Assembly (NCBI GenBank): GCA_038496445.1
Contig: JALMLS010000353.1
Span: forward strand, 377,144-441,143
Source of the DNA: Trichosphaerium sp. ATCC 40318
Lineage: Eukaryota > Protista > Tubulinea
Length of the DNA: 64,000 bases
Direction: 5' to 3'
Below the pieces are notes generated by a model. The model made no database searches and was not told the DNA's origin. It worked only from the letters and a program-made list of their open reading frames with translations. This document shows, piece by piece, positions 1-64,000 of this stretch. Position 1 is the stretch's first letter. Each line of letters begins with the position of its first letter. A program made the position numbers and the translations under genes.

Positions 1-2264
1 CGCTACGGATATTTCAACGGCATTGAGCTTGGACAGGGAGTACGTGCAAAAAAAAAAAGTTATTTAACAAATGGAACCTCACGTACTTGCGGTACTAACT
101 AGTACGTAGTTGTGGCAGAGAATTGAAAGAACTCGTTTGTAAACGAGTTTTTCGACCATGCGGCGGTTTTCCGCCAATAACCGCGTGTTATTCACAATGC
201 CAACGCGCACTAACTGCTTGCGAACGATTATTCGAGATCGTCCCCGAAAAAAAACTAAATTGCAACGAAACAGAGGAGTTCTTTGGTACAACGCATTAAA
301 CAACGTAACAGTGGCGGTTCTTGTACTAACGGTTGTACCAGGTCTTACTTTTGATGCGTATACACCAGCACCTTGCAACGAACGACGGGTAGCCATTGTA
401 GAAGAAGACTGTATGTTTCCGTTCAAATACAACAAAGAAGCGAAATCGGATGAGCCTCCGTGCGCCATATCATGTCCTTTCCCCGATAAATCACTTTGTA
501 GAGTACCACACTTGGTATGGCGCACTAACACATCGTTTGAAAAGAACTAACAAATCCACTAGATTTTCTATATTTTGAACCCGATTTCTTTGGTCGTTGG
601 CGTCTTTACACTTGCTACATTTCTTTCAAGTAAGAAAAGAAGGAGATTTCCTGTCAATTTACATATTATTCTCATGGTGTACGTACACGTGAAACAAGAA
701 CAATCATAGTTTTTTTGTTGCAAACAAAAAAAAAGAGAAAACTAAACTTTTTTTCAATAGATTTCTAAGTCTTGTTGTGCCTTTGGGGCAGATACCTTCT
801 TTTTTGGTATCACGTGAAACTATGTTATGTGAGAATGATTATACATACAGAACAAAATATAAGGCCCAGAATATACCGTGCCTCATTCAAGGTAACCGTT
901 TTTTTCAAAGAAAAAAAAACGAAGTCAAAACAATTGAAGTTCTTACTGCTTGTGAATAGGTATAATAGTTTATATTGGAGGTTTAAGTGCAACGTTTTAT
1001 TGGGCATCATTGGGACTTATTACTGCAATGTCATTGTACAGCTTAGAGACAAATTGGAGCAAAACTGTGAGGTACTCATTATTGTCTAAAACCAAAGAAC
1101 ATCACGTCTAACAACTCACTTTTCTAACTAGATATCTCTTCTATTTTTTTCCTGGAAGTGTAGTTGCTGCTATTATCATAGCAAACTTGGCGTTTACAAA
1201 GTTCAGATCACAGCCTTCTTGTTTGTCTGTGTGCTTTATATCGTTCTTACCAGAAGATGCAACACTAGTTGCAATAGGTGTAATTCCAGCTATTTTATCC
1301 GTTGTAATCAACGTTGTTTGTGTTTCATACATTACATACAAGATATTTGAAGCATATTTGGTACAGTAACGGCTCATATACAATCTATTAACTCCAACAC
1401 AGCGGGTAAGTAAAATGTCAAAGCTGAGTAAAAAGAAAAAAGCAAAAAAGTACAATTATCCTTCCTTCACCTTGCACTATACTTAACTTTTTATTAGGCT
1501 GCTATTAGCTCAAGCTGGTATGTGGGTTTACTTAGTAGGAGCAGGGTGGACTGCTATGTGCGTTGTAGTAGGGTGGTGTAGGTACGAATGCAGCCAAAAT
1601 CAAAATCTGTTTAACGGGCTGTAGTGTACCTATTAAAGGTCAAACACGTGTACTAAGAGAAGTCAGTTTCTGGATAGACTGCGTTACAAGCGGTTCAGGA
1701 AATTGCGGTATGTGTTACTTTAAAGTCGATGAATACAAATCTACACGTGGATAGTGCTAAGGCTTACCCTATTTTTGCTTAAGGCGCTTTTCCAACAACT
1801 GTTTCTGAAGCAGTGACGAATACAGTCATATTTTCCATGTCAACTACAGGTATAGTATCATTCCTAACGGCAATGGGTACGTCATTTTAAAATAAAAACC
1901 CAAAAGACACATTGTTATAGACATCTAATTGGGATTGTTTAGCGATGCCTGATTTTTTTCCTCTTATTGTGAGGAACTACTATTACTGTACTTGTCGTTA
2001 TGATCTATGGCTTGTAAAGTATAAAAAAGGCCAGACAGGGTCTCAAAAGACAAGTAAAACGAATGCTTCAAGCTATAGATCAGATGAGTCAAATAGTGTT
2101 GCTACAATGGGGAACACAGAAAAGGACAACAAGGAACAGTTACAAATTTAGAGCTTGAAGTAGATCACTCTTTCGGCTCAGATAATATAAGCTCTGAGAG
2201 TGATGATAATATAGATTTTATAGACGATGATGATGAAGATCAGGAATCCACTGTTGTGGTGTAA
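1..2264 (+). CDS. Frizzled/Smoothened-like GPCR with cysteine-rich domain (5' end outside window, multi-exon)
   Basis: Spliced translation gives DCGRELKELVCKRVFRPCGG..ACYSQCQRALTAC (Frizzled CRD cysteine spacing), then CAISCPFP, then TM1 ..FTLATFLSSKKRRRFP and further hydrophobic helices. The C-tail stops at TAG 2151, or continues to an acidic tail ending TAA 2264 if one base is missing near 2130. Confidence 0.8.
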
Positions 2265-2663
2265 AGAGAGAAAAAAAATAATGCTTTGGTTGAAAAGCAA
2301 TTTGTAAACTATAGTTTCTTCAATAAAGATAAACTAAAATGAAATAACGTACACCTAGAAATTGGATGACTTCTCTGATTTTTTTGACACATCACAGCCT
2401 GAATTGGTGATAAAAAAGACCAGAGAAGCAAACGCAACGCCACATGCGTTGTAGCTATTGATATAAATATCGTCGTTAACATTGTGTGCTCTGAATGTTG
2501 TTACAATGTGCGCTCCGTGAGTTATGGCAGTGGCTTCGTTTTCAAAGATATCATCCACGTGCTTGCTTTCGGTTTGACTCAGTACTTCTGATTGTTCTGA
2601 AATTATTGGATTTCGGTTTTGAAAATTAAGTTGACATTTTTTGTCATAGAAAGCGCGCTCTGA

Positions 2664-3939
2664 ATGACTGAGCCACAAATCAAACGCCAATATGGCAGCG
2701 ATACGCTATTACAGACTCTACCATCCGAAATATGGCAGCACATCCGTTCTCAATGCCATTGGACTGCTATCGGCTCTATTCACGCTGTATCGTCTACTTG
2801 GCACAAAGAAGCAGCGAAACCAACGTTTGAACAAAAACTATACCGCAACATCATAGAATCAACTCTTAACGAATACACGTTCTTCAAAACAATGAAAATT
2901 AACGTTTCAGAGTGGTTAGATCGTTTTGACAACACCGTACGCTTATTAATCGTTTATTTCGTACTACGAGCGTTGAACTAAGCTCCAACAGGTTACATAC
3001 AAGTGTATCTTCAAGGATCAGTTACTAGAAATAGTATCCGAGTTGGAAAAGCTGAAAAAAATCGTATCCAAGACGGTGCCTTGGAAAGAAAACTATGAGG
3101 GTGCTTTATCAATTGTCGGAAGTTTCTCTGAGAAAAAATTCGCTGACAAGGTACCTGGTAGCTACTCGTTCATCGGTGGTACTCCTACTGTTCCTTCTGA
3201 TGCTGATATATCTGGTTGGAACATCGGTGATGGTAAAACACTCGTTGCACAGCTTGATATGCTTGATTTTTCTCACGTGTTGAGCACTCAAGATCTATTC
3301 CCTAAAAAAGGTATTTTATACTTTTTTCACACTGAGTGGAGTACTCCTTCTGTGTTCCATATTGTACGGCTTTTGTTTCTTCTTGTTGTTTTATATGATT
3401 ATACGTAGTTGAACTACGTAGTAGAGCCATTAATGACTCGGCTTAAGTCGAACTGTATCGAGTCATTAACTGCTTGCACTTATTACACGTGATTTTGTAC
3501 TAATTGTATTTAGGATACGGAGGATTGTGATACATTGAAATGGGCAACAGGATATTCACCTGGGGAAGGACGAATGCTCAAGAGTGTTATATCTTCAGCT
3601 ATTAAAGATACACTTTTTGTCGATAGTTCTAAGCTTGAATCATTGATTAAAGAAGACCTCCCGAAAGACAAGAAATGGGACAGTAGAGAAGCACTTGAAG
3701 AGTTTGAAAAAGATAGAGCAAAGTACACATTTCGTGATGGTTATTTCCCAGGTTGTCATCGGGTTGGAGGATACAAGAGTTTTTGTAGTCAAGGTAATTC
3801 TGTGTTAAGTGAAGGCGAGAGATTGTACATTCAAACATCTCATGATGGTGATTTATGGCACTCTTTTATCTTCAGTACTGATATTTCTAATGTTGGTGAC
3901 TACTCAAAAGTAAATCTGATGATGTCTGACGACGTATAA
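2664..3939 (+). CDS. F-box-like plus DUF1963/YwqG-like domain protein (exons 2664-2936, 2992-3363, 3514-3939)
   Basis: N-terminal LLQTLPSEIWQHI is F-box-like. SFIGGTP, LVAQLD, FPKKGILYFF and HRVGGY..SQ are typical DUF1963 motifs. Both GT-AG introns keep the frame. Confidence 0.75.
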
Positions 3940-3989
3940 TAGAGAACAAAACAAAACAATAAAATTTAACTCAGCATTTAAGCATTCAT

Positions 3990-5214
3990 TTACAGCTGTA
4001 CATTGGCCAAGACTTGCCCTCCCTTCCCGGTTCGTGACGAAATCTTGTGTTCACATCGACCTTTAAACTTCCATCTGTCATACTCTCTTGTTGTTTACCA
4101 TTGGTGAAATGGCACTTAGCCAACTGTCCATAAACCATTTCTCGTAGTATAACAACTTTCAGTTTCACAGTTGCTCTTCTCTGAAAACCGAATCGGAATA
4201 GAGTCGACTATTTCCAACTTTTCACGTTTTGCCGATAGATTCGGTATTCTATTCGTTTGGAACATCGCTAGTTACCCTTCATCTTCAGGAGCAGAGGTAA
4301 ACGAAATATCAAAGTAATGTTTGTAAAATAAAACAATGATACGAGTTAGTTCCTGAGCCGAAATATGTACGGTGCATCCCGCATAGAACGAAAGAAACCT
4401 AATACAAAAGTTTGTTGTATAAGCTTCGTTCTACTTTGGAAAAGTTCAGAGCTCTTATCGGGTAAATTATTCCGAATAGTTGCTGTAAGCTTACACTTTT
4501 TGACTCAATGACCCGCTAGTAAGCAAACCCGATACATATAAAAGTACAGTACGGATATCATACGCTGTAATACTGAAGTATCTGTGTTGGTGCCAGCAGT
4601 ATTTGTACACAACTGTTCAGTAAACAGCAAAAAGTCAACGGGTTTTTTTTGATCTTCAAAACACCAAGTATCTTCATGCGTTTACACCTTATCATCACCT
4701 TCACTTTTGTCCTTATCGTAATGCGAATACAAAAGCCTGCGACATCTTCTTACTTCAATCTAGGTAGCTTCACAGCCACCTCCTTGCTGTCAACTTCTCC
4801 CTTCTGGTAGATGCAGGGACATATCTTGTGCTCGTAGAGGCGTCGCGTTTGGACAACCAACAAGTTGTATACCCGTTGTAAGAGCAGTCCCAGGAGGTAC
4901 GTGTACAATCTAAACCAAGAAAAGCTCTTTTACTTCTCGTAGTACTTATCTGTGATGGTTTTTAGGGCAAACACGTGATTGTATTTGTGTTCCGAGAGAC
5001 CCAGTTTTAAGAGAGCGAACATGCGCCACGCTTGCCCCTCCAACCTGCCAAGATCTTGCTTGTACCAACCGATTGAGAGCTATTGGATTCCCTAATCCTC
5101 CTGGTTGTACATCAGTTCTTACAATACCACTCGGCACTCAAAGACAGTGTGTATGCTCTGTCTGTTATTAAACAAGAAGTAATAAATAGCATATTACCTT
5201 AGCGACTTAAACAT
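3990..5214 (-). pseudogene. Decayed spliced ORF of unknown family, possibly a mobile-element remnant
   Basis: ATG 5214, a GT-AG intron, then a protein-like frame (MFKSLRQSIHTVFECRVVL*ELMYNQED*GIQ*LSIGWYKQDLGRLEGQAWRMFALLKLG...) broken by TAA/TAG. No domain recognised. Confidence 0.3.
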
Positions 5215-5302
5215 TTTCTGTCTTCTATGTTGTCATGCTTTTTTATTCTTCAAATAAATGATTTTTCTATTGCCTCATAAAATTCTTGAACTTTTTTTTT
5301 AA

Positions 5303-6026
5303 GGGGGAAGAAGATGCATTAAGATGCATCACTTAACAGCATGTATAGAGTTGTTATATGTGGTGTGTGATACTAAAGGGGAATTTTATGTATTAAGACG
5401 TCTCACTTAATAGTGTACACTGTTTGTATTAGGCTACAAAGGGGGAAGATTGTATGCTAAGTTCCGTCACTTAACAGTGCACACAGACGCTATTGTGCAA
5501 TAAAGGGGGAAAATGATGCATTAAGGTACACCACTTAACAGTGTATAGACTTGCTATACGTGGTGTGATACTAGTTTCACAAACACGTCTCTTTACTGGG
5601 GCAAATAAGTGTTAAGACAGACCACTTAACAAGTTTTTTGTTAGTACCTACCATTGGCAGCGTACTAGAGCGCTATTGGAGTTAAAGCTTGTGAAATTAA
5701 AAAAAATTCACAACCTACACGTCATCATTACACAACACTTTTTTTTTCAATAAATCATCTCTTATAGGGGCGCTTTTGTGTTTAAGATGACTCACTTAAC
5801 CTCATTGAACAATACCACCACTGGCAGCGTACTAGAGCGCTTTAAGTGGCTCAGCGAAGCCCATGCGAGCTGCAAATATCCTGAGTTTTCTGGGAAATCT
5901 TTGAGCTGGTATCAAAGATTTCCACCTTGTGACTACACATAGCTGGTTCTTTAATACACGTTACAGTTTTATTTATAGTACATTTTTTTATTAAGTTTTA
6001 CTAATGGGGGTGGTAGGTGTATTAAG
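5303..6026 (+). repeat. Array of six full and one partial GGGG-N11-TTAAG-N6-CACTTAA sites
   Basis: TTAAG arms start at 5319, 5393, 5457 (CTAAG), 5521, 5612 and 5782, each followed 8 nt later by CTTAA. A G4-5 run lies 11 nt upstream (10 nt in copy 5). Partial copy at 6006-6026. A ~22-bp direct repeat TGGCAGCGTACTAGAGCGCT also occurs near 5656 and 5822. Confidence 0.85.
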
Positions 6027-6315
6027 TAAGGGGGCACGCTGAGAAAGGAATGACCTTAGCTCCACGGGCATCTTCAGGCGCGTAAAACGCTCGAACTGTG
6101 TAGATTGATTACTTGAGTTCTGTCTTGTGTAGAGCAAATTCGTTATTTTTTTTTGCTTTCAAATTGAGACTTTTTATCCCATAGCATGTACTAAGATGCT
6201 ATGGGTAATGTAGTTTTGAACAAATATCAGTCGCAACTTTTGCAACTCACAATATTAATCATGTCAACACGAAAATTTTTTGAACAATTTCTGCACATCT
6301 CAGCGTGCCCCCTTA
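6027..6315. mobile_element. MITE (non-autonomous DNA transposon), ~290 bp
   Basis: Perfect 18-bp inverted repeat TAAGGGGGCACGCTGAGA (6027-6044) / TCTCAGCGTGCCCCCTTA (6298-6315), with TA or (T)TAA-like target flanks. Non-coding interior with a 10-bp hairpin at 6178-6205. Confidence 0.75.
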
Positions 6316-6451
6316 AGGCATAAACACTGTGCGTTGGTAATGTATACAAAAAGTTTTATCAAACATTCACTATCTTATACTCTATTAATCCCAAACACTA
6401 TTTCTATGCGTGAATACTTCTCCTATCTTTTTGGGTCTTGTCAGTTGCTTA

Positions 6452-7937
6452 CTAACATGCTTGCTGCCTTATGAAAAGTCTGTTCAATTTTTTCACACGC
6501 CATAATTTCTGACCATTCCAACCAACCATCTCTACAAATTGCGCAGAATCCCCTATTGAAACTACGCTTATACCATGGCATGAACGAACATCAACTTGGA
6601 CTTTATGAGAGTATCTACTATGGTCAACATTTCCATGCTGAACATAATGAGACCACTTCGTTTTTCCATTGTTTTCAACCATAGATAATTCAACACCACT
6701 ATCGAAATACGGTGAATAGGCATAGGTAAGTATTGTTCCATCTCCAAACAATAGAAATCTAGCAGGAGACTCTACTGAAACGTCTGATTTCCATTGAAGG
6801 CTTAACTTGTTTGCTTCGAGTTTGTAACAGTGCACTTGACAATCTGAACTGATAAACACTTTATCATTTAGGCACTCGAAACTTTTACTAGCAAAAGGAA
6901 GTAGTGCTACTAGCTTACTTGATTTAATATCAAAGATAGTTGTACTGCTCTCAGCCTTTACATTATGTCCATTTATCTGTTTATAAGGTCCTAGTTTGGC
7001 AATAGATAGCAGATTCTCACTAGCAGAAATACTTAATGCACTTGCTTTGGCTACAATTGAAATGATGTTTTTCTTCCATATTGTCTTTCCTTCTATTGAA
7101 TGTTAGTCACTTTCATGTACAGTGGTTCCTTTGTCATACCTTTAGATATATTCAAGCAAAATAACATCCTCTTTTTTGGTATATATGCTGTATCACCATC
7201 AAGGCAAAAGAGAAGATCTCCAGAAAAAGCTATAAGAGGGTTCCTAATACCAATTTTTTTTTTCCATTTTGTATTTCCAGTTTCAATGTCAACACCCAAT
7301 ATATGTTTCTTTGTTGTCAATATAACAATGTCATGGGTAATTAAGTGATTTTGATAGGCTTTCACCATCTTCGGGGTTGCCCACAAGTTGCGACCGCTTT
7401 CTGTTTTGAGCATCAAATACCATATGTCAACATTAGCACGACGTAGTCCAACATGTACTTCACGTGGTTTACGTTGCCAATACGAGAGTTCAGCTTCTCT
7501 AGAAATATTCAATATCTGTCCATTAGTAACATCTAACTTATCCTCGTTCTCTATAAACACAAGAGGCGCCTGTAGAGTAAAGAGATGATTAACATTCAAC
7601 AAACAACTTTTTTTTTCAACTTTCGAGAACGTAAAACCAGGTTTTTCGTCGGTTGACGCACGTGTTGTTTATGCTCAATATAAGAAGCAAAATAAAAAAC
7701 ATCTTGCCACGAAGAGGACGTTAATATGTCGACTGGCCAACGACATTTGGGACCCCAATGAAGTATCGGCCATTTTTGTCGTAAAAGAAACGAAGCCGAC
7801 TTGTAGTTTCGCAAAATACTTGAAATTGTTGTGTTTGTGCTTGATAAGTACAGTATCGATTGAAAACTGTCGCAAGCGCTACAAACCATGTAAAGAGTAT
7901 CAATTGAACATAAGACTTTGTCTGAGAGCTTTGACAT
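6452..7937 (-). CDS. F-box-like N-terminus plus PQQ-type beta-propeller protein (multi-exon)
   Basis: Repeated propeller-blade motifs GVDIETGNTKW, ESGRNLW, NNGKTKW, NGQKLW. The N-terminal helical segment is weakly F-box-like. 3' end approximate. Confidence 0.55.
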
Positions 7938-9597
7938 TGCCTGTAGGTGAAGAAGCTGGCTGTAGTTCCTAAAGCAGTCAAAACTATTCTTCATTCAACA
8001 ACAACTTACTCAGCTGTTGGGTCAATAACGCAACAGTAACACATGGTTTGGTAGAGTCACCTTGTGGGACTACAACACGTTGATATACTGACGGATATTC
8101 AGTACAAGGTGCATATGTAACGGTGTTTATTAGTCTTTCACCAGTAGAGAACTTTGTCAATACAAGATCTTCGTAACAAGTTCAACAACTTCGTCATAGG
8201 ATTGGGTATCGACTAGTCAAGATTTATGTTCGTAAGTGCGATTAAGTAAAAGCTCTCAACTGATAAAGCGTAAGTATTGAATGTGTACATTACAAGACAA
8301 TTTTGAACATTGCCGGCAGAAGAAAAGTAGCTGAGAACTACAATACAAGCTACTAACACATAATGAATTAACACTGTCATCGGCAAACAAAGAGAAGCTG
8401 TCTTCAAGCGAGAATGCGTAGATACAGACCAAGATTAGTGGAACCACTCTGGTAAACCTCTGAACACGCAACCGCGAATAAAATACTTACGAATAGTTCA
8501 CTCGTGGTGAAGTATAGTTGTTTGCCAACAAAGTTGGTCACGTGTTTCCAAAGCAACAAAAGAATAAGATAAAAGCTCAACTAAATTGTAATCGATAAAC
8601 GTCAAAGACAGTCACTCAATCGTTGGTTTTATTTACCTCAGACAACTTATTAGTAAACGCTTGACTTTGGTGTTGAGTATTTTCTTTCTTGCTAGCTATT
8701 TTAAGGCTTATTGACTATGTGCAAAGAATACATGACGCAACTAAAAAAGAAGTTCCTTGTGATGTTGATGTCATATTCCATTCCAGCTTCTCCGTTTTTA
8801 CCCAAGTTCGCTTTCTCATTCAGGTACTTCCTCTGTGATTCTGTGGACTGATGACCGGCGCTTGGCAGCTAAAAGGCGCTACTATTACAACAAATCACGT
8901 TTCATCTCCTTTATCTGCAGGTCATTGCTTTAAAAAAAGACAAGCAATGTAGTTACATATGTTGTAATATCAAAAAAACTGACATTGATGAAGTACCGAT
9001 AAGAAACCCATAATAAAATGAAACAAATATGTGATTCTAAAGATCGAAGAACTGAAGGGAAAAAGTACTCCATGGCGTACTCAACCTTACGTATGCAGCC
9101 CTGAGGCGATCATAGGGTTATGTCGGTGTCGTACTGGTACCTGTACATGTTCGGCCTACTTCGTTATTGTGAAGGGTGTCGTGACAATAAAAGAGTTTGC
9201 CAACAAAATTATTGTGACCTTTGCGCAGAAAAAAACGTTTCGTGACTTCGCAACAAAAATAACACGCGCACATGATTACTATAAGGGATGAAAAATAAGC
9301 GTACTTTATGTACAAATGAAGGATACAGATTTAGGCACGGCACAAAACAAGGACAAATATTTGTAAAAGTTTTTTTTTAAGTTTTCGGTTTTTTATTTTG
9401 GCTTTCTTTACAAATGTACATTTTAATTTTTGTTATTACAAAAGGAGGGATAATAGGGATACTGAAATAAGCGCTACTTGGCTGATGCCAAGGAAAATTT
9501 TTTGTTTAAACATCGTCAAAGAGAAGAAGTCTTTTTTTTTTTGCTGTTTCGACTTTTTTTCTTGTGGCTGCGGTTCGCACTTTTAAAACGTTCTTCT

Positions 9598-11266
9598 TTA
9601 ATATCCTCCTACCTGGGGATGTGTATACGAGTATCTATCAGCTGCTCGTGCACATATCTTGCTGAAAGTAGCTTTACAACCCTCAGAATCAAGAGCACAA
9701 CCGTCGAAGATATTCAACTCATCACCCTCAAATCCCTTTCTAAACTGCTCGGTAATATATTCTACAGCTTTATTTGCGTCTGCACCGCCTATTAAGTGTG
9801 TGAGTTAAAAAGATCAAAACACCAATTGTTTAAAAAATCTCATACCATCGTATTCCGGGAATAGGTTCTTTAGAGGAGATCGCGAGAGTTTAGCTTCGAA
9901 TTTATCACGCTTGTTTAAGAAAAGAGTGAATTGTTTATTTTTCAGCTCTGGTATTTTCGAAAGTTCCCAAAATGTTTCCATAGAGTCTTGCATAGCGTTG
10001 GCTGTAAAATCAATGACATTCATTTCATCGTCTACAAAATAAAAAAAGTCAATAAGAGTCGTCTCGTATTTCGAAAAATTATTTAAAATGGCGTACAAAC
10101 ATCCAGTGCTGCTACGAATACAACAGCCGTTGATTGTCTCATAAATGTGGCCCACCTAATCTTTTGTGAGTAAAGGTCTACAAAAAACTTGGGCGAAAAA
10201 CTGACTTACTTTCTCCTTTGATTCTGTTCTCCGCCAGTATCAATAAAGTTAAATTGTACAGGCATGGAAGAGTAATCAGCCTCAAATAGATATTCTGAGA
10301 TGCCCGTGGTTTTAATTTGAGCGTGCACAATGTCAGCGTCCGTAGGTTCAAAATCTGGCTGCATGATACGTTCTACGTGTTGCAAGACGCTTTAAAGTAA
10401 AAATGAGTACAAACGCCATTATTATAAAAAAAATAAAATAAAACATCACAACTCTCCGCGTACTATTCTGTTGTAGACGCAAACTGCCCTGAACCATGCG
10501 CTTGAGTCCATATTTTTTGTATAGCGTCTTTCTTCCACATGCGCACAATCTCGCGGGACACGTTCGCAGACAGCTGGTACTTTTGTAGTACAACATCAAC
10601 TCCGTGCTGAAAAAAAAAACATAAGAAACTACAAAAAGTTGGAGCAAAAGTGCACTATTTTTTTTCTTTACAGCGCCACTTCACCCATTAATTTAGGGCA
10701 AAATACACGCTATTAAAGTATGTAATAGTGATTAATGGCACATTGTGCACTACTTACTGTCTCTTCGAGGTGGTATGCTTTAAGGAACAATTGAATGGCA
10801 TCCAGCAAGTTCTGCTTGAGTATCATGCCGAATTTATTCCTTTCAACCTTCGTGTAAGGTCTATGAATTACGCGCATCTGTTTAGCCACCGTAGACTTAC
10901 CAGAGCTACCAACACCTACGCACATAAATAAGAGAAGTAAAACATTAAAAAAAATTGCTGAATGCCAACACGGCACGTGGTTCAAGAAATTTCGTGATAG
11001 TCTCACATGAAAATGATCGCGTGGATCTATCAATGAACTAGGAGTATTAACGTACCCAGTAGTAATACGTTGAGTAAGGGTAATTCTCTTTGGTGCTTCG
11101 TCCGCACAGTCTTTCGCTTTTGTTTTTTATCGCGCTTCTTCTTAGGTTCTTTCATCTGTTTCTTAGCACTCGCATCGACGACATTTAGTTTTGATTTTTT
11201 GCTTTTCTTTCGACGAAGTCGCATAATCCTTCGTTTAGGCTTCTTTTCCTTCTTTGTATCACTCAT
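9598..11266 (-). CDS. Heterotrimeric G-protein alpha subunit, atypical (multi-exon)
   Basis: LLLG|VGSSGKSTVAKQMRVIH (G1), DIVHAQIKTTGI (G2), FIDTGGEQNQRRKW (G3), LFLNKRD (G4), GCALD (G5). Basic N-terminal extension. C-terminal frame ambiguous near 9660. Confidence 0.9.
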
Positions 11267-11778
11267 TATAACGTCACTGAAATTCTAAACAATAGAATCC
11301 GCCAATTGCTTTAAAACGACTACGCGCTGAGCTTATTATTTGTCCAAGAGCCCTCTTAGTCGGTTGTCTTGGTTAGTGTTTGTTCTAAACCAAGCCTCGT
11401 TGTCAACACGGAGTGCCAGTTTTTTGTATGGTAAATTTGTGAATTTTCAAAAAAAGGTACGCGAAGTTTTTAGCGCTAGCCCTTCTTGGTAAATGGTCCA
11501 AAAGTCGTTAAAACAAGAAAATACCAGGTCTACAAGATATCGATGACGTGACAAGTTTCTCCCGTTGGTTTTAGTTTTTTAGTCAAATATCAAATACCGT
11601 GATTCACTCGCTTGTTCTGATAATCCCACATTGCTCTACATGCAGTAGTGAGTTGAGACAATTTTTTTTAGTGCGTTCCATTACCTTTTTGCGCCATACT
11701 GACGACAACATCTCGGATTTTAGGCCAAGTGAGATTTTTTTCGGTTTTTTTTTTTTTGCTTTTCAGCAAAATGTCTTT

Positions 11779-14700
11779 TTAGAGAAGGAGGAGTTTCGTT
11801 TTAAACAAGTTGTTTGTGCTATGTGTTTGAATGATCTGGGTTATGGTGTTGTGAGTTATTGTATTCGTATTTAAATATCGTAAAAGAGATGCCATGGCAC
11901 GCCACAATGAACCTAAACAACTCGCTGAGAAGAAACAATCCAAAAATTTTTACGTAAAAAAAACGAAAAAATTTGCCCGGTTAACCTTTTTCAATTTGTT
12001 GTCACGTGCGTTATCATACCTTCGCTAGATAACATAGGTTGTAATAGTACGTTTGAAACACATTTTGATACCTCCGCCGCGAAATTTCGTGCGAGGTGCG
12101 TGATTGTCCTCAAAGAAGCTATTTTAGGCGTGTCGTCCAAGTTTTCATTCAAAACAACACGTGAAAGTGCAGCAAGCAGTTTAGAGTGATCCAAAATAAC
12201 CGTATTCCAACGAGGCACATTAGATAATAGAGCGTCGATGATAGAGAATAAATAAAGGCTCTCGCCAACCTAATTGCCGCTAGTTAACCGTCTTTGCAGT
12301 TTTTGAAGTAACCTTACCGTGTTATAACTGCATTCACTTTCTAATCGGTGGGTCACGTGACTGTAAAGGTCAACTAGCATTGCATCTATTTCTTTCGATC
12401 TCTCAATGGACGCAATAATAAATTGTAACACTTGAAGCTCTTCAGTGGTAGAGAAAGCAAGCGCGCTAGGAAAAACATCCTTTTGAAAAAAACGTCAGCG
12501 ATCAAGTGATTGTATTTGTTAAACAAATCAAAATCACAGGTATATTGAACCAGATTATTGTAAGATTACATACCTTTGCCAATCCTACAATAAACGGTTG
12601 ATTACTCCGCAGCTGATACAGAAATTTAACACATTTTCGTCTTATCCTTCCTACAGCATGTATGAGCTTGGGTACCTCTTGATTGCTTCCTTACCGCTGT
12701 TGTGTGATACTAAACTCATAAACTCTGAGTTATACTTCATTTCTATAGCTTGCTTTGCCGTGAGAACCACTTTAGTTGATTCAAGAGAGCGAATCCAATA
12801 AGAGTCTGAAAGAGCTTTAAAGTACTTCACTATTCGTATTGGTACTACTGCTTCATCTTCAGCGATCTGCGTAATGATGGGTTTGTATAGTCGCTTATGA
12901 TATCTAACGCATAACCAACCAAGAGTCTCCAAGACCCAACTAAGCGCACGTTAGCTAAGAGACTTCGTCGTTTTTGTCAACAGAAAAGAACTTCTGAAAA
13001 AAATCAAAACATTTTTTCCGCTTTCAACTTGTCACAATCTCTTTTAACCAATGAGATTGATCGGTTTACGGAAAATTATGTTACAAGGCTACAAGAGCAG
13101 CATTGTAACATACAATAAAGGCAAAATAAAACAGAAAACTGCGAAGGTGTACATCAAAACATACATCAAAACAAAAAAGGTTACTTTGTTGTTTGGTATT
13201 AGTAAAATAACTGTTACCTCTTTGGTTGCTTATCTGATAGTACTAGCGACAGGCAAGAAGAAAAATCTTCATGGTCAGTAAACAAACACGTGTCTAGAAC
13301 CTTCGCTATAGGCTGTATATTAGCATCACCATCGTATGGTAAGCATAAAACGAGACGAATAAGTTGTTCTCTTTCATCCGCTTTTAAATCTATATTTAAA
13401 CCACCTATGGAGTGAAATTAAAGTGTGCACAGTACAAAACAGTACAAGAGGGAATTTTTTATAATACCTATGGTTTCCTGTGACAAATGTTCCCCAGAAA
13501 ATAAGGCACGAACTATTGAGTTTAAGGCTGGAAGTTGTACGGCTCTGAAAGATCAATGTCAGTAGTCTGTATGCGCGAGATTGTAGCGTTCACAAAAAAC
13601 GTCATGTGACAAACCATGTTTTTTTTTTTCCATACCTCATAACTTCTTTCACGTGGGCCAAAGAACTGTTAATATTGTTGTGTGTTAGGAGGTGGAATGT
13701 TCGCTCAATAAAAGGAACAACAGAAAGGGCTTGTTTACTCTTGATTTTCTCAATAAGAAATTCGCCCAGAGGTTTAGGATCTTCCTCCAAAAGAGCGTTT
13801 ATACCTAAAATAACTCAGTGTTAGCCACTCGATGAGCGTTGATGTTGCAATTTTATTCAACTTCAAAGAGAATCTTGTAGTCTTATTAATACCACGTACT
13901 GTTAGAATGTTGTGTCATTGCAGTTTGGCAGCTTTTGGAACCATCCTCTTGATCAAATAACACTCGTAAGATACCAGAAGATACTTCAAGGGCTTTTGAA
14001 ATTAGATGGTTAGGCCAAGAAAAAACAGGGTTTTCAGCTAAACACTTCCGTTAATAACTTGTAACCAACATGGTTTCACATGCCTTCAACTGCAAATTGA
14101 TGTAATATATGACTCTTAGGACATGCGATTGCGATGCAGGACGTATGAAATTTCATCCAAATAGCCAAGATGTCAGTTGAACTATCTCCACTCACGGAAG
14201 CGTTCCAACCTTCTTCAAAATAGCTCCAGAATGCAACTTGGCATTCCTTGTTCTCAACAAGTTCCTTTGCAGTAAATATACATGCATCGTCTGGGCTATG
14301 GTCAATCCAAGATAGAAGCCCAGACACTCTTGAACTCACATCAAAACGTTTTGTGAGGTCGCAAAAAGCCGATGGTGCGTCTTGGCCATTAAGAAACTGA
14401 TTGAACACCTTCTTATTAGCTAGTATGATAAATCAGTGTAAATAAAGTAATCTGTTGCACTCACTAGTATTAGCAACCAAGCCGCTGAGTAGAACAAGTC
14501 CAGTTTTCTCGTGCTTAACCTGGATACAGATTAATGAAAACTATTGACTTGTGTAAGTTTTCGTGGCTTACCGACTCAGATTTCTCAATACGTTGTCGCT
14601 TAGGTTGTGGCTCATTGTTCAAATCTGATTCTTCACGTGTTCTTTTTGTACCCTTATTTGTTGTAGTCATTGACTTGTTTGATTTTCGCCAAACTTCTTC

Positions 14701-16800
14701 TTGATGCAAAATCTTTACACGTTTTGTTAAAAGTGACATAGCATCAACTAGATAGTTATCAATGAAACTAAGCTCTCCATCACTGACTTTAACATCCTTG
14801 AAAGGTGTTAGATCTAGAGCTCAACAATTTCTGCGAACCTTAATGCTGATAAGTGCGCGTGTCAATACAGGTAATAGAGAAGCGTTTTTGGTGAATTTTG
14901 ATTCTGTGAGAAGAGTACAAAGCCAAGAAAGCATTAAATATCTTTGATTAACAAATTTTGCTGAAGCTTCCGTTGAGTTGACAGCAAAGAAGACTCTGAA
15001 CATATTAGGATTCGACACAAGCTTCAAGTAAATACTAGTCAAATCGTAGGGCTCTAAAACAAGATTATAAAATCGTAGGGTAACTAAAACTCATACCTGT
15101 GCTGCTCAAACCAACGTGAAGTATAGAAGTCAAAGTCTCGCTTGCTTCACCACGTATAGTCATAACGACTAATTGGCGTATAATCGTAGTCCGAAGCTTC
15201 TCTGGAACAAGTCCTATAACAGCAGGTATGTAAAGAGGTTGTGCTTTAGCTATACTACAAATCATTGAAGTGAGCTTTTCGGTCTTTAATTGATTCTTAA
15301 GAGTGATGCCTGCACGCCAGGCAACATAAAGAATGTACTCCATTGCAAATATATAAGAATTAGGGAACTGTGGGATAGCCATAAGAATGAATAAAGCAAT
15401 TTTGGTTAATCGATAAGCAGCTTCTTTTGTTGATTCTGCATGTGCCAGTACTTGAGCTTGATTCTCTGTGAGTTTAACAAAAAACTCTGAAACATGTGTT
15501 AGACATTTATGCATGCTGGAGTTGCCGGGAATTATCTTTAACCTAGAAAAAGAACTGAATACACCGTAGCCTTATTTGGTACGTACTGAAACTCTAAAGA
15601 GTGTTCTCTTGGTGTATGTTCTTGTGGAATCCTGTTATGCTTATATAAAGCACGAATAAGTTGCTCACAAGTGAATCGCCAAAGCAGTTTGGATATTGTG
15701 TTGTTCGTTGTTGGTGCTGTATACGGCATTGAAGATCTTGGTGCAACCCTCCAATAGCTTCCTATTGCTCCTAGCAACCAACTATGAGGAATGGTACTAA
15801 TTAGAGTTAGGTAACTGCCCAGGTAATTGTGCATACCTCTTTGTGTTTCTTAGATTATTTAAGATACAACAAAGCAAGCTGTAATGTTGAACAGCTTTAG
15901 AAGGCACAAGATATGCGAGCGTGTGCTCCTAAAATTATGTTAACACCATATGTATTGTACTTTAATACATAGAAGACGCTATGAAATACGGAGTGAACAC
16001 TTACTGTGGATAACTCTGTGTGGTGACGTTCGATATCGAAACCCATATCGATGTACTGATTCTTTTTACAGTATTGCATCCATTGAGCTCCTTTTCCATC
16101 ACAAAGGTAATTACTATCATCTTTATCCCATAGATACGCTTCAGTATCCTATAATACACCATTACTAAAAGTAATCTAGACGAAGCTCCTTACAGATAAG
16201 AATGGTCTCAAACTTTTGTTGATGTTATCTTTAATCCGCTGCGGAATTTTCGGACCAATCTTAAGTGTCTACCGTCGTTTACTAGTTAGAAAATGTTTAA
16301 AAAGAAAGACCTTGTTTTGTACCTTCTCAAAACAGCACAAATTAATATCAAATTGAGATATGTGAACTTTAACTGACTTGACATTTGTCAAACTTTTTAA
16401 GTAGCTTGATATCGATTCTTCTATAGACATCAGGACTTCTCCCTTGGATCCAAGAAGGGCATGTATACCATATATAAATACAAGTTTTCTTAATACCTCA
16501 AGGACAATGATGGCGCCACTACACAAGGAGCATGAGAACAAAATTTCGTAGAACTGCCTCAAAAAAAAAGTACAAGTTCAAAAGCCTCAAGCTATGTTTA
16601 AAAAAAAAACGTATTGTAACGCTTCTTACAGAATATGTGGAGTTAACCAAAGACTAAAAATCGAAATATCCTCCCCAAAACTAAAATTCCCACCAGTCGT
16701 AGTTGTTTGGTTTTTTCCGTCACAAAGAATCATTAGCTCTTTGACTACGTCACAAAACACAAACTAGTGTGATACAATAACATGATTGCTTGTAGCTCAA
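11779..16800 (-). CDS. Large multi-exon uncharacterised protein, probably helical repeat (HEAT/ARM-like)
   Basis: Continuous chain of Leu-rich minus-strand exon fragments separated by short introns. Stop TAA 11779-11781. Start not resolved and no family recognised. Confidence 0.55.
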
Positions 16801-18054
16801 CTTTGCCTATCATTCTTTCACACCAAGTACATTGTTGAGTTGCATTGGCTACTGGCATTGTTAGTGCAGTTGTATTATATGGCACATACAAAGTTTTTCC
16901 TTCATTGTTTGCACCACTAGAGCTAGAGAAACAGAAAAAAAAAATCTACGATGGTTATCTCTCTTCTGTTGCAACTTGCCTCACAGAGGTCTTCCCAGCA
17001 TCATGCTTTAATGAGGTATATTAGTAACAATAATTAAGAGTTCCTAACACGCTTGTAAGTTTGACATTTATGGAGAAAGGGCAAAACTGATTCCTGTTGT
17101 AAGACGAGTTGTCAGAAGATATAAACAACTTAAAGATGATATGAAAAACTCAGCAGAACTAGAAGGAGTAGAAAGAATTAATATGGTTACACAACAAATA
17201 CAGTTTTTTACAATGTTAGAAAAAGATAATGACGAGAAATACAAGTCAGAAGAACAAGCACTAGACTACACGCCGGTTCGTGGTTTTTTTAACTTTTTTT
17301 TTTCTTTATTCTTAGAATATTCGTACTTATTCTGTTGTTTAGGTGATGTCTCCAGATAAATCGGAAAAAGGTTTTTATATTAAAGTATCTTTGGATAGTA
17401 ATGATATTGCACCAGCACTTCGTAGTGCTGTAAATTATGATGGAAAGAAAAAATGGTTTAGACTTCCAAGTTTTTTAAGAAGATGGCCTTCTGTACCAGA
17501 AGTCGTTTCTAAAATTGATGAAGCTGCAGCATACCTTAAAACTACAGATTATGGAAAATGTCTAATCGTTTTTGAGGATGCTAGCTTCCTACAGTACGAA
17601 ACTATTTTCTTTTTGCTATTCTCGCTTTTTTCTTTTTTTTTTGAGTTGGTGTTCTTAACCCCCTTTGTTTAGGATCAATAACGAAGCTCAGTATAACAAT
17701 ATATTAGAATTAGCAAAGCGTAACAATGATGAAGATAGTAACATAAAAATTGTACTAGTAGAGAGTGAACCTGAAGATGTTAGACAAAGAAGAATTACCT
17801 TAAAAAGAGAGGCAGAACGCGAAGCATTAAAACGTGATGTGCTTGCAAATTTAAAGATAAAACAGGAACTAAAACAACAACGACTAAAAGAACAAGAAGA
17901 AGCTATGAGAAAGTTGAAAGAAGAAGAAGAAGAAGCTAAGAGAAAGTTGAAAGAAGAAGAACAAGAAGATGAAGATTTAGATGAAGGCGACTATGTTTAT
18001 GAAGATGAAGTTGATGAAGAAGAATTTGTTGAAGATTATTCTGATATTATATAA
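16782..18054 (+). CDS. Uncharacterised protein with an N-terminal hydrophobic segment and C-terminal coiled-coil/acidic tail
   Basis: Spliced ORFs 17141-17359, 17343-17672 and 17665-18054. VALATGIVSAVVLYGTYK segment upstream. Start uncertain because of an in-frame TGA near 16836. Confidence 0.5.
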
Positions 18055-18333
18055 AATATGTGCTTAAACTTCTTTTTTTATCATAGATGTTTTGTGAGAT
18101 TATATAATTTTCAACTGCACGTGACATGCCAATATAAGTTGTAGCAATAGTCGTCAAATTGGTCCAGAATTTTACTTCGTTTTACTAAAAAAGTACAAGC
18201 ACAAGGGAAAAAGCATGTGCCTTCAGTATAAGTTTCGTTCTAACTACTTACTGTTTTGTACATAATATGTTTTTTGCTGTGGAACTGGGTCTAATAGTTG
18301 GTAACAAGACGGTGAGTGTTAATAGTGATTAGT

Positions 18334-19743
18334 TTACTTTAAACTTGAAGAAAACATAGATGTTGTTGGTGCTGCAGGTGTTTTGGGAGGCTAAGGATAA
18401 CGTTATTGATAAATTCACAAATCTGAAAAAGCCCTTTTACGTACTTTACATAGAACTTGAGGAATATCTTTAATGTCTGCGCCACTAAACACAAAGAAAA
18501 TTAATGTCAAGAAAAAAAAATAAATTGAGCATTGTTGTTTTAGCTTACATATTAAATGCTCTGTCGGAAATGAAATTAGTTACAGGTAATATGATATCAT
18601 CTAATTCATTCCATTCATTATGATCTGCTGTCTTTGACAGTGCAAGCACCTTTTCAGAATTACAAAATCCATGTAACTTCTAAAAAGAAAAATTAGAAAA
18701 AAAAAGCTCACAAACCACAAAGAGGGGTTAATTGCCTGTGAATGATAACATGGAATGACATCATCCTGCTCTCCATGAATAAATAAAGTTGGACACGTGA
18801 CTTTCTGGATATTACTACGATAATAATGAGGATAGATGCGGTGGGAGAAAACAATAATAAAAAGAGGTAAGCAACACCCTAAGTTCACACAAAACAACTC
18901 CTTGCACCACCACGTACCTCCTGGAGTCCCAGTATTTTGGTGCAATAAAACCTACAAACCCTGCTATATCTTTAGCTATGTCTCGTATCGATAAATAAGG
19001 GCTACAGTTGAATAAGCACAATTTACAAAAGGTAAATAAGAGGACTAAAATGCGGTTTGTTTACGCTTAAAACAATTCTGGTGCAATAGTGGCGTGGTTA
19101 CCTCTGAAGAATTAGCGCAAGAGGGTTTTTGGCCTCGCTACATAATTTCCGGCATAGTTTAATTGTAGGACCTGTTCCGATGCTCCTACCGAATAGGATG
19201 ATGTTTTGTGAGGGTATTTGGAGCATTTTTGTCATAAAGTCGTATACAATTCTGATATCTCGATCAATTGCAGAGACAGAGGGAGAACCTGGTGATATAC
19301 CATATCCCTGGTACTCATGTTTTATGATATTGGCCTTTTGGACGTGTCAGTTATCTTCAGAGTTTTAACTTCAATCAAAGATGTACCTTCCATGCTCTCG
19401 CTTTCATGCCAATGTCGTCGTTGCAACCAATATCTTCTGCGTTACCATGACTCCATAGTATGTACAGTTGACTAAGTTATTTTAAGAAAACGCACGGTAT
19501 TGTCGGTAATGGGTGTTTGTACCTTTTAACGCCGTCGCAATTGTATTCGTGCAAAAAACATGGCACTGAGTTATTTTCTGATTTTAGAGCGGCTAAAGGC
19601 TTCTTCGCCATATTTCTAGGTACCCTAAATGGTTTATAAACGTACGTTAATTAAAGTTGAGTGAAAACTAACCAAAACAGGCCATTAGTTGAATGAGCTT
19701 TGTAGGTTGAAGCTGGGGCTGGGAATACCACCTTGTTTAACAT
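18334..19743 (-). CDS. ABHD17: ABHD17-like alpha/beta hydrolase (protein depalmitoylase family)
   Basis: MLNKVVFPAP, LWSHGNAEDIG, YQGYGISPG, LFGRSIGTGPT (nucleophile Ser), LFIHGEQDDVIPCYHS. Confidence 0.85.
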
Positions 19744-20284
19744 TGCTAGTGTAATTATGATTTGGGAACACAGTTTGACCAAAAAGACGTTATTCGCACA
19801 GTTTTGAGCTAACTTTTAATGTAAAACACAAAACCTGTACCTGTAACATCAGCCACATGGTCTTTCGTTCATTACGAGTAAGAACAGCGAAAAAACCTCC
19901 CGAAGCGTTTTCGGGATAACTTAGATAGTTAGAATGCACAGATTGGCCTACTTTAATCTCAAAATTACATAGCGTCAACAATACTTCGAGAAAACAGAAA
20001 ACGTGCGCAGACTTTTTTTCCGGATCTTAAATTTTTGTGGGAGCGTTTTTGTGGCGCCTTAAGGTCTCTCGTACGCGCTTTTTGTAATATCGTGCGTTAG
20101 TATGGGTGCTATAAGCCTTTTCGCTATCAAACCACTGTAAACGAATAGCTACTCACTATGATGACACTAAGGACAAGCCATTCAACAAAATTTTCAATAG
20201 TGAATCCACAGTGAGTGACGGTACAACTTTTCTCAAAAATAACGGTTCGCGTGTCCAGCCATTCACAATTATTAATACCAACCT

Positions 20285-21376
20285 ATGCTGGACATATCAG
20301 CAGAAAAGCAAGCTATGATAAACACATCAGAAGAAAAACCTTCACCTCCGTGCTGCCGTAGATACTGTGCTTTATTTCTTATTTTGGGTGTTACCTTTGG
20401 AGTTCTAATTTTAATTCTTATTTGTTTTTTGATTGGCGCTGCCGCTTCCTCACAGAAAGACATAGCTTGTCCACAAAAGTATAATTATGATAAATCTACT
20501 TTCCCTTCTGGAGGGGTTGTACATGGACAGATATCGGGAGTAGGAGCTAACGCAACAAGTAACATTTATGTTTTTTCGAGACAAGGACGTGACTTTAAAA
20601 ACACTGAGATTATCAAAGAACCAGTATTGTTCAGAGTGAATACATCCGGAAGTATTCTTGATTCTTTTGGAGAGAACATGTTCGTCGTACCACATATGGT
20701 ATCTGTTCTAGACGGATTTCTATGGGTCACAGACGTTGCTTTGCATCAAGTTTTTAAACTTGACACTTCTGGAAATGTTCTGCTATCTCTAGGAACTGCA
20801 AGAGTGCCTGGATGGGATAAAACGCACTTTAATCAACCCACCTGCGTTACAGCATTATCTGATAAGGTTTATATATCAGACGGATACGGAAATTGCAGGA
20901 TCGCTGTCTTTTCAAAGAACGGAACTTATCTATTTGAATGGGGCACGTGTGGAAGCGAGCACGGTCAATTTCGCACGCCGCACTCTGTGACTATCGCGTG
21001 GGGTAAATTATACGTTGCTGATCGTAATAATTACCGTACACAAGTGTTTGATCTTGATGGCTCTTTCTTACGTGCTTTTGATTCACACACACCTCGTAAT
21101 GCTTTTTACCGGTTTAAGGCTTTGATGTTCGGATCTTGGATGAGATACACAACTGCTGTAATCTATTCTCCTACGGCAGATGCTCTTTTCTCCTTGGAGG
21201 GTGACCAAATTGTAGTTCGAGATCAACAAGCGACGAACTTGGTTTGTGCATTCACATCTCCAAATGGGATGAACTTTCCTCATGATATCGCAGTTAGTGC
21301 AGTCCCACACCTAGCCATATTCGTCGGTCAGGTCGGTACTACAGATGGTCACGTGCAACACTTTGTAAAAAACTAA
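20285..21376 (+). CDS. NHL-repeat peptidyl-alpha-hydroxyglycine alpha-amidating lyase (PAL)-like type II membrane protein, intronless
   Basis: N-terminal TM segment. FVVPH, WVTDVALHQVFK, HFNQPT, ISDGYGN, PHS, VADR and PHDI match PAL/NHLRC3 motifs. Confidence 0.85.
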   Translation: MLDISAEKQAMINTSEEKPSPPCCRRYCALFLILGVTFGVLILILICFLIGAAASSQKDIACPQKYNYDKSTFPSGGVVHGQISGVGANATSNIYVFSRQGRDFKNTEIIKEPVLFRVNTSGSILDSFGENMFVVPHMVSVLDGFLWVTDVALHQVFKLDTSGNVLLSLGTARVPGWDKTHFNQPTCVTALSDKVYISDGYGNCRIAVFSKNGTYLFEWGTCGSEHGQFRTPHSVTIAWGKLYVADRNNYRTQVFDLDGSFLRAFDSHTPRNAFYRFKALMFGSWMRYTTAVIYSPTADALFSLEGDQIVVRDQQATNLVCAFTSPNGMNFPHDIAVSAVPHLAIFVGQVGTTDGHVQHFVKN

Positions 21377-21589
21377 ATATAAAGCTATTTAAACAACTTG
21401 CCTTAAATTGTTGTTAGTCAACTAAAGTATTAGCTACAATTGACATTATGTGCGCAGTCTCAACGGCAAGTACAGAGAAATGTAGCAAAAAGGTTTATTT
21501 ATTAATCACGTGCTTAGATTACAGAGCATGACGCTGATCGCATCACTCTTCTACAACTTCCGTTCGAATTACAGCTATTAATAATAGAA

Positions 21590-22141
21590 ATGAGCATAGA
21601 AGTATACAACATATGGCCTTTGCTGTCTAGAAGTGCAGCAATGTCAACACGGTTTGATTTTAAGCTTAACCCACATGGCGTGTGGATTAATTGTCCACGT
21701 GGGAAATCACGCGAAGCATGGGTAAAACGGCGCGTATGGGAACGAGGAAAGAAAAAAGACTACAAAGAAAGATACGAGAATGGTAAAATGAAACAACACA
21801 CGTGCTACAAACACGGCAAACGTCATGGATACAGTAGGAAATGGTTTTGTGATGGACGCCTAAGAAGCGAGTGTACTTATGTCAATGGTTTAATTGAGGG
21901 AGAGTATAGGGAATGGGATAAGCACGGTAGACCCGTTAAGGAGTTGTGGTACCAGCATGGTTCAAAGGAAGGGCGTCAAAGGAGGTGGTCATGTGCTTCT
22001 CAGCTACTTGAATGCTATACATACCACGACAATAAGCCGAATGGAGAATATTTAAAATACCATAGAGGACGTCTTATTTTGCGATGTTTGTACAAGGATG
22101 GTAGGATTGTTTCTTCCGTTGGTACTAGAGATTTCTTCTAA
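21590..22141 (+). CDS. MORN-variant (YwqK-like) repeat protein, intronless
   Basis: Repeats YKHGKRHGYSRKW, YVNGLIEGEYREW, YQHGSKEGRQRRW, YHDNKPNGEY. Confidence 0.85.
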   Translation: MSIEVYNIWPLLSRSAAMSTRFDFKLNPHGVWINCPRGKSREAWVKRRVWERGKKKDYKERYENGKMKQHTCYKHGKRHGYSRKWFCDGRLRSECTYVNGLIEGEYREWDKHGRPVKELWYQHGSKEGRQRRWSCASQLLECYTYHDNKPNGEYLKYHRGRLILRCLYKDGRIVSSVGTRDFF

Positions 22142-22599
22142 AATACACTAAAAGTTACATGGCATTTATTGTTCTCAAACCTCGAGGCTTATGCAAATAA
22201 CAAGAAATCGAAACCTTTGCTCACTTTATCCAAATAAACGTCAACTAGAGTGGCGCCGATAGACATTATTCTCCTTGAAATAGCGTTTTGCTTCAATCGG
22301 TGTTAATCTACCAGATTGTTTTGGTTCAAAGATCTAATTCTTTTAAGAAAGAAATGAAAATAATTATTGCAATTCAACCAATAAGTTTTCTAACTGACGT
22401 TTAATATTTTTCTTTTGGTTTGGTCCAAGCCTTGCTTTCAACATAGGTGTTGTGTATGCAGCTTGACTTAAATGCCGTGCGCAAAAAGAGTGTACTGAAT
22501 TTTTCTTTACCCAACACTTTGGAGTTACACATGCAACAATACTGTTCTAAACCGATGTTTCCGAGATAACAATTTATTAATGTTGTTGACTACAATACA

Positions 22600-23787
22600 T
22601 CAAGGGACATGTCCAATTTTTTTAATACCTTTCTTTTTAAGTTCTTTAATTCCGGCTAGCGTAACTCTTGTTAAAGACAATCCTAATATCTCAAGACTAC
22701 CAGGTAATGATTTTATGCCTTTATCTGTAATATTACAACCACGCAATTGCAACACCTTTACGTCAGATGATATGGCGCTAATCCAATCATCTGTTGCATT
22801 TGTATGAGTTAGATCAATTGAATAAGCACTTGATAAACTCTTCATAAATATCCCTTTTCGTAATGACCTACAAGAGGAGAGGTTGATATCATGTACACCA
22901 ACCAAAGCTGAAACACCTATATCAGTAACTCCAGTATACTCCAAATTTATGGTATGAACACCAGCTAACGCTGCTACACCTTTATCCGTTATGTCCTTGC
23001 AATATGTTAAATCTATCTTATGTACACCTGCTAGCGATACAATTGAATCTGTTACATGTGTATAACTTAAATCTATGGTATGTACACCAGCTAGTGACGA
23101 TACATCTGTTATATTAGTTGAACTTAAATCAATTGTATGTACACCTGCCAAAGAAGGTATACCCAAGTCAGTGATATGTTCATATTTTTTCAAATTTATT
23201 GTATGCACTCCAGATAAGACAGATAGTACGTCATCTGTGGCACTTGAGTTAACTATGCTAATCGTTGGTATTCCAGAGAGAGCCTTCAAACCTATTTCTG
23301 TAATCTCTTCAGCTTTGTACAGACAAATGTAATTGAGGTATGGAGCAAGTTGTGCCAAACATGAATCTGTTATATCTGGACAGCGTTTTAGTTCTAATCG
23401 TTTAACACCAATCAAATGATTTAACCCTTTGTCTGTTATACAATAGTTGAAGCAAAGGCTTATTGATTTAATACCAGAAAGAAGACAAAGATCTTTGTTG
23501 GTAGTGCCCACAAAGCGTTTTGTTGATACTGTAGTATTCTGTAGAAGAGGACTTCCTTCGAGATAAGAAAAACACTTGTGTGATTTTACATATATTGTAC
23601 CATAACCAATGTGAGTGTGGATGATGTCTCTTAGCCGTCTACAGCTTTGGGAAATTGGATATAGGAAGATATAGTCCAAAAATGCAAGTAAATGAGCGAT
23701 AATCTCTGTAGGAATATCTAGAAGCTCGGTATTGCTCTTGGTTGTATTGCATACAGGTGTGTGCCGTGTGCGCTTTGTTCTTCGCAT
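22600..23787 (-). CDS. F-box/leucine-rich-repeat protein, intronless
   Basis: LLDIPTEIIAHLLAFL F-box, then many LAGVHTIDLS..ITD LRRs. Probable start MRRTKR at 23787. Confidence 0.9.
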   Translation of the reverse strand: MRRTKRTRHTPVCNTTKSNTELLDIPTEIIAHLLAFLDYIFLYPISQSCRRLRDIIHTHIGYGTIYVKSHKCFSYLEGSPLLQNTTVSTKRFVGTTNKDLCLLSGIKSISLCFNYCITDKGLNHLIGVKRLELKRCPDITDSCLAQLAPYLNYICLYKAEEITEIGLKALSGIPTISIVNSSATDDVLSVLSGVHTINLKKYEHITDLGIPSLAGVHTIDLSSTNITDVSSLAGVHTIDLSYTHVTDSIVSLAGVHKIDLTYCKDITDKGVAALAGVHTINLEYTGVTDIGVSALVGVHDINLSSCRSLRKGIFMKSLSSAYSIDLTHTNATDDWISAISSDVKVLQLRGCNITDKGIKSLPGSLEILGLSLTRVTLAGIKELKKKGIKKIGHVP

Positions 23788-24102
23788 GGCAGTATTTGTA
23801 GGGTTTTGTTGAATTGCTATATGTTGGGAAGTTAAACAGCACTGAGAACAAAGAGTGCAGATTAATTTATTGACTGTTCTTGATTGATAGATTATTAAAA
23901 ATACCAAAAAACTCAATCAAAAACAAAATCTACCATAAAATTTTGAAACAAGCTTGCTTGGCCACAATTCTTATAGTTCAAATGGTTACATAGTCTCTGT
24001 GTTTGATGGGTCACTACAGGTACAACATTCGGGTAGAACCCACAAAACATAGGTTGGTTTTAAGGAATTTTGTAGACTACTAAGAATTCATGTTCTTTCA
24101 CC

Positions 24103-25781
24103 ATGGCTACCATGCTGAAAGCAAGGCTTGGACCAGACCAAAAGAAAGTAATCGACGTTCCACGTGACTTTGGCGAACGAAGCACCGTTTTAGCAGCGCA
24201 GCTGGAGCAAATCGACAGTGGAGAGTCAATAGATGATTATTTGATTGTTCTCAAGCACGCTGAGGGATTCTGTTGGCTTGTATCACATTACAACAAACCA
24301 ATAAGCTCAGTATGCGATAAATTGTGTATGGTATCTGAAAAAGAGCGCTTAGAGTGTATACAAGTTGTACGAACATTTTTGTTTTTGAGTCACACAGGTG
24401 TACTTAGCTTGACCTTTTTTCGCTGAGAATGTCTTTGTTTCGAAATGTGCTCGACTAAAGTAAAACATAGTCAAATAAACCAAACAAACAATGTACTTTG
24501 TTTATCTGAGAGACTTTACTGGGTTTTTTGTTAACTTTGTTGTTTATCTAGATCTATGACGCTTTAGATTGTTGTGATTACTTGGACTTACAAATGCCTT
24601 TGTTCATGCAAAGTATAACACGTATGCTTCAGCTTGAAGGATGTGACATAAGAAATGATTTTGTTCAATATTGTTGGCCTGTAAACTTTTCATCAGCAAT
24701 TCAAGATGCCTATGAAGGGAGTACGTAACTCTACTAAATGTGTATTCTAATATAGTAAAGAGTGGTTTGGAACACTGAGAAAAAGAATTATCAGCGGTCC
24801 GTTTATACCACCAACCGGCTTTCACGGTAAGTGAGCATACAATAAAATCTCATGGAATTATTTGTATTACCTCTGGTCGCACTTTTGGTAACAAAAAAGT
24901 CACATGTTGGAACTATTCTTTAAACACCAAACAATTCAGAATACTCGGCCTCCTTGATGAGGCTGCAGGTTTTCACATTGCTAAAGAATACTTGACAAAG
25001 TATTTTTTAGAAGGAACTGCAAAGATAGACAGTGTGATTGTTGCTCACTGTTCATCGTTTTGGAGTTTATTGTCAGCAAGTGAACTATCAGATATCGAGG
25101 CTCAAGCAGGAAGTGATAGATGTCTGGGTAAATTTATTGTCGATAATCTTGTATCTTTCCAATATCTCAAGTGTTTTATTGACATTGCACAAAGCAACGA
25201 TAGGGCTCTTGCGTCGAAAATAGAGCATTCAATTCTGTACCATTTAGCTCAATATGAATCTGCACCTAATTTGAACCTTGTTATTGATCTTATGAAGCAT
25301 ATTCCTCCCTCAGAGACTTGGCAAGCAATTAAACGTGATAATTTTGACATAAATGCTGTACCTCCAATACCTTTCTTTTGGAATGCATTAAAGTACAAAA
25401 ATAGATCACAAATTACAGATTTTTGATTAATGTAATTCCCTAGGATAGGCATGCTAAGCAATCAGCTTGATTTTGGTGACTTGAATCATGCTAGGTTTGC
25501 GGACTGTATCACTCGCAAAGTTGGTACTTCTGTGACACTCATGAGAGGACAGCACAATCCAAACAGGCAGAGGTCAAAAGTTTACGTTGCATTGGAACCA
25601 CTAGATTTAATACCAACTGTACTAAGTGGATGGCGATCAAAATGGAAACAAAAAAAACATACATACAATTTGGACTGGTACAGCGCTTTCCTCACATGCA
25701 AAGAACCAGTTCTACCTACGAGCTAATTAATATCATAGGGATTGTGGCTATATACCTTATACTCCTAAAACTGATAATTGA
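24103..25781 (+). CDS. SKP1/BTB-POZ-like domain protein, copy 1 (multi-exon)
   Basis: KVIDVPRDFGERSTVLAAQLEQID ... ALDCCDYLDL resembles a SKP1/BTB fold. Frame intact after splicing, ending TGA 25779-25781. Confidence 0.55.
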
Positions 25782-25936
25782 CAACAGGTCAATTTAGAAC
25801 TATTCACAAGATTCGCAGGAAACCGTAGTAAGAAAATTGTGAGAATAAAAATAACTTTCAGAACAACTTGGGTAACGTTGATCGTAAAGGAAAACAATTA
25901 TCTGTAATAGTGCAATAATCTGGTTGACCTAGTTCT

Positions 25937-27420
25937 ATGGCTACCACACTCAAAGCGAAGGTCGGCGAAAGGTAACGTACCACGTGACTTTGTTGCGCTT
26001 AGCACTGTTCTATCAGCTCATTGGAGCAAATCGACAGTGGGGAGTCAGCAGATGATTATTTGATTGTTCTTAAGTATGTTGATGGATTTAAATGGCTTGT
26101 ATCGCATTACAACACTTCAATAATACACGATAAATTTTCAATTATCCAAAGAAGACCGCATAACACACCTACAAATTGTACATGTTGGTAAATCTCTAGA
26201 TGTCCGCTGCAGCAAAATGTTGTGATTATTTGGATGTCAAGACGACTATTATTCAAAACATCACACGTATGCTACAGCTGGAGGGTTATAGTATTGATAA
26301 AAATTTGGTACATAACTGTTGGCCTGTATCTTTCGATTCTGCAGCCATTCAGGATGCTTATGAAGGAAGTAAGTGAGTGTTTACTGAATTGAATATTGTT
26401 CTAACAAGAAACAGAATGGTTTGGGACGATAGTAATTGTAGATAGGCCAACGCCACCCTCGGGTCACTCAAAACCATACTTGTACCATGGTCACTCAAAA
26501 TCATACTTGTACCACTCGGTGTTTTGCGTTCAAAGCTGAAAACTCGCACACATCAGCGTTGTGTCAGTGAAAGTGATGTGACTGGACTGTTCATGGACGT
26601 GCTGTTGGAAAGAAAAAAGCTTCAGGTGGCATTACCATTTAAATGTAGAAGCTTTTAGAACCTTGTGCCTCATTGATAAAACTGCAGGGTTTATAGTTGC
26701 TAAAGAATATTTAAGAAAATACTTGTCAAAATCCATTCGGAATAATGAGGTTAAGATAGATGAACAAATCATTGCTGCTTGTTCTCCTTGTTGGAGTGAA
26801 TTAACAAGCACAGAGCTTGCAGAAATGGAAAACCAAAGAGATGGCTGCATAGCAATACTTTTAATAACTAATCTTAAATCTTTCTCATATCTCAAGTGTT
26901 TAATTGATACTGCACAAAAAGATGATGAACTGCTTGCTAAGAAAATAGAACACAATATAATTTTCAGTGTTAGCCAATCAAAAAGAAGCTTAGCTGACTT
27001 AAACGAAATTATTGAAGTCGTTGAGCACATACCACCATCAGAAGCTTGGCAAGTAATTTATTGTGATACCTTTAATGTCGATAGGGTACCTACCATACCT
27101 TTTTTCTGGAAAGCTTTAAAGTACGATTCAGCAAGTCACCTGATTAATAACCAACTTGTTAGAGCTGGGATGCTGAACGGTCAACTAGATTTAGATACAG
27201 TACCACACAAAAAGTTTGAAGACTGTATTAGGGGCACGCCATCCAAGGGACATCACAAGAGTAGCAACATTGTCTTGCAACCATTATCATTTGTACCAAC
27301 AGAATTGATTGGCTGGAAAGCCAAATGGTCACAGAAGAGACACAGCTACGAATTTGACTGGTACATTCCTCCCTTTGTTTATTCTAATTATTCAGTAGGG
27401 ATTGTGGTTTAACAACATGA
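25937..27420 (+). pseudogene. Tandem paralog (copy 2) of the SKP1/BTB-like gene, with 5' frameshifts
   Basis: Near-identical DNA blocks shared with copy 1 (ATGGCTACC, CCACGTGACTTTG, GGAGCAAATCGACAGTGG) and shared HIPPSE.WQ.I and IPFFW.ALKY. Early TAA and a 1-nt deletion near 26020. 27-bp tandem duplication at 26462-26515. Confidence 0.6.
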
Positions 27421-27625
27421 AAACAAAACGAGACAGAATATTTCCAGCTGAGCAGTTGGCGTCAAGTTCCATATACCCTCCACCTTACCACACAAGATGG
27501 CTATGTCTAATGAGCCAGAGCAAGACAATGTGTTATAGTCTCATAAAAGGAATACACCTACAACGCTGTGTTTGATAAATATCCATTGCTTGTTTGTAAA
27601 TTTTGTGCAAAGGAGAAAACACTTT

Positions 27626-28855
27626 TTAATGATTAACATATGGCACTGTCTTTACAATTACAGACCTACAAAAAGGGCAAGTCTTAAGCTTTCGTGTACA
27701 TGAAGTACACATAGAATGTCCACATGGATCTATTACCTTCTGCTTAGGACTAGACATACATATGGAACAAATTGTTAAATCTCTTCGTTCCCTCTCCTGA
27801 CGAGCAAGTTTGGCTTCTAAAGTTTTCGCGAGTGCTTCCATCTTTTTAAATTTAGCCACAAGAACGTCTCTCCTTGGAGGCTTTGAAGGTAAAGGTGACA
27901 CAACCACAGGCGTGCTCTCTCTGTTGTTAGTGCTAGCGAGCTGTGCCAAAAGCTTTTCCCGTAATCGTTGTTCCAAAGAAATACTAGCAGACTTTTCTAC
28001 TGGCTGCGTGGACATCTTCAGTTTATCTTCACATAGCACCTTCTCGCATTTCTTCTCGTGTACTTCTGAAAATGCACTCGATCCTGTATCGTGTCGTACT
28101 GGTTTATGGTCTCGTATTGGTGATGGTGGCATACAAGATGTCTTAGCTGGCGAGGAGTATTTTTTAGGTGGAGAGCATGTTTTAGCTGGAGAGGAGCATG
28201 TCTTAGGTGGCGAGGAGCATTTCTTAGCGTTAGGCAAAGGTTTAGATGCTTCAACTTTCATGAGCTCGTCGCAAAGTTTATCCAAAGCATCTGAAACCCA
28301 AAACTCATTTCCTCTGTTATCACGCGCGTACCATTGTGTAAAATCGCTATTTATCGAAACGTGCTCCATGTATCGCGACTTAATAAACTTCTGAAAGATG
28401 TCAGGAAGACCTTTAGATTGCATGGTGTAGTTGTTCATGAATTGGATGAAATACAAATCTTTAGTGAATACCATCGTTTGTACGTCACCGAGCTTCTTTC
28501 TATTAGTTACCAGGCGTCTATGAAGCTCTGGAGGTACACCTCCCCATGCGTATTCGCCGATTTGTAGAACTGCGAAGAACGATGGACCAGGGCCAAGGAA
28601 AACCTTTGTTATTATGCCTTTTAGTATCAATTGCTTCAGGGAGGGGTTCTCAACGTGAAAATTTACTTCGTCTTTGTATTTAAAGAAATACTGGTCTCTG
28701 TCGCCCAGATCGTAATGTATTACACGCTTAGTGTCTGTTTGGAGAGTGGGAATTAAATTTGGCGGGCAATCATTGTAATCGGTGTATTTATCGCTCAAAG
28801 CAACGTATTGAGAATTTTTATCGACGCCAAGAGCGACTGCCTGAAATTGTGCCAT
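27626..28855 (-). CDS. C-terminal RING-HC (C3HC4) ubiquitin-ligase-like protein, intronless
   Basis: CSICM..PCGHSMCTSC..CPFCR preceded by a coiled coil. Central (K/T)CSSP(A/P) heptad-like repeats. Confidence 0.85.
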   Translation of the reverse strand: MAQFQAVALGVDKNSQYVALSDKYTDYNDCPPNLIPTLQTDTKRVIHYDLGDRDQYFFKYKDEVNFHVENPSLKQLILKGIITKVFLGPGPSFFAVLQIGEYAWGGVPPELHRRLVTNRKKLGDVQTMVFTKDLYFIQFMNNYTMQSKGLPDIFQKFIKSRYMEHVSINSDFTQWYARDNRGNEFWVSDALDKLCDELMKVEASKPLPNAKKCSSPPKTCSSPAKTCSPPKKYSSPAKTSCMPPSPIRDHKPVRHDTGSSAFSEVHEKKCEKVLCEDKLKMSTQPVEKSASISLEQRLREKLLAQLASTNNRESTPVVVSPLPSKPPRRDVLVAKFKKMEALAKTLEAKLARQERERRDLTICSICMSSPKQKVIDPCGHSMCTSCTRKLKTCPFCRSVIVKTVPYVNH

Positions 28856-29608
28856 GCTAATTTGTGTACATAAGTTTTACTTCTTTTTACCGCGTTTTTT
28901 CACCACGTACTAATACGTGATAGTGGTAGTTCCTACTTGGGCGCAGGTTGACGTCGCTAGACATCCTTAAACGTTGTATCATTTCCAGGACGACGGGTTC
29001 GCTATTGAAGCACTCAAGCTTGAGTGCTTTCAAGGTTCTTACTCGTTTAGAGGCGTAAAAAGGTCACGTGTCACAATCACGGTAAGGTTTATTAAACAAC
29101 AGTTAAGTTTATGAGTTTGCAAGGTAATTTGCGCTGGTGGTACAACTCCCACAAGTTGGGGTGTACGATAAGTATTACGTGTCATTAACGAGTTTATTTC
29201 TGCACAGTACAAAGTTGACCCTTGCATCCGAAAGGCAAGATGTTGATTGTTTCTCAGCATCACCTTTCTTCTATGTATCTTGCTACCAGTTACGTCAGTG
29301 ACTATAGCCACCATTTCGCTTGTACTTCCCACCATAGGATTGTCATCACCCTCTTGTGAGCGTTTGTACTCCTCTAAATTCTTCCTCAAGCTCCTTCAAC
29401 TGCAACATTGTGCGTAGAATCAAGTATAGTAGTGTACAAATGATTACAAGCATGTACTTGCACGAGAAAAAGATTCACTGCAGCAACAAGAATTGGCACA
29501 TTCAAAAATCACTCAAGCACCCTTTAATGTACAGTATAGACCTATCATATGTTTTGCAGTTATTGGAGTTGCTTCAAGCTTTGGATAATATTCGTATATT
29601 TTTACAGC

Positions 29609-32558
29609 TTATTTAATCTTAATACCTACTTTATCAGGTTCTTCATTAACATCCTCAGGAACATCTTCAACCTCAAACCAAGCATTATCTGCAGCTTTTT
29701 TCTTCGCGTTTTTATCAGCATAAGCAGAATTTTTTTCTCTAGCAGCAAGTTTCTGATCAGCAATCTGCTTGCCATACTTTGATATTTGATAATCATAATA
29801 TTCCATTAATTTTTCAGGATTACGCCTTTGTTTCTTTCTTTGTTCTAACTTCTCAATCCTAAAACACAAAAAAGTAAACTCTCAAGTGCTATATTCACAT
29901 TCTCTCTTTCCATTATCAAGAGATGAAAGTCGTGTGAGGGAGTCAAATACGTACGCTCTTACATTAATTGTATCGCCCCAAAAGGATTTCCTTGCTGTTT
30001 TATACATTTCCTTGGAGTGAGATTTTGTTACTATTTTGCGCTCCAAAACGCCCTAACATGAAATTAAGAAAACCCACTGCAAAGATCAACTAATTCATTT
30101 CGTTTTCATCAAATTGGCAATACATACCTCACGTGTACACACATCTAGTAAAACATGTCCACCAGCCTTTATAGGTTGTCGTATAAGACGACCAAAATGC
30201 TGATCTGTACAAAAAAAAATCAGAACAAAATAGTTCAACTAACATGCTGCGCACGTACCTTTTTGTATTGGTGAAGGATCACTTAGTTTTCCTTTGGAAA
30301 TAATCACATACGAAAACTTTTCGTTTTGAGGTGCTTTTTTCTGTCTATTGTTCCTAAACGACTCCACTGTCGCCTTCTGTATGAAATGACACCAATCTTT
30401 TTTCGCTTGCGGACAACTCAATTGATGAGGGCACTAATTGAACAAACACATAAGTCAACACAACAATAAAATAATTTCGGTCTTACAGGTGAAATTACGT
30501 GTGGATTATCTTTCTCATGCTGGCCATATGTATCTAACACTGTAGTTCGAGCATTTCTAATATGTGCAAAACCTACAGGAGTACCAAAATCGACAAGTAC
30601 CTAAGTTAACACAATAAGTAAAGAAAAAGTCTCAGGTTTGATGGAAACGCACCAATACTCCACCCTGCGGAACTCGATACCATAGTTCCTTCACTACAGA
30701 TCGTCTATCTGCATCTGTACTGAGTTCAGTCAAAAGAAAGGAACCCACAACCTAAATACAAGAGAATGAGTGACTTTTGTTTTACTCCATTGCACATTTA
30801 GTTCAAAATTTATGTTACCAACTCGTGTTTAACTTCACGGCCTTCGTGTATGTATCTACTACGCTCAACATTATTAAACCCATCCAGGATTTGTTCTGAA
30901 AGTTCATTCATGTCATCAGATGGCTCAATTAAAACATACTTGAACAGTTTTAGTGACATTAAATAATTTCAAAATTAAACAACAATTTGGAACCTTTTGA
31001 AGCCTTGGATAAAGCTCTCGTATTGCCCATGTACCAACACCAGTACCAGAGCCACAATCGAGTACAGATTCAGGTTGAAATTTAGGGTATTTGTTACGCA
31101 GCTAGCACAAATGGGTTAAAAACAAGCTTGCAACGAAAAAAAGCTGCTTTCAGGAATACCTCATGCATAACACGATGTGTGCTTGTGTAGACACTGTTTG
31201 AGCGCACTGCTAGAAAAGCCATTGATTCATTCTTTCTGTAAGTGATAGGTGGAATACGCAACTTTAATTTGTCTGCTGCTTTGGAGTACTCAGGGCTGTT
31301 CCGTTTTTTAAACGCTCTCTCCATATCCAAGAGCTCCTGTTCTTCAGCTTTTGCTTCTCTTAATTCTCTTGAGTTGGCAACTGCTTTTATCACTTCACGA
31401 CGGTGCTTTTGAACAACGTAAGCGCCAAAAACGTAGAGATTTGATTTTTAAAAAAAAGCAAAAAAAAATACACTAAAGGAAAAAAACATCGACTCACCTG
31501 ATTCGCTGATGAGTAAGGAGCTTGTTGGCGTAGGATATACGTTCAAAAAATACAACAAAAAAAAAAAGAGTAGGTGTCATTGAAAAAAAAAACCTGTCAT
31601 CAGCGATACAGAGTGCCCGACGGTTAGAATGGTAAAACTTTCTTTTTGGTGACGAAAAAAAAAAATAAATGCGTCTTCTCAAAGGAATGATTAGATAAAC
31701 ATAAGTCGAGAGTTGTATGAATGGACGGCATAGTTTATTTTCAGTTACTAAAAAAACTGAATGAATAAAATGCAAAAAAGAAAATATGTCATGCCTGGGT
31801 ATTTGTAGAGTTTCTTATGTTCAGCATTTCTGCTAGGTGCTTAGAATCCCTCTCAAGCCATGCGCGGTTCCATCCTACATAATGTGAGTTCATACGTTAT
31901 AATAGTTTCTTGAGAACAATACCAAACGCTTATTACGCGTTTGGACGGCGATTAATACGAAAATGGGGAAAATAGAGAGTATACGATGCTACGTGCCTTC
32001 AAGAGCGTCTCTAATGCGATTGCCAAGCGTAACAGGTAAAAAAGTTGTCCCAATCTTGAGGGAGTGCGATAATTTTGAAGAATCCTCTGGGGTTGAGTCT
32101 GTATCAGGTGTGCCTTTCTCAAGGTTGTCTTTCACTTCCTTTAAAGGGTCACTAGGCCTATCGCCCTCTGGGTCGCCAGCTTGTGGAAAGCCATAATTAT
32201 CATCTAAATACGCTTAGAGGTCTCATTTCTTCACAATACGGCCATTCAAAACCAAAATGAGGTAAAAACGCTAACCTCCACCTTCTCCTTCGCCTTCTGG
32301 TTGTGAGTTTGGTATACTAGCGAGGTATTTAGCGAACTGTTCTTTATCTTTGTCTGGTAGGTCCAATAGCTTGTTTAATTTGTCTTGTACAGACTTGCTT
32401 TTTGCAACGCTTGATACATGGCGAATAGCATCATCTAAATGCTTTGTACTTGGTCCTTTCTTTACAGTTACAGTTTTGTGATAGCTTCGTTTTGATGCAA
32501 CAGTTTTACTGCGTTGTGTATTTCTGACTGCCGTGCAGTGTCGCAGGCGTACCAACAT
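29609..32558 (-). CDS. RSM22: Mitochondrial small-subunit assembly factor / methyltransferase-like Rsm22/METTL17
   Basis: Mitochondrial presequence-like N-terminus. PESVLDCGSGTG, LVDFGTPVGF, SPCPHQLSCP, WCHFIQK, EKFSYVI, GGHVLLDVC, ARKSFWGD. Confidence 0.9.
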
Positions 32559-32648
32559 TTTGCATAACAAATGAGACCATTTTTGTTTACCTTCTTTTTT
32601 TTGAGCCAATATTTCACTTCACTTCAGCAAGGTAAAACGCACGTTACC

Positions 32649-33977
32649 ATGAGTACTTTGCCTGTGTTCTTTCCACATGCAGAGCAACCAGACATTGTAC
32701 GAGCTAGTCAAAAAGACGAATATTACAGGCGCTCGTTGTGTGATAAGTACTTTAAGATTTGTAATCGGTACGTTGGATGTCTTTCTGTCTGTTAAAACGA
32801 AATTACGTATTTTGTTAATAACTATCACGTAGCGTTATGGGACCGCGTTTTGCCACGCGTTTTAAAGAAGAACTGACACTAGTACGTAGTATTCCTTATC
32901 GTGTACCCACTCTAACTTTATAGGCGTCTGATAGCACTTATTTTGGCCTTTGCACTTTACTGGGGCGAAAGACGCTTGGAGAAGAGTATTGTGACATCTT
33001 ACAAGTAAATGGCAGCAATGTGTCACCCTATTTTTATGTATGCTACAATTCTCCAATTTACAACAGCCTAACAAGCAACATAGGAGCGCGTTGCACTTGG
33101 TATATGGCAAATAATCGTACCTTACTTATACAACAAATTATGTTCAAAGCTATTACGCTTAGCACGGCCTGCTATCCGTCTACCAAACTTCAAAAGTACG
33201 AACCCTCAGTAAATGTCAAAAAAGTGCCAAGATTTTTTAACCAAATTGAAGGAAAAAAGCAGTGGATAGATATAGAACTCAGCGAAGAAAGAAAGGATCA
33301 GATAAATAAATATGTACCACAATTCAAACAGATAATGGACATTATACAACGGCTGCATGTCGGTGTGTTCTACTTCACAGGTACGCTTTGCTAAATCCTA
33401 GAAACTTTATACTTTTCGGCGTAATTGACTGTTTAAGGCGTGTTTTATCATTGGTCTAATAGACTTGTGAACATACGTTACGTACGTTGATGCATAAAAA
33501 TAGCGCAGTACTAAATACCTGGTCAGATATTTAATAGAAAGCTTGATGAACAACGACCTCGATACATGATACTTGGCCTTCTTATATTCATACAGATTTT
33601 CATTGCGTTGGCAATTTGGACTCATGAACGACTCAAGAAACCTGACACAGAGTACACAAGGATTGTCGTTTGGATCTATTAGCCTAATGTATTCCTCTAG
33701 AAACCAGGAAGAAATAACCGAAACACCCCAGGCTTATGTTGTGAGTCCGGGAACTTGCTCGCTCTGTCTTGAAAACCGAACACACTCCACATCCACGCCA
33801 TGCGGTCACTTATACTGCTGGAGTTGTATAACAGAATGGAGTAATACAAAAGTAAGTTTGGACTTTTTTTTTACAATGCAATTTTGTTCTTGTCATTAAT
33901 CTGGACTTTAGTTGGCATGTCCAATGTGCCGTGCACCATTCAAGAAAAAGGAATTGATGCGCGTATACGGCATATGA
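32649..33977 (+). CDS. PEX10: Peroxin 10 (RING peroxin)
   Basis: [28 protein letters not shown], and C-terminal [26 protein letters not shown]. Confidence 0.93.
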
Positions 33978-34243
33978 GCTTACGAGTATTGCACAGTGTA
34001 CATAATAAAATTTCTGTAAGACAGCCTTCTCTGCGTACATGCTGTGGTGAATGCTGAGAATGGGCGAAACCAGTACAATTCAGCAAGAGTTTTGATAGTA
34101 CTCACACAAACCGCGATTTTTTGGTTGTCTATTTATTGTCAGTGATTTTCTTGACTGCTGTAAAAAATAATAGTGTATAGCTTGGTAACGCATACATCGT
34201 TGTAGAATTACATCTATAGTATTGAATTCACTCACACAACAAA

Positions 34244-34889
34244 ATGAATAGAGCCAACTTGGTTGTTACGTTTTTAAAGAGGAAGAACTGCTCGCTATGC
34301 GACAAAGCTATGGAGAAGCTTCAGATTGTTCAAAAGAAAGTAAGTGATTTTAAACCAGCTCTATGCTGTATTCTCTTATCCTGAACGCCTTGGAGTGCCC
34401 TAACAAACTATTAGCAACCTTTTGAGCTGAAAGAGGTAAATGTCGATGTAGCTCACTATAGAGTGCGTATAAGCGTTTAATACATTCACGAGCGATCAAG
34501 TTCATCGTTTAATCTGTTTTTTTTATCCTTTGCCGCAATAAGCGCGTTTGTAGGTTTGACATGTACCTAACATTGTTGCATAGGTATGGGCGCGTCGTTA
34601 CATGTTCGATGTGCCAGTTGCTTTGGTTGATGGCAAAGAAATCTTCCGCCATCATTGTGATACTGACAGAACGCTAAGGGCACTACAAAAAGAGCGTGCA
34701 CGCCTAGATAAAATTCACGCTGCGCTCAAAGGACACGAGAGCATTCTTTCCCAGAAAGACAAAGAAACAGTCCTATCGCGACGTAATGTCATTGATCATG
34801 ATATCAAAACAACACCAATTGAAGAAACAAGCGAAGAAGTTCGTGCTCATCTCACCCCAGAGCAACTCGCACTCGAGGACAAAAACTAG
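34244..34889 (+). CDS. Glutaredoxin-like (DUF836, C5orf63/YDR286C-like) protein with C-terminal extension
   Basis: NCSLCDKA, VNVD..WARRYMFDVPVALVDG..FRH. 3' end uncertain (possible homopolymer frameshift). Confidence 0.75.
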
Positions 34890-36577
34890 ATACACAACTG
34901 GCAGCAAAAGAAACCAAAAAAAACAAGAATCGATCATTTGGATTATTGGTATTTTTTTTTTATTATTTCAGGTTGTTCCGCTTGCTGTGTTGCTTCTACA
35001 TTCAAAAAGGGCCACCAATAGCTTTTTTTTTACAAGCAGAAGAGGAAAAAAAGTGGTTCAATTGAAGTGTTTGTCCAAAATGTGATTATATGTACAGTTG
35101 TAATTACCTTAATTTGAAGCCTTTACGACTCCATGATTGTCTGTTTTATTGTACATGCTAGTGTTGTCTTTTTTCACGTTGTGTTATTCTTTGTGAGTCT
35201 TTACACAAAGCTCCCTTTCAGGAAAAAATGAAAAATAGGAGTTGACATGAACGACTTCAATTTTCTTAGACTTCTCACCAACTTATACAATACCAGCGAC
35301 AATACACGTGTTGTTACCCTATACCAGTGTTTCCATAAAAGTGTGAAACTATGCTTAGTAACGTCCAAGTTGTGAGTGTGTAGGTTTCAATTTCAACGTT
35401 CACGTTGTCGCATAGTCCCAGTAAATAACTGGTTATTCGGCTTTGTAGTTTAGTTGAACTAACTTCGTTTGGCTGACAAAAGAATGTAAACAGCGCTTAC
35501 ACGTACAATACCTGAACATAATATCATTGCTACTGTTCAAAGGGTTAATAAAGTGTTCAGAAAATATTATGCGGAATTCAATTGCAAGAAAACCGATTAG
35601 CCACGTGTTTTTAGTTATATGCCATTTGCTTTTATTTATAGATTTGACAATAACTAGAATACAACGCCAGGTTTGTATGTAGTAGTTTAATACATGTATT
35701 GTAGCATTATCTGATGGATTCTCGATTGTAACTACCAGAAATTCTCCAATAGAATACTCTTGGCGTAAATCTAAGTGAACTCTACGAAGAGTTTAGCTAT
35801 TGCACAAAACTCCACAAGAGTTCTACATCGTGTGAGGCACAACTCATCACTTTTAAAGCGGAGCCTTCCGGCAGCTTGTAGACGCATTGAATCCTTGTTT
35901 GCTAAGATCAAGCACTGCTCCGGAACCGGAACTGACCTTAAACCTCCGTGTTATTTACTATGATAAATCAAAAATGGCCGTGATAATCCATGTATCTCTC
36001 TTTACTTTAGAAACTGAAGCGGAGTTCTTAAGTGGTTGTGTTGTGATGAGAACTGACTTATTTTTTACTTTCACAAAAAGATCATGAGCGTTAAAGGTCG
36101 TGCTGTAGTTTATCGGCCTAGTCCAACGACACCTGTATCAGGGAGACTGCCAATGCTATTTGAGTTCAAAATAAATAAGTTGGTATGTTTAGCAATGTAT
36201 TTTTGTTATTACGCCACAAGACATTTTCGCTAATATGAAACTAGTGTCCACTCTACTTCTGTGAGACAGGATGGAAGTTACGAAGCTCTCCCACGTCCTT
36301 TAAGAATAAAGAATTTAGCTGCAAGCGGCGCTCCCTTCGCCGAAGACTCAGTATACTGTTTGATGGCACTAAAACGACTAACGGCAAAAAATCACGTGAT
36401 AAAAGAATGGAGATAACCTTCGTAACTTTGCGGTAACACACTGCCGTAGATGTAAATAAACTGCTTGTACATACATTTTGACCATACTTGATGAAATTGT
36501 GTCACATATGCGACAAGTGATATTTGAGGACATTGAATGTATTTAGTTACAGGTATTCTTTTTTTCTTGTTGTTTAT

Positions 36578-38240
36578 TTACACAGCTTCTTCTTCTTTAT
36601 CAACATAAGTTACATTTTCTCCTTTTTTAGGCGCCGCGAATATCTCATCAAATGCAACCCAATCTTTTCTCGTGAATACTGTGTACTCATGGTCTGGACA
36701 TATCTCTTTTGTAACAGCTCTAACCTCCGTCCAAGGCAAAGGAATATATTGTACAAGCAATGTCCTTTCGCCTCTATCCCTTGCCTTAAACACTCGTGTG
36801 ACATCTTCTACTGTATAATACCGATAAGCATCACATTCTTTATATGATTGTAACGTACACGTGAAGCATGCAACACTGAGGTTCTGTTTAAAAGTTGCTT
36901 TTAAAGCTGCCTTTAACAGCTTGCGTGAAGTAAAAGCTATATTGTTGTAATAAGAAAACTCTGACGCCCACCACTCTATCACAATCAGTCAATAAAAAAT
37001 GTCACGCTAATTTAACAGTACCAATTATATCACTCAGCCTCATATCTCTTCCACCTTCAGGAGCTATAAAGTAAAGATATATGTCTCTAATCTTTCGTTG
37101 AACATCTCTACCTCTCTAAATATCCTCATTAGAATTTGTATAATGAGAAAAACCTGAGTGTACATGATAGTCGTGTACAAAGTTATTAAACTCAAGAAAT
37201 CCTGAGAAATCACGTAAAGTTGCTTTACCCTACCAATAAAAGTAAGGATAATTAGTTATTACTAGCTTTTTGTGTACACCAGATAGTTGGAAGGCACCAT
37301 CTATATATACACCTGCTTTTTTCACGTTTGGACGTCCAAGTCGTTGCAGCCCAAGCTTAAAAACATTGACTGTTTCTATTGGTTTTGGTGAAAGGTTTAA
37401 TTTTATCTTTTTTGGCGCTTCGGCTTCTTTTTCTTCAGCTTCTGCAGCTGTTGAATCTTCAGTTTCTTCTTCAACGTTAGTGGCTTCATCCTTTTTGTGT
37501 TCATTGACATCTTCGGTAGTTTGAATATCATTTTCTTCTGTAACTTGTTCAACGTTTTCACGTGCTTCTTCCGAACTGACATTAACTTCGTTACTGTTTT
37601 CATCATTGCTTTCCTCTTGGTTAACAGATTTATTTTCTTCTGTAGGCTCTGAATTTGTATCAGCCTCTTTATCTTCGGAAGATACCCTATCTAATAGTGA
37701 TCTATTAATACGAGCATACGCGCACCACGTGCCTGGACGAAGCGTTTTATTGTACTCTTCAATAGAACTAAAAACAGGAACATAGTGCGTCTTCTCAGAT
37801 TCTACACCGACAACTTGTTTGTCGTCTTGCACTGGAACAAGCCATCTCAACAAAGTGTCAATTATTTAATGTGCCATGTTGTTAATTACGTTGCACGTGA
37901 GTTCATAGCTTCTATGAACGCCAGTTTACGAAACTGACTGTACGTCTTTGATGTAGGTTTGTCTCTGCGAATCTAAAGACGGCAAGTGTTATTTAATGAT
38001 CTCACGATCCTAAATACGCACAATATTCCATCTATGAACGACCTTAGGCCAGTTTGGAGTTTTTCCATTTCTCGTGATACCTTTTGCTTTTAAAAGCCTC
38101 CTATTGCTATCCTCGTCAAAGCTTTTGCGTATTTCCATGTGTCTGGTAGATTGTTTGTGTGTCTGGCGCGTACGCAGTACTATTTTCGTTAAAACACTCT
38201 ATACAACGTATATACGAACCATTGTGTGATTTAGCGCCAT
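36578..38240 (-). CDS. Uncharacterised multi-exon protein with SseB-like motifs and an acidic insert
   Basis: WLVPV..YVPVFSSIEEY and IAFTSRKLL resemble SseB N-terminal domain motifs. Start approximate. Confidence 0.45.
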
Positions 38241-38367
38241 AGGCAGCAGACTTCAACATGATAGCTACGAATCACAGTAAACCCAGACGTCAAATGAAGT
38301 CTTGACTTGACACAATCAACAACTCTGCGGAGCACACGTATCAAGAATACTGAATCCATCACAGTTA

Positions 38368-39884
38368 ATGTCAACCTTCAAAATAAATAAAACATCGTTT
38401 AAAATAAACGATAAGCAATACACACGCATTACACTTGAAAACGGAGGTACATCAACGAATTTAAGCTAAAATGACTTATTGGTAGGTGCTGGCGCGTATG
38501 TGACGCTTGTACCCGAGGTAGGTGGTGCTGTAGAGCAAATTTGTTTACCAAACAACGAAAAACTTTTTACGTAAGTACATTGTACACCAAACAATCGGTT
38601 AACTCTAATGAATTCTTTAAGATTGCTTGCTGCTCCAAATAAGAGGTAAATCACAAAAGAAAAAGTCGTACAACATTTACTTTGTCGGTCTGTTTACAAC
38701 CCTCAGTGATGGTAAAACACCTCTGAACAAGGCCTGGATAGATGACTACGCATCTTCATGGAAAGGTAGCATGCTCATGCCTTGGCAGAATAGGATAAGG
38801 GATGGCACGTGATTAATTTTGTTTTACGAATTAGGAAAACGATCGCTAACAATACTAAAGGAAAATACTCTTGGAGAGGTCAATGTACTTAAGCTGTGCG
38901 AAAATACATTGTGCTTATTTTTAAACTAGCATACACATTACCTGTTAATGAAACGCCACGCAATTGCGCTTTGCATGGTCTGTTGTTTGACGCACCTATG
39001 ACAGTAACAAAAGAAGTAAATAAAACCTATTTAGAACTAATTAACTCGCTCATTACTATTGTAGGTCGCAGACGATAAAGCAGCAAAAGTATGCCTCACT
39101 TACGAATTTGATAACAACCCTGGCTATCCATGGAAGGTATGCTAAAGGACGTTGATACCACATCTTAATATGGGTAAAGGTGCAAGTTTCAATTCTATAC
39201 ACTCTAGACGCAGCTGGATTTAAGTGTGAAATGTGGGGCGTTAATCAATCCGAATCATGTGCTCCATTTGCATGTGGTTGGCACCCATATTTTGCACTTA
39301 GTAGCGCTGATACGGTTGACAAATGCAGTCTTAAGCTCCAAAATTGTAGGTTTGATATCGATTGTTTGTTTTAATCTAACAAGTTTAGGCGAGGAAACAA
39401 TTGCAGACAAGCAATTATGCCCTACGTCTTCAAAAAACCACCCTGGATTTGATTGCAGTATAAAAGACCTAAAATTGGATACTGCGTTTCGCATTGGTAG
39501 GTGGAATAGAACGTAGTATAATAGCATCTAACATTTGCAGGAAAATTTTCTATTTCGGACCCAGTTACCGTCTCAGAAGTATGCATATCGTTGTTTTAGT
39601 GGTATTCCATTAACGTATCTTAGGCACTCACTGCATCACCAATACCATCAAAGTGCAGCACTACGCGGGTTGCTGGCCCTGGTGCAACAATTGCCTTGTG
39701 GCAAGATACATCATTCCCCTTTGTACAAATCTACACACCGGATGATCGCACTTGTATAGCCATTGAACCAACGTCAGGGCCTCCAAACTCGTTTAATGTT
39801 CCAGAAAACGAAGAACAATACTTTGTATTGAAAAAGAAGGCAGGTACCACATTCTACGGATCTTTTGGAGTTCGCCTGGAATAA
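38368..39884 (+). CDS. Aldose 1-epimerase / galactose mutarotase-like protein
   Basis: LMPWQNRIRDG, ALHGL, GYPW, GWHPYF, LDTAF, VQIYT..IAIEP. Confidence 0.9.
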
Positions 39885-40120
39885 AATAACTTATTTCACA
39901 TTTGGCACGTGGGGTTTTTTTTTGTGAACGCTTTTGCCACACTTTCATCCCCGCACCAAAAGCACAACAAATAAACTCTTCGAAGAAGCAAAATTAGCGC
40001 GGTTTCCGTGACTACTGTTGACTATTGTGTCGTGCAAAGAATTGTAATTTACATAATTTTTTTGTCTGTCTGGAATTGCGTACTGCTCTACAACAAACGT
40101 TACGTAGCTCGAGCTACGAT

Positions 40121-43100
40121 ATGAACGAGGAGAATGTTAGTTTCAAAAAATTTGAAGCAAGTAACGACCCAATGGATACGTTGAGTACGTACATGCTATA
40201 TTTTACGAACGAATGCCATTTTATTTCATGTTATTCGTATAAGTTCAAATCCTAGTACTAATAAATTTAAACACTGCTTCGTACGCGTACCACTCATGCG
40301 AGTTTTAGTGGGCGAGGGAGAATTAGAATTATTAGAACTTCACACTTGTATTTCCTCACAAAGTGACGTTTACTGACGCTCTCATAGTGCCTGAAACAAA
40401 GAAAGAAGTACGTGACGAGCAAGGAGATACTGTAATGGAGGTTAATGAAACGACAAACAAAGAAAACATCGAATTGAAGCGTAAACGCGCAAACTCGCTC
40501 ACTCAAGCAAAGAGGTATGATTAATAAGTATTTTTCTGTTTATTAGTTAGTTTTTTATTTTTCAAATTGAAAAGACGTTAAAGTTTCCTAATTACGTATT
40601 TGTCGCATAAAGGAACTTGTAGCGTAAAAACTTGTTTTACTGAATATCTTCTGTAGTAAAAAACGTATCAAGCTGGAAGTCAACAAGCAAGAACAATCTA
40701 CAAACTACAGTGGTATCAATGCTGAGATTATATCCGATGATGAATCGGTTGAGGAGTTTGGCGATAATGACAACAAAAAAGAAATAAAAAAAGAAGAAAA
40801 ACAAGAGCAAAAAGATCAACCAAAAGAAGAAGAAGAAAAGGTCAAGGGACCATTGACATTGTCAAAAAATAGCGACAAGGAGAAATACGAACTTGGTGCT
40901 GGTATGAATGAGAAACTGCGGCCTTATCAACGCAAAGGCATAAAGTTCTTGTATCCTTTTTACTTTTACAAGTCATTTATGGCTTCAACTCCACTAGCAC
41001 CAAAATTTGGTTAATTTAAACGTCAAATGACGTTTTGTTAGTTACCAATTTTTTTTGCGTCTACATTGGTATCTAACAATCGCATTTTGACAGTATTGCC
41101 AATACTGGTGATTTGGTGGGGTTTTCTTTTTGCCAGCAGTATAAATAGTTGAACCTTGACACTACGAAAGATTCAAGCTCTTCAAACAAAAAACAGGGGT
41201 ACAGTAACTTGCAATTTAAGTTTTTTTATATTAACTTTGTTTTAAAGGGCATCCTTGGAGATGATATGGGTTTGGGTAATGTTTTTTTTGTGTGCCAGTT
41301 TCGCTGAAATTAAAGCGAATAAAGTGTTTGGAAATTAAAGTTTTAGGGTTAACTGTAATATAGGAAAGACGGTTCAAGCGCTTGGGTTTTTGTTTGCTAT
41401 ATTGCCAAAACGTAAATCTAGATTTAATCTATCACCTACAAAGGTTGGAAATGTATCTCATGTTGAATCAGCACCTCCTGATCCCCAAAAGAAGCATGGC
41501 CAAGTGAGTGTTTAAATTTTTTAAGAATAATAGTCTTACTCTCTTAGGTCCTTGTAGTATGCCCGGCGAGTGTAATACCTAATTGGGAGGATGAAACAAA
41601 GGTGTGGAGGCGGTTTGCAAACAGATCAGATGTAAGATTTCAAAGGTACAACATTAAGTGTATTTAACAAATAATTTGACAAAATGATTCAAAGGTATTT
41701 GGGTCCAAAGAGGAAAGAAGTCATAGACAACTTGGACAATGGACGCGTTGAGATTGTATATACATCCTATGAAACTTTTAGACGCGATTTAGCTGTATTA
41801 AACCGAGACTGGCTTTGTGTAGTATTAGATGAGGTGCATCGTGTAAAAGGTAAGTTGGTTTTTGTTTTAAAAGAAACAACTGCTAACGCCTTCAATAATA
41901 GCCCGCAAATCAAAAGTAGCTATGGCTTGTCAAGAACTCCGTACAATGCGACGATATGGCTTGACTGGTACAGTAATGCAGAATAACTTTGAGGAACTTT
42001 ACACCTTGCTTAATTTTGTTCGGCCTCACTGTCTTGGCACACTTGACAACTTCCGTCGTTTGTAAGTTCTTATCACCTTTAACAATATTTAAAGAGAGCT
42101 TCTCCTAATAGTGGTAGGTATACTCACCCAATTAAAACGGGTCAACGACGTGATGCAAGTAAGCCTGATATTGCTAGAGCAAAAAGAGCAACAAAGCAGC
42201 TCAACACAATTATACGAAAGGTACTTGTACAATTTCTTTTATTTCTTTTATTTCAACTTTGTATAATTCTAACACGTGTTCAAGATCGTTTTACGGCGTG
42301 ATAAGTCTATCATTAGTGAATACTTGCCTGGGAAACAAGATAACATTGTATTCTGCAACTTGACGCAGTTACAAATACGTATGTACAAGAGATTGCTTCA
42401 GTCAGATGAATTTCAAAGGCTGATTTCATACAAACAGCCTTGCAGCTGTGGGTACGTCTTGCATTGTCGCATAAACGTTGCTTACGTTTTTCAAAGCTCT
42501 GGTTTCAGGCAAAACGATTGTTGTTTTGCGAAAAAGGGCGGTGGTTCATGGAGAAGCCTTTTGTTCCCTGCATTGCAAACACTATTAAAGCTATCTAATC
42601 GTGAGTATTGTTTTTTTTTGTTGAAGGCATTTAAGTTTATGAGCAATTCTTTGTAGATACCATGTTGTTACAACCAAGTGAATTGAAAAGAGAAAAAGAT
42701 AGAGCGAAACATACGCGAGCTGTAAATTTATGGAATATTGCCGTGGTACGAGATGCTTGTTTTGTTATTCCTTTAGTTTGTTTGTACTAACTTTTTATTT
42801 TTTAGGGCGAAGATAGGGCATTGATAGAAGAACTTATTGAGACAAGACAACATGAGATGTTGTGTGGTAAAATACTTACTCTGAAATCTTTATTGCCTAT
42901 CTGGAAAAGCAAAGGTCATAAGATATCCTTTAAGATTTTTTGATTCCTCTTTTTTCGTACAAACATATAAAGTCGCTTAACTATGATACATTCTACTCTT
43001 TTCTCAGTCCACCAAGATGTTGGATATTTTATATGGCGTTGTCAAAAGTGCAGGGCTATCATCATTACGTCTGGATGGATCTACTCCTTTGAATGAGAGA

Positions 43101-45091
43101 AAGCGTAGAATAGATATTTTTAATAATCCCAAAGGACGTATTGATTTATTCTTGATAAGCACAAAAGCTGGTGGTCTTGGGTTGAATCTTACTGGTACTT
43201 TTAAACATAACTTGAACGTTGTTTTTTAATGAAACATAAATTAGGAGCCAATATTGTTGTTGTGTATGACGCCTCTTGGAATGCTACACATGATCTTCAA
43301 GCGCAGGATAGAGCGTATCGTATTGGTCAAACGAAACACACTGATATTTACAGACTTATATCTGCTGGTACAATAGAAGAAATGACGTATGTGAAAGGCC
43401 CTTGCTGGGAGTACGTTTTGTTGACAGGATGTAGGTATAATCGGCAGATATACAAACAACAAATGGCTGGTATAGGTATAGAAGGGACGTATGAGCGTAG
43501 GTATTTCACTGGTGTGGAGGGAGTAAAAGGACAGGAAGGAGAAATTTTTGGGTTAATTAATCTCTTGAAACTTAGTAGCGATAAGCTGTTCACAAATGGT
43601 AACTATTTTACATGATTCGCCAACGTATACTAAAAAACTATTTAGATATTATAGAAAAAGCTAAAGATTCCGAAGAAAACTACATTGTAAAGGAGAACAA
43701 ACTCAATAAGGAACAGCCTTCAATGCTAACTGGTACTGGCAAGTATTAATAAGTTATCTAAAGTTTGTATTCTGTAGGTTTGTTTGATAAACCTTCATCT
43801 CAAAACGAATCTACAATAGACCTCACAGGAGACGAGAAACTTATTGATCTTGACACGATAGCATCGCGTACGAACCTAGAGCTTTGTCCTTTGTCTTTTT
43901 AATAGCTTGAACGCCTTGTACTAACTTTTCTTAAGAATTGAATAACAAATCTTTCTCAGTGTTCGATGATGATGTAGCCAAAGCACTTGCCGCTTCTGGT
44001 GTTTTGTACACTCACCGAAATAGGGTACACTTATACCTTTCTTCTTTTTTTCTTCTTTTTTTTTTGAAAATTAAATGAATCAAAACGAAGATTTCGTTTG
44101 CATAGCTAATTCGTCAGTGTGCATCGCCTTCTCTGTGTGGCTTCGCGCACTGGCGACTTAATTAGACATGTAGTACCCTCTGTAGTGTAATGGCAAATCA
44201 CGCTTGGTTGTAGCCCGAGAAATGGTGGTTCGATTCCATCCGGAGGGATTTTTTTTTATTTGAAATTCATATTCTATTTTCGCTTATTATTGTAACACAT
44301 CTGCTAATACAATGCACAGGATATTGTGGGTGAAAGTAGAGCTGAAAGACAGCTTGCTAAACAGCTAGAGGAAAAATACAAAGGAAAACTTGGTTCTAGC
44401 CTAATGCCTCCTACTATGCCTAGAACGCCTTATTCAAATACTCCACTTGGCAACACAAACTTTACGCGGCTTATCCGCTCGAATAATAGCTTAAATATGC
44501 CAAGACAACCGATGACCTTTAACCCATTCCTTTCAACGCCTAGCGCTAGGAATTTACAGACACCTCTGTTTGGTAAAGATACTTTATCTGTTCCTGGAGC
44601 AATGGCGCGGCCGGGTATAGCGCCTACATTTGGTAAACCTGCAAGGAAGCTGAATACAGGTAACTTTTCATTCAATGGTACTTTGGGATCAGGTGTGCGT
44701 CGTCCATGGTTAAACAAAAATGCTTTATCAAATCCTGGCTCTATGAAACGTCCAGGTATAACACCGACGTTTGGTAAACCTTCAAAGCGATTTGGCTATA
44801 ATTTCAAGCTACCTACAGCGAACACTAATAATGTGGTACGTTTATTCAGAACCGACACTGAAATGTCTTTTTTTTCTAATGTACTATTTTCTGAAGGTCA
44901 ATATTACTACACAGGATCCATTAGAGTTAATGGAACAGAGCGCCAAGGCAATGGGTCTTTGGACACCGATGATGGAGCAAACCAATAAGACACTTTTGCG
45001 TCAGGCAGCCGAACGTGCTCGGAAGCAAGCTGAACTTGCGGAAAAACGGAGGAAGCCTAATAACAGTGAACCCATTGTAATTGAAGATTGA
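40121..45091 (+). CDS. ERCC6L2: SNF2-family helicase of the ERCC6L2/RAD26L group
   Basis: [76 protein letters not shown], and YTHRNR|DIVGESRAE (VIGSSK-like motif). Confidence 0.85.
40951..41170 (+). other. U12-type GT-AG minor intron
   Basis: Donor GTATCCTTT. Branch site CCTTGAC at 41154-41160, 10 nt before the intron end. Splicing restores GIKFL|FKLF. Confidence 0.9.
42923..42989 (+). other. U12-type AT-AC minor intron
   Basis: Donor ATATCCTTT, branch GCTTAAC at 42975-42981, terminal AC. Splicing restores SNF2 motif IV KGHK|[14 protein letters not shown]. Confidence 0.93.
44176..44248 (+). tRNA. tRNA-Tyr(GUA), intronless, nested in intron 44025-44319 of the ERCC6L2-like gene
   Basis: Full cloverleaf: acceptor CCCTCTG/CGGAGGG plus A73, anticodon stem CTTGG/CCGAG with loop TTGTAGC, T-arm GGTGG-TTCGATT-CCATC. 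Followed by an oligo-T Pol III terminator. Confidence 0.88.
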
Positions 45092-45263
45092 TTGGTAACA
45101 CTAACGATAAGACAATAATCTTTGCACCGTTGTAAATAAGTTGAAAAAAAAAAAAGGCAGAGATTGTTTGTTTAAGTCGTATTTCTTATTTTAGTTCACA
45201 GTCAACTTGTTTTAGTGAGCAAAACTACTTCCGTTAGTACAAAAAGTTGGTGCAACTGCCTTC

Positions 45264-46709
45264 ATGGCTGAAACCGATTCATCAGAGAACAGCAGCAAGC
45301 AAGAAAGTATTCGAGATGTTATACCGTTTGATATCCGCTTACACACTGCTGATAACTTCGATGAAGGCATAAACAAAGTTTTCGTCGCAGTTCGGTGTGA
45401 TGGTAACGAACTGACGCGTTCTAAACCAGTTTGGGTAATCAACCAACGAGCTTCGTTTCATCAAACCCTACGCGTAGACTGTGCAATTAGTAAGTGCTAT
45501 CAACTCGCGATTTTAATTAAAAACTTGTTTAGAAAAAAAAGGAGGAGCTTACAGAGCTAAATCGATGAAACTAGTGCTGTACAACCTCAAAAACAAAAAT
45601 GGAAAAGTCAAAGATGAAAAACTTCAAGTACAGTTCACATGTTTACTCGTTTTAACCTGACACTGTCACTTCGTAGAAATTTGAGATAGACCTAGCTGAT
45701 TTTGTAGACGCTGCACCAAGTGACACCGAACTGAAATCAGAACCGACAAAGAAAGGCAAAGGCTTGTCTCTTAACGTACTCAACGCTTGTTAAAAGAGTT
45801 ATTTAATGTATCGTAGCTTGTAGTTAAAAAAGGGAATCGCGTTGGCTATGAAAAGCGTACCAAGGGCATTAAACGCATTAAAAAACGCGTAGGCCAGAAG
45901 CTAGGTGTCAAAACAAAAGAACCGTACACATTGTATTTTCTTCCAACTCAACAAACTGACGCGCTGTAGCGAGTATCAAGAATATTTCCTGTCAGATTCT
46001 GAAGAGAGTACAACTCAAAATGTGCGACAATTGTAAAAACAAGTGTAGTTTTTTTGACTAGAGTGTCTAGGATATAGAAACGACCACAGACAATATAATA
46101 GACGATTCTGATTTATCCATAAGTGAATCTGTTGATATGGATCAATTTTGTACGCCCACAGCTAAGGACTGTACTAATTTTCGAGTTGTAGTGAGCCCAG
46201 AAGCGAAGAAGGAGCTAGAAAAACTAGATCTCAGCTCTAGTTCTGAGTCAGAAATTGACACGCAAGCTGTGATTGCAAAACGACCTGCCATTAAAGAACT
46301 ACGGCGTAGAGTTACTTCCGTCAAGTTTAACCCTGTTGAAACCAAGGCGGTAGAAAGCGAGCCAGTTGCACTTGATGAACCCAACAAACCCCTCAAACCT
46401 GTCGCACCTGAGGAACCTGAAGAACCTAAAGAACTTGAGGAATCTGGGGACTCTATGGAACCTGAGGAAGATGACGAAGGTGATGAAAGCATAGAGGTCG
46501 TTAAATCACCACCTGAAGTGAAGAAAACTGAAAACAGCAAGCCGCCAAAACAGAACAAAAATAGGAAAAAAGCTGTCTCATTTGTAGGAAAAGAAGATAT
46601 AATCGAGCCACAACCTGAAAGGTTACCTCAGCGACCAATGAGAGAAAAGACTCCACTACTTGCACAGAAAAAACGAAAAAAATCTGCTCTTTGTTGCTGT
46701 TTTGGATAA
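45264..46709 (+). CDS. NT-C2 (EEIG1/EHBP1-type) domain protein with acidic region and C-terminal polybasic-CCC motif
   Basis: VFVAVRCDG..ASFHQTL..YRAKSMKLVL..FEIDLADF. Ends KKRKKSALCCCFG (probable lipidation). Confidence 0.65.
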
Positions 46710-46861
46710 TAGCGAAAAAAAATACAACCTGTACATTATAAGCCTTTTGTGTCTTTGCTTGGGAGTTACATTTGCTCTCGCTTTCCAAAACAGAACAAGG
46801 TCTTATCTAGAACATTAGTTCACTGCATTATTATTGTACTGCAGTGTGTTTTTTTACCATC

Positions 46862-49800
46862 ATGGGAGAGCTTGTGGCAAAAGAATCAGTCGTAACAAAG
46901 AAACCCGAGAGAATACTGAAACTAGTATTAAGTTTCTTTGGGAAATCCCTTACTATTAGCGTGTATTTATTGGCTAGCTCGTCGCACATCGCAGCGCTAT
47001 ACAACCCAAATACAATTTGGAGAGTTTTTACCTTAAATACAAACAACTTGCTCCTCAACCCTTTTCACTATGAGCTTGTACGTATTTTTGATTAGTACAT
47101 TGTTGGATAACACGGTTGATTGTTGTTTACAGTTTCAAGTCTAATTCGAAAGGTCCTGATATTAACACCATGCGCGAGTACGCTAATAAGCTCTCGGCGA
47201 GAGATATAACGTTGGAGCACCTCATAACAGCCCAGCCGTCGTTGGGTCAAATGTTCGCAGCGTTTTTAAAGGAAGACTATGCTGAGGAATCGCTTGCATT
47301 CTACAAAGACGTGTGCAAGTTCGAGAAGCTCAAAAAGACAGGACCTCCAACAAAGGTACTTCTATTTTCCGCTCCAAATACTCCGAACAGCGTATAACAA
47401 CCTCCAACATTGTCAAAATACTATTTCTAAAACACCACTTTGCTAAAAACGTACAGATGTTAAAAAAAGGAGCAAAGACGAATGCCCAAGGAACACTTAT
47501 TTGTGAACAGTTTTTGGGCTTTGGTAGTAACAGCAATGACTCACAGATTAACATCAACAAAGGCTTGCTTAGCGACATTAGAGTTGCGTACAAAACTCAA
47601 CAGTATTATGAAGGCATTTTCGATGTTATTCGGGGTGATATAGCATCGTTGTTGCGTACACAGCTACTAACATTCTCGAATGGAATGGACAAAAGTAGTT
47701 CTGATTATGGCACACTTTCAATTTACATGAAAGACATACAAAACGCGAGTGCATCGTTAGAGGAGCTCTTTGATAAGGAAAAGAGTATTACAACTGCTTT
47801 TAGAGCATTTTTAAAAAAAGGATTTAGCGAAGAGTATCTGCTCTTTTATTTAGAATGTGCGAAGTTTAATCGCCTAGCAAGCGCGGTACGTCTCTCGCAC
47901 TCCCTAGAAATTACTTGTTGGGGTTTTTTTTCTCATCAAAGCGAACATAGTTGCATTGTTCAACATGCTTTTACGCATTTTTATTTTGTCATTTTATCTC
48001 CTCTAAGTGTTACTATTTTAGTCCAAATCGGCACAGTACGCTCTAGCTTTAGCAATATGTGAAGCATACTTTGGGATTGACAGCGAAGACAGCTCGTCAC
48101 GCGTTGCTGTTGCAAACGACGACATAATGAGCGCTTATCGCAAAAAAGTGTTCAATGTTGACACTTTCGTAAAACCAAAGCGCGAAATTGAGACTTTACT
48201 GACTACTAAATTCCTTGATTTCGTATTGAAGGCCGAACGCCTTTCGGTACACAATAACTCAACTATTGTGACCACTAGTTAGCTAAATATTACCATTCTA
48301 GGACGACAAGCTGCGTGGCACTCCCAAGAAGCGTTCTCTTTCGCAACGTAATCTAGTCGTAGACACGGGCTCGTACAGTCCAGGAAGGAATAGTTACGGC
48401 GGTATGATTAGTCCGAAACGTCACTCTAGATCTAAGTCTGACTCTCCACGAAGGCGGTCAGAAGCATGGGTAGGTCCTTGGAAATTCGTTTTCTTTTTTA
48501 CAAAACCTTTTATTTTTTGTCCACTCACTTTTTTGATCAAGCAATTGACGGATGAAGGATTCACAATTGCTGTCTCATGGGCATCTGAGAGAAAAAAGAA
48601 AAGGTTCAGCAAACACAGAGTGACATCTGTTCCAGTTCTGTTAGGTACAAAAATCAATATTTGATAGGCGCTAATTTTGACGATACCTTCAGGTCTTCTA
48701 GCAGCTTTGTTCAAAATAACACGCCCTCTCGACCAGCTACGATTAGAGCTACTGGATACTGAGTTTGACGCTTATATGACACTTGAATCAATACGAGATT
48801 TGCCTACAAAATCTAGTATGAGAATTGTGTCGCTAGACCCTGATCCTCCTGGTGTAAATGCAGACAGAGTGATTATTAAAAGGCTATTGGAAGATGTCAG
48901 CGAATTGAGAGTAGATCTAAGAGCACTCAAAACACACATGATAGGTGATTCACCACAACCAAAACATAGCAAAAAGGCTAAAAAGGAAAAGAAAAAAGAA
49001 CGAATTACTCATTATCCAAGAGCACCTCTCCCACGTGTCGTTGAGATTCCGCAAGAAGCAATAGCACAGGTGCAAGAAATAGAGAAAGCACTAGAGAAAG
49101 TAAGCAAGGAAAAAGGTCAAATACGAACACATAAATCCAAGGCATCAGGCGGTAGCATGGGCAGCCCACAAACAAGGTCACGTGCAACCTCGTCAAGGTA
49201 TTAAAACATGTATTTAAATGACTCTTCTTATTATTTCAATAGGTTAGAACTTGGCATTGATGAACGTGGGCCACTTGGCGGGCACCGCTATGGTTCTGTA
49301 GTTTCTCTTGTATCTATTACTAAGCAGATACTGGAAGATGAAGAGTCAATTTTGAAAGAATGGCTCAAAGCAATGTACCTCACAGAGAACGTTGGCGTTG
49401 AGAGTCTTAACATTTGTACTGTAGGCCAAGCACAAGGAAAATTGACGCAAGCGTTTTAACCAATACATTGTGGCCAAGTGGTTGCAAATTTGACCCTTTT
49501 ACGTGCTCAAGGCTTGCTTCCATTTTCGGCAAGGACACTACTAAGTTAATGGGTCCCATGGAGCTAATTTTGCTAAGTACGATTACAACCAACTCCTGGT
49601 TTTAGCTTACAATTTTTCTAGCACGCTACATTGCGCACCTGTGGAAACCGTTTACAAAGCACGATAGAGTATGCGGGCAATTAGTATTATACAAGAACTA
49701 ACAAGGCATAGTATGGTACAGATGCGCTCTCACACGAAGAATTGCTTAAAGCACTGCTTGAATTAAAATTCGAGAATGTATGTTTTGATAGTTTTTTTTG

Positions 49801-50372
49801 GCATTGTACCATGACTCTAAACGACCTATAGATGGATGATCAGTGTGTATATCCCCTGTTACAAAATCATCATTTAGACAATGATGGTGACGTTTTGTTT
49901 TCAGGTATGGCCTTTGTATAGCCTCAGACAGCTGCTAACTAATTTCCCATAGGTTTTGTAAGCCTTGTTACACAGTTTGCTTCCATTAGGACATTAACCA
50001 AGGACCTTCCCAGACGGCTTAATTCTACTTCCCTGGAAATGAACTTGTACGATTGCCTAAATGCTCTGCATTTTAAACTTACACTTTGCTTCAATAGACC
50101 AACCCTGATTCGCATAGTTACACAATTTCAAGTACGTTTTTTACACCTAGTGTTTTCATGACACTCAATGTTTACCGTTTTTGTAGGAGTGCAAGTACCT
50201 TGATATCTTGGCTGACATTGTGTAATTATCTCACGCCAATAATGTACTCAGAATTTGGCACCCTGAGGATCTGTATTTTACATCTGCAACAAAAGGCCAG
50301 AACGAAATTGCAGAAACGAATAAAATGGTCTACCTTGTTAAAAACACGCAGCAACTACTTTTTCGAAGTTAA
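46862..50372 (+). CDS. Protein with two RGS domains and an uncharacterised C-terminal region (multi-exon)
   Basis: FAAFLKEDYAEESLAFYKDVCKF and FRAFLKKGFSEEYLLFYLECAKF, plus QININK..IFD. The last exon requires a 30-nt intron at 50222-50251. Confidence 0.8.
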
Positions 50373-50473
50373 CTTTGTTGTTCTATGAACTTTTGACAAA
50401 AGTTTGGATCTTGGCTTAAAAAAAATGTTAAGCTCTATTTCGCCGGTATTAGCATTTGTACCTGTAGTATAAC

Positions 50474-52691
50474 ATGGAAAATCGTTCCGAACTCCCAAAA
50501 AACGTCGGTATTGTGGCTATTGAGGTCTACATTCCAAAAACTGTAGTTAGCCAAACCAAGCTGGGTATGTACAGTACTTGAGTGAAACAGTAGCCAAAAC
50601 CGACCCTTATGAACTCTATTTCGTCACCTATGGCTTCTTTTTATGTATTTGTATTTTGCGTTTCACTATCTGACAATACACCCACAGAAAGTTTCGACGA
50701 TGTACCTGCAGGAAAGTACACTATTGGGTTAGGTACGCTTTTCTCTCCAATTTCTTATTTGAGACTAATTGCCCTGCGCGTTGTTGTGGCTACTTCTTCG
50801 CTATACGTAGTTGCCTTTTACACTACGCTACTGTCATAACAAAACGCTTACATGCAAATTAGGACAGACGAACATGGGCTTTGTTAGCGACAGGGAGGAC
50901 GTTAACTCCATTTCCCTCACAGGTAATTGCGTAACAACACGCGAAATAAGTTCCGTAATTTGTTCGTGTCGCTAATCGAGGCGTCAAAAGCTGTTGCCGG
51001 TCTTCTAGAGAAATACAACATCGATCCAAAGAACGTTGGACGCCTTGAAGTTGGTACAGAGACAATTGTCGATAAATCAAAAGCAACAAAAACGTCTATT
51101 ATGCGTTTGTTTCAGAAATACGGTAACTACGACATTGAGGGTACGTAAAATCTCTTTCCCAAAAAACTGTGCAAGCCACAATTGGTTTTTTTTTTGCTTC
51201 TGTGACACTAACTTGTATAGGTGTTGACAGTAAGAATGCTTGTTATGGTGGTACTGCCGCTCTATTGAACTCCATCGCTTGGGTAGAATCTAGGTGCGTT
51301 ATAAAGCTGGCTTGTTTGGCATCATCGGATTTTTTTTTGATTTCTAATAATTATTGACACTTTTACTAGTATGTGGGATGGTCGCTATGCTATTGCTGTA
51401 GCAGCTGATATCGCCGTATATGCTGAAGGTACAGTTTTGATATTATTTTGACAAGCATTGGGTTGTTTTGATTATTGTGTTAGGAAATGCTAGACCAACT
51501 GGTGGCTGTGGATCTGTTGCCATGCTCATTGGACCAGATGCACCTTTGGTAATCGAGAGAGGTATGTCTTCACTACAAAATGATAAAAGCTTTGAAGCGA
51601 GCGAATATTTAGGAATTATATATTGACATTTTTTTTTTCTTGCAGGATTGCGTGGGTCTCACTTTGAGGACGTATGGGATTTTTACAAACCAGATCCTAC
51701 CAGCGAATACCCAACTGTTGACGGTAAACTATCCATCTCATGCTACCTACGCGCTCTCGACCACTGCTACCAAATATACCGCAAGAAATACGCTGCAATC
51801 AAGGGAGGAGATTTTACAATGGATGACGCAGACTATTTTATTTTCCATGCTCCTTACAATAAGCTAGTACAAAAATCGTTTGGCAGACTTGTACGTCTAT
51901 TTGGTGATTTTTTTTTTTTTCGCAGTGCAGCTTGTACTTACCAATTTTAGCTGTTCAATGACTTTTTGGAGCACCCAAACAACCCAAAATTTGCTGACGT
52001 GGCTGAATTCAAAGGCCTCACCAGAGAAGAGACATACTTTAACCGTGGCCTCGAACGTTCTTTTGTGAAGAAGGTACTCGATAGTTGTAATTAATTACAC
52101 CTCTGCGCCTTTGTCTCTTTCTTACTGTGTTGTAGTCAAGGACAGCGTACAATCAAAAAGTTGCCCCTTCCACCATATTGCCAAAGCAACTTGGTAACAC
52201 ATATACCGCTTCATTGTACATGGGTCTTCTTTCTCACCTCACATTCTGCCCAGCAAACACAGTACGAAATTTAATACAAAATCTGGAATGGCCATCTAAC
52301 AGATTTATTTTTAGGTTGGTAAACGCCTAATGTGTTTCTCATACGGTTCTGGATTAGCTGCTACACTCTTTTCTATCAGAGTGCGTGGTCCAATAGAAGG
52401 AATTGTCCAAAGAGCTGGATTGAGAGATCGTTTGGCTAACCGCATGTTCGTAAACCCTGATGAATTTGTAAAGGTATGTTCAATGCAATCTTTATTCTTA
52501 CCTTGGATTATCTCGTAATTTTTTGTGCCTAGAAACTTCAAATGCGTCATCACCAACACAACGCCCGCGGTGCTTATCAACCAAAGGGTTCTTTGAACAA
52601 TATTTTCCCTGGCACGTACTATCTCACAAAAATTGATGACAAGAGCCGAAGGCATTACGCCAGAAAACCTTTGCTTGGCTCCAAGATTTAA
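50474..52691 (+). CDS. HMGCS: Hydroxymethylglutaryl-CoA synthase
   Basis: [58 protein letters not shown]. Ends -SKI. Confidence 0.96.
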
Positions 52692-53055
52692 AACAGAGAA
52701 TTTTTTTTGCTTGTAGATTCCCGCATTCCTTATTGTACCGGGTACTCTACACTCTCTGAATGAAACACCATAACTGCTTTATCTATTAATAATAAAGGCA
52801 TCACAGTACAGTGATAATAGTCAAAAATCGCGCAATCATTTTTCTGTTATTCCCATTGTTGTCACAACTCACGCTGTTTTCGCCAGTATTTTTCAAGTAC
52901 CCACTCAGGGGAGGGGTGAGGGCCGTAGCTTGTCAAGCATCATAACAGTCAAAATTTCAACTGGGAGATTGCTGGGCAAAAACGCCAATGTTCACCAAAA
53001 ATACTGGGTAGAATTCTAAAGCATGTATTATAAGCACCCCTCGCTGTAGTGTATT

Positions 53056-56000
53056 ATGAGTGCATCAATGAATAGGCATTTGGTGTTTGCCAAACCTCAC
53101 ACGAGGCAAGTTGTGGTTTTCTGTGATCGTGGAAGGCCTAATTAACGCGTCGTAGGAGCGGAAAAGATGTTAAAGCGACAAATGCCGGTAGGGTGATTGG
53201 TGGCGTTACAAGCGCCTATAAATTCGCCAGTGGCACCTTGTCGCGGTTTTTGGGGTCAGAAAAGTCTGTTGCGTATGAAGAGGAGCCAAGCGAACAAATA
53301 ACGTTTGCTAAACACTACTACATGTATTTGGACGGTAGGAGGTATGTACTGAGTATCCAACCGAAACCTTTACCTTTCATGATGGCCTCATCGTTAGTTT
53401 TTGTTTGTTTATTTAATGAGAACAGGAAGGAGTGCATTCTTATCGGTTATAACGTTGGGTTTCAATTATGGGACGTCACCTCCATGTGGACCTCCAGACC
53501 TACAAATATCATAGAAGAGCTCTGTTCGGTCCGCTGTTGTCAAATACGCAATGTTAGCGTACGTAGAATCGTAGACACGAGACGCAGAGTTTGTTTACTT
53601 CGTTGCAAAAGATCAGCGCATTTTTTTGATTTTATCGCAATACTGACGCCAATATTTTTCGCGTTTGCATCATTGTTTTGTTGGCTGGATGTTTTTGAAC
53701 AAATTACGTTTTATTTTGCACCAAATCTGTGGCACTTGTCAATTTTACAAGTATTACACGTTAAATGATATTGCTATCCTATACTAATGCGTAGAAAGGT
53801 TATTACTTCCACGACAATTGCACTTAAGCCAAATCATTTATTTTATCATCAGACGCCAGTTTTCGCTATTGTGTACGCTTTTAAGCAGTTCCTGGTGCAT
53901 TAATCTGTAGTTGACATTTTGTATAAAATAGAACTGGTGAAGTTGATTCCAAGCGTCAACCAGCACACAGATTATTATTCTACTCTTTGAAGACAGCTAA
54001 GTTCCTCACAGACACCCCTAAAGATTTTGCGTTGTATAATTCTACCATACTCGACACTGCGGTAAGCGACACAAGCTTTGTTGTCGTTACCAAAGGTGCC
54101 AAAAAACAAAATTAAACAAACTCAGATTATAGTCTAACTGATTATATAGAATGTGCTCACGTGTATGCGCGTCCGTTGGGTAAACAACCTAAAAAGAAAG
54201 CTAAAGTGAATGTACGGTTTGTTGTACCGCTATTTATTTTTTATTGAGTGTTTATTTTGACACTGTTCAGTTGTATTACGATAACGCAAACTTTACTGTA
54301 TCAGGTGTTTTTACCCTTGGTAGTAGATGGCTTGCGTATCAATGCAAAGAAGGTACTATTTGTCTCTCAGAGCATTCACAAAGAATTTTTTTGTTTTCCG
54401 CTAAAGGAATCATGTTACTTATTGCGTTTCTAGCTTGTCGCATGCCAGTGACAGATACATCCATTTCTATTGAAGAGGCTACATCAAACTTGGATATCAA
54501 CGATTTAACAAGATCTGTAAGTCACTTTGTTGTTCATCGTGGCGGTCAAGCAATTGAAATGGCTAAAGAAGGTGTACAAAGTGCAATGACTAGCGCTCCA
54601 CCGCCCGAGAACCTCACAGACTCACGCTTAGCAGCCCTTCAAAGAGGTGAACCTGGTCACGTATGTTTCATTATTTTCTCAGGACAGTGTTTAATATTTT
54701 GCTAGGTGAGAGTGGTAGATGTTACTCTTGATTCAGTCGATGAAATTGCACACTTCAGATCACACAATGAACCACTTACAACTATGCAATTTGATGCTAC
54801 AGGCTCTTTGGTACATTTTTTGTTTTGTTTTAATATCTTGTGTTTACTCATTTTGTTTCTTGTACAGCTTGTCACTGCATCTATGCGCGGTACAATCCTT
54901 CATGTATATAGAATATGCCCATCGCGAAACTCGTCAACTCCTTCTGCTATAAAACTGTACGTCAACAATTTTCTTGTAGCAACAGCCCTTTAATGTTTTA
55001 TTAGGTATAATCTGGACAGAGGTGTTAGTGGCGCAACAGTTAAAGTACATGAAGAGGAGAATTTTATAGTTTTCCAACTTATACGTACTTTGTAGAATAT
55101 TTCATTCAGCCCAGACTCGAGGCTAATAACTGTTAACTCCATTCCGAATGGGACAACCCGTATCCTGAACTGTTTTTTTTTTGAAACTTCTTTTATTGTT
55201 ATGAATCTTTGACTGTTGCAGATGTTTATGGTGTTGATTTGTTTGGTTCGGAAATTACAGCAAATTCTCAACTTGGGCTTCAAAAGACGCCAATTAACAC
55301 AACAGTGCAACAACACTTTGCTAAAATGAAGCGCACTAAGAAGGCACCACAAGTTGCTCTATTCCATGGCAGCGGTTCCAAAGAAGTAAGTTACCAGTGC
55401 TTTTTTTTTTTAAACCCTAACAAGTGTTTAGTTTGGTGGAATGGCATTTTTTGGTGCTTGGGAACATGAAGAGGATCACGAGAATGAAAGGCCAGCCCCA
55501 AGAAGGGTGATTGATGCTCAAAAGAAAAAACCTTATGATATGGCAGTACTTGATAGCAAGTGTATACTATCAACGTTAACAACAGCAGTTCAGCCATCTG
55601 GTAGTACTTTTTAAATATGTAAATTGTGATGCTAACAAGGTTTTATAGAAGCTACAGGTTTCCCAAGAGGTGTTGAAATGGCTGTTTTAGGCGATATGAC
55701 ATGGGATCTATGTCGCAGATCAACATGGCCTACTGTGCGTCATTTGGCACATTACTGAGATTGCTTTACAATTAATTACTGACATTCTGATTAGAGAACC
55801 ATTCATGACAATGCACAAAAAGTACTTTTCATGCCGTGTGTTTTTTAGCGATTAATAGTATTTTAGCCTATTGACGAAGAAGAGGATGAGCTCGCCAATG
55901 ATCCTGTAATAGAAAGAAACAGGTGGCTTGCCAATTCTGAGGTGGAAACATACAGGAGTGTAGATAGTCCGTTCTGGGCCTCGCCACAGTTCACGTGCGT

Positions 56001-56777
56001 GGTTTTAATTTTTTGCAACAGCTTGAGAGTTAACTCGCTGTCTTTTAGTTTGATTGCGCACACTGGTAATGCTGTAGAATTTCCAGAAGATTCGAGGAAA
56101 CAAGACAGGATATACGATGGTATTCCTACACGAGTTGTTGAGACAGTTGGTAAAACGGTCAAGAATTCCGATGGTACACGCTTTCAGCATTTTAGAAATG
56201 AGCCTTCTAGCTTTTTGACACTTTCTTTTTAGATCTTTTCCGTGATGCTCTCAATGCTTCTGATTCTGATGCATCAGATTCTGAAGAAGAAGCTTTGTTG
56301 CGTAGACCAAGAAAGAAGCGAAACTCAAGGCGTGAAGAACCACAACAACCTGTGATTGTTCCTGAGGAGGCTAACGCAATAAACTTTGAACCACAAATAC
56401 CAGCTCCAATAGCACGTGATGAGCCAGTACATAGAGAAGAACCTGTTTACCAGCTGCAACACCAAGAACCACCACTTCCTGCCATGCATAGACCTATAAA
56501 TGATCCATCACTGTTGGAGGTTTCGTTGGATTTTGATGATGGATCACATTATAACTTTGGCCCTCCGCCTAATGCGGATGCGAATGGTGCTGGCTGAGTT
56601 GTAAAGTAGACAACTTACTGACTTTTGTTTTTAGATATATTGCAGTTACCGCAAGCCAATGTACAGCACCAACAACCAGAACCTGATGTTCCTGTAAATC
56701 ACGATGGTCCAGAACCAGTCGATGAATCTTTTGTAAATAACTCTGTTCTTTTTGATGCACTAAGGGATGATGATTGA
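53056..56777 (+). CDS. BCAS3: BCAS3/ATG18f-h-like WD40 autophagy protein
   Basis: LIGYNVGFQLWDV, LGSRWLAY, IAHFRSH..FDATGSL|LVTASMRG, LDRG, NGTTHVY, WLANSEVETY..PFWASPQF. Confidence 0.85.
55160..55221 (+). other. Probable U12-type GT-AG minor intron in the BCAS3-like gene
   Basis: Donor GTATCCTG and branch-like TCTTTGAC 8 nt before the intron end. Splicing gives NGTT(H)VYG. Confidence 0.7.
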
Positions 56778-56894
56778 CTGAATTAAACTGTCTTTTTTTT
56801 GATATTAGGAGGACTAACACTACTTTGTATATACCACTAATAAAAAAAAGATTGCAGCCAACAAAAAAGATTACGTAATACTTTATTTACATTT

Positions 56895-59162
56895 CTATGT
56901 TTCATAATTAAAATTCAAATCAAGTGCGTAAGCAGCATCATCTTCAATTAGCGACGAATCTGGCTCTGAAGAAGTGTTCGTCCAAGATTTGTTGAGTTGC
57001 TATTTGGGTAGTGAGTATTTTTTGCATGAAATAAAAGGATATTGTGCGTACCACTTTGCTCTGCAAGTTTTGTGCATGAATTTGAAAGTTCTTTGACATT
57101 GGAATCTTATCCGCTTCCATTTCTTCCAATAACTCGAACGCTTCATCGTATCTCTCGTATTTTTCAAATCCTTTGAACAAAGTCAAGTAGCTCGCCGAAT
57201 TGGGGTAAACATCTGGTGTCGCTTTTAATTCTTTGTGAACTTCAATTGCACCATCGACATCTCCGCTAGCTATATAGGTGTGTATCAACACAGTGAATGT
57301 GTAAACGGTAGGAGCAATTTTTAGTTGTAGCATGTCGGTATATGTTGAAAATGCAGCTTGTAGCGAAATCTTTGCCATAGCATTTATCAACGTAGTATAA
57401 TGAACAACAGTTGGGCTATACCCGTCCTTCTTCATATCATTGATGATTTGTTGCGCATTGATGTGATTGCCTAGAAAGCTATGGACCACCAGAAGTTCTA
57501 AGTATGTTACTTCATCGTATTCGATGTTCATATCTTTCATTTTTTGTGCGATTATAAGTGCTTTGTCAAGCGATTTTGTTCCTTCAAGGTGTTTAGTTTC
57601 CTTATATTTCATTCTCAACAGCCGCAATACACAATTATAGACAACTGTGTTCGGGTTTAAGTCTATTTTGACCATGTCATCATAAAAAGCAAGACCGTCA
57701 GTGAACTTGTTCATTTTTGTGCATGCGCTAATAATGATAGAATAAGTAAGGCAATCTGGTGTTTCGCCTCGTGACACCATGACTTTATATATCTCGTGTA
57801 TTCTATCCAATTGTCGAAAGTGAGCGTAAACTGAAATCAATGTATCATAGCCGACTTTGTTGGGGTCCATGCGTTTTTCGCGCATTTCTTCTACTATTTT
57901 TAAAGCTTCTTTTGTTTCACCTTGTAATAACCGGTTAGACAAACGAAGTTTTTTCAAGCAAAAGAAAAAAAAAATAGTGATGGGAGTACCTTGAGCCATG
58001 TGCATCTGTATCATGTATATGCGTGTTTGACTATCAGGCCTAACGACTTTGGATTGTTTAATTTCTTTAACAAGCTTCAGGCCTTTGTGTAAGTCTGCGT
58101 TATTTTTTGAGTATACGTGTAGCAAAGAATTGTAAATGCCAATGCTAGGTTTCAGGCCGTCACTGACCATAGCCTTTAGGTAATACTGAGCGTGATCACT
58201 ATCATTCCGTCCAACAGCAGCGATAAGCGCAGCATATGCGATGACATCGAGCTTGATTTTGTTTTTGCGCATCCTGTCATAAACGGAAATGGCTTTTTTA
58301 CCTAACCCTTTTTTTCCGTACTCAGAGATCATGGTAGTGAGAACAACAAGCGGTGGCCGCGTATAACCGTTATCCATCATTCGTACGATCAAATCTATAT
58401 TATTGACGCCCCCTTCCGCATTGAGTGCAGCACGAAGAAGGTTGACATAAAAAAAGTCATCTACTTCATCTTTGGGTATTGAGTTTATAAGCGTTTCCAC
58501 TTGACTCCTCGTTTTGGCAACATTAGCCAGGAAGGTGTATATTTTAACTGTTGGTTTTTTAAAACGCTGCATTTCTTTGTACGCCAAATCGAAGTCCTTG
58601 ATTTGTGGCATAACCTTAAAAAATATTCTGGCCAATTGCGTGTCATTCGCATTTGGTTTCCGTGTAAGTCTTAGTTCCCGCAACACTGCTTCTGTAACAA
58701 ACCAAGTGTTAGAAACAGTCGTTTGGTGATGTCATTTTGTTGGGAGAAAATAACAAATTAAAAGCCTTGTAACTACGCCAAAACGCGATGAAGCGCCAGC
58801 TACATCATTGTTTTAAACATAATTTTGTTTTTGGGCAAATAGACACCGTTTTGATTTTAGAACCTTTTTTCTCCTCTGAGACTTGCGTGGTTACCGTTGA
58901 GCGCTTTATTGGATGCGTATTGTACTGGTTCTGCACAAAAGTAAGCGAAGCCGTGCGTTTGGCAGTAGAGTACCTTAGAAAAGCTTGGCGTGCGTATTTC
59001 CGAGCGTACTGTGCGTTTGTGATAGCGTCGTGGTTTGTGGTGTCTGTCGTTGCTGCAATACCTACGCACAGTACTACTTTGTGCGTTTACACGCGTTGTA
59101 GCCCCTTGAAACGCTACTGCTGTAGAACAAGCGCGCAATGTCATTGAATGTGCTAAAAACAT
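56895..59162 (-). CDS. Pentatricopeptide-repeat (PPR) protein, probably mitochondrial
   Basis: About 12 repeats of 35 aa (e.g. PTVVHYTTLINAM, PTVYTFTVLIHTY). Arg/Ser-rich N-terminus. Introns at ~57921-57989 (in frame) and 57000-57051. Confidence 0.92.
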
Positions 59163-59352
59163 GCTGCACAAAGTGAAACAGCACGTGTTGCACTATGGTG
59201 CGGTAAGGAACGCGTCAAACAAAGTAAAACGCATAAGTAGTGTATAGCTCCAGAGAATGCGCAAGTAGCTAAATGACATGCATGTATTCACAGCTGCACA
59301 AGCAAAAAAGGCTACACATAGTAAAAAGGAAACAATACAAAATGCCATATTG

Positions 59353-59542
59353 TTAGCCCTAGCCCTAACCCTAATTTACATTAGGTCAACCAACCCTAGC
59401 CCTAAATACAAATTAGGGTTCGTGCCATAACCCTAAATACAAACTAGGGTTCGTGCCCTAACCCTAATTGATATTAGGGCTAAATAATGTACATCTAGGG
59501 TTAGGGACTATGTGGAGTTAGGGTTTAGGGTTAGGGTTTAGG
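59353..59542. repeat. Interstitial telomere-like repeat cluster in inverted arrangement
   Basis: CCCTA(A/G) units on the left and TTAGGG/TTTAGGG units on the right. Duplicated 27-mer CCCTAAATACAAA(T/C)TAGGGTTCGTGCC. Confidence 0.8.
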
Positions 59543-59763
59543 AGTCTGCTACTATTTTTTTTTTCAAACCTTACATTTGCTTGTTAGTAACGTTCCGAGC
59601 TAATTTTGCCACATGCTATTGCATGTAGGTATTTTCGTATGTTACAAGGGACATAAAGATTAGTCCTTGTCATAATTTTGCATTTTTCTCATTATTTTCT
59701 TACTATTGTCTACATACACAATTGTCATCCACAATGTCAATTGCATGTTTGAAATTGTGCATG

Positions 59764-59905
59764 AAACTAAAGTGTTTGTTTGAATTACAAAGACTTTAAG
59801 CAGATTCAGTGAAATAGCCTTGATAAAACTAAAGTGTATGTTTGAATTATAAAAACTTTGAAGAGATTCAATGAAATTGACATAATAAAACTAAAGTGCA
59901 TGTTT
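59764..59905 (+). repeat. 62-bp tandem repeat (~2.3 copies)
   Basis: AAACTAAAGTG recurs at 59764, 59826 and 59888 with similar intervening sequence. Confidence 0.8.
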
Positions 59906-60464
59906 ATTTATTATTTGATAAATAACAATGTATGTACACTTTTTTTTTTTTTTATAATTATTAATCAATTTCAAAGAACGTAGGTGTCCCCTGGTATTGA
60001 CATACATATGCGTGTGTGATTCAATCGCCGTCACGTGATATTGTCTTAGTTTGACTTTATCAAAACACAGGATGAGCAACAACAAAGAAGACTCTCCTAC
60101 ATCTAAGGCTCTGAAAAGCCTATAAATGCTAGGAGAATACCCAAGCAGAAAAAAGGTACCAACTTCCTCCTTTTTTTTTTTAACCCCTTCCATTAGGCTT
60201 TATTAATTAAATAAAGTCTAATGGAAGGGGTTTTTTGATTTTAAAGGGTTTTTTTAAATCCCTAATTTTTCTTTGAATATTTTCGTTGAACCTCGTCGCA
60301 CATGTATACGCATGTCACGATAGGTCGCCATAGCAAAGCATTTGAGGACATATTCTATGTGTATCAATGCTAGCTATGTGCTTTATCGTGTACAGGCATA
60401 TATGTGTTTTTGATGGGTTTATTTTTAATATTAATTATATAACAAGTCAATGTATGTACGCATA

Positions 60465-60860
60465 CGTTCCGAGGTCGGAACGCATGTTTACATACATTGA
60501 CTTTTTTGGATTACGTTCCGAGCTCAGAACACATACGTTGACCTGTTTGGGTACGTCCGAGCTCGGAACGTATGTTCACATACGTTGTCCTGTTTGGGTA
60601 CGTCCCGGAACGTAACGTTTACATACGTTGACCTGTTCGGGGACGTCCCGAGCTCGGAACGTATGTTTACATACGTTGACCTGTTCGAGGGCGTCCGAGC
60701 TCGGAACGTACGTTTACATACGTTGACCTGTTTGGGTACGTCCCGAGCTCGGGTATGTATGTTGTCCTGTTCGGGTACGTCCCGAGCTCGGAACGTACGT
60801 TTACATACGTTGACCTGTTTGGATACGTTCCGAGCGCAGAACGTATGTTTACATACATTG
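60465..60860 (+). repeat. Intronic ~47-bp tandem array (~9 units) built on palindrome CGT(T/C)CCGAGCTCGGAACG
   Basis: Unit CGTCCCGAGCTCGGAACGTATGTTTACATACGTTGACCTGTTTGGGTA, which contains a second inverted repeat AACGTATGT-TT-ACATACGTT. Confidence 0.92.
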
Positions 60861-61317
60861 TTTTATATATTTAGTTGATATTTCTATTTTAACTTGTTTA
60901 TTGTTGACTATGACTAACTTTTACACTAGTTCCAGAGCCCAAAGGTATTGGCTGGTTTATATTGGCAAATATAAATTCACGCTTGAATTGGAAGAAAGCT
61001 ATTGGCACTCTGTTGGGTGAAGGGGATGGTATTGCCATTGGGTTTTTGTATGTTGCTTCTTAGATTCTCATATACTTTTGTTCCTTTCAATGTTTTATTT
61101 ACATGTATTTAGAGAAGCAATTTTACCAGACAAAGATATTACCCAAGTACATGTCAGAAGTATGCCTTTAGAGCAATTGGAAAATATTTTGAGCAATTTT
61201 TTCACTCAGTTTTACAAATACATTGGCTGCAGCATGTGATTTGAATGATCCAGAGCAGCTATCAAATTTGTTCAAGGTATGTATTTTCCCTTTCATAAAC
61301 ACACACTTGTCACGTAG

Positions 61318-61530
61318 GGTCCCAGCCTCGGAACCTATACCTTACACGCGTTTTTATTGTGTGATAGCGGTCCGAGCTCGGGAGCAATGTTAACATGCAT
61401 TTTTCTTTTATGATAGCGTTTCGAGCTAGGAACGAAATCCAAACAGGTCTATGTATGTAAACGCACGTCCCGAGCTCGGAACGTATACTTACACGCGTTT
61501 TCTTGTCCGGTAGCGTTCCGAGCTCGGAAG
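61318..61530 (+). repeat. Second intronic cluster of the CCGAGCTCGG palindrome (5 copies, ~49-bp spacing)
   Basis: Copies near 61318, 61368, 61417, 61466 and 61514 with divergent spacers. Confidence 0.85.
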
Positions 61531-62978
61531 GTTAGCACACATGCCTTTTTAGTTTACTTATTTATCAGAATTGTTGATGCTGACATTGTTTGTTTTTTTT
61601 AGATAAGATTTCCTCACTTTGATACCAAAGACTCTTTGGCAACATTCTTAAACAAAGTGATACATACTTTTAATGAAGCTCCTTCTGAGTGGTGGGAGCC
61701 TATGGCCTATGATGGAGAAATGGACAAACAGACTTGGTATAATACTTGTGTGGAAAGAATATTATATTGGCAGATTGTTATTTGGACAGAGCAATTGTAT
61801 GAGGCCACAGCATTAAATCTGACAGATTCTGAATACTATGCTGCACTGTTGATGGTGTATGCCAGAAACTCACTATCTTTCAGCAAGCTGCCGATTTTGA
61901 TGAATTCATGTCGTACGTCCGAACGAACATGCCGACCGCATGTGTATATTTTCGTTTACTCTTTGATATTGTACTTACTTCTATATTAGTTGCACTAAAG
62001 CACATGAGTCAATGAATCTGTGTTTGATTGATAAAAAGGATCTAGAAGCTTTAAATCATACAGCAGCTAAAGATGGCATGTAGAAGACCTACTACTTCCT
62101 GGGGATGTTGAACCAAAAGCTGATGAAATGTCTCATATTGTGTGTTTTATGGATGTCAGATCAGTAAACACTAGAAATATCTTGGACAAGATGGAACTGA
62201 AAGATACTCATCTCAAACCTTTGATATTGACATATAACCCTGTGATCTATAATGGGGTAAAAACACCTGGGTTTGGTGTTGCTGATGGAGCTCATTGCTT
62301 GTTGACAGCTCTCTGGTACGTCACGATCGAACGCCGTCGCACAGACGTTACGCTTGTACGGCGACGTTCGCGACACATGACCATACACAACAGTTGCCTG
62401 ACATTTTTGTTTTAGCAAACCAAGTCCAACAAATGCCAGGACCAACTCTGTCAGCAATTTTAAATTGGGAAAGCAGTTGACATGGTTTAATCCTTTTAAG
62501 GGTTTAAATGCCATATCAACATATTGCTCCAAGCTGAATGAAGACCAAACCAGAGTCACAAAGCATACATTGGTGGATAAGTGCATAGCTGCCTTGGGGA
62601 CATTCATGACACTTGCTAACCTGAAATATGACTATCATGCAGATCCAAGGTAAAGGACAATAGGATAAACAAACGGAAGTGGAGTGTCACAAGGTCTATT
62701 AAATATAAAACAAAATTAATACGTTTGGTATGTCCATTTATTAGCCCCTGAACATTATTTTTTACTAATGACATAACTAATTGTTTTGATTATTAGACAC
62801 AAGACAGTTTAGAAGGTAAATTTGGTGGCCTGAGTGAAGGCAAAACAACATCATCTGGATTGTTTTTCATGCCTGTGCCTACTATAGTGAGGACACAAAT
62901 GACTTCTGTGGTGGATAAAAAGGTAAGTGTATTTTATTTATTATGCCCTTTTACACACGCATAATGTATGTACGCGAA

Positions 62979-63128
62979 CGCTCCGAGCTCGACCGTCGTT
63001 CGACACGCGTTGCGCATGTTCGCGGACGCTTCCGAGCTCGGACGTCATGACGCATGTTCGCGTACGCTCCGAGCTCGGACCGTCTTTCTACTACATAACA
63101 TGTATTCGCGTACGCTCAAGCTCGGAAC
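62979..63128 (+). repeat. Third intronic cluster of the CCGAGCTCGG palindrome (4 copies)
   Basis: Copies near 62979, 63027, 63065 and 63113. Confidence 0.85.
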
Positions 63129-64000
63129 ATCATTTTATGCATTGCATTTGAAAATCTGTTTTATAAAAGTGGGTTTTTAGTTCCTTGTTTGTCAAAAAAA
63201 GCTGTTGCTCATGGTTTTTGTAGCAAAGTAAGACCATACCAGGATATACTATCAGGCATTTTAGTCATGGTGCTTGGAATGACCTACTGGCTGCAAGAAT
63301 ATCAGTATCACATGGTAAAGTTACACCAACTCTTATTTTTTTGAATAGTTTTGCAAAGCAATAACACATGGTTTATACCCTAGAACATTACAAAACTATT
63401 TTTTTGTCAGGTATAAACTTTGCAAAAAGTTTACAGCACAAGCTTTAAGAGCTGAAAAACCTTGGGTGGACCCACATGATAGATGATGAAACCCCTGTTG
63501 ATATTGAAGATGAGTGGTCTTTGTCTGAATATGCAGCAGAGTTGTCTGATGGCATATTAAAGCAGTTGGTATATGATCCAAGAGCTATTGTTCACACAAA
63601 GAAGACTAGTGATGCAGTGTACTATGATTTTAATATCAAGGGCTCCTTGGACAAATTGCAGTTTTCACACACTGCAATGGAGGCCTATGATATGTGCAGA
63701 CTCTAACTTGGTTAAAGCTAACAGTAAGTGATGGTTTTTATTTCATTCGACTAAGTAGCGCCGTTCGCGCACACACGATCGTTTGTAATGACTCGTTTCG
63801 ACAGGGATGCATTGAGCAAAAAATGATTGAAAGTTATAGCCATTTCAAAGAGGTTAAAAGTGGCAACACTAAAAATGCCAGAAGCCACAAAAACAAAAAA
63901 AACAGGAGAAACAGATGTAGAAGATTTAACCAAAGCAAAGCCAACAACAAAATCTCCAAGAAGAAGGAAAAGCAAAAGAAGTAACATTAATATTGCTACA

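Follow-up and report, generated by a model that had tools for sequence, protein, structure and literature searches.

At the right-hand end of the 64-kb window (the whole stretch of DNA that was analysed, 64,000 nucleotides in length) lies a broken multi-exon gene whose introns carry three arrays of a short CpG-containing palindrome and whose exons have lost nearly all of their CpG dinucleotides. The palindrome has been conserved better than the spacers between its copies, and it looks like a protein-binding site. By analogy with the VANDAL/VANC system, it is plausible, at somewhat less than an even chance, that this is a decayed mobile-element gene and that the intronic arrays are putative binding sites for a dimeric protein that acted against CpG silencing. 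With the same tentative degree of confidence, the locus may be taken as the left-hand portion of such an element, now decayed, which lies a short distance upstream of a host PPR gene that is intact.

The gene begins at 60072 on the forward strand, comprises ten exons and at least 660 codons, and continues beyond the window edge at 64000. Reading through it requires 9 to 10 breaks, compared to a mean of 24 and a minimum of 16 in shuffled sequences, and since the breaks are fewer than in the shuffles and all nine introns are of the GT-AG type, the multi-exon gene is real despite its breaks. The neighbouring genes are intact, in keeping with the description of this copy as decayed in the first-pass annotation; some of the frameshifts adjoin homopolymer runs (near 60115, 62065 and 63195) and could be assembly errors. 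Exon 1 (60072..60155), the first exon with an ATG, contains one frameshift, and an additional exon upstream of it is possible. Exon 2 (60930..61028) is followed by exon 3 (61113..61276), which contains two stops or one frameshift according to the choice of the exon 2 donor, by exon 4 (61603..61912), with one frameshift close to its 3' end, and by exon 5 (61990..62315), with a frameshift near 62070. Exon 5 encodes KPLILT (62217-62234) and GVADGAHCLLTAL, the latter including D-G-A-H-C at 62284-62298 with TGC as the Cys codon, as had been reported. Exons 5 and 6 (62416..62649) are in frame across the phase 2 intron 5 (62316..62415). The remaining exons are exon 7 (62797..62922), exon 8 (63181..63314), with one frameshift, exon 9 (63411..63723), broken close to its 3' end and interrupted in frame by a stop at 63446, and exon 10 (63805..64000), which is Lys-rich, of low complexity, and cut by the window edge. 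An introner origin of the introns was considered and rejected, their common termini being limited to the GTAYGT donor of the host.

The exons contain only 2 CpG dinucleotides where 71.6 are expected (o/e 0.03, Poisson P ~1e-28), with 0 against 3.2 expected in exon 1, 1 against 4.0 in exon 2, 0 against 4.8 in exon 3, 1 against 11.1 in exon 4, 0 against 11.5 in exon 5 and 0 against 11.6 in exon 9, while the introns contain 132 where 78.3 are expected (o/e 1.69), a contrast of approximately 60-fold. Retention of CpG extends to the introns that have no arrays (37 against 28.5 expected), such as the CpG-rich intron 5 (13 against 6.4). The depletion in the exons is accompanied by an excess of TpG (o/e 1.57) and CpA (o/e 1.41), and for this reason deamination of the 5mC type appears clearly to have acted on them; their Arg codons are almost exclusively AGA or AGG. 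A RIP-like decay through CpA was rejected (TpA o/e 0.67), and the P value for further exon CpG loss after the death of the gene ranges from 0.002 to 0.3 according to the divergence that is assumed. The HMG-CoA synthase gene of the host shows no such contrast, with 54 CpG observed against 67 expected in its exons and 29 against 25 in its introns. Certain other host genes are partly depleted (o/e 0.3-0.6), which suggests that the host probably has CpG methylation, and 5mC in protists marks TEs and silent genes (PMC12344493).

The first-pass annotation had described about 18 palindromes in three introns of one gene. A fuzzy search of the window finds 17 copies of the core, CCGAGCTCGG, a 10-bp palindrome with two CpGs, all of them within 60468-63126 and divided among intron 1 (8 copies), intron 3 (5) and intron 7 (4); elsewhere in the window there is a single chance-like match, at 3037. 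The pattern GTTCCGAGCTCGGAAC has 13 matches at up to 3 mismatches, compared to 0.11 expected. Array 1 (60441..60862, intron 1) contains 8 palindromes and one core-deleted unit near 60603; it opens with a near-perfect 66-bp fold-back at 60441-60506 (hairpin z -9), and its ends form an inverted-repeat pair. Array 2 (61321..61530, intron 3) contains 5 palindromes spaced 48-50 bp apart, with the spacer at 61432-61468 inverted, and array 3 (62982..63126, intron 7) contains 4, spaced by 49, 37 and 47 bp, with an inverted half-unit as its left flank, as at array 1. A period of ~48 bp is common to all three arrays. The spacing of 47-49 bp first proposed thus describes most of the data, 10 of the 14 within-array distances being 47-50 bp, and misses the remaining four (39, 39, 37 and 91 bp).

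Spacers in different introns are 52% identical, compared to 27% in shuffles, and one intron 3 spacer is an inverted copy of an intron 1 spacer (90% over 49 nt); from their sequences, all three arrays are derived from one ~48-bp unit. The claim that the palindrome is kept and the spacers differ must therefore be qualified, because the spacers are homologous and have drifted, although the core has indeed outlasted them. Identity between arrays is 0.91 in the core and 0.52 in the arms and spacers, and the core CpGs survive in 25 of 26 cases, while one CpG of the spacer survives in 7 of 13 (Fisher P 0.003, for copies that are not independent). The core may have been under selection. The consensus originally given for the palindrome, GTTCC-GAGCTC-GGAAC, is matched exactly by no copy, the closest having 1 mismatch.

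These observations can be accommodated by a mechanism in which the lineage of the element was long methylated by the host, which would have erased the CpG of the exons, and in which the core was a putative site for a dimeric sequence-specific protein and was under selection while the element was active. Units of the core would have multiplied in non-coding DNA via slippage or unequal exchange, and inversions at the symmetric core would have occurred from time to time. Binding may have tagged the element as self and either locally countered CpG silencing or governed the element's own expression, as VANC does at the tandem motifs in VANDAL introns, and the binder may have been the product of the present gene or of one that the element carries to the right of 64000. 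A mobile element is suggested because the introns of the gene contain all 17 cores while 59 kb of intron-rich host DNA (~38% GC) contains none, because the exons and introns have CpG o/e values of 0.03 and 1.69 where HMG-CoA synthase has no contrast, and because the gene is broken 9-10 times beside intact neighbours and terminal-looking repeats span 59357-59905. The earlier proposal of a mobile element with its own site arrays is accordingly retained as far as a decayed, probably mobile gene with a conserved palindrome is concerned; the 64-kb window, outside which the right end of the element would lie, shows no transposase, recombinase, Rep, target-site duplication or second terminus, and it contains no second copy of the gene or element. 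The anti-silencing reading is weakened by the fact that young tandem repeats are CpG-rich even when unprotected, and it remains a lead, there being one decayed copy, no relatives found for it, and no recognised DNA-binding domain.

In VANDAL21 of Arabidopsis, short motifs form tandem repeats in the introns and elsewhere in the non-coding DNA, and the protein VANC21 binds them and causes methylation to be lost (PMC5735166). The VANDAL/VANC system (PMC5735166, PMC10398659), whose elements are Mutator-like, resembles the present arrays in having a short tandem motif in introns, including those of its own genes, in the dynamic gain and loss of units, and in its CpG-methylating host. It differs in that the VANC motifs are 9-bp, non-palindromic and co-oriented whereas the present core has 10 bp, is palindromic and contains two CpGs, and in that VANDAL is a plant element whereas the present host is a protist; Pfam searches with the exons taken singly gave no homology to VANC or to the MuDR transposase (VANA). 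In the literature found, counter-silencing by arrays of a cis motif in an element's own introns is documented only for plant VANDAL/VANC. If the proposal is true, a protist layout with a ~60-fold CpG contrast and a palindrome preserved by selection would be a case of convergence, and CpG-free exons combined with CpG-rich, motif-bearing introns would provide a signature for such elements in unannotated genomes.

LINE-1 elements combine CpG-poor ORFs with a CpG-rich regulatory part. The present gene is similar in its CpG-stripped coding DNA, its AGA/AGG Arg codons and its CpG-retaining, possibly regulatory DNA, but its CpG-rich parts are several introns, and it is spliced and has no reverse transcriptase.

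It is unlikely, but by no means negligibly so, that the arrays are neutral minisatellites. The locus would then be a lineage-specific, methylated gene or pseudogene of the host, three introns of which were invaded by a 66-bp fold-back mini-element that multiplied there in tandem; the arrays would be CpG-rich through youth alone, and template switching or conversion at the palindrome would have homogenised the core. The 66-bp hairpin and inverted ends of array 1, the inverted half-unit of array 1 with which array 3 opens, and the existence of other partly CpG-depleted host genes are all consistent with such an origin, as is a further MITE-like hairpin in intron 1 (60182..60232, 51 nt, near-perfect, z -11), which is unrelated to the arrays. 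However, the mini-element has no copies in the 59 kb of other DNA, it has made no insertions in the exons, which form half of the gene, the centre is conserved across introns where spacers fall to 52%, and the introns that have no arrays retain CpG too. MITEs conserve their terminal inverted repeats more than their interior. Like MITEs or fold-back elements and palindromic minisatellites, the arrays have a hairpin seed, inverted ends and tandem expansion in introns, but their centre is conserved more than their ends, they are restricted to one gene, and no target-site duplications were identified. A MITE was rejected, given the zero copies in 59 kb and a core that is conserved more than its flanks.

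Regulation by the host is a rather improbable explanation. It would require a host gene with gene-body methylation targeted to its exons, whose palindromes serve either as binding sites of a host transcription or chromatin factor or, at the RNA level, as structures that influence splicing. An F-box/PQQ gene (6.4-8.0 kb) and two paralogues (24-27 kb) do have CpG-rich 5' ends and depleted bodies, and arrays 1 and 2 are partly inverted with respect to each other and could pair in the pre-mRNA. No host gene examined, however, approaches an o/e of 0.03 over all exons (the lowest value for a whole exon is 0.33), the motif is present in no host intron of the window, the gene is broken and has no homologue, and a structured RNA family was rejected, since no Rfam match came near the gathering score.

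The possibility that the cores serve in recombination or nicking or as replication iterons, for instance for a tyrosine recombinase or rolling-circle initiator encoded further to the right, and have no part in anti-silencing, is quite improbable. It would account for spacers that lie in both orientations between symmetric cores (at 61432-61468, and on the left-hand side of arrays 1 and 3) and for a ~48 bp period common to all three arrays, but template switching also yields inversion at a palindrome, a coding gene would be destabilised by such sites in three of its introns, and the window contains no recombinase or Rep.

The first-pass annotation had compared the arms of the palindrome to those of bacterial parS and the gene product to ParB. 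The comparison to parS fails, because the conserved core is unlike parS and the arms are no better kept than the spacers, and the arrays do not appear from their sequence to be of the bacterial parS/ParB kind. When the two are aligned at their centres, core and parS agree at 3 of 8 positions, and the 5-bp match in the arms requires a 1-bp register shift in each half (chance probability ~0.03). The parS-like arms are 52% identical between arrays, which equals the value for the spacers, and their register is variable, with GGAAC in register in 13 of 34 half-sites and both arms in register in one copy only (60468), while real parS sites, palindromes of 16 bp, are 88-99% conserved at positions 2-8 of each half.

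Descent of the gene product from a ParB/Srx-fold protein is possible, if on balance doubtful. The six-frame translation of the window (74,851 aa) contains a single instance of DG-x-H after hydrophobic residues combined with a P-hydrophobic strand upstream. The DGAHC segment also aligns in register, weakly, with a broad profile of 21 ParB sequences (score 14.6, compared to 20-41 for controls; probability 1.6%), and 2 of 177 null segments score higher, although the region was chosen after the fact. The position of the catalytic Arg in the Box II GxxR motif is occupied by Cys, for which a CGC>TGC deamination is a plausible source because the exon CpG o/e is 0.03. In a single-sequence model of exon 6 (pLDDT 62), helices are predicted at residues 26-42 and 49-74, the first of which has an Asn close to its end; this helix-loop-helix is compatible with ParB Box III but not diagnostic of it. 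By eye, NTR before the P-strand resembles Box I and LNED at the helix end resembles Box III, but the spacing from Box I to the strand is too short by ~9 residues and exon 6 scores at background in profiles.

A canonical ParB profile gave background scores on the exons, and no real match of any kind was found in Pfam, PHROGs, NCBIfam, PADLOC or PDB with the exons searched singly, a procedure that is less sensitive here because the putative domain is divided between exons 5 and 6. When exon pieces were modelled from single sequences (pLDDT 41 and 62), Foldseek gave no match at E<=0.001; no HTH was found in any of the short, decayed exon pieces tested, and no ParA ATPase was recognised among the window ORFs. 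Like the proteins of ParABS and of the orphan ParB-CTPase fold (PMC12704722), the gene product has DG-x-H after a hydrophobic strand and an upstream P-hydrophobic strand, and like ParABS the gene has palindromic sites clustered near it; unlike ParABS, it has Cys for the GxxR Arg, no significant profile or fold match and no HTH or ParA, and its sites differ from parS in the conserved part of the palindrome and lie in spliceosomal introns. A strict ParB model, in which a clamp loads on parS-like sites for partitioning or spreads over the element, is highly improbable, since the unique in-register motif, the modelled helix-Asn-loop-helix in frame after exon 5 and the frequency of ParB-fold proteins on mobile elements (PMC12704722) are set against poorly conserved arms, the Cys, the lack of profile signal at Box I and Box III, the post hoc choice of region and the failure to detect HTH or ParA. 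It is improbable too that the element recruited a ParB/Srx-fold protein which recognised its own intronic CpG palindromes and shielded or reactivated it against methylation; if so, a protist would independently have turned a bacterial clamp fold into a VANC-like anti-silencing system. The main eukaryotic representative of the ParB fold is sulfiredoxin (PMC12704722), and a ParB fold in the present protein would add a DNA-related eukaryotic role.

Searches for relatives covered 1.84 billion representatives with the exon 5 piece, a 5.8-billion sequence set with the exon 4 and exon 9 pieces, and metagenome, genome and viral contigs with back-translated scans, and they gave no real homologue. Matches of the exon 5 piece to a fish NLR and to a PPR protein are artefacts of summed repeats, as are the PPR matches in the PDB, where sequence searches with the exons otherwise gave no match; the best phage tblastn hit has an E of only about 5. 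Paired palindromes were also sought in the DNA of metagenome and viral contigs; the 128 loci obtained (GC 45-75%) were rejected as relatives for want of blastn or tblastn similarity to the present locus, and single viral palindrome matches are due to chance. An intronless gene of the host has its best hits at 36-49%; the host is not human and, judged by its genes, may be an amoebozoan.

The left flank contains a telomere-like block (59357..59542) with CCCTAA units on its left, TTAGGG/TTTAGGG units on its right and an 86-nt inverted repeat (hairpin z -5.5). The block is upstream of the host PPR gene, at ~200 bp from where that gene apparently starts. It has 12 hexamers in 210 bp, compared to 15 in the remaining 59.3 kb, and from its sequence it is a candidate for the left end of the element; a telomere fusion was rejected, because the order of CCCTAA followed by TTAGGG is the reverse of that in a fusion. 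Between the block and the gene lie an isolated half-copy of the palindrome (59587..59601) and, on the forward strand, an AT-rich tandem repeat (59764..59905) with 2.3 copies of a 62-bp unit.

Ten exons and nine GT-AG introns can be traced from position 60072 to the edge of the window, and by frame bookkeeping a read-through of this gene over 1986 nt needs 9-10 breaks, of which some 6-7 are frameshifts and 1-3 are stops. For dinucleotide shuffles the mean is 24 breaks and the minimum 16 (n=200), and for the reverse strand the count is 18; the locus is therefore a real gene, at least 660 codons long and now broken, unless some of the homopolymer frameshifts are assembly errors. The decay that the first-pass annotation attributed to this copy is thus borne out, and the D-G-A-H-C motif lies where it was placed (62284-62298), in the last part of exon 5, from which the splice to exon 6 keeps the frame.

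The strongest signal at the locus is the contrast in CpG content between exons and introns. The exons hold 2 CpGs where 71.6 are expected (observed/expected 0.03), while the introns hold 132 against 78.3 (1.69), or 37 against 28.5 once the palindrome arrays are removed. In the exons TpG (1.57) and CpA (1.41) are in excess, and arginine is encoded almost exclusively by AGA and AGG, in a tally for which exon 6 was counted in the wrong frame, an error that, exon 6 being free of CpG, adds no CGN codons. The loss of CpG, the excess of its products and the arginine codon usage are the signature of 5mCpG deamination; a limited literature search found no report of this exon/intron pattern in a protist. 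For the HMG-CoA synthase gene of the host the ratio is 0.81 (exons) and 1.16 (introns). Partial depletion (0.3-0.6) in a few host genes specific to the lineage makes it probable that the host has CpG methylation. In protists, 5mC marks transposable elements and silent genes (PMC12344493).

The palindrome arrays are a real and unusual feature. The 16-mer palindrome has 13 matches with three or fewer mismatches where 0.11 are expected, and a fuzzy search for the core, the central 10 bp of the repeat unit, finds 17 copies, eight in intron 1 (array 1), five in intron 3 (array 2) and four in intron 7 (array 3), with none in the remaining 59 kb of the window except one chance-like match. The arrays thus stand much as annotated (about 18 palindromes at roughly 47-49 bp), the spacing holding for most intervals (47-50 bp in 10 of 14). 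The accompanying claim, that the palindrome is kept and the spacers differ, holds for a kept core and drifting spacers, between-array identity being 0.91 in the core and 0.52 in the spacer, but not if the spacers are taken as unrelated, since all three arrays go back to a single ~48-bp unit that the spacers still share (0.27 when shuffled). Within this unit the core has two CpGs, which are retained in 25 of 26 cases; a CpG of the spacer has become CpA in 6 of 13. The P value for this contrast, 0.003, overstates it because the copies share ancestry. Upstream of the gene, 22 nt at 59918-59939 are 86% like the end of array 1 and lack the core. Outside the arrays, short CpG-rich modules (59980-60045, 60280-60345, 61913-61960, 62316-62385 and 63745-63804) have 6-mers in common, such as CGCCGT, CGAACG and CACGAT, each present in three of the five, and may represent another motif family, a second one or an older one. 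Several GC-rich metagenome contigs (L090, L128, L131, L137, L143, L149, L153, L161 and L164) contain an unrelated family of 42-bp tandem repeats with the same CCGAGCTCGG palindrome, and apart from the core they show no likeness to the present locus.

What is directly observed is that the gene is broken, that CpG has been lost specifically from its exons, that the arrays are confined to introns and that the core is selectively retained; the reading placed on these facts, to which we give a little short of an even chance, is that of a mobile element with intronic arrays of binding sites for a dimeric protein. Such an element would have been long exposed to host methylation, would carry the putative sites in its non-coding DNA and multiply them through tandem duplication, and may use them to mark itself, and for counter-silencing or self-regulation. 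VANDAL offers the closest precedent: its own protein VANC binds short motifs in tandem arrays in introns and other non-coding regions, inducing methylation loss (PMC5735166; PMC10398659). The locus is alike in layout, but with no VANC or MuDR homology found for its exons in Pfam it is not filed as a member. What looks like a left terminus lies between exon 1 and the apparent start (near 59150) of an intact minus-strand PPR host gene and comprises a 62-bp tandem, a half-site and an inverted, telomere-like block; neither a mobilising enzyme nor a second element copy is visible in the window. The block at 59357-59542, in which CCCTAA-N7-TTAGGG hairpin units diverge in orientation and TTAGGG and TTTAGGG are mixed, may mark the end of an element or, lying between two divergent genes, serve as a promoter element of telo-box type. 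A near-perfect 51-nt hairpin in intron 1 (60182-60232; z -11), with a piggyBac-like left end of TTAA then CCCCTT, may be a very small MITE with no relation to the arrays.

A 66-bp fold-back opens array 1 (z -9); one spacer of array 2 is inverted, as is the left flank in arrays 1 and 3. That the arrays are minisatellites, young and neutral, which a fold-back element seeded is unlikely. It is rather improbable that the repeated palindromes are host regulatory sites under exon-targeted methylation, and decidedly improbable that they are recombination or replication sites.

A strict ParB/parS pair, as first annotated, is very improbable, and the proposed likeness to parS does not hold. Aligned on their centres, palindrome and parS match at 3 of 8 positions; the 5-bp match requires a one-base shift per half, and such a run occurs in 3.4% of random half-sites. 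The arm, the flanking five positions likened to parS, is in register in 13 of 34 half-sites, with both arms in one copy only, and is no better conserved between arrays (0.52) than the spacer. In bacterial genomes, genuine parS-like sites located close to perfect copies have half-site positions 2-8 conserved at 88-99%, whereas the conserved part of the present palindrome is the part unlike parS. Because of this mismatch, and because Arg is absent in this copy, the locus is not a ParABS system.

The putative ParB likeness of the gene product is weak. Searched exon by exon, which halves the putative domain, the pieces have no meaningful match in Pfam, PHROGs, NCBIfam, PADLOC or PDB; the two matches among 1.84 billion representatives were rejected as repeat artefacts. 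Against a canonical ParB profile (48 sequences) exons 5 and 6 both score at background, while divergent phage ParB-like half-domains score 20-41. With a broader profile (21 sequences, including divergent phage proteins) the DGAH segment aligns in register with Box II at a weak 14.6, exceeded by 2 of 177 window segments, and exon 6 gives no signal. Single-sequence models are poor (pLDDT 41 and 62), and Foldseek with models of single exon pieces found nothing. Support for ParB comes from the P-hydrophobic...DG-x-H pattern, which occurs once in the 74,851 aa of the six-frame translation of the window, and from the exon 6 model, a helix-Asn-loop-helix. By judgement rather than computation, a ParB/Srx ancestry is possible but doubtful. 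It is improbable that a protist element here carries a binder of ParB fold that acts against silencing; no intron-bearing mobile element of eukaryotes with a ParB-like domain came up in a limited literature search.

Intron-rich and eukaryotic, the DNA of the window has a GC content of about 38% and carries intact ordinary host genes (HMG-CoA synthase, SNF2 helicase, RING, F-box/LRR, PPR). In a PQQ-type propeller gene (6452-7994, minus strand) the 5' part is rich in CpG and a stretch of 495 nt (6877-7372) has 1 CpG against 13 expected, a gene-body-like methylation signature. Two apparent tandem paralogues at 24103-27412, with no Pfam match, have CpG-normal first exons and depleted later ones (0.3-0.5). 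An intronless peptidyl-alpha-hydroxyglycine lyase-like NHL gene (20285-21376) has best matches at 36-49% identity, the top named ones bacterial and the animal ones lower-scoring. The F-box/LRR gene (22600-23916, minus strand), of a kind that has multiplied in amoebae and in the giant viruses that infect them, has internal 57-bp repeats and a CpG ratio of 0.56.
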